DNA of 64,000 nucleotides from Macrostomum hystrix (lineage: Eukaryota > Animalia > Platyhelminthes), in contig CATNEN010000011.1 of assembly GCA_950097015.1 (NCBI GenBank), forward strand, positions 2,480,001-2,544,000, given 5' to 3'. Below the pieces are notes generated by a model. It saw nothing but the letters and a program-made list of their open reading frames with translations. It was not told the origin of the DNA and made no database searches. Numbering within the stretch: position 1 is the stretch's first letter; each line of letters starts with the position of its first letter. This document shows positions 1-64,000 of this stretch, piece after piece. Both the position numbers and the translations under genes were made by a program.

Positions 1-1830
1 TGCGATACTTCATGATTCTTCTAGCGATACGATACTTCATGATTCTTCTAGCGATACGATACTTCATGATTCTGCTAGCGATACGATACTTCATGATTCT
101 GCTAGCGATGCGATACTTCATGATTCTTCTAGCGATACGATACTTCATGATTCTTCTAGCGATACGATACTTCATGATTCTTCTAGCGATGCGATACTTC
201 ATGATTCTTCTAGCGATACGATACTTCATGATTCTTCTAGCGATACGATACTTCATGATTCTGCTAGCTATACGATACTTCATGATTCTGCTAGCGATAC
301 GATACTTCATGATTCTTCTAGCTATACGATACTTCATGATTCTGCTAGCTATACGATACTTCATGATTCTTCTAGCTATACGATACTTCATGATTCTTCT
401 AGCTATACGATACTTCATGATTCTGCTAGCTATACGATACTTCATGATTCTTCTAGCGATACGATACTTCATGATTCTGCTAGCGATACGATACTTCATG
501 ATTCTTCTAGCTATACGATACTTCATGATTCTTCTAGCGATACGATACTTCATGATTCTTCTAGCGATACAATACTTCATGATACTTCTAGCGATACGAT
601 ACTTCATGATTCTTCTAGCGATACGATACTTCATGATTCTTCTAGCGATACGATATACTTCATGATTGTTCTAGCGATACGATACTTCATGATACTTCTA
701 GCGATACGATACTTCATGATTCTGCTAGCGATGCGATACTTCATGATACTTCTAGCGATACGATACTTCATGATTCTGCTAGCGATACGATCCTTCATGA
801 TTCTGCTAGCGATACGATACTTCATGATTCTGCTAGCGATGCGATACTTCATGATTCTGCTAGCGATGCGATACTTCATGATTCTTCTAGCGATACGATA
901 CTTCATGATTCTTCTAGCGATACGATACTTCATGATTCTGCTAGCGATACGATACTTCATGATTCTGCTAGCGATGCGATACTTCATGATTCTTCTAGCG
1001 ATACGATACTTCATGATTCTTCTAGCGATACGATACTTCATGATTCTTCTAGCGATACGATACTTCATGATACTTCTAGCGATACGATACTTCATGATTC
1101 TGCTAGCGATGCGATACTTCATGATTCTTCTAGCGATACGATACTTCATGATTCTTCTAGCGATACGATACTTCATGATTCTGCTAGCGATACGATACTT
1201 CATGATTCTGCTAGCGATGCGATACTTCATGATTCTTCTAGCGATACGATACTTCATGATTCTTCTAGCGATACGATACTTCATGATTCTTCTAGCGATG
1301 CGATACTTCATGATTCTTCTAGCGATACGATACTTCATGATTCTTCTAGCGATACGATACTTCATGATTCTGCTAGCTATACGATACTTCATGATTCTGC
1401 TAGCGATACGATACTTCATGATTCTTCTAGCTATACGATACTTCATGATTCTGCTAGCTATACGATACTTCATGATTCTTCTAGCTATACGATACTTCAT
1501 GATTCTTCTAGCTATACGATACTTCATGATTCTGCTAGCTATACGATACTTCATGATTCTTCTAGCGATACGATACTTCATGATTCTGCTAGCGATACGA
1601 TACTTCATGATTCTTCTAGCGATACAATACTTCATGATACTTCTAGCGATACGATACTTCATGATTCTTCTAGCGATACGATACTTCATGATTCTTCTAG
1701 CGATACGATATACTTCATGATTGTTCTAGCGATACGATACTTCATGATTCTTCTAGCTATACGATACTTCATGATTCTTCTAGCTATACGATACTTCATG
1801 ATTCTTCTAGCGATACGATACTTCATGATA
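1..1830. repeat. 27-bp minisatellite (atgattcttctagcgatacgatacttc)n, in an intron of the innexin gene
   Basis: Near-perfect 27-bp units. It produces the artefactual MILLAIRYF / MKYRIARRI ORFs. Confidence 0.97.
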
Positions 1831-2000
1831 CTTAATGATTCTACTGGCGATGCGATGCTTCAGGATACGAGTATTCTCGTACTTCTAGCTATACAATACG
1901 ATACTTTAAGTAATACTAATTTATGATATTTCTTGTGGCCATTCTGTTAAAAAATCAGTAGACACTCAGAGACAGCTGACATGTAACTAAGCCAACTCAC

Positions 2001-2295
2001 TGATTTCAGCCTCCTTGCGAGCTTGCAGACCCGGGAAGCCGGGCTCAGTAAATGCGACATTGTAGGTGTTCTGAATCCAGCAGTAGTTTTCAGCGTACTC
2101 CTCCCAGGGCCGGGGCCATTCAGCGGGTACCCAGCACTGGATGGATTCAAACACGTACTGCTTCATGACCAGCAGTGTTGTCACCAGCATGAGGCCAAGC
2201 GATGTGTACTTGGACATCAGCTGATCGCCGAAATCTTCCATGTAGACGCCATGTGAGTCGCCAAGCAGAAACATGTGTTCAACAACACCCTCCAT
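2001..2295 (-). CDS. Innexin, first coding exon (gene continues beyond window start)
   Basis: MEDFGDQLMSKYT...KQYVFESIQCWVPAEW...WEEYAENYCWIQNTY is the typical innexin TM1/EL1 signature. The exon ends GAA ATC A|gtgagt at 2001. An acceptor (ttcag|) lies upstream at 2371. Confidence 0.9.
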
Positions 2296-3406
2296 TTTCG
2301 TCAGGTGATACTAGAATGACGCTTGGCCCAGAAATGAGAACAGAATGCTTAGCTTTGGCAGTATCTTTAACCTGAATCTTATTAAACTCGGAGAGCAAGT
2401 ACAATAAAGCTATGAGCTCAATTCTAAAAAATTTATTAAGAACGGAGCGAATGAAACGCAAAGCAAAATAGACCCACCATAGCAGCCAGTTTTGCATTTC
2501 TCATCATTCCTTCACTTCCATAACCATTCATCTGTCATATACTATAGACAAAAGACAAACGAGTTGCATAGAGCAAGGACTTCTATAAATAGCACAATTA
2601 GCAGATGCTTCGGATTCAGAGGTCCTTGCACAGAGTTTTGTCTGGTCGGCGAATGTGCCAGTTTACCGAATATGGAGACAAACTCCTCAGTTGTCATGCA
2701 CAGACGGGCTTGCTTTTCTACCAACTTGTACATTCGGGGTGCTCTAGCTGGCACAAAAGCTATGCTTTTCTAACCTGATAACTGTTAGGACATAGCTTTT
2801 CGTTTTTTAAATGTTTTCAAAAGGACAAAATTATAAAAATATTACCTTCAAAATCGATAGTTGAAAATCTAGAAACTGTCAACTGCCAAAAAAGGCGAAG
2901 AAAACAAAATAATTGGAACGAACCACTGACTTCCAAATATAGTAATTGCCCAACTGAGATCAAATGAGGTCTAGATCAAAGTTCGTCAGAAAAAAATCTT
3001 AGTATACTACTTGTAAGAGAAGGACAGTGGCAGAAAAACAAATGTACAGCAATTTAATTTGGTGTACATTTCCTCCTCTCTTACCGTTGAGTCGACAATA
3101 TTTGTACAGGAATGGGTAGAGTACAAAGTTCTTATGGCAGAGAATTGATGCGGGTTGAAAGGGCTAGAAGTTGTGTCGATAAGAGCCTAGGGTGAGGGTG
3201 TGACGCACACCTGGACCCTCCGGTGTGACAGGATTCACGGTGAGGTTGGAAGATTTTATTCTGGCACAATCTGACTAAGAATTGTGCAATAGTGTTTATG
3301 CTTACCACTCTTGCAAAACAATAAATTGGCCACGAATACTCGATCTCAAAATTTACAAAAGAAGAATTTCTTCGAAATTTTATCAACAATCTCTACAGAC
3401 TACACA

Positions 3407-4924
3407 ATGCTTCTACTGGGTCTGGTTGACCTTCCTAACTGGCTGCTTTACACAGGCCTTGGCCTAACTGCTCTCTATGTGTACGGCACCTGGCCCTACA
3501 GCTATTGGCGAAAGCGCGGCATTCACGGGCCCAAGATGTACCCGCTGCTGGGAGACCTGCCGTCGTTCATCCGACTCGGCTTTCGCGGCAAAATGGTTGA
3601 AGACTTTCAGAAATATGGCAAAGTGCACGGAACCTACATGCTGAGGAAGCCAGTGCTGGTCATCGGCGACACCGAGATGATCAAGCAGGTGTGCATCAAA
3701 CGAGCTGAGAACTTCACTGACCGTGGCGCCCTTGGCAACGAGACGAAGCCCCTAGACAAGGGCATTGCGGTTCTCAAAGGCCAGGAATGGAAGCGTGTTC
3801 GCAGTATTCTATCGCCGACGTTCAGTTCTGGCAAAATCAAGGCCATGTTTCCTCTGGTCGAGGAGTGCACCGACCAGCTGTGCGAGTCCTTGGTCAATTC
3901 AACTGGCGGCACAGTGGATATAAAGAGCCACTTCTCGAATTTCACAATGGATGTGGTGGCCAGCACACTGTTTGGCCTCAAGGTGAACACGCAAAAGGAT
4001 CCCAACAACGACTTTAAGAAGCACGGCTCCGAGCTTTTCAACTTCAGAGTTCTAAACTGGAAGTTCCTATTGATCATGCTGTTCCCAAAGATCGCTGCGC
4101 CCCTGTTCAAGAGGTTCGAAATCACCCTGTTCCCCAAGAAGAGCTTAGACTTCTTCCAGAAGGTCATCCACGACGCTCTATTGGAGCGGGAGGCCTCGAC
4201 CGATTCGGACAAGTACCACGACTTTCTCGCCTCGATGGTGATTGCTCGACGCGAAGCCGAGAACCAGGGCGCCAAGGGCTTGACTGAGCACGAGGTCATG
4301 GCACAGTCTTTGACATTCTTTCTAGCAGGCTTTGAGACCACCGCCAACGCGATGCAGTACCTGGCTTACTTCCTGGCCTGGAACAAGGACTGCCAGGACA
4401 AGGCGTATCGCGAGGTGCTTGAAGCCAAGGCAAAGCACGGAGGTGAGGTGAATTACGAGTGCCTGAAGAGCCTGCACTATCTCAACAATTGTTTCGAGGA
4501 GTCGATGCGGCTATGCCCGCCGGCTTTGCTAACCGATCGGGTCTGCACCGAGACAACCACGGTCAACGGCTTCGAGATCGAGAAGGGCATCAACGTCCGC
4601 ATACCGATCTTCTGCCTGGCTCACGATCCCGAAGTTTGGGAGGAGCCAGAGTGTTTCAACCCCGACCGGTTCAACGAGAATAGCGCAGAGAGCCGGGATC
4701 CGACCTACCTGATCCCGTTCGGCCTGGGGCCCAGGAACTGCATCGGAATGCGCCTGGCCCAGATGGAGGTTCGCAAGGCCATGGCCGAGATGCTGCTCCG
4801 CCTGGAGTTCCAAGTTGTGCCAGGAGTGACCAAGCCGTTTGACAAGCTGGAGTTCAAGCCTGGCGGTCTCCTCATGACCAAGGAGCCCATCAAGCTGAAG
4901 GTGGTGCCGAGAGGTAGCGAGTAG
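3407..4924 (+). CDS. Cytochrome P450, clan 3 (CYP3A-like), single coding exon
   Basis: N-terminal membrane anchor, I-helix AGFETT, K-helix ESMR, PDRF and heme motif PFGLGPRNCIG. First ATG at 3407, preceded by a ctctacag| acceptor at 3398. Confidence 0.95.
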   Translation: MLLLGLVDLPNWLLYTGLGLTALYVYGTWPYSYWRKRGIHGPKMYPLLGDLPSFIRLGFRGKMVEDFQKYGKVHGTYMLRKPVLVIGDTEMIKQVCIKRAENFTDRGALGNETKPLDKGIAVLKGQEWKRVRSILSPTFSSGKIKAMFPLVEECTDQLCESLVNSTGGTVDIKSHFSNFTMDVVASTLFGLKVNTQKDPNNDFKKHGSELFNFRVLNWKFLLIMLFPKIAAPLFKRFEITLFPKKSLDFFQKVIHDALLEREASTDSDKYHDFLASMVIARREAENQGAKGLTEHEVMAQSLTFFLAGFETTANAMQYLAYFLAWNKDCQDKAYREVLEAKAKHGGEVNYECLKSLHYLNNCFEESMRLCPPALLTDRVCTETTTVNGFEIEKGINVRIPIFCLAHDPEVWEEPECFNPDRFNENSAESRDPTYLIPFGLGPRNCIGMRLAQMEVRKAMAEMLLRLEFQVVPGVTKPFDKLEFKPGGLLMTKEPIKLKVVPRGSE

Positions 4925-5393
4925 GAACGCGACAATTTCTTGTATCCAAACTCTTCGATTGAGAAACCTTCCGTATGAAGTTTTAGTTCGAAAACTATCA
5001 GTCATTGACGTCTCGATTGTTAAGTTTGTTGCGCGAGAAGTATTTTCTGACCTAGGCTAACATAGATTTAGTCTTTGTAATACACTTAAAAATAAATTGT
5101 GATAATAGCATGGCGGTTAAATCGTTTTTATGAATTATAAATTTATAAGAACTTTGTCTTCTGTTTATTGTTCGTATTTTTGTCCAAAGTTAACAGACTC
5201 CTCATAATGGGCAATATAATGTGCTGAAACAATGATACATAACAAGTAAAGATGTTAGAGTAAAAGTAAATTTTAGCAAACGATACTGAAACAGATAAGC
5301 ATTTTATTACACATACCCAAGAAAAATAGCATAAAAATGTTTGTAGCCAACGAAATAAATTGTAGTCAAACGACTATAAGGTCAATATAAAAC

Positions 5394-7025
5394 TCAAAGC
5401 ATCACGGACATGACGACTACTCGGTTCTGTCTTGCGTAGTTCGGGTAGAAAATATTCCAGCACCAGTCGTTCAGATTCCAAACGGTTCTTCTGTCCACAG
5501 GCTCCTCCTCTAAGAGAGATAGCAGCTTCGTAGCGCGTAAGGAATACTGGTTCATTGAGGACAACCTTTCAAAGCGAAAGTACAAAGCGATAATGCGACG
5601 AAGGCTGGAGTAGATGTTGTTGGAGGGTGTACCTGGAATCATAACTTCGGTCATGTGTTTCGCATGCGGTATGGAGGAATTCTGGGTGATAATCTCATGC
5701 GCTCTAACATAAAGCATGGAGAGCAGATGCGTAGTGAATCCACAATAGACCTCATCATCAAACTCCATGACGACGCGGCGCAGCATTCTATGAAACCAGG
5801 AGCTGCTACTCCAGAAGTTAGTCTTCTCGTCAAGATAATTTGTCCTATTGGAGTTCGATGTGTCCTGACTATTTTTAGAGGATGATTCGTTCTCAGCTCT
5901 CGAATCGTCCCACGGCAATATGGGAAATATCAGCGAAAGAAAGATGTAAAACGCAGACTCTATGTCGTTTACAAAGTGAGGAACCTGTTGTCGAAGCGTT
6001 GACAAGGAGGCGCATCGATTGCTGTATGGTTTGGCTGATTGGTTATCCGTTGGTGCGACCGTGGCGCAGTCGAAACGACTTATGTACAACACATTGCAGG
6101 CTTCTCGTACTCCGAATTGAAGAAATTTGTTATCAAGATTGCCTAAAATCACACCGTACTTGTGCAGAACCATTAAGCGACATAGCAGCTGATCCAAGAT
6201 TTTCAATGCCGAAGATATGCTCATGACTTTCCTCTCTAAGCGAAGCAGTTCCATCAGGTATTGAAGAGTCGGGCCAAGGCTCTCGATGGAAAGGTAGCTG
6301 AGAGAAGAGCTTACGGTGTCGTTAGTTCCGGGCACCAACAGTTTATCCAAGCTAATTGTGTTGCCATGAAGATCACGATGAAACGCGTCCTGCTGACTCG
6401 TCAAAGAATAATCTGAATATCCCGAAACGTTGACGAACTCAAACGGCATGGGAATTCCCATCAAAAGATCCGGCTCACAAGACAAGGCATCAATATCAAG
6501 CTTGAAGGACTCCCAAACGTGACGCAGAACGGAGTATTCAAGAAACAAACCGAGCTTAGGGCCAAGCGACCAGTTTCTCTGAGGCTCGGCTTCAATAAGC
6601 ACAGTCAACCTGTAGCAGAAGTCTGTTGAACGAGTCGATTTTAGCAACGGATTGGGCTTAGCTCGACTTTTTGTGTACCGCTCAATCAGGTCTTCGAACA
6701 TCGGATGATAAACAAGCTCTTCATTTTTAGTGCTTGCCGACTGCACGTTTGCGAATGCTTCAAATGCCAAGACATTTTTGCGAGGCTGCCTAGTGAACAG
6801 GTAGCAGTGCACAACGCCAGGATTTTCAAAGTTGGAGCCGTACTTCTCGGTGAAATTCTTCGTTGCAGAAATCTGACTCCATAGCTTTTTGCCCAACTGC
6901 TCAATATCTTTCAATTGATCGCCTCTAATAGAATGGGCAGGAAAGTTTTCATTTTCATCGCCGGCCGATAAGGCAGGCAGTGTCTCAGACGACGAATCGT
7001 GAGCAGTGAAGTGGTCTTTTTCCAT
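5394..7025 (-). CDS. Casein kinase 1/TTBK-like pseudokinase, single exon
   Basis: LGPTLQYL...ILDQLLCRLMVLHKYGVILGNL...LYISRFD...RCASLS...NDIESAFYIFL...LPW aligns by eye with the CK1 C-lobe (LGPSLEDL...DQM..R...H...IHRDVK...YIIDFG...RYASIN...DDLESLGY.L...LPW). First ATG at 7025; acceptor at 7057. Confidence 0.7.
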   Translation of the reverse strand: MEKDHFTAHDSSSETLPALSAGDENENFPAHSIRGDQLKDIEQLGKKLWSQISATKNFTEKYGSNFENPGVVHCYLFTRQPRKNVLAFEAFANVQSASTKNEELVYHPMFEDLIERYTKSRAKPNPLLKSTRSTDFCYRLTVLIEAEPQRNWSLGPKLGLFLEYSVLRHVWESFKLDIDALSCEPDLLMGIPMPFEFVNVSGYSDYSLTSQQDAFHRDLHGNTISLDKLLVPGTNDTVSSSLSYLSIESLGPTLQYLMELLRLERKVMSISSALKILDQLLCRLMVLHKYGVILGNLDNKFLQFGVREACNVLYISRFDCATVAPTDNQSAKPYSNRCASLSTLRQQVPHFVNDIESAFYIFLSLIFPILPWDDSRAENESSSKNSQDTSNSNRTNYLDEKTNFWSSSSWFHRMLRRVVMEFDDEVYCGFTTHLLSMLYVRAHEIITQNSSIPHAKHMTEVMIPGTPSNNIYSSLRRIIALYFRFERLSSMNQYSLRATKLLSLLEEEPVDRRTVWNLNDWCWNIFYPNYARQNRVVVMSVML

Positions 7026-7895
7026 GCTAATAGTTTTTAATGATGAGCACAAGTCGTCTGAATGCAGGTAATTAGGAGACGAATTTTAAGCTAAGAGCTG
7101 CACATCGCTCTCTTTTCGCGAATGATTTGTCTATGGTAAAATCTATTTCTTTTTACGGCTTGAGTTGAATTCTGCGTTGAATTAAGATCCAAGGACGACT
7201 AGAAGGATGGGACGGGTCGATGAGAATTGCTCCGGGAATTCTCGTGCTCCCGGATGGAACACTTTATTTCTTGATAAATTTATTAAAAGCAGATTTTTAC
7301 GCAAACATTTATTTTAATTTTGTTATATCTCTCAAGTGGACCTTTTAAAAATATGTTGTATATATTTTTTATATCAACAGAAAACGTAACACTGGAGATT
7401 GTCAACAACTGCAACTGGGATAAGTGTAGTACATAATAATATTACAAGTAATTTTTAATTGATTAAGAAATACCCAAGCATTGTGAACTGAGATAAAATA
7501 ATACTTTATATATATATATATTCAAAGCGAAAACAACTGTACTACACTACTGAATAACCTAGTTAAAAGTTTCATGTTGACAGACTTACAGCCCAACAGA
7601 CTGAAAGAATTACAGTAATACAGACTGACAGAAATACAGCCATACAGACTGACAGTAATACAGCTATACAGACAGACATACAGCATTACAGACTAGCAGA
7701 AATGCAACCTGAAATAGAGACAGACAAAAATACAACCATGCAGACTGACAGTAATACAGCAGAGACAGAGTAACAACTATTCCGTACAGCAAGGCTGTAA
7801 AGAAGAGCAGATAAAAGTGCACTAGTGAAAATCACCAGCCTTGAGTACAAATTCAGGGAACAGCAATGATCAGAAAGTTTCAACAATCAGTGCAA

Positions 7896-10347
7896 TTAAC
7901 TAGTCGACTCGGCGGCATTGGGAGGCCTGGCGACAATGAAAGGGCTAGCGGCGTTGGTAAGCGGCGAGTCGACAGCCTGCGAGCGAAGGTGGAACGCAGG
8001 ACAGACGAAAGTGCCGCAGCTGCAGCGCTCGCCGGCCCAGTTGAAGGAGCCGATCTTGGCCGAACACTTCGGGCAGGCCAGTTTGCCGGATGTCGCCGAT
8101 CCCGTTGTCGTCCGCATCCATTCAACCGGCTCCACAAACAATTCGCGACGACATTCGGGGTCGACGGCGGCTGTAGCAGCGGCCTGGTCGACTGTCTGGG
8201 CCATCCAGTAATCGTCGCCGTCAGCGTTGGGATCGGAGCTGGCTTGTGCAGCCAGTTGGCGCATTCGTTGATCGGAACTGGAAGCGACACCCTTGGGCTG
8301 GTAGGTCAGGTGAGTTAGGAGGCTGGACGAGCGGAACAAACAGCGGCGGCATTTCTTGCAACGATAGACACCGCCGCCGTCACCGTCAGTGGGGTCCGCC
8401 ACGCAGGGAATATCCTGTGCACAGATGGTCAGGTATCCGCGACGTTCGCGTTGTGCTTCGACAAATCTGGCTAGCTGGAATTGGCGATAATGCGGATGAC
8501 TCCGATCCACTCGGCGGCCCATGCGTTCGTACAGGGCCAGCTGGGACATGAAGCCCGGATTCGGACTGTGGAGTTGGGAGCCGGAGATTTCAGGCTTAGT
8601 AGATATCCCAGATATCCGAATTCCCAAACCAGACAATTCTGAATCCCCAAGCCTGAATGTTTCGAACTCCCAAGTGTGAAGGTTCTAAAATCCCAAACCT
8701 AAGAATTTTGAAAACTAAACCTGAATGGTAATAGATCCCAAACCTAATGTCTGAAATCCCAAACCGAAATGTCTGAAATCCTATACCTAATGTCTGAAAT
8801 CCCAAACCTAATGTCTGAAATCCCAAACCTAATGTCTGAAATCCTATACCTAAATGTCTAAAATCCCAAACCTAATGTCTGAAATCCCCAACCTTGAATA
8901 TTTTGAACTCCCAAACCTGAATATTCTAAAATCACAAATTAAAATATTCTAGATTTACTAACGAATTATTCCAAAAAGATTTAATTCTTAAAAACATTTA
9001 ATTTCTGCATTTCTAAATTGGTATTCCATAAGCTCTCAATTATGATTCACAAGATTTACAAGCAAAGGTTGACAATTACGACATTAACGTGTCCATTGGA
9101 ATTAAAATAGGTTTAATTATGAACTTACGAAATGACAGGTCGAGCAGCGCTCACTTTCCTACATGCGGTATCCACTGTGACGCCTTCACTGTGCATCAGG
9201 AAGCCAATCACTATTGTGGCACTTCGAGAGATACCAACCTGGCTGCGAAATGAAAGTTTAAACTAAGCATTAAACTAAGGATTTAGGTAACATGGACCTA
9301 AGGATTCAAGTAGCAATAAACTAAGGATTTAGGTAACATGGACCTAAGGATTCGGGTAGCATTAAACTGTAGATTTAGGTAACATGGACCTAAGGATTTG
9401 GGTAGCATTAAACCAAGGATTTAGGTAACATGGACCTAAGGATTCGGGTAGCAATAAACTAAGGATTTAGGTAACATGGACCTAAGGATTCGGGTAGCAT
9501 TAAACTGTAGATTTAGGTAACATGGACCTAAGGATTCGGGTAGCATTAAACTGTAGATTTAGGTAACATGGACCTAAGGATTCGGGTAGCATTAAACTGT
9601 AGATTTAGGTAACATGGACCTACAGATTCGGGTAGCATTAAACTGTAGATTTAGGTAACATGAACCTAAGGATTCGGGTAGCATTAAACTGTAGATTTAG
9701 GTAACATGAACCTAAGGATTCGGGTAGCATTAAACTAAGGATTTAGGTAACATGAACCTAAGGATTCGGGTAGCATTAAACTGTAGATTTAGGTAATATA
9801 AACCTAAGGATTCGGGTAGCATTAAACTGAGGATTTGGGTAACAGTAATCTGGTGATAAGGGCCTTAAACCTGAGGCTTTAGGTAAACCTAAAGAATTAG
9901 GTAACATTAACCTGAGGTTTTGGGTAAAATGAAGCTGAAGATTTAGAAAAGTTTACTAAGCTGTGGAGTCTTGGGGACAGGTGTGAGTTGTGAGTCAGTG
10001 ATTCAAATACATAAGCAAATAATTATTTAGCAACACAAAACCTGTACTCACCAATGCACCAAGACCCCGGTGCCAGAGTCGAGGCCCTCCTGAATAAACT
10101 TAAAACAGTTGTCAAAGTGGCTAATTAAATCCTCACTAACATCATCAATCGCACATACATAATGTTGCTTGAATTCTTCAATAGGAAATGGTTTAGCAGA
10201 ACCGCTATTATTATCAAGCAATGGATTATAGTCACATACACTGACAATTCTAGTGACATTCTTTGAGCGCAAATTTTCCACATCCAGGGCCGAATTGACA
10301 CTGCCAAGCCACAGACCAGTAATAACTTCATGCATAGCATGGTACAT
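7896..10347 (-). CDS. DUSP12: Dual-specificity phosphatase 12 (YVH1 family); exons 10052-10347, 9129-9242, 7896-8565
   Basis: Splicing rebuilds the catalytic HC|QVGISRSAT motif and S|PNPGF. A C-terminal Zn-binding domain is present (YRCKKCRR...LFVEPVEWM...GKLACPKC...GSFNW.GERCSCG). All junctions are GT-AG and phase-consistent; 359 aa. Confidence 0.93.
8640..8930. repeat. 21-bp minisatellite (aatgtctgaaatcccaaacct) in DUSP12 intron 2
   Basis: Tandem units, degenerate at the edges. Confidence 0.85.
9265..9840. repeat. 46-bp minisatellite (gatttaggtaacatggacctaaggattcgggtagcattaaactgta) in DUSP12 intron 1
   Basis: Period of 46 confirmed (9361 vs 9407). Confidence 0.93.
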
Positions 10348-10539
10348 TTTTGCTGTGATGCGCTGTAACAAATGTTATAGAGTGGACCCAGTGATTAATT
10401 AATTAAGATAGCTTATAGAAATAATCAATAGTAAGAACTAATACAATCTTATCTTTAAAAAATAATAAATAAAAATTTCTCTTCAAAGCTGGTTGAACAA
10501 GAGCTGCAAATATTTCTGCTGTATAGTTAGAGGTTTAAG

Positions 10540-10820
10540 TGGGTCACTGGCAAAGTGGTTAATGCATTTGCATCTCATGCCAATGTCCCTAAGCTTGATT
10601 CTGTGGCTAGGCCACATTTCTTTTGGGTGCAGATACAGAGAGAAGATACAGGGGCTTGTCATGCAATTTATACCATTGAGGGCCAACCTTCAAGGCACAG
10701 TGACAGTATACACTTCCTGACAATAAGAAGGTCAAGGTTCCTTGTTGGCTGCAGGTCAAGTGTCACAAATATAATCACATGTGATTGCCTAGCCATAGCC
10801 CTCTTGTAATTATTATTAAA
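10540..10820 (+). mobile_element. Degenerate copy of the tRNA-derived SINE family
   Basis: Shares ggggcttgtcatgcaattta...gagggccaacct.caaggcacagtga with the 40837 copy. It has a decayed tRNA-like head and ends in attattatt. Confidence 0.75.
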
Positions 10821-11060
10821 TTAGCGCCTATTAAGTTTCAGATAATCAGACAATAGCAAAAATAGTGGCAAGAAAGTGGGAGAGGTTAAAAATAACACCT
10901 TTAGGGCATTAAGTCCTAAGTCATTGAACTAGAATATTAACACTTTAGCTTGTCAACAATATTTTTTATAAATTATTCAATCAGCAACATATTCATTCAT
11001 ATAAATTGCATGCTATGCAGCTTAATCTAGCTACTCTGAAAAATGGCACAAAATACTTTT

Positions 11061-11526
11061 TGGCAGTGCTTATCCCCACGGTACCGTAGAAATAATTTTT
11101 GTCTTAGGCCTATTCCTACGGTACCGTGGGTATAATTTCCTGCTTATCCGCATGGCACACTGACCAACTGACGAGATAGCTGTCCTATCTTCAACATATT
11201 CCATGGGAATAATTTTATATACTTAAAAAAGCCACCGTATTGGTTAACTAATTGCAAAAAAAGCAGGAAACTTTAATTTGTTTACTTGCTTTTAAAAAAA
11301 GGAAGAAAAAGGGAAAATTGCAGTCATGATAAAAAGATAGATGATAGGACAGCTGTCTCGTCAGTGTGCCGTGCGGATAAGCAGGAAATTATTCCCACGG
11401 AATATGTTGAAGATAGGACAGCTATCTCGTCAGTGTGCCGTGCAGATAAGCAGGAAATTATTCCCACAGTACGGTAGGAATAAGACAAAATTTATTTCTA
11501 CGGTACCGTGGGGATAAGCACTGCCA
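11061..11526. mobile_element. Foldback/MITE-like element with long inverted arms
   Basis: The left end tggcagtgcttatccccacggtaccgtagaaat is the reverse complement of the right end (...atttctacggtaccgtggggataagcactgcca). Arms are about 150 bp. There is an internal 69-bp tandem duplication. No clear TSD. Confidence 0.75.
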
Positions 11527-13063
11527 TAGGCCCCCCTACTTTTTATCCATTGAACTTAAAATTCTATAAAAGTTAGCACTAGGCCTAGCTTTAAAACATA
11601 TATGTAATATAGCATAGTTACTTTTGTCTATAGTTTTGTCATAAGTATTTGAGAGGCATCAGTAAATTTTTTCATAATTAATACATTTTTATAGATAGGC
11701 CTAAGTTGCTTTTTGCAAAAACTTGAATGAAAACATTTTTTTCTAAAACAAAATCTACAAACTCTTTGAATACATTAAATAGCCAAACAATACATTAAGT
11801 ACTAAAAAGTATGAAATAGGACGATATGTCATGTACTGTATTGTCAAATTTCGCTAGCTATGACATGGTTTACAATTAAAAATTTACATACGTACCTTGT
11901 GCGATTTTTATCTAATGAACTCAAGTATATCACCGATGCATTCGATCACACAAATCTAAGTGTAGCCTACTTTGTTCTTTATCTAGAGATAGCAACCACG
12001 TGAAGTCTGCACTGCCTTCGTTTTTAGTCTACTTTGTTAGCCAACCAAGAAAGTAAATTTCTTTTTAACCTAAAAAGCTGAAAATGACTACACTCTTTTT
12101 GATATTGCTTTAAGTTATAAAAATATTGCCAGGGCACTAAATAAACTAATATCATCTTAGAGTAGGTGTTTCATTATTCAAAATTTACACCTGAAGTGTT
12201 GTTTTAGTAGTTAAAATACTACACTTTTAACTTTGTGTTTTTCTAAGAACGAAGGTCCTTGTTGCAACGTTGAGCTGAACTGAGTAGCTGGACTTCCATT
12301 CTATAGTATATTTTTGCATAGTGAGACGTTCTGAATTGATTTCAAACATGTTGAAACACAGATTGGATCATGATTTGACAAATGCAACTTTTGGCATTCA
12401 TTAATTGCTAAAAAATACAAAAAGCACGTCCATGTATTGTATGAGTGAGACCTAAGATTCATGTTTTGTTTACGCAAACCATATAAGGATCAATTTAATT
12501 ACTCTAGCTATGTTAAGGAGGCCATAATGTGTTATGAACACCAATAAGCTATGCAAATAAAATATTGTTGACGATATTATTTAAACCAGGAGCTCACTTT
12601 TCATCTATTATAAGTTCTGTGAAAGCATTTGGGCTACTCATAAAATAAATTCAATTCATTTCATTGCCTTTAAACTTTGTTAAACTTTATGCATTATGTC
12701 ACCACACTACCACCATTTATAATAAAACACATTCTTAATCCTAATCCAATTTTTTATCTTTCTGATTCTTAATCTGAAATGAATGGAAGCTTCATGATTA
12801 TTACGAAGTATGGATAATTAGCTATGATTCTCTTTGAGCTACTAAATGTACAACTTTCTTTAAGATTATTTAAAGCATGAGCAGGGATAATTTATTGGTT
12901 TTTAGATTTTTAAATCACCCAATTTAAATATTATATAACATTAACAGTATATCTATGCAAATATCTAGCTGCATAAGACTCTAAAGTATATATATTTACA
13001 TATGGAGTCACATCGTCCAAAAACATTTACAACTTTCATGCTCATTTGTGCCTGCAACTGAAG

Positions 13064-16000
13064 GCCAGCCCAACAGTTCTTGATCTCGTTGAGAAGGTGG
13101 TTGATGTTGCCTTATCTGAGTACATTTGCCGCTGCCTCTCTGATCGTCAAATTCGAGTACTTAGCCTTCGTCAATGCAGCATCAGTGATGAGAGTATAGC
13201 ATTCGTGCTCACAAATCTGGCCTACTCAAACGTCACAACACTGAACCTCACTCTGGGCACTATTGATTCGCCAAAGAAGATCAAGAATTTAACAAAGTAT
13301 TTGCCGAAGTCACACGTCACGCATTTGTCGTAAGTTAAGTTTATAGTGACATGAAATTGTTCCCAGGAAAAAAACTTAAAGCATTTTAAGAAAGCTGGGG
13401 TTGTAAAAGTTGTAAAAGTGAATAATTGTGAGGGATTGAAGTGAATCGTTGTGAGGAATTGAAGTGAATGGTTGTGAGGGATTGAAGTGAATCGTTGTGA
13501 GGAATTGAAGTGAATGGAATTGTGAGGGATTGAAGTGAATCGTTGTGAGGAATTGAAGTGAATGGTTGTGAGGGATTGAAGTGAATCGTTGTGAGGGATT
13601 GAAGTGAATGGTTGTGAGAGATTGAAGTGAATGGTTGTGAGGAATTGAAGTGAATCGTTGTGAGAGATTGAAGTGAATGGTTGTGAGAGATTGAAGTGAA
13701 TGGTTGTGAGGGATTGAAGTGAATGGTTGTGAGAGATTGAAGTGAATCGTTGTGAGGGATTGAAGTGAATGGTTGTGAGAGATTGAAGTGAATGGTTGTG
13801 AGGAATTGAAGTGAATGGTTGTGAGGGATTGAAGTGAATGGTTGTGAGGGATTGAAGTGAATCGTTGTGAGGAATTGAAGTGAATGGTTGTGAGGGATTG
13901 AAGTGAATGGTTGTGAGGGATTGAAGTGAATGGTTGTGAGAGATTGAAGTGAATGGTTGTGAGGGATTGAAGTGAATCGTTGTGAGAGATTGAAGTGAAT
14001 GGTTGTGAGGGATTGAAGTGAATGGTTGTGAGGGATTGAAGTGAATGGTTGTGAGGGATTGAAGTGAATGGTTGTGAGGGATTGAAGTGAATGGTTGTGA
14101 GAGATTGAAGTGAATGGTTGTGAGGGATTGAAGTGAATCGTTGTGAGGGATTGAAGTGAATGGTTGTGAGAGATTGAAGTGAATGGTTGTGAGAGATTGA
14201 AGTGAATGGTTGTGAGGGATTGAAGTGAATCGTTGTGAGGGATTGAAGTGAATGGTTGTGAGGGATTGAAGTGAATGGTTGTGAGAGATTGAAGTGAATG
14301 GTTGTGAGAGATTGAAGTGAATGGTTGTGAGGGATTGAAGTGAATGGTTGTGAGGGACTGAAGTGAATCGTTGTGAGGGATTGGAGGAAACGCTATAGGG
14401 TATTTGCTGAGTGAAATATTTATATTACTCTCTGCGCTGTCCTCACAGGCTTCACGGGACACCCTTGAGTAGTCGCAGCCTTAATCAGTTGCTGCCTACA
14501 CTGCTGACTTTGCCTAGTCTAGTCAGCTTAGATTTAGGCGATTGCGGCTTGACTGACGACTGTGCAACCACCCTCAGTCGCTACCTGTTGTCAATGTCAA
14601 CAACAGGACATTGGAATTCATCTCTGGCCTGTCTGGCTCTAAGCGGAAATTCTGAAATCAGTGGACTTGGTTGGTGCCGGCTGTTTGTGTCGCTAGCCAA
14701 CTGTTTTCGAATTGGCAACCTGGCCAGACTCGCTGAAATGCGGCTTGACTTCACCCGGCTGTGTGATTCGGGTGTTCAACAACTGGCCTTGCTGCTGACT
14801 GTGCCAAACTGCCCGCTGCACTGCTTGGACTTGGACTCGTGCGGAATCACCAATGCTGGCGCTTTAGTAAGTTTCTGGCAGTGATCCTTCGAGGTTCGAT
14901 TAGTGGGTTGCCGTTTCATCATTGCCTCTATTACAGAGATCGGCAAACTTGTTAGCTAGTGGGCCAAAGAGAACGTGAAAGACGACAGCAGGCCGCAGTG
15001 ACAGTAGAAATATGAGCTAGCAAAGAGATAAGACAGGGGAGAGATGAGACAGTGGAGAGATGAGACAGTGGAGAGATGAGACACAGGAGAGATAAGACAC
15101 AAGAGAGATAAGACACGGGAGAAATAAGACACGGTAGAGATGAGGCACGGGAGATATGAGACACGGTAGAGATGAGACACGGGAGAGATAAGACAGTGGA
15201 TAGATGAGACACGGGAGATGTGAGACACGGTTGAGATGAGACACAGCCGAGAGATAAGACAGTAGATAGATGAGACACGGGAGATATGAGACACATAAGA
15301 GATGAGACGGGAGAGATGAGACACAGGAGAGATGAGACACGGGAGAGATGAGACACAGGAGAGATGAGATACAGGAGAGATGAGACACGGGAGAGATGAG
15401 ACAGTGGAGAGATGAGACAGTGGAGAGATGAGACAGTGGAGAGATGAGACACAGGAGAGATAAGACACAAGAGAGATAAGACACGGGAGAGATAAGACAG
15501 TGGATAGATGAGACACGGGAGATGTGAGACACGGTTGAGATGAGACACAGCCGAGAGATAAGACAGTAGATAGATGAGACACATAAGAGATGAGACGGGA
15601 GAGATGAGACACAGGAGAGATGAGACACGGGAGAGATGAGACACAGGAGAGATGAGACACGGGAGAGATGAGACACAGGAGAGATGAGACACAGGAGAGA
15701 TGAGATACAGGAGAGATGAGACACGGGAGAGATGAGACACGGTAGAGATAAGACACGGGAGAGATAATTAAGACAAGGAAGAGATAAGACACGGGAGATA
15801 TGAGACACCGGAGAGATAAGACACGGGAGAGGTAAGACAAGGGAGAGATAAGACACGGGAGATATGAGACACAGGAGAGATAAGACACGGGAGACATGAG
15901 ACACTGGAGAGCTAAGACACGGGAGAGATAAGACACGGGAGAGATAAGACAAGGAAGAGATAAGACACGGGAGATATGAGACACCGGAGAGATAAGACAC

Positions 16001-18016
16001 GGGAGAGGTAAGACAAGGGAGAGATAAGACACGGGAGATATGAGACACAGGAGAGATAAGACACGGGAGAGATAAGACACGGGAGAGATAAGACACGGGA
16101 GAGATAAGACAAGGGAGAGATAAGACACGGGAGATATGAGACACCGGAGAGATAAGACACGGGAGAGGTAAGACAAGGGAGAGATAAGACACGGGAGATA
16201 TGAGACACAGGAGAGATAAGACACGGGAGACATGGGACACTGGAGAGATAAGAGACTGCTCTATTACCTACGTTGATAGATATTCGATATTACACGTGTA
16301 ACCTATCCAAAAAGAAGAAGTGAAGGTGCATTTATAATATATGGTAATATAATAGGACTTATGGGAAGTTTTCGTAAATTGAAACCATAACTTGGCTTGA
16401 CTTATCTCGATAAAAACGCAAATGGGGGCGTGGACGGATCTTTTAGAAACGCAACTACTCCACGCGAGAAAAACTGTGTTGTATAAAAAAGAAAATTTGT
16501 AATGTGTATTGTGACATTATTGTAGCGATATCATTGTCAAATGTCTGGCAGCAGTTGACGCTGATGAAAATTGGTCATCCTTTGCTGCCACATTGTTGGC
16601 GCTGATGGTCCAGACACTTGGCCGGTTGGTAGAGACGAAAATCCATTCCTCGCTGACGCCGGCGCCACCACATGATCATTTGGCGAGTACGGATACCGAA
16701 GCCCGGAATTCACCGCGGCCTTGTTGAACTCGGACCGCGGCAGCCAGCCTGCCTGACAACCCCCGGTGCCTCGCCCAGCAACGGCGCTGCTGAGATCACT
16801 TTTCAAATCGAATTCCTTCCTATAGTGACGGCTAAAGTACATTGCGTCGTCCAGCATGAGCTTGCGAAGCTCGGAACTGCACCACTGGCTGCGTCCATTG
16901 GCCGCTGTCATCGACTGCGCCTTTTGCGGCTGAAAGTACATGAAATTGTTCCGGAATGGCGCTAATGATTTTTCATTTTCACTTATGAACCGCAGCTGGT
17001 TCGATGGTCCCATGCATGTCAAGTTACCATTGCGGCAAGGCACTCCAGCGTTTTTATGTACCGTTGTCGAATCGTAATAATACGCATTGTTGTTGTCGTT
17101 GTAGTTGTCCCTACAGTCCTGCGAGAACGAATGCGAATAATGGTTTCCTGTCCACGGACATTGATTCATTCTGTTGGCTCTTGGAAAAAAATATGTTGCA
17201 ATTCTGATTTCCAGTTCAACATTTATAGGGCAGCAGCTGACAGCAGCTTATTCTACCTCGTAAATGAATTAATATGGTCAGATCTTCTTTATAGACTTTT
17301 ACCGTTAAATAGATGTTTACCATAGACATTTTATCGATCAGAATTCGGCAAGTATCCACTGTTGGAGGTGTGACTAAAAAGCTGCTCATTCTTCCTGATT
17401 TGGCTAAGAACATTCAGCTACAGAGCTAGTTATTGGATAGCGCAGTTTAAGCTTCCTACAAATATAGTCCATATTTTGGTTACTATGCATGCTGGTATCA
17501 TTTTTTAAATAGAAGCGTTGCTAAGACACGCGTATTAGTGTCTTTTGAGTTGATCACATAAGTGCTTGGGCCAGGTATTAGTTTAATTATATAATAAGTG
17601 ACTATAATCTTCAAGATTGGGCCAGATGTGCAGCCAAAATCTGGAAAATTTATTTTCCATCTTGTGAAAAGTTTAGATTATATCTCGAATATTTTTAACG
17701 GCGTTTTTACAACTTTAACCAATCAATTCAGACCCTGAGCTTCCTACTGGAGAACTTCCAGTTCAGTAGTATACGACGCATATCTCTGGCCGAAAATGAA
17801 GACATCTCGGCAGATAATTTGAGTGCCATCTCAAGCCTGCTAGCTGCTCAACGAGCTAGACAACGAAGTAACGCCGGCACCGTCGAGACGGACGACGAGG
17901 AGGCTTCAAGACTTGGCGATCAGGACCAGCTGGGAGACAGCGAAGATTGGACTGAAGTAAGCGCCCTGACAACAACTGGTACCAGCGCAATGGATGCCCT
18001 GCCCAGCCTGCGATAG
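13064..18016 (+). CDS. LRRC73: Leucine-rich repeat protein LRRC73-like; exons 13064-13329, 14449-14866, 17732-18016 (start codon not located)
   Basis: ICRCLSDRQIRVLSLRQC, LNLTLGTIDSPKKIKNL, LHGTPL...LVSLDLGDCGLTD, LSGNSEISGLGWCRL and TLSFLLENF...ISLAENEDIS match human LRRC73 as recalled (ICRGLRDNAVRLLSLRGC ... TLLDMVENY..LVLAENSIS). Junctions are phase-consistent. Confidence 0.85.
13420..14385. repeat. 23-bp minisatellite (attgaagtgaatggttgtgaggg) in LRRC73 intron
   Basis: Tandem units filling most of intron 13330-14448. Confidence 0.95.
15020..16250. repeat. 16-bp purine-rich minisatellite (gagatgagacacagga) in LRRC73 last intron
   Basis: Period of 16; block duplications are visible. Source of the CLISPVSHLS ORFs. 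Confidence 0.93.
16537..17169 (-). CDS. Orphan 210-aa ORF nested antisense in LRRC73 intron
   Basis: Non-repetitive ORF with exon-like GC content. The ATG is immediately preceded by an acceptor (ccaacag|a ATG). No recognisable domain. Confidence 0.55.
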   Translation of the reverse strand: MNQCPWTGNHYSHSFSQDCRDNYNDNNNAYYYDSTTVHKNAGVPCRNGNLTCMGPSNQLRFISENEKSLAPFRNNFMYFQPQKAQSMTAANGRSQWCSSELRKLMLDDAMYFSRHYRKEFDLKSDLSSAVAGRGTGGCQAGWLPRSEFNKAAVNSGLRYPYSPNDHVVAPASARNGFSSLPTGQVSGPSAPTMWQQRMTNFHQRQLLPDI

Positions 18017-19212
18017 CAGAATAATGAACACTCAGATTTTTCGTGGTTTTAGTTGGCTAAAACTAAATCAATTTCAGTCACACCCTTTCAAACTAATCTT
18101 TTAATTCTCTTTCGAGTGGTTTGCAATACTTCAATTGTTGCCTGCCTAAGCGTCCGAGACTCACAAATCTAGTCTATTTTTAGTTGTTTTACACCAAGCT
18201 TTGCATTATTCAATTTTTACAATAATTAAAAAATTCATATTTTTCGTTTTCACAGACTATTGTTGTAAAAATACACTTTTGTATAAAAGCCTTTAATATT
18301 AGTTTTCAGACACTAAAAGAACTCTTTTGCCACCTTTATTTGTATAAGTAACCAGATTTCCTTTGATATCAGTTTATTTTATTAGACAGTAGTTTTTGCT
18401 TTTCATCTGATACATTTTTTATCTTGAAATCCTGATTTTAGAGACGAGTAATGAAACAGAACAAGGGCTTCAAGACTTGTCCTATTGCTTGGTTTTAACC
18501 TGCATTGCTATAAAATTCATCACTGCTTACAATAAATTGGGATTGGTGGGATAATTAACTAACCTTTAACAGCTAATTTCACTCTTAAACAAAAGCAATT
18601 TTCATGTTTCAGTATTTTAAATAAATCAAAACTTTTATGCTTGTATATTTGATATGCATATATAAGTGTTTATCTGATATTATTAACGTTAGATTTAGGG
18701 TGACCATTTATTTAAAGTCAAATTGAAGTAACACAGCAATTTTATAAACTGCACAATTTACCTGTTTTGTTTTCATCTATGTTCTAAAACATAGCAGAAT
18801 ATATACACACTGATACCTTCAAAATGAAATTAAAAAAAATATCTAATTAAATGTCACCTTGCTTGCAAAACAGTTTAGATTGGCATGCTAGATAAAAAAC
18901 TACATGCTTTGATGGCTTGTCTTTGTTTATTTGAAACAAATTTTAATTACAAAAAGTACAAAAATCTTACAATTAGGCAAAAGTAACAAGTAAAATACAA
19001 ATTTATTAATACCTAATTTATTTTTTGCATCATTTACTTATTCTTACTTATTCTACTCAGAAAAAAGATTGTTTACATTGGTTACCGCTTTACCAATTTA
19101 AATATTAGGCCAATTCAGAGCATAAACCCACTTGAAGTTACAAAAAACTCACACAAAATTACGTATTATTTGAGTGTTATTGAAAATTATGTTTTGAAAA
19201 AGTTTAATGGCT

Positions 19213-21211
19213 TCACTTGTCTGCAGAGTATTGGTCTTTGTTCTTTAGCAGAAATGCAGCCAAATATTCAATTGGATTTGGGGGTCTCTCCTTAGACAGA
19301 ACAGCTAGACCTTGCAGTAGCACAGGGACAACTGTTTGGTCTAAGTAAGCTCTTGTTGGCAAGGCCTGAACTGCAACACGGGGCTTCTTGGCTGATGCAG
19401 CAGCATCAGCATGCTCAGCATCAGATATCTTGGCCAAGCCTTCAGGAACTGTAGGTGGTTGTTGCTGTTCACCAGTAGCCAATGAATCTTGATTGGCTTC
19501 AACAGCATCAGTCATTGGAGTATCAGAAATTGGTTCAGCTGGTGAAATGTTGAAGATTAAAATTATATATTCACATTCACATATATATTTTCACATTCAT
19601 AAATCAAGAAGTGCAGATTTTTGCTAAAATTGACTACATTCTATTTATATCATTCACTAATTGAATCATCTGCTTAACTTTGCGCTTTTTAGCACTTAGC
19701 TTAGTCTGTATCTTAAATTTTATGACCACTTTGAGATAAGTAGATTAGTGAAAATTATATACAAGTACAAGTAAAATCCTTTACTTATAATTTTGGTTAA
19801 AGTTGCTACTCTAGCTATGCTAACAATGGTGAAGGACTAAGACAACCACAACCCAACACTAAGATAATCCCTCTGTAGATATGATAGATCTTAAGACTTA
19901 ACAGTAGAACTACCAAGGCGGGGGGAAATTCCAGACAATTTTTCTGCTGCACCCAAACGGAACAATGCAAGCACACGAAACTCAAGAACACGGGCCAACT
20001 TTTTGTTGCGCATCTTATGAAATAAGAAACAAGTCGCCAGCTCTTCAGACCATTGAGATATTCAATGTTTCTGGTCAAAGGTCTGATTTTTCCCAAAAGA
20101 GCTAGTATATTTCACACAACCCTATACACGAATTTGCACTGCGCCTCAGTGTGGCCTTTCCAGACCTTCAAACTTTATCAGCATGTCACCTGAATATGCT
20201 TGCATCATCTCCAACTTTGGCGGTCATATACTTTATCTAGACAGAGCTGCTGGACCTTCAACAAGTGGCACCAGCTGACTACGGAGTCCCTAAAGGCTAA
20301 AGCAAATTTCTCTACTTTCGCTGATCAAGCCTTGACAGGTCCAGCAGCTCCATCAAGATAAAGGTCTGTGACAGCTGAAGTCGGAGATGATGCAAGCAAT
20401 TGTCAGGGGGGAATTTACCCCCCTCGGTATAAAAATGATTAATTTATAAATTGCTCAAAGCTGTTAATGAACAATAGGACTATAGCCAAGACATAGCTTA
20501 CAACAATATAACATTTTCTTTACTCAATATAATAATAAATAATTACTCAAAATAATAAAGGCAAAAACTGATAAAAATCCTTCAATAGTGAAATTGTTGT
20601 GTCGGTCATTCTAAGAAGGAGCTAGTGCTCATTGCATAGATAAAAGCTGAGATTGAGGCTGTGACCCTATAATTCTAGATAAACGCCCAGTAAAGACAGG
20701 AAAAAAGAGACCAGTGCCTTAGAAGGATAAACTGCTCGTGCCAAATGCAAGTGCTACCTTAAGCAGTCCCACAAAGTAAGATTTGTGGAGTTAAAATGGT
20801 TTATTTCAGGGTCATCAGATAAAGCATAAGGGATATGCAGAACTAGAGAGAGAGAGAGAAGTAATATCGGCCTAAATAATACGCTACCAAGAGAGAGGAA
20901 GATATAGTGTTAAGCCATGTTACACTAACAAGCAGTGCCTATTCCTGGCACTATAAGCAAGGTCAATATTAATTAAAATTCAACATAGTCAGAAAACAAG
21001 AAATTCAGACATGTAGTTACAGGGATTAAAATAAAGAGATGCTCGAGTCAAGTTAAAGCAAGAAACTGATAAATTGCTCGAAATTAATAATCTGACACGT
21101 ACTCGTCTAGAATAATTTTTCTGCCCGTGAAGATAGAAACATAGAGTGCAGACTGAATCGTATAATCGTATAAAATATATTATTTTTTATCTTACCTGAT
21201 TTAGATTCCAT
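19213..21211 (-). CDS. DPY30: Dpy-30 (COMPASS subunit); exons 21196-21211 and 19213-19538
   Basis: [43 protein letters not shown] is the DPY30 core. The 16-nt exon ATG GAA TCT AAA TCA G|gtaag splices in phase to caccag|CT GAA CCA... Confidence 0.92.
19920..20423. mobile_element. Foldback/MITE-like dispersed repeat in DPY30 intron
   Basis: Termini gggggaaattccagacaatt / aattgtcaggggggaatttaccccc are inverted. Arms 20189-20262 and 20333-20407 are imperfect inverted repeats. 19934-20263 is homologous (reverse strand) to 48206-48527. Confidence 0.7.
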
Positions 21212-24200
21212 GTTGTAACAATCTAGTGCGTATTCTGCCTGACCATACGAATATTAAGCGTTATCGATGACCGCCAGACTCGCCAGAGACGAATATAAGC
21301 AACGAATTATGAATGCCTTTTAAAATCTTGTAGACGTCTTGACATTGTTATGGAATACAACTAATTACTGTAATTCAGTTGCAAATGTAGCTAGAAAGCT
21401 AAGAATAGTTAACATGTGGCACTAACTTTGGCTTTGTAAAATCGATAAAACTATAAAAAGGCGAAAAAATTAGTTTTAATAATTATGAACGACATCCGGC
21501 AGATTTAAAAAATAATATATAATTCAGAATTCGTCAAACAGTCCCTGATTTCCAATATTGCAGAAAAACTATTGTTTTCCTGGGAGTTTGCTTTCGAAGA
21601 GATTTAACAAAAGTTGAATCTTTCCTAAAAATAAATTCTATTTAGGAAAACTTTCTAGAAATTCTTTCCTAAAAAGTAAAACGAAAAACAAATATTCATT
21701 ACACGCACCAAGTATATCTGATCTCTTGTTTGTGCCCAGATGTGCAGCCGAAAGAGTGCTCATTCCAAATAGCTTGTATGCCATTCTCAATTCAGTTATT
21801 ATCGAGAATTATTCATTTTATTTAGCCACCACACCGGCATACATGCATTTTGCATAATATATATATGACAGCTCTCTAAAACAGGCCTTTCGACAAATTT
21901 ATCGCAAAATAAATGTCCTCACATTGACATAGAATACTAAGGACTTAAATCCACTTTAACTAAAGTTGGATGTTTGTTCTTTAAATAAAAGTTTAAAGAC
22001 TCGTAAATTAATTAAGGTGCTTGTCCCTTACCAGTACATTGTTACATTTGAGACTCAGTCAATATCTCTACGGTTGTGCTTGTTGTACTTGTACATTTAT
22101 GTATAATTCTGAAATCGAAATTCAAATTTAGCGACTTCAAATCATGGAATTTAAAGTCCTCAATTCACATATCCATCAACCATTTACTATTCAGAAAATT
22201 CATTTAATTTCGACGAGCATAAAATAAATCTGGTTACATAAATTGTATTTTTTTGCTCGTATTCATATTAGGAGCTAATAAAGTAGCACTACGGTATTCT
22301 AAACAAGAAAACTTCATTTCAGTTAATCGTAATCCATCGTTAGTTTGAACTCATGAATACTTAAAAAAGCAAACAGAAGGAAGCATAAGATATAGAGCTA
22401 CTAACCACATTACACAAGCATTAGAAAAAACAATTAGAAAATCAGAAAAAAAATTGACAGAATCAAATTCTCGAAAGTTTTTTAAAAACAAAACCTCAAA
22501 ATAATCTGTACATCAGTTGTGTACAGTCGTGGCCCCGATTTCTGTAAGTGAAACTTCAATCTCTTGCGTAAAATAGATAAGAAGTTAAAAGTTCACAGAT
22601 AGTAGTACAGAAATAAGTCAAATGAAAAGCAATTTACTTATGCGTTCGTATTACAGTAATATTACGAACTTTAACTTGGTGGTGTTTTAATTTGATGAGC
22701 ATGAATTGAAGAGATGTATGTATGAATTCAATGGATTGATGACATTCGTACGGTGTGAGTGGATTATATATATGACGTAACTCGTTTGACCGATGCAGTT
22801 AGATTCCAACAAGATAGAGCATTGAAACAGACAGTTTAACAAATACGATTTGATGTGCAATTTACGAGTTATCAGTATACGTGTAAATGACAAAACAGAC
22901 GGGCTACATTAATTTGAACTCAAGACATGTCTGATAATTTTAAAATCAAACCTTTTGGAATTAAAACTAAGCATCGGTTGCGCTTTCTAAAGTCTACGAA
23001 AGATTATGGTGAGTTTGAATGAACAAATGAAGCTAATGAAAAAGTGGATATTTTAACACGCCACATATACTACTGACAACAGCAATACTATGTAATCAGA
23101 AAGTAGCTATGGATGCATATTATAGGTGGAAGCTTATACTTTATTTGTATTATCACCTATTAGTTGAATTAATAGAGAAATATATAAAAAAGATCACCAA
23201 AAAACTAATGCGGATGAAACTGAAATATTGCGAGCTACATATTACCATCACCGCAAAATTAATCTTTAGAGAATCAAAGCATGATACTGTAAAAAATACC
23301 GTACTGATGTCGACAAATAAAAGATGAAGCTTTTAACACCTTCTTGGTTTTATCTGCCTTTCCTCTCCAATCATTGAGTTCCACTTTGATGCCTGCTGCA
23401 ATCTGAAAGAAGTGTTTTTTTACCGATTTCCTATTTAGGTAATGCGTATAATGAAAGCAAGGAAAGCAATAAAACTTCTCTGGGGGATTAGGTGTGTATT
23501 TTGGGAATATTAAGCTGCATTTTCTGGTCTCAGCGGATGTATGACCACCCGGTGACAATAATTATCAGAACAAAACCAGATAATTGAGATAGACGCTTTA
23601 TTGCAAAGGTAGATTGCGTTAGAGACACTTTGACACCGAGCGGACACCAATCCGCTGTAGATTATCCAGATTACCTTTTTAAAATTTGTTGTTATAATGC
23701 TGCAGTACAAATCAATAGTAATTTACCTTAACTCACCCATTGGCCTTCTCATGCCAATAGATTCATGTATTGGTTGTTCTGTGCCAGCTGTACGGCCTAT
23801 ATACGTGGCCTTAAAGGCTCGGCGGTGGTTACAAAGGCCACGACCCAGAGTTGGGCTGGCCTAAATATGCGATCGTCAATGCCATGTGTAAGAGTTTTAG
23901 TTTTTAGGGCCCGCTGTACAATTTGTTATTGGTCCTCCCTCAGAGAGAAGAGACCCGGTCGGGAAGGGAATTGCAGTTCTGGTTGGCTAGAATTAGCTCT
24001 CTTCCCATATACTCGCTGCTTCTTCTCATTTCTCTCCACTGACGCTGCCTTCCTTCGCTGTCCCGGCGTGACCCGGTCACGAACCGAAGCCAGCTGACCT
24101 TACAACTCGCTAACCCCAGCCAATGGCATCGCGCGGCAAGGCTTTGGCTTGTCAAGCACACTAGAACAGAACGCGGGAACGCTAGAATAGTCACTGACCC

Positions 24201-24249
24201 GGCCGGGGTCAAAGCAGGGCTTGGACGGCAAAGTCATTAAAAATGGTTG

Positions 24250-24470
24250 AATTGCGTTCCCTGAGACCACTATTATGTGGGACACAGCCTTTTGGAGGCT
24301 TAGAATTTACACGCTCACTAGGACATGCCCTCACAGTGATAGAGTGAGTGTACACTGCCTGACGATTTTGTTTTAGATATAGTTGGTGTGTGCTGTGTTG
24401 GTTGTCAGCTGTTTTAGATTAGGGCCAGGTCTGCAGAATTGCCCTCACGATGGCTGCGGGTGGGCTGCAT
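24250..24470 (+). mobile_element. Highly decayed SINE copy
   Basis: cacagtgatagagtgagtgtacactgcctgacga and gcagaattgccctcacgatggctgcgggt match internal blocks of the SINE copies at 28891 and 40837. Confidence 0.55.
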
Positions 24471-24639
24471 CTGCAAATGCTCATTGTTATAATCGAGTGT
24501 GGACGTCATCATTCCTTTCCTTACACTGTCCATACTTAGTTTTAACTTTGTACAATAAAGTAATAATTTTATGTTAAAAAGATTATTTAAGTGTGATCGT
24601 ATACTGCGGCCGTTTGATGAGGCCGCTAGCTGTTACCCT

Positions 24640-25010
24640 TATGTTCCTATGATGAGGCCACTGTTAATCTTAGTCCTAATCGTTTGATGATGCCGCTGTT
24701 AACTCTCATGATCCTTTGATGATAACGCTATTAACTCTGATCGTTTGATGATGCCGCTATTAACTCTGATCGTTTGATGATGCCGCTATTAACTCTGATC
24801 GTTTGATGATGCCGCTATTAACTCTGATCGTTTGATGATGCCGCTATTAACTCTGATCGTTTGATGATGCCGCTATTAACTCTGATCGTTTGATGATGCC
24901 GCTATTAACTCTGATCGTTTGATGAGGCCGCTATTATATCTGACCGGTTGATGGAACCGCTTTTAATCCTAATGCTTTGATGAGGCCGCTGTTAACCCAG
25001 ATTATTTGAT
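24640..25010. repeat. 29-bp minisatellite (gatcgtttgatgatgccgctattaactct)
   Basis: Period of 29 (24739 vs 24768). Confidence 0.9.
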
Positions 25011-25509
25011 GAGACCGCTATAGTTAACCTTGATTCCTTGATGTGACTCATTAAAATTAAGTATTTCATTCAATCGATAATTAAACTTATGCCTTTGAAG
25101 ACAATAAAAACCAAAGATAATTAGTCCTATATTATGCCTTTTTCCAGTCTAATTGAAGAATTTATGCATGAATTCATAACAAAGGTATGCAAAGGGAATT
25201 ATGGCTGATTCGCACTAAAACAGTGCCTCACAACAGGCGATTACAGAACTTTTTAGTCAAATCTATAATCTACTTATAAAAAGAACAACTTTGCTTAGAA
25301 TTATATAATTCTATTATGTTTTGCGTCTAAAGCAATCTAGCTGTATCATTGAGCTCTGAGTATAGAAACTGGAGAACTAGCTCCCCGCCAAACCCCGGGC
25401 ATATTCATATAACGAACTTGACTATCTATATCAGTAGAAAACTCGAAAATGAGCAGATAAAGTTGAAACATGTTATTGCCTGTAGGCCCTGCTAAGCCGA
25501 GGGTTTATT

Positions 25510-25785
25510 AATATGACACTCCCAAATATCCATAATGACACTCCCAAATATCCATAATGACACTCCCAAATATCCATAATGACACTCCCAAATATCCATA
25601 ATGACACTCCCAAATATCCATAATGACACTCCCAAATATCCATAATGACACTCCTTATCAACCCAAAATGACACTTACCAAATATCCCAAAATTACACTT
25701 ACCAAATATCCCAAAATGACAGTCTCTAATGTCCCAAAATGACAGTCTCTAATGTCCCAAAATGACACTTCCAAATTAATATCCC
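25510..25785. repeat. 22-bp minisatellite (ataatgacactcccaaatatcc)
   Basis: Tandem units, degenerating rightwards and abutting a SINE. Confidence 0.88.
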
Positions 25786-25798
25786 AAAAGATGGGGGG

Positions 25799-26125
25799 CT
25801 CTCGCACCAAGGTCCCTGAGCTCGATTCCGCGGCGAGGCCACATTCATTTAGGGGCGCAGCCGCAGAGGCTTGTTGGCTGGTCGTGCCAACACGACGCCA
25901 ATTCACCTGCAGGGCGCTGTGAAAGTGAGAAAGTCAGGGCAGATGTACACACCTGTGTGAGCGTGTGACAGTGTACAGTATCCGTGTGAGTGTGTACTCA
26001 GGAGTCAGCGAAATGGGCAGAATTGCCTCCTCGCTGGCTGCGAGTCTAGTGTCACCAAATTGTGTGCCATTGCCCGCAGCCCTCCTGCATATTATTATTA
26101 TTATTACGCTCGTATTATTATTAAT
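25799..26125 (+). mobile_element. 5'-truncated tRNA-derived SINE
   Basis: ctctcgcaccaaggtccctgagctcgattccgcggcgaggccac...aaatgggcagaattgcctcctcgctggctgcg...(att)n tail. Homologous to the 40837 copy. Confidence 0.88.
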
Positions 26126-26654
26126 ATCCCACAAAGACACTCGCTAGAATCTGAAAGTGGCACTCCCTAAAAATCTCACGAACAGAAGGAAATTTTCTTA
26201 AGGAATTTATTGCAAGCAAATCTTAAAGTTGCTACACATAATTTTCACTGATCTCTCAATGTATATTCTAGCTAATGCTACAAGCAATGAAAATGATATG
26301 GACCAATTCATGTGTTCAATATAATACCAGCTTATCATGCCACAACGAAGCGAAATCTTAGCCCGACTTATATTTCGTTACTTTATTTTCGAAAACTATG
26401 CTAAAATTCAGGCATGCAGCTTTTGTACTGCATTTCTTAACAGCTGCGACTGTCGGTAATATTTAATAGAGCTGTAGCTAAACTCACTGGAAGTATTTGA
26501 GACATAGATTAGAAATGCGACCGTACAGAGAGAAAAGATAAATAGGCCACATATAGCTAGTTACATTATAAAATATTAGATTATAGCTAGCGAAATTAGA
26601 ACAACTTTTATACATTGTAGCTGCGTGATTTGACCTGTGAGCGATCCGCTAGTT

Positions 26655-27440
26655 GACAGAGTCTGTCTACTCTCTCAGTGTCTGTCTACTCTCTCCGTGT
26701 CTGTCTACTCTCTCCGTGTCTGTCTACTCTCTCAGTGTCTGTCTACTCTCTCAGTGTCTGTCTACTCTCTCAGTGTCTGTCTACTCTCTCAGTGTCTGTC
26801 TACTCTCTCAGTGTCTGTCTGTCTACTCTCTCCCAGTCTGCCTACTCTCTCCGTGTCTGTCTACTCTCTCACTGTCTATCTACTCTCTTAGTGTCTGTCT
26901 ACTCTCTCACAGTGTCTGTCTACTCTCTCACTGTCTATCTACTCTCACAGTGTCCATCCACTCGTGAGAGTAGATACCACAGTGTCTATCTACTCTCTCA
27001 CTGTCTGTCTACTCTCTCCGTGTCTGTCTATTCTCTCACTGTCTATCTACTCTCTTAGCGTCTATCAACACTCTCAGTGTCTGTCTGTCTACTCTCTCCG
27101 TGTCTGTCTACTCTCTCGGTGTCTGTCTACTCTCTCCGTGTCTATCTACTCTCACAGTGTCTATCTACTCTCTCACTGTCTGTCTACTCTCTCAGTGTCT
27201 GTCTACTCTCACAGTGTCTATCTACTCTCACAGTGTCTGTCTACTCTCTCACTGTCTGTCTACTCTCTCAGTGTCTGTCTACTCTCACAGTGTCTATCTA
27301 CTCTCACAGTGTCTGTCTACTCTCTCTCTGTCTATCTACTCCCTTAGTGTCTATCAACTCTCTAAGTGTCTGTCTGTCTACTCTCTCCGGGTCTGTCTAC
27401 TCTCTCAGTGTCTATCTACTCTGTCACTTTATGTCTACTC
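26655..27440. repeat. ~19-bp minisatellite (gtgtctgtctactctctca)
   Basis: Tandem units; source of the CLLSQCLSTL ORFs. Confidence 0.92.
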
Positions 27441-27879
27441 TTTCTTTTTGATAAATAAACTGAAATATAATTTTAGCTGTTAATTAAATACTTCACTACT
27501 TAAAGTAGGCACACTCAGTCAGTATATGCAAATTAAAAAACGTCACTAGTTTATAACGTCAATTTGTTCAGAGCATTTTTGCTGAATAAAAAGTGCAGCT
27601 TTTTAAATATCTTGCAATGCTATCATGGGAACGCCAACATCTTTAGCTTAGAATTATTTTTTTCACAAAGAATTTCGCATGAACAGATAAAAAAGCTATT
27701 GTTATATACACGAAGCAAATGAGATGGAAGTTTCACGTCAATTTTTTTGTTTTGACAGACGGGTCCATTGTTTAACTTATCTTCGAAAGAACTGGGACAG
27801 CTTCCATTAGGCTGGATAAATAGTTGGAATTTTTTGGAAAGCTATTTCCTGAAATCGAGGTCAAGGTGATTTTTAGGCA

Positions 27880-28251
27880 ATGCTGCAATTTTCGCTTCAA
27901 CTAGTTTTGCTATCTGCCAGTGGACTGGCTGGAGTCAATGCAACTTGCGAGACCTACTCAAAGCTGCCAGTCTGTCTGACCGATGTTGTCAACAATCGCA
28001 GCTTCGCGTGGCTTCGAACCATCGCGACGGGGCATCGATCGTTGTCGGAGCTAAGACTGGCTTGCGCAATGGCCTGCGGCTCCTGGTCAGACTGCCTATG
28101 GTTCGACTGCAACAGAACCGATGGCAGCTGCACGATGGGAGCCGCCCAGAGCTTCCATCGGCAGTGGAATTCGTCGTCTTCATCGTGCGGAGCTGACTGC
28201 GGCTGCCTGATGCTCAAGTCAGTGTCTGAATACCACAAGTTATCTGGTTAA
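27880..28251 (+). CDS. Small secreted Cys-rich protein, PAN/apple-like
   Basis: Signal-peptide-like MLQFSLQLVLLSASGLAGVNA. The CAMACGSWSDCLWFDCNRTDGSC pattern resembles the PAN C-x3-C...C..F...C core. Acceptor ttttag| lies 3 nt before the ATG; GC-rich coding composition. Confidence 0.6.
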   Translation: MLQFSLQLVLLSASGLAGVNATCETYSKLPVCLTDVVNNRSFAWLRTIATGHRSLSELRLACAMACGSWSDCLWFDCNRTDGSCTMGAAQSFHRQWNSSSSSCGADCGCLMLKSVSEYHKLSG

Positions 28252-28344
28252 TTAAGCCAACAGCCTACCTAAGTATCTGACTAATCTTGTAATTAACTAG
28301 CTATCCCTATTATTGGGTTCACCATTTTGTTAGTTAAAATGGTA

Positions 28345-28870
28345 CCTAATCCTCGTACCTAATCCTATAATCTACCCAATCCACTAATCTTCCTAATCCT
28401 CTAATCTACCTAATCCTCTTATCTACCTAATCCTTTAATCAAACTAGTCCGATAATTTACCTAGTTTGATAATCTACCTAATCCTATAATCGACCTAATT
28501 CTCTAATCTATCTAATCCTTTAACCTACCTAATCCGATAATCTACCTAATCAGATAATCTACCTATTCCTCTAATCCTCTAATCTACCTAGTCAGATAAT
28601 CCTCTAATCTACCTAATCCTCTAATATACCTAATCATCTAATCTACCTAATCGTCTAATCTACATAATCCGATAATCTACCTAATCATCTAATCTACCTA
28701 ATCATCTAATCTACCTAATCATCTAATCTACCTAATCCGATAATCTATCTAATCCTCTAATCTACCTAATCCTCTAATCTATCTAATCCGATAATCTACC
28801 TAATCAGATAATCTACCTATTCCTCTAATCCTCTAATCTACCTAATCCGATAATCTACCCAATCATCTTA
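28345..28870. repeat. 17-bp minisatellite (ctaatctacctaatcat)
   Basis: Period of 17 (28681 vs 28698). Confidence 0.9.
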
Positions 28871-28890
28871 TCCATCGAGGGGTGTCACGC

Positions 28891-29158
28891 TTTTGCCTCT
28901 CGCACCAAGGTCCCTGAGCTCGATTCCGCGGCGAGAGGCGGAGAGAAGGCTTGGGGGCTTGACACCCTTGAGGGCCAACCTCCAAGGCACAGTGAGAGTG
29001 TGCACTGCCTGACGATGACAAAGTCAGGGCAGATGTACACACCTTTGTGAGCGTGTGCCTGCGTACAGTATCTGTGTGCGTGTGTGCTCAGGAGTCAGCG
29101 AAATGGGCAGAATTGCCTCCTCGCTGGCTGCGGGTCTAGTGTCACCAAATGATGTGCC
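28891..29158 (+). mobile_element. Truncated tRNA-derived SINE copy
   Basis: ttttgcctctcgcaccaaggtccctgagctcgattccgcggcgag...gagggccaacctccaaggcacagtga...gggtctagtgtcaccaaat; lacks the A box and the (att)n tail. Confidence 0.87.
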
Positions 29159-29247
29159 AGTGATCACAAGAATCACAGTGATCCTTTTGAAGAAGCGTAA
29201 TTTCGAAATAACCGAACAACGATATGAACAGAAAAAAACATCTGTAG

Positions 29248-29455
29248 GTCCATCGCCTCTGATCTGGCTGTCTGGGGCAAAAACTATGGCATCAATGCGT
29301 TGCTGTATGAAAAACTGCGCGAAATCTACAACGCCAGTAGTGGTAGCAACTATTCGATTGGAACGCTTGCCACACCAATAAGTGGAGGCGGCGGCGGCAG
29401 CGGCAGCGGCGGCGGCGGCGGCGGAAGAGGAAAAAAAAGTTGCGTCATTTTGTAG
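29248..29455 (+). CDS. Probable terminal coding exon ending in a CaaX box (upstream exons not found)
   Basis: After ctgtag| the frame reads SIASDLAVWGKNYGINALLYEKLREIYNASSGSNYSIGTLATPISGGGGGSGSGGGGGGRGKKSCVIL* (TAG 29453-29455). It is not in the ORF track. Confidence 0.5.
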
Positions 29456-29609
29456 TCGTGACCAGCACAGCCTATTGACGGACTTAACTGTGAAAAAAAA
29501 TCTTTTCGTTTTTAGATTTAGTAGGCAAAATGACAGCCAAGGAATGTAAACTGCCGTCACTCAATTACAGGTGGACAGGAGAACGTTTAAGTCTCCAGGA
29601 AATAGGACG

Positions 29610-31115
29610 CCAACCCCTCAAACTTCAGGAAACCTGACACCAACCCACTCAAACTTCAGGAAACCTGACACCAACCCCTCAAACTTCAGGAAACCTGACA
29701 CCAACCCACTCAAACTTCAGGAAACCTGACACCAACCTACTCAAACTTCAGGAAACCTGACACCAACCCACTCAAACTTCAGGGAACCTGACACCAACCC
29801 ACTCAAACTTCAGGGAACCTGACACCAACCCACTCAAACTTCAGGAAACCTGACACCAACCCACTCAAACTTCAGGGAACCTGACACCAACCCCTCAAAC
29901 TTCAGGGAACCTGACACCAACCCACTCAAACTTCAGGGAACCTGACACCAACCCACTCAAACTTCAGGGAACCTGACACCAACCCACTCAAACTTCAGGG
30001 AACCTGACACCAACCCACTCAAACTTCAGGGAACCTGACACCAACCCACTCAAACTTCAGGGAACCTGACACAAACCCACTCAAACTTCAGGAAACCTGA
30101 CACCAACCCACTCAAACTTCAGGAAACCTGACACAAACCTACTCAAACTTCAGGAAACCTGACACCAACCCACTCAAACTTCAGGAAACCTGACACCAAC
30201 CCACTCAAACATCAGGAAACCTGACACCAACCCACTCAAACTTCAGGAAACCTGACACAAACCCACTCAAACTTCAGGAAACCTGACACCAACCCACTCA
30301 AACATCAGGGAACCTGACACCAACCCACTCAAACATCAGGGAACCTGACACCAACCCACTCAAACTTCAGGGAACCTGACACCAACCCACTCAAACATCA
30401 GGGAACCTGACACCAACCCACTCAAACATCAGGGAACCTGACACCAACCCACTCAAACTTCAGGGAACCTGACACCAACCCACTCAAACTTCAGGGAACC
30501 TGACACTAACCCACTCAAACTTCAGGGAAACTGACACCAACCCACTCAAACTTCAGGAAACCTGACACCAACCCCTCAAACTTCAGGAAACCTGACACCA
30601 ACCCACTCAAACTTCAGGAAACCTGACACCAACCCACTCAAACTTCAGGGAACCTGACACCAACCCACTCAAACTTCAGGGAACCTGACACCAACCCACT
30701 CAAACTTTAGGAAACCTGACACCAACCCACTCAAACTTCAGGGAACCTGACACCAACCCACTCAAACTTCAGGGAACCTGACACCAACCCACTCAAACTT
30801 TAGGAAACCTGACACCAACCCACTCAAACTTCAGGGAACCCGACACCAACCCCCTCAAACTTCAGGGAACCTGACACCAACCCACTCAAACTTCAGGGAA
30901 CCTGACACCAACCCACTCAAACTTCAGGAAACCTGACACCAACCCACTCAAACTTCAGGGAATCGGACGCCAATCCCCTCAAACTTCAGGGAACCTGACG
31001 CCAACCCACTCAAACTTCAGGGAACCTGACACCAACCCACTCAAACTTCAGGGAATCGGACGCCAATCCCCTCAAACTTCAGGGAATCGGACGCCAATCC
31101 CCTCAAACTTCAGGG
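29610..31115. repeat. 31-bp minisatellite (cctgacaccaacccactcaaacttcagggaa)
   Basis: About 48 tandem units. Confidence 0.97.
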
Positions 31116-31389
31116 CCCCAAAAGTTTTCAAATTACCGTTTTTGAAAGCAATTTTTCTAAAGCGCTTTTAAGTAAGACAGAAAGACAATTTCATTCAATT
31201 TTCAGCAACAAAAAATACAAACAAATTGTATAATTTGGATTGTGAATTAAATTAGTACATTTGTTTTTTTCCAAATAATAAAATTAAAAATAGGTGAGAT
31301 AAAAGTGTTGGATGGTTAACAATGTTTTTCCGAAGCAAAAAAATCGACATTTTATAATATTTTGTCAGCCTGCAGTCTAAGAACAGCAG

Positions 31390-31740
31390 TCTAACAGGTA
31401 AACACCAAGTTAAACTGGTAACCACCCTTGTCTAAGTGGTAAACACCCGGTTAAACAGGTAACCACTCCAGTCTAACAGGTAACCACTCCAGTCTAACAG
31501 GTAACCACTCCAGTCTAACAGGTAACCACCTTAGTCAAAGTGGTAAACACCCGGTTAAAGAGGTAACCACTCCAGTCTAACAGGTAAACACCCGGTTAAA
31601 CAGGTAACCACCCTAGTCTAACAGGTAAACACCCGGTTAAACAGGTAAAAACCCGGCAAAACAGGTAACCACCCTATTCTAACTGGTAAACACCCGGTTA
31701 AACAGGTAACCACCCTAGTCTAACAGGTTACCACTCCAGT
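31390..31740. repeat. ~21-bp degenerate minisatellite (aacaggtaaccactccagtct)
   Basis: Tandem units immediately downstream of the Rab11-FIP stop codon. Confidence 0.8.
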
Positions 31741-31781
31741 GAGTGAAAAAGATGAGTAGCTTTTCACTGACATTGAACAGT

Positions 31782-33209
31782 TTATCGTGGCGATGCCAAA
31801 CGACCACTCGACGTGGCGGCCGACTGATCCAACAACCCCAGACTGCCATTGTCAATTATCTTAACCTGTAGGCGGTCGATAAATGTTTTCAATTCCGAAA
31901 TTCGCGACTCCAATTCGAGCTGTTTCTTTTCGGAGCGACTTTCGGCAGCCAGTGCGGCTGACCTCGCCTCCAGCAGCCTGTCGAAGGTCTCCTGCAGGCG
32001 CTGCTGAAGCCGGGAATTCTCTTCAGCAGCGCTGCGCAGTTGCTGCTCAAACAGCTGGTTGCTTTGCACCAGCTGAAACTGCCGGCGCTGGAGCTCCGCA
32101 ATCTGGTCCTCCAACCGCTGTCTGTCCCGCCTGTTCTGCTCAGCTTCCAGCTGCTCCTGCTCGGCCTTCTTTCGTCGCCGCAGCTGCTTTCGCCTGCTGA
32201 CGCGGGTCCCAGCCAGGCTGAGAATGCTCAGCCATTTCCTCTGTCTGCCATGCAGATTGGATGTTGGTGTCAGAATTTCAATTGGCTCTTGAACCGTTGA
32301 ATCTCTGATGCTTTCTGTTGCTATGGCAACGGTTAAAGACGAGCTCGCCTGATGAAGAGCAGGCAGTTCTAGGCGTGTCGGCATGGACCAAGGCGTATGA
32401 GCTAATGTATTGAAAACCATTGAGCATAGAATGAATGCCTGTCTCTCGTAAAAACTTCCTAGCTTAAAAATTATATAACTATGGAGAGGAGAGGAGAGGA
32501 GAGGAGAGGAGAGGAGGGGAGATGGGAGGAGATGAGAGGAGGGGAGAGTAGAAGAGAGGAGAGAAGAGAAGAGGAGAGGAGGGGAGAAGAGAGGAGAGGA
32601 GATGAGAGGAGAGGAGATGAGAGGAGAGGAGATGAGAGGAGAGGAGAGGAGATGAGAGGAGAGGAGATGAGAGGAGGGGAGAGGAGAGGAGAGGAGATGA
32701 GAGGAGGGGAGAGTAGAAGAGAGGAGAGAAGCGGAGAGGAGAGGAAAAGAGAGAAGAGGACAAGAGAAGGAAGCAGAGTAGAGAAGGGAAAGTTCAGGTT
32801 TGCCAAAGTTCAGGGAATGCCACTCATCCAAGAAGGAGAACATATCATACAGCATCCGTGATCCAATATCAACGACTGTAAACCACGAGTTTCAGGAATA
32901 GTGGAAGCTGCCTGTCGCTGTCTGAGTATGCTGAGCTTTTCCTCGAAATCTCTACTCAAATCTTGACAGCGTCTCTCGACGGTCTCCATAGCGCGGTCAG
33001 CGTCGAGTTCTTCGACCTCGAGCGGTGCGGCGAGATTCGCCATAGACATCCAAGGCTTCTCGTTGACGGCGTCGCTTCTGCTTTGAGTAGGTCTGTCGCG
33101 TCCTCTGCAGATTCGTCTGCGCAAAGATTTAACGAGCGGCATGAGACCGCCACTGTCGTTGGAGCTCGTCGTCATGTTCAGGTGCGGCGTACTCAAAGAT
33201 CTTGGCGGT

Positions 33210-33251
<42 letters not shown>

Positions 33252-35210
33252 CTTAGCTGCTCGTCAGTTGTCTCCCAGTGCAGCCAGCATTTCAAATAGA
33301 CGACCCCAGGCGGACATTCGGCGCCGCGTCGCATCGGTTCCAGACTGAGGCAGCGCTCTTCAGCGTCGAGTGAAGCCTCGGAGCAAAGGGACAGCTCAGA
33401 CATCGGCACGGTCACCTGACCTACTGGGCTATCGCGGCACAGAATGCGAATCCGAATTTTATTCAACTTCTCCAGGTGTCGACTCCGCCGATGCTGTTCT
33501 CGATGCTGTTGACTTAGTGAACTGTAAATGACAAGTAACTTTCAGATGTACGTATACGGCTCCTAGTCACTCCCTAGAGTCCCTCCCTAGAATCACTCCC
33601 TAGAGTCAATCCCTAGAGTCACTCCCTAGAATCACTCTCTAGAATCACTCCCTAGAGTCACTCCCTAGAATCACTCCCTAGAATCACTCCCTAGAGTCAC
33701 TCTCTACAATCACTGTTTAGAATCACTCTCTAGAGTCACTCCCTAGAATCACTCCTTAGAATCACTCCCTAGAGTCACTCTCTAGAATCACTCCCTAGAG
33801 TCACTCCCTAGAATCACTGTCTAGAATCACTCTCTAGAGTCACTCCCTAGAATCACTCTCTAGAGTCACTCTTAGTGGACTGTAAATGAGAAGTACTTTC
33901 AAATGTACATTTGAGCTACTCATCTCATACAGCTCAATGGTGTTCCAGTTAGTTTGAAAGTTTTACAATTTGTTCAAATAATATTATAATACTCGTAGCA
34001 TCTTTCATTTCGATTTTTAATCGAAATTGCTAATCATTGATAAATAAAAAATATTCGTCAAAATTTGCACCCTTTCTCATACACTCAGATTACTTACAAT
34101 GTGGCAGTTGTATTCCAGATCGGATTGCCATTGGCTGCTTCAACATCAACTGGAGAAATTTGCCTATCATTGCCGAGACAAATCAGCACTCGCCACCTGG
34201 CGGTTCGGCTTCTTACTGAAATTTTCCAAGCAGTAACACATTCGCACACTGCACTACTCACAATTAGTAGACTTATATGAGCATTTTCAGTTTGCAAACG
34301 CATTTAAGAACTTACAAAATGGTGAGTGCTTAGCTCGAAGTCCACTGCCGCGATACACTGAAACAGTTTTATGATGAAAACAAACTTGCACATTACTTAT
34401 TGGATTACTTAGTAGAGTCACTCCCTGGAGTCACTCTCTAGGATCACAATCTAGAGTCACTCTCTAGATTCACACCCTAAAGTCACTCCCTAGAGTCTCT
34501 CTCTAGATTCTTCTCACTAGAATCACTCCCTAGAGTCACTCTCTAAAGTCAGCCACTAGAGTCACTCCCTAGAGTCACTCCCTGGAGTCACTCCCTAGAG
34601 TCAATCTCTAGAATCACTCCCTAGAGTCACTCCCTAGAATCACTCCCTAGAATCACTCCCTAGAATCACTCTCTAGAGTCACTCCCTAGAATCACTCCCT
34701 AGAATCACTCTCTAGAATCACTCCCTAGAATCACTCCCTAGAATCACTCTCTAGAATCACTCCCTAGAATCACTCCCTAGAATCACTCTCTAGAATCAAC
34801 TCGCTAGAATCACTCTCTAGAGTCACTCTCTAGAATCACTCCCTAGAGTCACTCCCTAGAGTCACTCTCTAGAATCACTCCCTAGAATCACTCTCTAGAG
34901 TCACTCTCTAGAATCACTCCCTAGAATCACTCTCTAGAATCACTCCCTAGAATCACTCTCTAGAATCACTCCCTAGAATCACTCTCTAGAGTCACTCTCT
35001 AGAATCACTCTCTAGAATCACTCTCTAGAGTCACTCCCTAGAATCACTCTCTAGAGTCACTCCCTAGAATCACTCCCTAGAGTCACTCCCTAGAATCACT
35101 CTCGAGAGTCACTCTCTAGAATCACTCTCTAGAATCACTCCCTAGAGCCAGTTTAACAAACACTCACCAACGACTGTCACAGCTGGGTGCTGATGTCCGA
35201 AATAGTTCAT
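31782..35210 (-). CDS. Class I Rab11 family-interacting protein (C2 + coiled coil + FIP-RBD); exons 35168-35210, 34316-34357, 34098-34215, 32851-33521, 31782-32401
   Basis: The spliced product (497 aa) begins with a C2 domain (VTVVVYRGSGLRAK...VLICLG...NPIWN...VGQVTVPM...GVVYLKC) and ends RISELKTFIDRLQVKIID, matching the FIP-RBD (RELEDYIDNLLVRVME). All four junctions are GT-AG and phase-consistent. Confidence 0.85.
32482..32800. repeat. Polypurine (gagag/aggag)n tract in Rab11-FIP last intron
   Basis: Low-complexity GA repeat; source of the SSPLL / ERRG ORFs. Confidence 0.9.
33565..33870. repeat. 13-bp minisatellite (ctagaatcactcc) in Rab11-FIP intron 3
   Basis: Tandem units. Confidence 0.9.
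34415..35147. repeat. 13-bp minisatellite (ctagaatcactcc) in Rab11-FIP intron 1
   Basis: Same unit and orientation as the intron 3 array. Confidence 0.92.
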
Positions 35211-35599
35211 TTTTATCGCTTCTACTTAGACTCAACGAATGCCCAAACGAAGTAAAATAATTTCGGAATAAATTTTAACCTACGCAAAAAAGCCAGCTTT
35301 ATATAGCTACGAGAAATAATATCCAGGTGCTGCTAGCACATGGATCGATGCTGTGCTTTTGTTTGGATACATCAAGCTATGCATAGAAGCTTTTGTGAGT
35401 CAGCTTGATATATATTTAGCGCTGTGCAAATAGAAATTTCTGAATAAAAATAATTAATTAGTTCCATTTCGCTAAGCTTGTGCTAATCACCAGTCTAATG
35501 CCGTGTATCGCATTGCAGCATTGCTACTTGGTCGAACATGTGCTGTTCTAAGTTACACGGCTTGCATATTTGAAATGCAGCCCAGCAGCTGTCTCTAAC

Positions 35600-36565
35600 G
35601 CCCTAAATCTCATCAACTCCCTACATCTCTTCAACTCCCTACATCTCTCTAACTCCCTACATCTCTCTAACGCCCTACATTTCATTAACTCCCTACATCT
35701 CTCTAACTCCCTACATCTCTCTAACTCCTTACATCTATCTAACTCCTTACATCTCTCTAACTCCCTACATCTCTCTAACTCCCTACATCTCTCTATAAAC
35801 TCCCTACATCTCTCTATAAACTCCCTACATCTCTCTAACTCCTTACATCTCTCTAACTTCTTACATCTCTCTAACTCCCTACATCTCTCTATAAACTCCC
35901 TACATCTCTCTAACTCCTTACATCTCTCTAACTTCTTACATCTCTCTAACTCCCTACATCTCTCTATAAACTCCCTACATCTCTCTAACTCCTTACATCT
36001 CTCTAACTCCTTACATCTCTCTAACTCCCTACATCTCTCTAACTCCCTACATCTCTCTAACTCCCTACATCTCTCTAACTCCTTACATCTCTCTAACTCC
36101 TTACATCTCTCTAACTCCTTACATCTCTCTAACGCCCTACATCTCTTTAACTCCCTACATCTCTCTAACTCCCTACATCTCTCTAACTCCTTACATCTCT
36201 CTAACTCCTTACATCTCTCTAACTCCTTACATCTCTCTAACTCCTTACATCTTTCTAACTCCCTACATCTCTCTAACTCCTTACATCTCTCTAACTCCTT
36301 ACATCTCTCTAACTCCCTACATCTCTCTAACTCCCTACATCTCTCTAACGCCCTACATCTCTTTGACTCCCTACATCCCATCTCTCTAACTCCCTACAAT
36401 TACCTAACTCCCTAAATCTCTTTAACTCTCTACATCTCTCTAACGCCCTACATCTCTCTAACGCCCTACATCTCTCTAACGCCCTACATTTCTTTAACTC
36501 CCTACATCTCTCTAATGCCCTACAATTCTCTAACGCCCTACATCTCTCTAACTCCCTACATCTCA
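35600..36565. repeat. 18-bp minisatellite (actccctacatctctcta)
   Basis: Tandem units; source of the SNSLHL / ELERC ORFs. Confidence 0.95.
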
Positions 36566-37658
36566 CCACCTCTCTAAATCCGTCGAAATCCTGGCCAGAA
36601 AACAGATAGAAAGCTAGTCCGGTAAATTGGTAATCGATAAATCAGAGATTTGGGAGAAATAGTCTGTTGCAAAGAACGACTTGTGTGGCAATCCATACGT
36701 GCCTCATCACGTATAGGGAGATTATGCATGTTGATAAATCCCTAACTCAGATATAGACAATTTCATACCTCGTTGATTTCTCAGTTTGGGAAACTCGATA
36801 TTTATATATAACTTATGCATATAGTGCGTGAGGAGGCCCAATGTCTCCAGTGTTGACCCTGTGTGACCCTGTACATATAGTGCTGGCACACTTCACTGGA
36901 TTGTCAGGCAAAATTGCCATCTGTCATTCTACTGTGTGCGTCCGTGGGTTTTGTCGCCTAAAGTCTCACAGGAATTAGATTTCCGCACTTTCAAACTAAG
37001 TCGCCATATTAAGAAATTGAGCTGGTAAATAGCTTTTGAGCACTATTTATATTTATTGTATCATATTTTTATTACGTTAGAAAAAAACTGTTCATTAATG
37101 TGTACTAAAAACGAACACATAAATGTATAACACGAACTATTCTATTCTTAGAATCACTTGCAAGAATCGTTACTCGCATAGATCGCAAATTAAAGATAAA
37201 AATACTTAAAGAATTACTGCAGCGAATCAAAAGTATCAATAAGTGAAATTTGAATTCGCGGCAAATCTATTAGTGTTTTAACAAACGACTAAACGACAAA
37301 ACTGGAAAATTACTAAAGGTACGAAACAAAAAGCCTCCTCTTGCTATGAGCTCGCTAGACAATGTGAAATGTAAGACATTTAAACTGAGTTTTTGGTGAT
37401 TATTTCTTGGACGAAGACTTAAGGATTAAAATTAAAACAACAACAATCATAATAAACAGTAATTCTGTGTCTAATTTTGCTCACTTCAAGTGCGAAACTC
37501 AATATATCATTAATCAGAAGCTTTAATTTGAAACTAAAAAGTTTTTGTAGCTTTGAGAACAATCTTATACTAAAGGTACTCAATAACCTCGAAAGTTTTC
37601 AAACCCCAAATGTCAGTCGCAATCCTGTCTCAGAATCCAATAAGACCAACGCTATTGC

Positions 37659-40041
37659 CTACTGCTTCAGTGGACAGCCGAATGCGTCAGAAAATTCTGG
37701 CATCTCAACAAAACGAGCGACGCTCTGAACGGCACTCCGCAACGGACCGTCAACTTGGCGACTGCAGCGAAGCTGGGCCACAGACAGGTAAACATCACGG
37801 TGTAGACGTCTTCTGGCACCGACGTTTGGGATGACACGGCCGACGGACCCAATCTGCATCGCCACGCGCAGGCTAAGTCGTTCTTTACCAATTTCATCGC
37901 AAACTGAAGTCAGATTGCGTTCAATGTCAGTTCCGTCCTGGCAAGCTAGATTCAGCAAACGACTCGCCACCTGGTAAACAAAAGTTTCCGAATCTAAGAA
38001 GGACTGGCGTCCAACTTCTATGAGATCATTGATGTCACAGTGGCATTGTTGAAGATCAACTTGACGACTCGCGAGTGATGCAATCTTCCGGGCCTTCATT
38101 GCGTCAAATACGGCATCCAGGTAGCTATCATCCCCGCTTACGTTAAAATCAGCAGAACGTTTGCTTGCAGGGCACTGAATGCATCTCCACTTAGACGAGG
38201 TTAGAAAGTGTTCAGTAGATTTTGATGCACTTCTGGTAATCTTTTGGTCCGCACGAATGAGATGCAGAAGGGCCTTGGAGATTTCCTCGATAATAAACTC
38301 ATCAGATGGAGGCCAAGCAGCGTTGAACACTTTCAGTGCCGATTCTGGCGTCAATTCGATTGCGGCTAGAATGCATTTTCGACCAGCATCGCGTCCTAGC
38401 AACGGTAGCCTAGCAGCAGCGGAGCCAAGCGTCGAAGACAAGCTGGGCGTCGAGTAGGGACTTAGTTGAACTGCCGCGATCACAAAGGCATAAGTCATCA
38501 GCGAATCCGGATCCAGAGAACTAGTCAGCTGCATCAGCCTTCGAACCACTTCTGCATCTTCCACCAGGCAGCCTTCGGTGCTGACTTCCCAACCGGCGTT
38601 AATGAGAGGCCTTCGAAATCTAATCCAAGCCTCTCTGTTGGAGAAGATTTCGTTAGCTGGAACGAATCTCACAGCTTGACTGAGTCCATCGTTCTCAGCC
38701 AAGCGGTTAACAGTGTCGTGATAGCTGGCTACGGTTTTAGCAATGAGTTGTGGCAGACCACCTCGGTTAAAATAATCAAATGTAGCTTTCACTAGGCGCA
38801 TAACAGAGTCGATTGAATCCTTAGCAGCTAGCTGGCGACCGAGTGGCGACACTCGGCGTGGAGTTAGAACCCAAGACTGCGCATGTTTTGAAGCCGCCGA
38901 TTCAGCTGGAGTGGCAGGTCTGGCGTCGAGAGCCAGGACAAGGTTGTGCGCCAGCAGCTGAGCCAGCGCCGACTCCGGAGCCAACTCAGCATTCCAGGCT
39001 GTTGACCTGCTGCCTAGAAACGAGATCGGAGGCTGGAATCTGGAAGCTGTTGTGCCCAACTGGTGGATCTTGTCCGAGAAGGCGTCTGGCAGAGCTGCTG
39101 CCGCGTTGGCTGCTGCGGCCACGCAAGCTCGGGTCAGGTTGGCGGCGGCTGACTCACTCAGAGCACGAAGAAAACGCTCCAGCAGGGCGTCCAAGATGAA
39201 GTCCTGGAGCAGTAGGTAGGGAGGACAGATTTTTGTGTTCATTTATTTGATGAAGGGTACAATGTAGAATACTGTGCGGCGGTCTTTGAAGTCAGCATTG
39301 CGTAAGAGTTCGTCAATGAGATGGAGTCAAGACAAAAATTATTACTATTTACTACTTCGAGTGCTCCTTGACGCATGATTGTTAAGAAGTTGCCAAAGAC
39401 AAGGCGACGTTTTTTAGAACCCCAAAAATGCAAACACAAATGGCGGACTATGGTCCTAGTACACGATTCCAGTTGTTGTCAGTTTCTTCCCAAGCTAATT
39501 AGCCCGCCAAGGCGGCGCTGACCCTAAGATCCTCTTTCGCTGATCGCTCGTCCTCCAGCCGGCCCAGATCCTGTCGCCAGCGCAGCGGAGACTTGGCCTC
39601 ATAGTGGCCGCACGCGAAGCCGTAGAAGTCGTCGCACGGATTGTTACCCATTGTTGGATGCTGCCGATTGAAACTGTACGGCCCGCCGCTGGTCATTCTT
39701 TCAGCAGCTGGCTGAGGCTTTGTCGTTGACGTTGCTCGATAGAAGAAGAAGGACATCAGGCCGAAGCCGATGGCAAAGCAGACTAGCAGGGCAGCAAGGA
39801 TCACAGCGACGGTCGGGCAGGCCGACCGTAAGCCGCTCCAAGTCTCCCGGTTGTCGTCATCGTAGTCGTCATCGTCCTCGGCGTCGAATCGAATGTCCTG
39901 TGCCTTGCGGATTGCTGCTGCTGCCGCCTCCTCGCCGGCGTCTCGTTCGGCAACGTCGATGCGGACTCGTCGAGACGATCTGGCAGCATCTGGCTGCTGC
40001 TGCTGCTGCTGGTGCGGCATCAAATGATCTGACGTAGCCAT
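37659..40041 (-). CDS. Neprilysin/ECE (peptidase M13)-like type II membrane protein, probably inactive; exons 39523-40041 and 37659-39203
   Basis: Cytoplasmic N-terminus, TM segment (VAVILAALLVCFAIGFGLMSFFF), the M13 N-terminal signature NPCDDFYGFACG and a C-terminal EFSDAFGCP. Phase-0 junction AGG|gtcagc...ctccag|GAC. No HExxH. Confidence 0.75.
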
Positions 40042-40836
40042 CTCGAAGATAAGAATCGAGTCGAGTAAAATCGAAGAAAACGGTGCAGGACGATGCCCAA
40101 AGTGAGCCGCAGTTTATTATTTTTTCAGTCCTTCACACTATTCGGCATCGATTGGTTCGGCTGTTTTCTGACCAATAGAAAATGATTAATTGTAGGAATC
40201 CGCGTTCCTTGCGCCAACAGTGAACCTCGGACCACACCGATGTGCAACCCAATTAAGTGGATCACGATTGCGTAATCACCCTTCCGGTAGTGAACTAATA
40301 AGCGATTCTCAGCCTGTTGTTCTAAAATATTTTTCAGTCCATTTAAACAACACTAACGAGTAAAGTGTCATTACTAATTCATTTATTCTTTACTTGACAA
40401 CATTTAAAATTGAGCAACTTTAATGTATCATTACACATTAGACATTAACATAGTAGATATTACACTCTAACGTGTTTAGACATAAGGCAACTAACGTTCA
40501 ACGTGTTGTGTCGCTAAATCTTGCCCACAATGATTACATTGCTTAACCCAAAAAAATCCATTCATCATTCTCTAATGATGAATTGCAGTTTGTCCCTCAG
40601 AACTGTAGAAATCTGTCAAAGCAATATTATTTCAAAATGGGCAAATCTTTTGAAGATTGATTATGCGTAGAAACACAAGTTTAAGAGGTGTGCAAACAAA
40701 TCAGAAATAGGTTTTCATTCTATCTGGCGGAAATATAGCATTGAAAGAAAAAAACAGTCTTTCTAGACTCCATGCACGGGTGTCTGCAAATGATATCCAG
40801 ACAATTTCTATTGAACATGTTTGGTATTTTATTTTA

Positions 40837-41207
40837 GGGGGTCGGTAGCAGAGCAGTTAAAGTGTTTGCCTCTCGCGCACCAAGGTCCCTAAGTTCGATT
40901 CCACGGCGAGGCCACATTTATTTTGGGCGCAGCCGCGGAGTGAGGGCTTGGGGACTTGTCATGCAATTTACGCCCTTGAGGGCCAACCTCCAAGGCATAG
41001 TGAAGTGTACGCTGCCTGATGATGAGAAAGTCAGGGCAGATGTACACACCTGTGTGAGCGTGTGCCTGCGTACAGTATCTGTGTGCGTATGTGCTCAGGA
41101 GTCAGCGAAATGGGCAGAATTGCCTCCTCGCTGGCTGCGGGTCTAGTGTCACCAAATTATGTGTCATTTCCCGCAGCCCTTGTGCAATTAATATTATTAT
41201 TATTATT
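40837..41207 (+). mobile_element. Most complete copy of a tRNA-derived SINE
   Basis: Head with A-box-like ggtagcagagcagttaaagtg and B-box-like gttcgattcc, a shared central body and an (att)n tail. Homologous copies at 10540, 24250, 25799 and 28891. Confidence 0.88.
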
Positions 41208-41874
41208 AAACTAACATTAAAAAAACAAATCAAAGCACACTGTCATGACATTCTGGCTTCGGGTTGTGAGCAAAAATAACATCGCGTTTTCGTGATCAGA
41301 GAGCGTTGCGCAATTCGCTAGGTTTTTTCAAGTCTCTCTCTCGGGCCAAATGGGTCTAGGATGTTAGTGTAAATTTAGCCTTGAGAAAAAAAACGGTAAA
41401 TGGATACAGCGAGGGTGAAAGAGTGAGTGCTAAGAGCGAAGACACCGCGAAGTTGTCAGGCGTGAAGCGAAGAGAGCTGTTACGTAACGCTGGATGCGTT
41501 AAAGAATTCATTAAATTCACCCGCTGTTGGCATAAACATCGATTGCTATTGCTACACACAATGGTCAATGCTTGAAAGCCGTTTTTGTTTGAATTGTTCC
41601 GCCTGAACTGAAGTTTACTTCGGTACTGCTGAAAGGCTGGGTCATTGCAAATTAGACAAACCTATGACAGCCATAGATATTCCTCGACATTGTGTGACGA
41701 CCACTTGACAGTAAAACTGACTCATTTTAGATATGCGATATGCTAATCCGCTATCAGAAATCAAAGCCCTGGGTAAGAAAGATAAATAATTAACACGAAT
41801 TGGGCCGTCCAGAGGGTCGTCGCTACTTCCGTTACCGCTGCTGCTGCTGCTTTATCCTTGTTCTCGCAATTAAG

Positions 41875-44800
41875 ATGAGCTTCTCAATGAAACGTATATT
41901 TTCCAACCCATTCTGTGTTTCACTTCTTTTTCGATCTAGGCTGTTTTTCTTCGTGACTTGTAGTAAGTGAGCAGTATTCTGGTTAATGCTCTTGTCTCGT
42001 CTTAGCCCACAGCAAGAAAAGTTGACAAAATGATAATCTGTCAGTGCTGTGCCTTAAAATCTGTCAGTGCTGTGCCTTAAAATCTGTCAGTGCTGTGCCT
42101 TAAAATCTGTCAGTGCTGTGCCTTAAAATCTGTCAGTGCTGTGCCTTAAAATCTGTCAGTGCTGTGCCTTAAAATCTGTCAGTGCTGTGCCTTGATAATC
42201 TGTCAGTGCTGTGCCTTGATAATCTGTCAGTGCTGTGCCTTGATAAGTTGTGAGTGCTGTGCCTTGATATCTGTCAGTGCTGTGCCTTGATAATCTGTCA
42301 GTGCTGTGCCTTGATAATCGGTCAGTGCTGTGCCTTGATATCTGTCAGTGCTGTGCCTTGATAATCTGTCAGTGCTGTGCCTTGATAATCGGTCAGTGCT
42401 GTGCCTTGATAATTTGTGAGTGCTGTGCCTTGATAATCTGTCAGTGCTGTGCCTTGATAATCGGTCAGTGCTGTGCCTTGATAATTTGTGAGTGCTGTGC
42501 CTTGATAATCTGTCAGTGCTGTGCCTTGATAATCTGTCAGTGCTGTGCCTTGATAAGTTGTGAGTGCTGTGCCTTGATATCTGTCAGTGCTGTGCCTTGA
42601 TATCTGTCAGTGCTGTGCCTTGATATCTGTCAGTGCTGTGCCTTGATATCTGTCAGTACTGTGCCTTGATATCTGTCAGTACTGTGCCTTGATATCTGTC
42701 AGTGCTGTGCCTTGATAATGTGAGTGCTGTGCCTTGATAAGTTGTGTGTGCTGTGCCTTGATAATTTGTGAGTGCTGTGCCTTGATAATCTGTCAGTGCT
42801 GTGCCTTGATAATCTGTCAGTACTGTGCCTTGATAATCTGTCAGTGCTGTGCCTTGATAATCTGTCAGTGCTGTGCCTTGATAAGTTGTGAGTGATGTGC
42901 CTTGATATCTGTCAGTGCTGTGCCTTGATAATCTGTCAGTGCTGTGCCTTGATAATCTGTCAGTGCTGTGCCTTGATAAGTTGTGAGTGCTGTGCCTTGA
43001 TAATCTGTCAGTGCTGTGCCTTGATAAGTTGTGAGTGCTGTGCCTTGATAATCTGTCAGTGCTGTGCCTTGATAAGTTGTGAGTGCTGTGCCTTGATAAG
43101 TTGTGAGTGCTGTGCCTTGATAATCTGTCAGTGCTGTGCCTTGATAATCTGTCAGTGCTGTGCCTTGATAATCTGTCAGTGCTGTGCCTTGATAATCTGT
43201 CAGTGCTGTGCCTTGATAAGTTGTGAGTGCTGTGCCTTGATAATCTGTCAGTGCTGTGCCTTGATAATCTGTCAGTGCTGTGCCTTGATAAGTTGTGAGT
43301 GCTGTGCCTTGATAAGTTGTGAGTGCTGTGCCTTGATAAGTTGTGAGTGATGTGCCTTGATATCTGTCAGTGCTGTGCCTTGATAATCTGTCAGTGCTGT
43401 GCCTTGATAATCTGTCAGTGCTGTGCCTTGATAAGTTGTGAGTGATGTGCCTTGATATCTGTCAGTGCTGTGCCTTGATAATCTGTCAGTGCTGTGCCTT
43501 GATAATCTGTCAGTGCTGTGCCTTGATAAGTTGTGAGTGCTGTGCCTTGATATCTGTCAGTGCTGTGCCTTGATAATCTGTCAGTGCTGTGCCTTGATAA
43601 TCTGTCAGTGCTGTGCCTTGATAAGTTGTGAGTGCTGTGCCTTAAAACCTGTCAGTGCTGTGCCTTGATAATGGCTGTACGTAAGAACCCCTTGCGGTTC
43701 TAGACTCCATGCATAACTTACAACCTAATGTGGCAGGGGCCCCGGTTGTTACGACTCATACGGCCTACGGCCTGTGCCGCGCTTCTGTTGGCGAAAGCCT
43801 AGCCTATCATGAATGCGGATGTGTCCAAACTGTACTGCTAATGTTATTATCATGCCTTATTTATATTATAGCTACTTTAATACATCATGACTTACTTGAC
43901 TTAGCTGCAGGGGGCATCCTTCGCGGATGCAGAGGGGAGGCGTTGCCGCCCATTCCGCTAGCCCTTGGTGACCACGGGCAACTAAAGCTGCGGTGTCGCG
44001 CAGGGGGATCCGGTGATGCCGGCGTCCGGAACGCGGTCCTCCTCCGGAGAGTCCAGGAGGTGGAGAGTCGCTCGCCCTTAGGTAACGGACGAGCTGGCAG
44101 ATGTTCTCAGGCCTGAAAACGTCGGGAAGATCCAGGTTTGAGCCTGTCCTGAGTGAAGGCGGGGCAGTCGCAAATAAAATGCTCTGCATCCTCAACGTAG
44201 GAGAGGCAGAAGGGGCATTCCTCACTGCGGATTTTGCCTTGCAGGAAGCGGTGCCTGGCGAAACAGCCATGGCCAGAGAGGTCCATGGTGACTTGCCCTG
44301 ATGTCCCTGCGGTTAAGTCCAAGCAAAGGCTTTGCGAAGGGCAGTGGAGGGACAAGGGACAGCAGCGCGAGACTGCCGACAATCGGCGGTATTGATCCAT
44401 CTGTCCTTGTGCTTAGAGGCCACTAACTGGTTAATCCGAGTGTTGACGACGGCGGTAGGGGTGGAGACCTCAGGCACGGGGCCAAAGAGCAAGCCCGTCG
44501 ATCCCGTCGAGCCCGTCGATCCCGTCGAGCCCGTCGAACTTTAATACATAATCTTCTATATAATTTTTGGCATGCCAACTTATCTCAGAAGAGAACCTTC
44601 TTCTCGTACCTTTTTCTCATAAGCCTGTACATGCTTAAATGAGCAGGGGAAAAATATGAAAAGTAACCATGCAGAAGCAGCTGGACTTGGCTGCTGTACT
44701 GCAGGGCCAGGCGGCTGGGCTTAAGGTCGACCGTCGTTGTTGTTCAGGGGCGAAAGCTTGTCGTGATGACTCGGGGTAAAGGGGGGATTAATATATCAGG

Positions 44801-47800
44801 AATTGGGGACTCGACAAAATGGGAACACTTTGGGAAAGGGGAGATAAGGGGAGATAAGGGGGATATTTGCAAAATAGCAGGGGTGGACAAGCGCGTCAAA
44901 GATGTCGGAACGTCTGACTTTTTCGAAGGAAAACCGAAGGGATTAAATAGGGAAAGGTCACGCATCACTCGCACGATCCGTGATAGAAAGTATCTGTTGA
45001 CCCAGCCAGCAGTGTACAACCGAGCCCTGCCGCGCTCTGATTGGCCCGACGTTGTGCAGTAATGCACAGTAAGCTTCAAGGGAGGTGGGGCGGGTGATAT
45101 TTCATAATATTTGAAATATTCATCACATTGCCACCACATCATTCACCCATCCATCCACAGTGTCTCGTTTGGAAAGCAGTTACCTGGTCTTGATTTTATA
45201 CGTTACATAACCAATTTTCCGCTCAGATAATTGTAAAGGTGACGTTAAGTTAGATCGGAATGCGATCCACGACTCATAACCCGAATCCCCAAAAACCTCA
45301 AAACTGGTAGACAGCTGGGCTTTATCGCACCGGCAGGGTCTTCTCGGAAACGTTCATTATGATCTAATTTTAGAACCAGGTATAAACTTAATTATGACAG
45401 CAAAGTCCAGCAGTAAGTTAAGTTTTTAGAGTCCAGCACTGACAATACAATGACTACTACTGAAGTACGAACTACTAGTTTGTGATTATATTGGTGTCGT
45501 AGTTCAGCACTCATCAGAATATGAGCTGCGGGGGAATTACAGTTTACAATCTTCCGAACTAATCAATGAACTCATTCACTATTTCGGCTGTGCCTTTCCG
45601 TTCTGTCGGAGTGCAGTGACAGTCCTCTCATTTAATATAACAAGCCCTAACGAAACTTTTTGACGCTCAACAGGAGCGGCGTGAAATGATGCTGGCTTTT
45701 GTTGTTTTTCCACTAGAAGAAGACTATATGTATTGGTATATATACATTGTATATATATTGTATATACATATATTGTATATACAATACAATTGTATATTGT
45801 ATATACCTTGTATATATACAATATTCACGTAAGCTCAAGCACTAATGTTACCGAATTTGTATTTAAATTCTAACTATCCAGAGTAAGTTTTAAACTAAAA
45901 TGCTCACCAACAACTTAAATACAAAAAGAACACAGTTTTGGACGGTACTTAAAACAACAATTTAACTTTTCTGGCATATGGGTTGTACTTCAAACTCCTA
46001 ATATTTTTAACCCGAAAAGCTAGAGAACTAAAACAAATGCCGTTGGCAATTTTAACCTCGAGAGCAATTTTGCGCAAAATACAGTGCAAAATATGGCCTT
46101 ATTGCAAAAAATTTCTACTTTGCATTTAAACAGAGAGAAAAGAGGGGTGATTTATTGTTGCAAGCTTTTAACTTTATAAAATTAACCCAATGAATTCTTA
46201 AATATTAGTTGTTGGTGATCGTCAATGTCAATGACATAATTTGTACGGGAAATGATTAAATATGCCGTTATTTTTCATTCATGAGTGATGAACAGAACAG
46301 CCTTTCAATTAGCCCTTTTTTGCAGTATTTCATATTATTTTTAACTTATATTTACACATGCTCTGTACTTATTACAATCCCAATTTTTTTGTAGTTTATA
46401 GCGCATCCATTGTAACTTGTTAAGTTAATTCTCACGAAAAAAAGAAATGAACAGTTGGAAATGCGAAATAGACACAAAATTGTTCAGCAGGCCTACCAAG
46501 AAGCAACTACATTATATTGTAAGCTATAATGTAGTAAAGGTATAGCTCTAAGTATTGTGCGGGGCTATTAATGACATGACACTTTATCATGCATGCTCAT
46601 GGTTCTGCTTCTAGGGTAGACATTTCATCATCTTCAAGGCGATTGGGTTGACATGTGCTGCGCATGATTGCAAGTTTACACCAACAGTCCAGTTAATTAG
46701 CAGCCACTTTAACAACCACATTGAATGATAACTAATGGTCTCATAAGATCTGATTAGTTAGGTGTAGGCCTATAAATAATTTTATGTAAAAAAAAATATA
46801 TTTTTAGTTTTTTATTTCGAATCAAGCAATTTACAAGGAGTGTTCCATAACTAGGTGCCTACTTATCCTTTTGCATGCTACTAAAGAACTACTTAACAAA
46901 TCATTAAGATCTTAGTGTCATTAGAAAGTGGCTTTATCAGTCTATATATTATTATTTTTTTAAAATGTAAAATTTAGTTCATTTTTCAAATTTTCAAATG
47001 AGGTTAGGCTAGGCCTAATTCCAATGCTTAGTCACCCACTGTCACCCATGGCCATAATGTTACAAGTAATTTTTTGGTCTGCAAAACTACAAAACCATAT
47101 CCATAAGCAAATTGAAACAAAGGATCATTTATAGGAATGTAGGATTATCAATTTGTCTACTGTAGCAATCAAACAATGGGAGAATTCCCAGTTACTATAT
47201 TCTTTCATCATTTGGATAATAGTCTAGCAAATCTGCTGCCATTGCAGGAATTTGCAGCCTCGGGTTGGAAGTGAGGTGTGGCACCCAGCAAGCAGCAAGC
47301 TTGACAAATTCTATCTTAAATAAGCATCAATGCATTATTATGCTTGGAGTATCCAGCCTGTCTACAATTTTTCAGATAGTTAGCTTACAATCCTTATCTA
47401 TTAGATCAAGAATTTGATTCCAAGAGCATCAAAGCCAGGTATACATCTGACTTAGGCCAATCTACAAATCAGTCCTCCAGGCCTCAAACTGCTCAAACCT
47501 AGCCATAGGCCTACCAGTCTTCTTGCTTACTGCACTAGCACCATGAGTGGCAAGCAGAATGAGTGGCAAGCAAGTCTATTATATTACTATAAAAAAAGAA
47601 ATAATCCCATTTGGCTTAAAAAAAAACTCGCAATTAACAGTTGCAGCAATTTTTTTCAAACAAATTGTTTAAGCCATTTAATAAGGCTTCAAATTTGATA
47701 AAGCATTTAACAGACTCCTGCCAGAGTTTAATGGCAGCTACTGCTGCCATAGACAGTTCCATTGTGTGCAGCCCTGCTACTAAAGATGAATCTGCCAACA

Positions 47801-50800
47801 CACCACAGTTCTACTTTGAGAATGGCCTGCGCAAAGTAATTATCAGAATACTTCACTTTAGTAGTATGCGAATCCGACTATTTTTTAACTATATTAATAT
47901 TTATTCATTTTAACTTTTAGGTGTATCCTTACTATTTTGTCTACACAACTTATACTAAGCAGCGATGGCTTGGCAAACGATTAAAAGATGTCATGCTGGA
48001 TGAATATCGCGGCAGCACAACTGAAGCTCTGGTAATGCTATTTGTTTGAGACATCAGATTTGTCTTTGTTGTGAAATCATTGTTGACCATTCATAAAATA
48101 CAGTTGCCTTTCCTACCCAGCTTTCTGAAGAGTTACATTCTCTTTCAAATTTAACCATAAATCTCCTTTATTAAGAATCCGATTCTCAATAATTAACTGG
48201 ATAACTGTTGAAGGTCCAGCAGCTCCGTCTAGTTAAAGGTCGGTGACCACCGAAGTTGAAGATGATGCAGGCACAATTCGGGTGACATGCTGATAAATTT
48301 TGAAGGCCGCACTGAGGCGCAGTGCTAATTCGTGTATTGGGATGTATGAAATACACTAGCGCTTATGGGAAAAATCTGATCTTCGGCCAGAAACATTGAA
48401 TATCTCGACGGTCCTAATGACTGGCGACTTGATTATTGTTTCAGAAGATGCGCAACAAAATTTGACCCGTGTTCTCGAGTTTTGTGAGCTTGAGTTACTC
48501 CATTTGGGTGCAGAAAAAATAATTGTCATGGGGGATATTCTAAGAAATATCTAATGATCGGCTTAACCAATCAGAATACTTTAAGAACGAGCTCATGAGA
48601 TTTACGCAAGGAGATTAGCAGAAAAGTTGATAATTGATAATTAATCTACAATTTTTACCAACAACTTTGTTTTAGTCAGATTCGCGACTTCAAATTGGGT
48701 CGAATCACAATTAATGGTAATGCAGCTAGTGAGAATCACGTTCTCAATCACAATGAATTTATACAGCGCAGTGTGCATAGACACGAGCTGCCTGTGCTAG
48801 GTGAGAAGCTTTGATTTATTTTATTTTACTTTTTGTGTTTAACGCAAAAATTTGGCCTGGGGGCTAATAAACTGATTAGTTATCAGATCCGTTAGTTAGG
48901 TCTGAAGGCTAATAAACTGATTAGTTATCAGATCCGTTAGTTAGGTCTGAAGGCTAATAAACTGATTAGTTATCAGATCCGTTAGTTAGGCCTGAAGGCT
49001 AATAAACTGATTAGTTATCAGATCCGTTAGTTAGGCCTGAAGGCTAATAAACTGATTAGTTATCAGATCCGTTAGTTAGGCCTGAAGGCTAATAAACTGA
49101 TTGGTTATCAGATCCGTTAGTTAGGCCTGAAGGCTAATAAACTGATTAGTTATCAGATCCGTTAGTTAGGCCTGAAGGCTAATAAACTGATTAGTTATCA
49201 GATCCGTTAGTTAGGCCTGAAGGCTAATAAACTGATTGGTTATCAGATCCGTTAGTTAGGCCTGAAGGCTAATAAACTGATTAGTTATCAGATCCGTTAG
49301 TTAGGCCTGAAGGCTAATAAACTGCTCTGATTCCAGACTCTCCAATCGACATTATCTATGAGGACAGCGAGGTTCTGGTTGTGAACAAGCCGCCCAGCCT
49401 GCCAATACATCCTTGCGGCAGGTTTAATCGCAATTCGCTGTCTTATCTATTGGAAAATGAGCACAATAAGCTCGGTTTGCACATTGTTCACAGGCTGGAT
49501 CGCATGACATCAGGTGTATTGATCATTGGCAAATCTCCCGAAAAAGCTGCGGCCCTATCTGCTTTAGTGAGAGATCGCGTTGTGCAAAAGTGGTACCTGG
49601 CCAGAGTTGATGGGAGGTGAGACCAGAGCCCGATTCTTTTTTATTTCTGAGGGTAAATGATCAGATTCTTCAACTTCAGGTATTTCTTCAGATCATTCAG
49701 CTTCAGGTCATTCTTTAGCTTCAGGTAATTCTTCAGCTTCAGGTCATTCTTCAGCTTCAGGTAATTCTTATGATTCTTTAGTTTCAGATAATTCGTCAGA
49801 TTCTTCAGCTTCAGGTAATCCTTCTGATTCTTTAGTTTCAGGTAATTCTTCAGATCCTTCAGCTTCAGGTAATTCTTCAGATCCTTCAGCTTCAGGTAAT
49901 TCTTCAGCTTCAGGTAATTCTTCAGATCCTTCAGCTTCAAGTAATTCTTCAGATCCTTCAGCTTCAGGTAATTCTTCTGATTCTTTAGTTTCAGAATTCG
50001 TCAGATTCGTCAGCTTCAGGTAATCCTTCTGATTATTCAGCTTCAGGTAATTCTTCAGATCCTTCAGCTTCAGGTAATTCTTCAGATCCTTCAGCTTCAG
50101 GTAATTCTTCAGATCCTTCAGCTTCAGGTAGTTCTTCAGATCCTTCAGCTTCAGGTAATTCTTCAGCTTCAGGTAATTCTTCAGCTTCAGGTAATTCTTC
50201 AGATCCTTCAGCTTCAGGTAATTCTTCAGATCCTTCAGCTTCAAGTAATTCTTCAGATCCTTCAGCTTCAGGTAATTCTTCTGATTCTTTAGTTTCAGAA
50301 TTCGTCAGATTCGTCAGCTTCAGGTAATCCTTCTGATTATTCAGCTTCAGGTAATTCTTCAGATCCTTCAGCTTCAGGTAATTCTTCAGATCCTTCAGCT
50401 TCAGGTAATTCTTCAGATCCTTCAGCTTCAGGTAGTTCTTCAGATCCTTTAGCTTCAGGTAATTCTTCAGCTTCAGGTAATTCTTCAGATCCTTCAGCTT
50501 CAGGTAATTCTTCAGATCCTTCAGCTTCAGGTAGTTCTTCAGATCCTTCAGCTTCAGGTAACTCTTCAGATCCTTCAGCTTCAGGTAATTCTTCAGATCC
50601 TTCAGCTTCAGGTAACTCTTCAGATTCTTCAGCTTCAGGTAGTTCTTCAGATCCTTCAGCTTCAGGTAATTCTTCAGATCCTTCAGCTTCAGGTAATTCT
50701 TCAGATCCTTCAGCTTCAGGTAGTTCTTCAGATCCTTCAGCTTCAGGTAATTCTTCAGATCCTTCAGCTTCAGGTAGTTCTTCAGATCCTTCAGCTTCAG

Positions 50801-52230
50801 GTAACTCTTCAGATCCTTCAGCTTCAGGTAATTCTTCAGATCCTTCAGCTTCAGGTAGTTCTTCAGATCCTTCAGCTTCAGGTAATTCTTCAGATCCTTC
50901 AGCTTCAGGCAATTCTTCAAATCTAAGGGAGTTATAGCATAGTGGTAAGAACTTTTGTTCCACTCTTGTCTCTTTCCTTGTGCATGACACTTTATATTGA
51001 CTAAATTAAAATAAGCCATCTTATCTTCACCTTAACATTCAGGTTTCCAGATGGCAAGAAATGTTCAGAAAGTACTTCTACAAGTGACCAAGACTCGCTT
51101 GTGGCCTGCGACCAGCCGCTTGGCCCGCTCAGCCGCAAGCTGGGGCTTCAAGCCGTGTTGCCAGAGTCAGAGGGCGGCAAGCCTAGCAAATCTCTATTCC
51201 GCCTATTGGCTTACAATGGCAGAACAAGCTTAGTGGAATGTCAACCGCTAACCGGTAGGACTCATCAACTGCGAGTCCATCTCCAGTACCTGGGACATCC
51301 TATTGCTAATGATCCGCTGTATAATAGCGACGTGTGGGGACCCGAGAAAGGGCGCGGTGGTCGGTAAGTTCCTATTTCTTTGGAATTATTTCCCATGTTT
51401 TCTATCTGAGGTTTCCATGTCTTCTATCTACGGTTTCCATGCCTTATCTAAGATTTCCATGTTTTATTTAAGATTTCCATGTCTTATCTAAGATTTCAAT
51501 GTCTTATCTAAGGTTTCCATACCTCATCTAAGGTTTCCATGTTTTCTATCTGAGGTTTCCATGTCTTCTATCTGAGGTTTCCATGTCTTATCTAAGATTT
51601 CCATGTCTTCTTCTATCTGAGGTTTCCATGTCTTCTATCTAAGATTTCCATGTCTTCTATCTAAGGTTTCCATGTCTTCTATCTGAGGTTTCCATGTGTT
51701 CTATCTGAGGTTTCCATGTCTGCTATCTGACGTTTCCATGTCTTCTATCTGAGGTTTCCATGTCTGCTATCTGACGTTTCCATGTCTTCTATCTGAGGTT
51801 TCCATGTCTGCTATCTGACGTTTCCTTGTCTTCGATCAACAGTTTTGGCAAGTCCAGAGACCAACTAGTCGAAGATCTCACCAAGCTGCACGACAGTGAG
51901 CAGTTTTTACTCAGTTTTCGCAATCAAGACGATGCAGAGTCTGCGACAGCAAGGATGATGAAGCGACCCAGGCTGGACCTAGATAGTGTTGGATCTACTT
52001 CATCGTTCAATCCGGAACTGTGGCTAACCGATCCTAATTGCGAGGACTGTCTACAGAATGCCAAGTCTGGCAGCATTGGCGTCGAGCGACCTAGTCGCTA
52101 CAGGGATCCCGGCTATAACGAACTTGTTCTATTTCTTCACGCCGCCAGATACCGAGGTCCGGAGTTCGATTACTGCGCCCCAATGCCAGCTTGGGCTGGT
52201 GATGATTTCGATTGTTCGAAATTTGTTTGA
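41875..52230 (+). CDS. RPUSD2: RluA-family pseudouridine synthase RPUSD2-like; exons 41875-41962 (tentative), 47714-47835, 47921-48031, 48680-48800, 49337-49616, 51043-51363, 51843-52230
   Basis: FYFENGLRK|[17 protein letters not shown]4-like [23 protein letters not shown], catalytic HRLDRMTSG and [24 protein letters not shown]. Junctions are phase-consistent. The core from ATG 47731 is well supported; the 41875 exon is less certain. Confidence 0.88.
42030..43670. repeat. 24-bp minisatellite (ctgtcagtgctgtgccttgataat)
   Basis: Tandem units with 23-bp variants; source of the ICQCCALI ORFs. Confidence 0.96.
43890..44400 (-). mobile_element. 3' remnant of a non-LTR retrotransposon (ORF2 C-terminal CCHC zinc knuckle)
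   Basis: [41 protein letters not shown] is the characteristic GHG...CxxC...H...CP LINE C-terminus. It appears frameshifted downstream and is followed by a short aagtcaagtaagtc tail. Confidence 0.7.
48206..48527 (+). mobile_element. Dispersed repeat related to the foldback element in the DPY30 intron
   Basis: gttgaaggtccagcagctc...gatgatgca...ggtgacatgctgataaa...actgaggcgcagtgc...ccagaaacattgaatatctc...aagatgcgcaacaaaa is collinear with the reverse complement of 19934-20263. Confidence 0.8.
48862..49323. repeat. 45-bp minisatellite in RPUSD2 intron
   Basis: ggctaataaactgattagttatcagatccgttagttaggcctgaa, about 10 copies, ending about 13 nt before the acceptor. Confidence 0.96.
49660..50920. 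repeat. 27-bp minisatellite (ttcttcagatccttcagcttcaggtaa) in RPUSD2 intron
   Basis: Tandem units with a ~304-bp block duplication; source of the EELPEAEGS / LKDLKNYLK ORFs. Confidence 0.95.
51400..51825. repeat. 22-bp minisatellite (gaggtttccatgtcttctatct) in RPUSD2 last intron
   Basis: Period of 22; fills the intron. Confidence 0.92.
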
Positions 52231-52539
52231 TTTATTATTCGATAATGGTTAGACAATATGATTAGGGATTTTTAAGATTAGGATAAATATTTTTTTTGGG
52301 ATTTAAAACAGGAAGCTTGAAGTCTTTGAGCAAATCTTTGACATTTTTTAATTTTTAGTTGTCAAATTAGGAAATGCTTTGAGACTGTTAGTCAATTGTT
52401 ATTAATCTTAAAAATAAAAGCCCGATTTGTATTGTTTGCTGGAAAATTCTTTCATTCTTTTTTATTAACTTTGCTTTTGCTTATCTTGGTTTTTGCTTAA
52501 CGTTTTGGGGTTTATGAGTGCATGAAGTTTTGAATGCTG

Positions 52540-52740
52540 ATGAATGCCTGAAGTTATAGGTGAAGGGTGCCTGAAGGTATGGCCGAAGAGTCCTATAAGT
52601 TATGGCTGAAAGGTGCCTGAAGATATAGCTAAAGAGCGCCTGAAATTTCGGCTAAGAGAACCTGAAGTTTTGGCTGAAGAGTGCCTGAAGTTATAGCTGA
52701 AGAGTGCCTGAAGTTTTAGCTGAAGAGTGCCTGAAGTTAT
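52540..52740. repeat. ~23-bp degenerate minisatellite (gagtgcctgaagttatagctgaa)
   Basis: Several tandem units between RPUSD2 and the RING gene. Confidence 0.75.
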
Positions 52741-52867
52741 GTGATATAGTTTATAGTTCATTGAGTTAGGCTTAATGATCGGCAATGAGTTCTAGACTAG
52801 AACAGATCTAATCTGAGTCAATTATTTTCCTATTCTCAATCAACTTGCAGCACTCAGTCAGTACAAA

Positions 52868-53672
52868 ATGAAACCAATGAAACGTGTCAGACGCGGCAGC
52901 GGCACTGGCGATGGCGCCTCCTACGAAGCCGTCTCGCCCTTACCGTCGCCCTCGCCCTCGCCCTCTTCAATGCCGCTACCTCATTCGCCGAATCAGTCAG
53001 CCTTCGCCGTCAGTTTGCAGCCTTCGCCGGCCGCGCCGCCTCCTCCGCCGCCTCCGTCGCCGCAACAATTGCGTCGATCTAAACGACTTCGAGCCAGGCC
53101 CAGCAGTCCCCGTCTAGACGTTCGGCACTACTGCTCATTGTGCGCTGAGAGTCTGGAGACTGGAGCCGACCTAGCCAGCCCGGACACCTGCTCCGGGCAC
53201 ACCTTTCACATGGCCTGCCTAACCGCCTGGTTAGAGACCCGGCCTACTCCCGTCTGTCCTATTGAAGTCTGCAGCCGGGCATTCGACAAAATCTGCGTCC
53301 GACGCCGGCCGGGCGGTCGAGTTCTTCAACGATTGTCGTCAGATCAAAGCTTCGCCTGTCCGATCTGCCGGGAGCCGCTCTCGGGCCAGTGCGCCAGTCC
53401 CGACTGCTGTCGGCACACATTCTGCCTGCCCTGCCTGCGTCGTTGGTCGCGAAATAGCGACGCCTGTCCGCTGGATAGGCGACGCTTCTCGGCCATCTGT
53501 TTGCTGCCCCGGGTTGGGTCGGATAGACTGCTGCGCCGTCTGCGGGTGGCTCCGCCAAGGCGACAGTCGCCTGAACCCGCGCCACCACCGCCGCCACAGC
53601 CTCCGCAGCAGCAGCAGCCGCTTCCTCCGCCACCGCCTCCTCCCCCGCCACCTCCGCCTCCATCAAATCAGT

Positions 53673-53703
<31 letters not shown>

Positions 53704-53932
53704 CCAGCAGTTTCTAGTTCAACAGCATCAGCAGCATCCACACGCCGCTGCTGCTGCAGCTGCTGCCGCCGCAGCCGCAGCCGCTGCGGTTTCTGCTCCT
53801 ACAGCAACAACCGAAGTTGTTGTTGATGTTCGAAATCTGCTGGATTATCTGCGACTAATGAGCATTAGCCGGTTAGCTGATGGTGATTACTATGGCTACT
53901 GCTTCTATTCTAGCCTGCTGCGGGTAATTTGA
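52868..53932 (+). CDS. Tandem RING-finger protein (probable E3 ligase) with polyP/polyQ/polyA tracts
   Basis: RING1: CSLC...CSGHTFHMAC...W...CPIEVC. RING2: CPICREPL...CRHTFCLPCLRRWSRNSDACPLDRRRF, resembling the PHRF1/SCAF11-type RING. GC-rich 354-aa ORF. Confidence 0.82.
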
Positions 53933-54044
53933 CTGGCTTCATCAAGTCAGTTGCCATGCAAGCGACTGTCCTCAGACTACATCCGAGTCCCGTTTAACGC
54001 TATGAACCTTACAGACTATGAGATGACTATGCAAGCCTAATAAA

Positions 54045-54460
54045 ATGGACTGCTAGCCTGGCCTCTTAGTGGATAAAGGGATAGAATGGATTGCTAGTCT
54101 AGCCTCTCGTGGATAAAGGGATAGAATGGATTGCTAGTCTAGCCTCTCAGTGGATAGCGGAATAAAATGGATTGCTAGTCTAGCCTCTCGGTGGATAGCG
54201 GAATAAAATGGATTGCTAGTCTAGCCTCTCAGTGGATAGCGGAATAAAATGGATTGCTAGTCTAGCCTCTAGTGGATAAAGGGATAGAATGGATTGCTAG
54301 TCTAGCCTCTCAGTGGATAAAGGGATAGAATGGACTGCTGCTGCATCGTTGCTCGTTGATGATGATGATGATGAGTCTAGCCTCTCAGTGAATAGCGGAA
54401 TAAAATGGATTGCTAGTCTAGCCTCTCGTGGATAAAGGGATAGAAGGGATTGCTAGTCTA
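54045..54460. repeat. 41-bp minisatellite (gcctctcagtggatagcggaataaaatggattgctagtcta)
   Basis: Period of 41 (54131 vs 54172). Confidence 0.9.
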
Positions 54461-56224
54461 TGCCAGCCGGCTTTAGCTCGTAAATGCTAATAGTTGGTTG
54501 TTGTTGGTAAATGTTGATTCTCTTCATTCCTGCCTTGATTTTTCTTACCTCGTTCAGCAGAACTTCCTATCCGCTTCCCACTGATTGTGTAATCCCATTT
54601 TCAAAGTCGTTTGCGTCTTCCTCTAGTGCGCATCGGCCTAAAACTAGAATAGTTTTTTGCTTGTTTCTGTTTTTAGCTATCCAGTTCTTTTTCTGATTTG
54701 CTATATGTTTTGGAGATCAGAATGATGTATCAGTGCCTAAAAAATTGTCTCACATTCTACCACTTTGTCTCCCAACCTACTTCCCATTCTTTCTCCCCCC
54801 TCTTTCTTCTTCCCATTTTCCCTTCTCCTCCGCCTTCTGTTTCTGGAAATCTCGTCCTAGTGCTTCCTTTTATTCATGTTACATTTTGTTATTTTGCCTT
54901 TCGAAAATTTTCACCAATTTAAACTGAACTTCTAACTGGACTAAAACTGAAATTGTGTGTTTTGTTTAATTTTGCTGCGGTAAAATAAATTCGTTAAACT
55001 TATTGATATTCAAATTTGCTTGTTTAAAGTGAAGTAAGTTTTGCTAGTGGCATTCCTTGTTTTTCAAAACTGCTTGTATTTTGTCACTTGTTTTGTTTTC
55101 TTTGTTTGTTTACTCTAACTGCTTCTTTACGCTCGTACTTTATATTAAAAAGCACTTTCAGCTTAGTTGTAGAAAATTTTTTGTTACTTTTAATTGTTAA
55201 ATAATTTTCCAACATCTACATAGCGCCATCGTTTTTATGTAGCACTTGTACATTCATATTTTGTGTTCTTAATAAAAGCTAATATTTATGAGGCGATTTT
55301 TTAATGTCTATCCTATTTTAAATTGGCGCCAAACTAGTTCGTTGGATATCAGTATAACAAGAGCGATATCGATTTATTAGAAAAAAACGAAAATATGGTT
55401 AAACTTTATTTTAAAAAGTACAGCTTGAGGTGAAAAAAAATTGAGTGAATTTCATTTAATTAAACTAAATAAAATTAATTTGTTATAAGTCGTTCTACTA
55501 GTTTGGCGCAATTTCAAATTGTTATTAGGAAATTTCTAATTAAAGAAGCTGCACATAAAAAATATACTTCAGTTTCTTTTATCTCGCACATCTGTCTAGC
55601 CAATCAAATATTTATTCATGGAATTATATTTATAATTTTTTAATTCTACATTTCTACTTGTATTTATCTAGAGAGAGGTATGTTCTGATATTCGCGAATT
55701 ATTGTACACATGCGCGATTCGGACTACTTAAACTTATTTTGTTAAGTAGCGCACTTTGGCCATATTCCATTTGTTTATTAAAATTCGTCAGTGAATATGA
55801 GGCGTACGGTTTTTTCGTGTTATTTATATTTCTGACCTCATTGCTTTTCACTAGAACAGTTAATATTAGATCTTGTACATGTTTTGAATTTTTGTAAATA
55901 TAACATTTTTTAAAATTGCTCGTTTTGTCATTTGGCTCTAATATTATAGAATGAGTATTTTTTAATCTGATTGAAAATTTGTGTGTTTTATAGACCTGAA
56001 TTTCATATTTAACATGTTTTGTTGCATTGAAACTATTAGGCAGAAAAATACCTCCCTTAAACATTTATATTTTTTAATCAAGATTCTCCTGAATTGTTTA
56101 TATGGCTCAATTGTATCCATTGACTTTTTCTGAATTTCAATTAGCTTTATTAATTACTTTTCGTTTTAAAGTGTTTACATGAGCCTATATAGCCGCAGAG
56201 AGAAATTTAGAGTTATTGATGAAA

Positions 56225-58090
56225 CTATAAGGGGGCGAGAAGCTAAAAGGGGTAGAAACTATGGGGTGGAGAGAAGCTAAGAGGGGTAGAAATAATGGGG
56301 GCGAGAAGCTAAAAGGGGTAGAAACTATGGGGAAGAGAAGCTAAGAGGGGTAGAAACAATGGGGGAGAGTAGCTAAGAGGGGTAGAAACAATCGGGGAGA
56401 GTAGCTAAGAGGGGTAGAAACAATCGGGGAGAGTAGCTAAGAGGGGTAGAAACAATCGGGGAGAGTAGCTAAGAGGGGTAGAAACAATCGGGGAGAGTAG
56501 CTAAGAGGGGTAGAAACAATCGGGGAGAGAAGCTAAGAGGGGTAGAAACTATGGGGAAGAGAAGCTAAGAGGGGTAGAAACAATGGGGGAGAGTAGCTAA
56601 GAGGGGTAGAAACAATCGGGGAGAGTAGCTAAGAGGGGTAGAAACAATCGGGGAGAGAAGCTAAGAGGGGTAGAAACAATGGAGGAAGAGAAGCTAAGAG
56701 GGGTAGAAACAATCGGGGAGAGTAGCTAAGAGGGGTAGAAACAATGGGGGAGAGTAGCTAAGAGGGGTAGAAACAATGGGGGAGAGTAGCTAAGAGGTCT
56801 AGAAACAATCGGGGAGAGAAGCTAAGAGGGGTAGAAACAATGGGGGAGAGTAGCTAAGAGGTCTAGAAACAATCGGGGAGAGAAGCTAAGAGGGGTAGAA
56901 ACAATGGGGGAGAGTAGCTAAGAGGGCTAGAAACAATCGGGGAGAGTAGCTAAGAGGGGTAGAAACAATGGGGGAGAGTAGCTAAGAGGGTTAGAAACAA
57001 TCGGGGAGAGTAGCTAAGAGGGGTAGAAACAATCGGGGAAGAGAAGCTAAGAGGGGTAGTGTGAAGTCGTGGGTTAATTGAAGAACAGAAGCAAACGCAT
57101 TGAGCAGGTTGCAGGACAGTCACAAGCGCAAACTCTAGCCGTGCACCTTCGATCAATATATATTGTGCCAGACAGGCATGATTCAGCAATCACACGAGAT
57201 AACAATAGGGTGGAGGATGGGTGGTTGTATAAGACACATCAAAGTAAATAACAGCGGCGGGGGTGGCGCGCGCGCACTTAAATAAACTGAACTATTACAA
57301 CAACGACAGTGACTGCACTAACAATTGACATAGCCCGACATCTCCCCCCTAGGCTAGAAACATCCCATCCTCGTCGCCACTGTGAAGTCGTGGGTTAATT
57401 GAAGAACAGAAGCAAACGCATTGAGCAGGTTGCAGGACAGTCACAAGCGCAAACTCTAGCCGTGCACCTTCGATCAATATATATTGTGCCAGACAGGCAT
57501 GATTCAGCAATCACACGAGATAACAATAGGGTGGAGGATGGGTGGTTGTATAAGACACATCAAAGTAAATAACAGCGGCGGGGGTGGCGCGCGCGCACTT
57601 AAATAAACTGAACTATTACAACAACGACAGTGACTGCACTAACAATTGACATAGCCCGACAGGTAGAAACAATCGGGGAGAGAAGCTAAGAGGGGTAGAA
57701 ACTATGGGGAAGAGTAGCTAAGAGGGGTAGAAACAATCGGGGAGAGAAGCTAAGAGGGGTAGAAACTATGGGGAAGAGAAGCTAAGAGGGGTAGAAACAA
57801 TGGGGTAGAGTAGCTAAGAGGGGTAGAAACAATGGGGGAGAGTAGCTAAGAGGGGTAGAAATAATGGGGGCGAGAAGCTAAAAGGGGTAGAAACTATGGG
57901 GAAGAGAAGCTAAGAGGGGTAGAAACAATTGGGGAGAGTAGCTAAGAGGGGTAGAAACAATGGGGGCAGAGAAGCTAAGAGGGGTAGAAATAATGGGGGC
58001 GAGAAGCTAAAAGGGGTAGAAACAATGGGGGCAGAGAAGCTAAGAGGGGTAGAAACAATGGGGCAGAGAAGCTATGAGGGCTAGAAACAA
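56225..58090. repeat. ~32-bp purine-rich minisatellite (gctaagaggggtagaaacaatcggggagagta), interrupted by a TRIM
   Basis: Tandem units on both sides of 57060-57661. Confidence 0.95.
57060..57661 (-). mobile_element. Terminal-repeat retrotransposon in miniature (TRIM): 281-bp LTRs, 40-bp interior
   Basis: Direct repeats 57060-57340 and 57381-57661 with TG...CA ends. PBS tggcgacgaggatgggat (57362-57379, minus strand) is complementary to the tRNA-Ser(GCT) 3' end as recalled. PPT aggggggaga (57341-57350). 5-bp TSD GGTAG at 57055-57059 and 57662-57666. Confidence 0.95.
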
Positions 58091-58629
58091 CAGACACGAA
58101 TATTATTGAAAGTAACTTCGTAATTTTTCAATTTATTATTAATCTAAAGTTTTTTAAATTCAATTATGACAGTAATCAACTGTCTATTGTGGTACTGCAA
58201 GTGTGTTTTTAGTTTAATTTTGTCAAATATTTCCCATTGTTTTGTTGTGTTCTTACCACGACTCGGATTCCTATGATTTTTTTATTTCTTGTAAATTTTT
58301 AATTTTTCAAGGTTAAATAGTTTTTGTCGATTTTGAATAGTTTGTTTGCTGGCATTACACTCTGCTTGTATATAATTGCTTTGCTGCAAGGATAAGCTAC
58401 AATGCTAACCTATTTGCTGTCTCTATTTTTATTATTGTACTCAAACATTTGTCAGAATCTTGACACCCATTCTTTTGACATAAAAAGAGGACAAGAAATT
58501 GTAATAAAGGTTTGAAATTGAATTCACACTTTTTTTCATTCATCAGTGTCTTTTATCTTTAGAGTTTTAACTTTAGACTGGTCGTCATTTCTGACAGAAA
58601 AAGTTAGATTTATGACACTTGAAGCCATT

Positions 58630-60830
58630 TTCAGACTAAGCGCCATCTCTGTCAGAATAAATGCCATTTCAAACAGACTAGAGGCCATTTCTGTAAGACT
58701 AGATGCCATTTCTGTAAGACTAGATGCCATTTATGTAAGACTAGATGCCATTTCTGAGACTAGATGCCATTTCTGAGACTAGATGCCATTTCTGAGACTA
58801 AATGCCATTTCTGAGACTAGATGACATTTCTGTAGGACTAGATGCCATTTCTGTAAGACTAGATGCCATTTCAAACAGACTAGATGCCATTTCAAACAGA
58901 CTAGATGCCATTTCAAACAGACTAGATGCCATTTCAAACAGACTAGATGCCATTTCAAACAGACTAGATGCCATTTCAAACAGACTAGATGTCATTTCTG
59001 TAAGACTAGATGCCATTTCAAACAGACTAGGTGCCATTTCAAACAGACTAGATGCCATTTCAAACAGACTAGATGCCATTTCAAACAGACTAGATGTCAT
59101 TTCTGTAAGACTAGATGCCATTTCAAACAGACTAGGTGCCATTTCAAACAGACTAGGTGCCATTTCAAACAGACTAGATGCCATTTCAAACAGACTAGAT
59201 GCCATTTCAAACAGACTAGATGCCATTTCAAACAGACTAGATGTCATTTCTGTAAGACTAGATGCCATTTCAAACAGACTAGATGCCATTTCAAACAGAC
59301 TAGATGCCATTTCAAACAGACTAGATGCCATTTCAAACAGACTAGATGCCATTTCAAACAGACTAGATGCTATTTCAAACAGACTAGATGTCATTTCTGT
59401 AAGACTAGATGCCATTTCAAACAGACTAGGTGCCATTTCAAACAGACTAGGTGCCATTTCAAACAGACTAGATGCCATTTCAAACAGACTAGATGACATT
59501 TCTGTAGGACTAGATGCCATTTCTGTAAGACTAGATGCCATTTCAAACAGACTAGATGCCATTTCAAACAGACTAGATGCCATTTCAAACAGACTAGATG
59601 TCATTTCTGTAAGACTAGATGCCATTTCAAACAGACTAGATGCCATTTCAAACAGACTAGATGTCATTTCTGTAAGACTAGATGCCATTTCAAACAGACT
59701 AGATGCCATTTCAAACAGACTAGATGCCATTTCAAACAGACTAGATGCCATTTCAAACAGACTAGATGCCATTTCAAACAGACTAGATGCCATTTCAAAC
59801 AGACTAGATGCCATTTCAAACAGACTAGATGCCATTTCAAACAGACTAGATGCCATTTCAAACAGACTAGATGCCATTTCAAACAGACTAGATGCCATTT
59901 CAAACAGACTAGATGCCATTTCAAACAGACTAGATGCCATTTCAAACAGACTAGATGCCATTTCAAACAGACTAGATGCCATTTCTGTAAGACTAGATGC
60001 CATTTCAAACAGACTAGATGCCATTTCAAACAGACTAGATGCCATTTCAAACAGACTAGATGTCATTTCTGTAAGACTAGATGCCATTTCAAACAGACTA
60101 GATGCCATTTCAAACAGACTAGATGCCATTTCTGTAAGACTAGATGCCATTTCAAACAGACTAGATGCCATTTCAAACAGACTAGATGCCATTTCAAACA
60201 GACTAGATGCCATTTCAAACAGACTAGATGCCATTTCAAACAGACTAGATGCCATTTCAAACAGACTAGATGCCATTTCAAACAGACTAGATGCCATTTC
60301 AAACAGACTAGATGCCATTTCAAACAGACTAGATGCCATTTCAAACAGACTAGATGCCATTTCAAACAGACTAGATGCCATTTCTGTAAGACTAGATGCC
60401 ATTTCAAACAGACTAGATGCCATTTCAAACAGACTAGATGCCATTTCAAACAGACTAGATGTCATTTCTGTAAGACTAGATGCCATTTCAAACAGACTAG
60501 ATGCCATTTCAAACAGACTAGATGCCATTTCTGTAAGACTAGATGTCATTTCTGTAAGACTAGATGACATTTCTGAGACTAAATGCCATTTCTGAGAATA
60601 GATGACATTTCTGTAAGACTAGATGCCATTTCAAACAGACTAGATGCCATTTCAAACAGACTAGATGCCATTTCAAACAGACTAGATGTCATTTCTGTAA
60701 GACTAGATGCCATTTCTGTAAGACTAGATGCCATTTCAAACAGACTAGATGCCATTTCTGAGACTAAATGCCATTTCTGAGACTAAATGCCATTTTTTTC
60801 TGAGACTAAATGCAATTTCTGAAAAGCTAG
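58630..60830. repeat. 21-bp minisatellite (agactagatgccatttcaaac)
   Basis: About 100 units; source of the 590-aa EMASSLF / DAISNRL ORFs. Confidence 0.97.
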
Positions 60831-60954
60831 ATGTCATTTCTGACGCATTCTCGTGGTGTTAAATAGATATTTCAAAGCAGATGCAAATGAAATTATATAT
60901 TGCAGCTTCGCAGCAGAACAAGGCCGTGATATATAATTGACTAAGCATCTAAGA

Positions 60955-63776
60955 ATGTCGCACGATGCGGCAGCCTCTGTTGATGTGTTCAGCATTCTGT
61001 CAAACGATTTGCCGCAGTTTAGCCAGTCTGTGTTGCAGCAGTTCTATCAGCGTTGCTCGGACCAGATTCTGGCTTATCAGCATCCAATCACTGGCCTGTT
61101 TCCATTGTACCCGGACTCCGATCCACCCTGCTACGCTGGTCACGTGCGGGATAACATCTACATAGCCACCAGTGTGTGGGCTCTGGCTCAGGTCTATAGG
61201 AAAACTGATCAGGACAGTGGCAGATGCTGGGAGCTGCGTCAGCGAGCGCTGAAATGCATGCGCTCGATAATGACCTTCTGGATGACCCAGACAAGCCGGC
61301 TGGAGGCGTTCAAAGATCAGCAGAGTCCCAGGCACTGTCTGCTGACAGTCTTCGATTATCGAACTGGCGCCGAACTAAATGACACCGCCTTCAAAGGCTA
61401 TCAGCATCATCAGCTGGATGCTGTGGCACTGTTTGTGCTCATGAGCATTCAGATGATTAGCTCTGGACTGGAGATTATTCACACCAAAACTGAGGTTTGT
61501 GGGGCTGGTGTTGCCTCTGGATTATTCGCGTTTGAGGCATGGTAGATGAGGATTTATGGGATTATTGTTAATGATTCATAGAATCATAGTTATGGATTCC
61601 TAGAAAAATATATGAGGATTCCACAAAAAATAGATGAGGATACCTATAATCAAAGATAAATTTTCCTAGAATCAAAGTTATCGATTCCTAGAATCACAGA
61701 TGAATATTCCTAGAATCAAAGATAAAGTTTCTTAGAATCATTGTTATCGATTCCTATAATCATAGATAAGGATTCTTAGAATCATAGATAAGGATTCTTA
61801 GAATCATAGATAAGGATTCTTAGAATCATAGATAAGAATTCCTAGAATCAAAGATAAGAATTCCTAGAATCATAGATAAGGATTCTTAGAATCATAGGTA
61901 AGGATTCCTAGAATCATAAATAAGGATAAGGATAAGGATTTCTAGGTCCATGTATCGGGATTTCTAGGTTCATATTTGGGATTTCTAGGTTCATATTCAT
62001 ATTTCTACATTGCTAGCACACCATATTAGACAGTCTTGAACCCTCACCTGACCCTATCGCATTCGCAGGTAAACGTATTCCAGAACCTCATCTTCTACCT
62101 GGAGCGGGCCTACCGCATTCCTGACTTCGGCATGTGGGAGCGCGGCACCAAGCAGAACACCGGCAGCGTGGAGCTGCACGCCAGCTCCGTCGGGTTCGCC
62201 AAAGCCGCCCTGGAAGCCGCCAACAGTTTCAACGTGTTCGGCCAGTCTGGCGATCACACCACCGTCATCCACGTTGACATCGATGCCCACTCTAGGAATC
62301 GAATCATTTTAACAAACCTGCTGCCAAGAGAGAGTGCTACCAAGGGATGCGACAGTTCGCTAATTCCCACCCTGTGCTGGCCAGGTCATGCTACTCACGA
62401 ACCGGTTAGGAGGGCCGCCCTGCAGAATGTATTTAACAGATTCCGTGGAGAATACGGCTTTAAAAGATTCTCCAGAGATGGCTACGGCAGCGCCATGGAG
62501 ACTAGTGGAGTTGGGCCGCACAGGCGAGCCCAGTATTCTCACGGCGAATTGAAGAAATTCGAACAGGTCGAATGCCAATGGCCAATTTTCTACGCCTTTC
62601 TCATCATTGAGCATTGCCTGCAGGGCGATTTCAAAATTGCCGGCGCTTATAAACGAAAACTGGACTCACTGCTGCTAGAGGCAGATTCTGGAGTACCCCT
62701 GTGAGTTGCTGAAGGAATGTAGGAATGAGGAATGTAGAGAATGGGAAGAATGTAGGAATGAATAATGTAGGATAGAGAATGGGAAGAATGTAGGATAGAG
62801 AGTGGGAAGAATGTAGCATAGAGAGTGGGAAGAATGTAGGATAGAGAGTGGGAAGAATGTAGAATAGAGAGTGGGAAGAATGTAGGATAGAGAGTGGGAA
62901 GAATGTAGGATAGAGAGTGGGAAGAATGTAGGATAGAGAATGGGAAGAATTTAGGATAGAGAATGGGAAGAATGTAAGATAGAGAGTAGGAAGAATGTAG
63001 GATAGAGAGTGGGAATAATGTAGGATAGAGAGTGGGAAGAATGTAGGATATAGAATGGGAATAATGTAGGTTAGAGAATGGAAATAATGTAGGATAGAGA
63101 GTGGGAAGAATTTAGGATAGAGAATGGGAATAATGTAAGATAGAGAGTAGGAAGAATGTAGGATAGAGAATGGGAATAATGTAGGATAGAGAGTGGGAAG
63201 AATGTAGGATAGAGAGTGGGAAGAATGTAGGATAGAGAGTGGGAAGAATGTAGGATAGAGAGTGGGAAGAATGTAGGATAGAGAGTGGGAAGAATGTAGG
63301 ATAGGTATATTGAATTGAGGTGGATGGTGCATTACATAAGAAATCATACCGCCACTGCCTGTAGCAGCCAGCCTTGGGACTCAGCATCGCCCCAGCAACA
63401 GCAGCAGCAGCAGCAGCAACGCCGCTGGATGCCGAAGTTCTACTTTGTTCCTCGCGACTATGTTCAAGAGGAGCGTGACAAACCGGGCAGCCAATCGCGT
63501 CGCTCGAATTTCGATTTGGGCGATCCGATATTTCTCTGGGGCGAATCCGTGCTACTCATAGCCGACCTCATGGAGTCCGGTTACCTCATGGCGCACGATT
63601 TGGATCTACTGCGCCGATACAAACCGTTTCACGAACGACCCTTGGATATGTCCAGGCGGGTACCGTTCGTTAACAAGCTGCAGGATCTGGTGGTACAGGT
63701 CGTGCTTATTTCCGAGTCCGTGCGATTGCAACAAATGTTGGCCACGTTTGGAGTGCAAAGTCAGACTCCTACTCAG
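60955..63776 (+). CDS. PHKB: Phosphorylase kinase regulatory subunit beta-like, 5' part; exons 60955-61494, 62069-62700, 63365-63776 (continues beyond window)
   Basis: YQHPITGLFP, MISSGLEII, FQNLIFYLERAYRIPDFGMWERGTK, DIDAHSRNR..L..LLPRES, YGFKRFSRDGY, ECQWP and VQVVLISES.RLQ..LAT.GVQ.QTP are present. MISSGL and PDFG favour the beta over the alpha subunit. Confidence 0.88.
61600..61990. repeat. 22-bp degenerate minisatellite (tagaatcatagataaggattct) in PHKB intron
   Basis: Period of 22 in the core. Confidence 0.82.
62705..63305. repeat. 23-bp minisatellite (gaatgtaggatagagagtgggaa) in PHKB intron
   Basis: Period of 23; starts just after the donor site. Confidence 0.93.
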
Positions 63777-63851
63777 GTCTGTGCTGCTTTGACTTGCATG
63801 TTTGATCCTCTGTTCACTCAGTCCATTCACGCCAGTATTAACTATTCACTC

Positions 63852-64000
63852 TAACATCCCCTATTCACTCCAGCATCCCCTATTCACTCCAACATCCCCT
63901 ATTCACTCCAACATCCCCTATTTACTCCAATATCCCCTATTCACTACAATATCCCCTATTCACTACAATAGTCCCTATTCACTACAATATTCCCTATTCA
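63852..64000. repeat. 19-bp minisatellite (catcccctattcactccaa) in PHKB intron
   Basis: Period of 19; runs off the window end. Confidence 0.88.

Follow-up and report, generated by a model that had tools for sequence, protein, structure and literature searches.

Pulsinelli and Temin, in 1991, reportedly described large deletions caused by strand-transfer errors in retroviral vectors. Defective HIV-1 proviruses have also been explained by misalignment (PMC9278108). In retroviruses the strong stop is reached after 18 nt of the tRNA, one nucleotide short of m1A58 (PMC8599865), and in Ty1 and Ty3 the strong-stop DNA that carries a tRNA tail is displaced and accumulates as a dead-end product that is not inherited (PMC5371799). 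The origins of TRIMs are still described as unclear (PMC4717578). For some TRIMs a larger related LTR element in the same genome has been proposed (PMC4717578), and the element described here shares its genome with one as well. The tapeworm TRIM known as ta-TRIM, with tRNA-Leu, an 8-nt PBS and mostly 4-bp TSDs, has lennie as its candidate partner (PMC4558846), and SMART, which measures 292 bp and has 85-bp LTRs, possesses an interior of about 122 nt (PMC3281118).

Does a flatworm element with an even shorter interior belong to the TRIMs, or is it the remnant of a longer element? It lies in the window analysed here (a stretch of 64,000 nt, C11:2480001-2544000, from a 220-Mb assembly of 42 contigs that was searched) and is 602 bp long in total, with two LTRs that enclose 40 nt. 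The initial annotation flagged it as a representative of an ultra-minimal, currently or recently mobile TRIM family, which in a flatworm would have been notable. We arrive at a different reading, to which we assign a probability of roughly 93%: as judged from its junction and its relatives, the short element would be a single-copy, internally deleted derivative of a young 4.55-kb Ty3/gypsy element.

Results

Anatomy of the short element

The LTR-40 nt-LTR element occupies positions 57060-57661 of the window. Its LTR ends read TG...CA on either strand. The 40-nt interior (57341-57380) makes sense only on the minus strand, which is therefore the strand of the element, and reads G + TGGCGACGAGGATGGGAT (18 nt) + GTTTCTAGCCT (11 nt) + AGGGGGGAGA (10 nt). 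The element has no coding capacity, as its interior specifies only M-G-C-F-stop from an ATG inside the PBS. It was ruled out as a solo LTR, given that two LTRs are present with a PBS and a PPT between them. The initial annotation had proposed an LTR-PBS-spacer-PPT-LTR anatomy with a 40-nt interior, and every one of its structural statements is correct. Likewise, the two 281-bp TG...CA LTRs that it had called identical show 0 differences over 281 nt upon pairwise alignment, which bears out the young age that it had suggested for the insertion.

Table 1. Features of the short element and of its insertion site (positions are those of the window).
Feature	Position	Strand	Basis
Insertion target: 32-bp minisatellite, left part, about 26 units	56231..57059	.	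TRF, period 32, 92% matches
Target-site duplication GGTAG, left	57055..57059	.	Read directly; one copy restores the intact repeat unit
3' LTR, 281 nt, TGTCGGG...CTTCACA on the minus strand	57060..57340	-	100% identical to 57381-57661
Polypurine tract AGGGGGGAGA, immediately 5' of the 3' LTR	57341..57350	-	As in five young full-length copies
11-nt 'spacer' GTTTCTAGCCT, which full-length copies normally carry immediately before the PPT	57351..57361	-	Alignment with both full-length interior ends
18-nt PBS TGGCGACGAGGATGGGAT; nt 1-15 family PBS, nt 16-18 GAT (57364-57362) from the interior 3' end	57362..57379	-	Exact tRNA-Ser(GCT)+CCA complement
Deletion junction; TGG (57367-57365) common to both parental sides	57362..57367	-	Alignment with full-length interior ends
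Single G between 5' LTR and PBS, as in most full-length copies	57380..57380	-	Comparison of copies
5' LTR, 281 nt	57381..57661	-	LTR alignment
Target-site duplication GGTAG, right	57662..57666	.	Read directly
Right part of the same 32-bp minisatellite, about 13 units	57662..58090	.	TRF

A young Ty3/gypsy family with the same LTRs

The genome was queried with the 602-nt element, which yielded 24 matches; all copy counts derived from this search are lower bounds. At least six LTR pairs, which account for 12 of the 24 matches, lie 4,554-4,582 bp apart (on C39, C33, C11, C2, C7 and C25; L025-L030). Apart from the short element itself, the other LTR matches among the 24 are all full-length, solo or decayed copies. 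The LTRs of five young full-length copies, and three young solo LTRs as well, are 98.6-100% identical to those of the short element. This corresponds to 0-4 differences in 281 nt; those of the five full-length copies, counted at 1-4, are each private to one copy, and the two LTRs within a young full-length element differ at 0-2 positions. The young full-length copies have their own 5-bp TSDs (GTAAC, GGTAG, GGAAG, CAAAG and GGTTC), as do at least five solo LTRs (GTAAG, CCATC, TATAG, CTAGT and AAATG), so that a TSD of 5 bp is common to the short element, five full-length copies and five solo LTRs. Some decayed copies complete the family. The sixth full-length copy, on C25, is older: it shows about 95% identity, a matching TSD is absent, and its PPT has one extra G compared to the 10 nt that are identical in the five young full-length copies.

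The full-length interior comprises about 3,994 nt and contains one long frame of 1311 codons, open in four of the six full-length copies and interrupted in the remaining two. Pfam recognises RVT_1 (residues 507-636), RT_RNaseH (724-832), Integrase_H2C2 (936-990) and rve (1008-1096) in the 1311-residue frame, as well as a weak gag-asp_proteas match (292-380) that falls below the Pfam cut-off. By this domain order, protease - RT - RNase H - integrase, the parent is classified as an autonomous 4.55-kb Ty3/gypsy element. The nearest named protein to the polyprotein is from Macrostomum lignano (74% identity), followed by 'K02A2.6-like' gypsy polyproteins of many animals at about 50%, which makes the host a macrostomid flatworm different from M. 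lignano. A 1260-residue protein with 68% identity (P0002), labelled 'transposase InsO family protein', is encoded on a 4,583-bp JGI metagenome contig; the data set is environmental, and the protein probably belongs to a retrotransposon of a related flatworm or of some other eukaryote. The initial annotation had predicted an autonomous, tRNA-Ser-primed partner elsewhere in the genome. Such a partner does exist, with the same LTRs, in at least six full-length copies of which four have an open frame, and, judged by sequence, it is the parent of the short element.

A GC-rich motif at 57263-57277 had been put forward as self-complementary and as a candidate packaging or dimerisation signal. We find an imperfect palindrome, in which only the alternating (GC)5 core is self-complementary. 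It corresponds to LTR positions 64-78 on the strand of the element and presumably lies in U3, because a TATA-like CAATATATATTG follows about 100 nt downstream. The motif varies among copies: it is partly conserved and decays in older ones without compensating changes. A role as packaging or dimerisation signal is unsupported.

The interior joins the two ends of the full-length element

Where do the 40 nt come from? The interior of full-length copies starts with G-TGGCGACGA(G/A)GATGG-CTGCGACTATTCC... and ends with ...GGATCGAC-TGG-GATGTTTCTAGCCTAGGGGGGAGA, and that of the short element is G-TGGCGACGAGGATGG-GATGTTTCTAGCCTAGGGGGGAGA. It consists of the first 16 nt and the last 27 nt of a full-length interior, which overlap in TGG, and 3,954 nt are missing. 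Both of these ends are identical between the short element and full-length copies. The match to the 5' side extends up to ...GGATGG and that to the 3' side begins with (TGG)GATGTTTC..., and the 3' parental share therefore amounts to the last 24-27 nt, depending on how the TGG is assigned. What appears to be an 18-nt PBS is thus composite: 15 nt are those of the family PBS, and the GAT stems from the far end of the interior.

Even at a tolerance of 2 mismatches, a 25-mer across the junction has no second occurrence in the 220-Mb assembly. A junction that is unique in the assembly speaks for a derivative of a deletion that happened once and against a TRIM family. The proposal of a mobile TRIM family stripped to its cis-signals therefore does not hold: the junction is single in 220 Mb, and the interior is made of two full-length ends joined together. 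The initial annotation had suggested looking for further miniature copies with distinct TSDs, whose absence would count against its view, and the genome search found none.

Other aberrant copies exist, three of which (L031, L033 and an old C1 copy) were studied within 3-kb loci. The old family member on C1 (L019/L021; C1:5356305-5358311) shows about 85% identity, roughly 2 kb of length, scattered internal deletions and a mutated PBS; in contrast to the short element, this is ordinary decay. At L031:1300-1560 (C1:22411783-22412043), a plus-strand integrase-like frame (...HLLTPPSHP) runs into the sense 18-mer of the tRNA-Ser 3' end, after which follows T + TGTTAGACC..., the reverse complement of an LTR end plus PBS. 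The L031 junction is inverted, and the integrase 'SHP' codons and the tRNA sequence overlap by up to 10 nt. L031 is possibly another aberrant product of reverse transcription anchored at the PBS.

Primer tRNA and a start codon inside the PBS

The genome contains four identical genes for tRNA-Ser(GCT), whose 3' ends read ...GGGTTCGAATCCCATCCTCGTCG and are followed by a T-run. Once CCA is added to this tRNA, its last 18 nt (A59 to A76) are complementary to the 18-mer in the short element at every position (18/18). The initial annotation had named the tRNA-Ser(GCT) 3' end as the complement of the PBS, and for this host, with its four genes, that is correct. The PBS of full-length copies matches the tRNA at 14-15 of 18 positions and has CTG at nt 16-18. 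A second tRNA-Ser variant ending in ...GCCATCCTCGTCG, which would pair over at least 16 nt with the full-length PBS, was not found in a genome pattern search. Only four genes begin with GACGAGGTGGCCGAGTGG and fold as a tRNA, all of them identical; other matches to the pattern are not tRNAs. No tRNA genes were found in the 64,000-nt window.

Why does the family PBS cease to match its primer after 15 nt? The first ATG of the full-length frame is located at PBS nt 12-14 (...GA(A/G)G ATG GCT GCG ACT..., giving MAATIPTLSANSDVEV...), for example at L028:494-496 in the full-length copy on C2. PBS nt 16-18 are accordingly coding and belong to codons 2 and 3. With the start codon placed within the PBS, nt 16-18 are constrained by coding, which is why the match ends at 15 nt; in the parent family, the same bases are claimed by coding as well as by priming. 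The arrangement recurs, with the ATG at L043:1512-1514, in a sister family whose LTR is different and whose N-terminus, MATTGRIPELSANSDI..., is homologous, and neither in L028 nor in L043 is there an untranslated leader between PBS and ORF. Two more tRNA-Ser-primed families (L041/L053/L054 and L045/L058) have TGGCGACGAGGATGG followed by C.

Within the sister family, L048 (L048:1461-1545; the same copy as L033; C7:3038385) differs from two other copies at PBS nt 16-18: in place of their CT it has a tRNA-like GAT, together with a 1-nt slip. The slip shifts the frame, which meets a stop after 12 codons, and polyprotein residues 403-891 are absent from this copy. The simplest reading of L048 is that a plus-strand strong-stop DNA with an 18-nt tRNA copy was used, extended and inherited, which suggests that tRNA tails are made in this genome. 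The frameshift and early stop imply that such tails are not tolerated in coding copies.

A mis-transferred strong-stop DNA as the probable cause

We propose that a single step, while a full-length RNA was being reverse transcribed, removed the interior. Plus-strand strong-stop DNA (U3-R-U5-TGGCGACGAGGATGGGAT-3') would end in an 18-nt copy of the tRNA-Ser primer (...GGATGGGAT). At its own PBS the last 3 nt of this tail would face CTG and be unpaired, a mismatch that arises because the start codon and the second codon overlap the PBS, and no extension would take place there. The 3' end would pair instead with the sole TGGGAT, 21 nt upstream of the PPT, and would then be extended. The complementary strand may be a nascent minus strand made from a co-packaged second RNA; alternatively, minus-strand strong-stop DNA may prime on the new plus strand. 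The resulting short LTR-40 nt-LTR cDNA would be inserted into the minisatellite by the integrase of the element, which would account for the identical LTRs and the clean 5-bp TSD.

The positions of both breakpoints are consistent with this course of events. TGG occurs 63-74 times per full-length interior. The hexamer TGGGAT, identical to the final 6 nt of the 18-nt tRNA copy, is found once per interior, as is even the shorter GGGAT, and its location is precisely the 3' breakpoint of the short element. In a scan of 3,974 interior positions against the 3' end of the 18-nt tRNA copy, this single site was the best with 6 nt, and behind it ranked 11-12 sites that match over 4 nt. As for the other breakpoint, it falls within the PBS, where agreement between the family sequence and the tRNA ends. 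Strand transfer of a tRNA-tailed plus-strand strong-stop DNA to the wrong site thus probably made the short element, though by no means certainly. From the junction we infer that the deletion occurred during reverse transcription rather than afterwards, and the same holds for the completion of the second strand; a tail length of 18 nt for the parent element is likewise what we infer from this junction together with the sister copy L048. The proposed mechanism rests on a single junction (n=1), which was picked out initially for being extreme, and it needs a minus-strand template beside the PPT at the right moment, perhaps from a second co-packaged genome. None of the six full-length copies has GAT at PBS nt 16-18, which indicates that the tRNA tail, if copied, is rarely inherited.

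Could the 3,954 nt have been lost from the same parent in a more ordinary manner, through TGG microhomology, with the 18/18 tRNA match a coincidence? We consider this possible, if doubtful. TGG is common to both sides of the junction, the locus lies in a tandem array, and internal deletions are common in the parent and sister families, as exemplified by the old C1 copy of about 2 kb and by L033, which lacks residues 403-891. The loss might have occurred by a template switch of the reverse transcriptase during minus-strand synthesis, or by a later chromosomal deletion of a full-length insertion, through slippage or end-joining in an unstable minisatellite. What stays unexplained by such a loss is a breakpoint exactly at the end of the tRNA-complementary stretch. 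Of about 64 TGG trinucleotides, moreover, a single one precedes GAT, and the other breakpoint would have to coincide with it, for which the odds are roughly 1 in 64. The ordinary deleted copies that we inspected have scattered deletions that are not anchored at the PBS. A TGG microhomology deletion yields the same sequence by any route, and from sequence alone the routes are inseparable.

Very improbable, in our judgement, is a true TRIM, in other words a non-autonomous family, reduced to cis-signals, of which the short element would be a fresh insertion and whose members would be transcribed, then packaged and copied in trans with the help of the full-length element. All structural parts are present, including a PBS better than that of the parent, identical LTRs that bear a promoter and a clean TSD, and an apparently competent helper with the same LTRs is at hand. 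Against this stand a junction found once in 220 Mb and the nature of the other matches with these LTRs, which are full-length, solo or decayed copies. In addition, the region downstream of the PBS, where much of the packaging signal of Ty1 and of retroviruses sits, is wholly missing. As for an assembly artefact, in which a full-length element or a solo LTR was mis-assembled to LTR-40 nt-LTR at a locus that is indeed repetitive (a minisatellite and a multi-copy LTR), we find it scarcely credible, as repeat collapse would join at the LTRs and leave a solo LTR instead of two unique interior sites that share 3-6 nt, and as flanks, TSD and repeat-unit phase are all coherent.

Insertion into a minisatellite

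The short element interrupts a 32-bp array of about 39 units and about 1.26 kb (TRF), and an intact 32-bp repeat unit is restored once the insert and one GGTAG are taken out. The initial annotation had described a GGTAG TSD that breaks a satellite unit; both the TSD and the interruption of the unit are confirmed, and the 'satellite' turns out to be a modest minisatellite, one of many arrays nearby. Window positions 45000-64000, and the flanks of L012, L014, L017 and L003/L007, consist of a patchwork of unrelated minisatellites with periods of 19-45. Five of 11 family insertions reside inside minisatellites: the short element, three of five solo LTRs and one of five young full-length copies. 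Targeted insertion into satellites was considered and dropped; no preference can be claimed, because tandem arrays make up roughly 40% of the region itself (an estimate from TRF). Several TSDs of the family resemble each other, with GGTAG present twice at independent sites next to GGAAG, GGTTC, GTAAC and GTAAG, a likeness that hints that the integrase may weakly prefer certain targets.

Discussion

How should the short element be filed? By its sequence relationships the correct place is with the deleted members of a young Ty3/gypsy family. It is not filed as a TRIM because TRIMs are defined by belonging to a family that is copied as a miniature, and the short element does not. Deleted copies of ordinary, recently active gypsy-type elements are commonplace; the modest value of this one lies in its junction, an unusually readable natural example of a strand-transfer error in reverse transcription. 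It hints that a single error of this type may generate a TRIM-like element in one step, a suggestion that is both concrete and testable. That we have caught the birth of a TRIM in the act, with an element whose LTR still allows transcription and which the parent family can copy in trans, is a long shot. If true, PBS-anchored strand-transfer errors would represent a general one-step route from autonomous LTR elements to TRIMs.

Like TRIMs, the short element is small and has TG...CA LTRs, a tRNA-complementary PBS, a PPT, no coding capacity and a 5-bp TSD. TRIMs, however, are multi-copy families with their own history, whereas the junction described here is single-copy, and the LTRs and interior ends of the short element are 99-100% identical to those of its parent and not diverged. 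It is unrelated to ta-TRIM in sequence features, and its 40-nt interior is shorter than the interior of about 122 nt in SMART. The parent has the domain order and approximate length (about 1,300 residues) of the single-ORF 'K02A2.6-like' Ty3/gypsy elements, whose polyprotein is wholly lost in the short element.

The internal deletions of retroviruses provide a parallel. They, too, would arise in one step, with short homology at the junction and one end fixed by the terminus of strong-stop DNA, and they are followed by normal integration, with LTRs intact. Those deletions are known from vertebrate retroviruses in culture and in patients, whereas the present case concerns a germline Ty3/gypsy copy of a flatworm, and its mechanism is read from one junction. 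For Ty3, the reported length of primer that is copied is 12 nt, as opposed to the 18 nt that the parent of the short element would copy. The findings on Ty1 and Ty3 (PMC5371799), combined with the retroviral stop at m1A58 (PMC8599865), can account for a free plus-strand strong-stop DNA with a tRNA tail. That such tailed DNA is normally a dead end and not inherited fits with the full-length copies of this family, which keep CTG at PBS nt 16-18.
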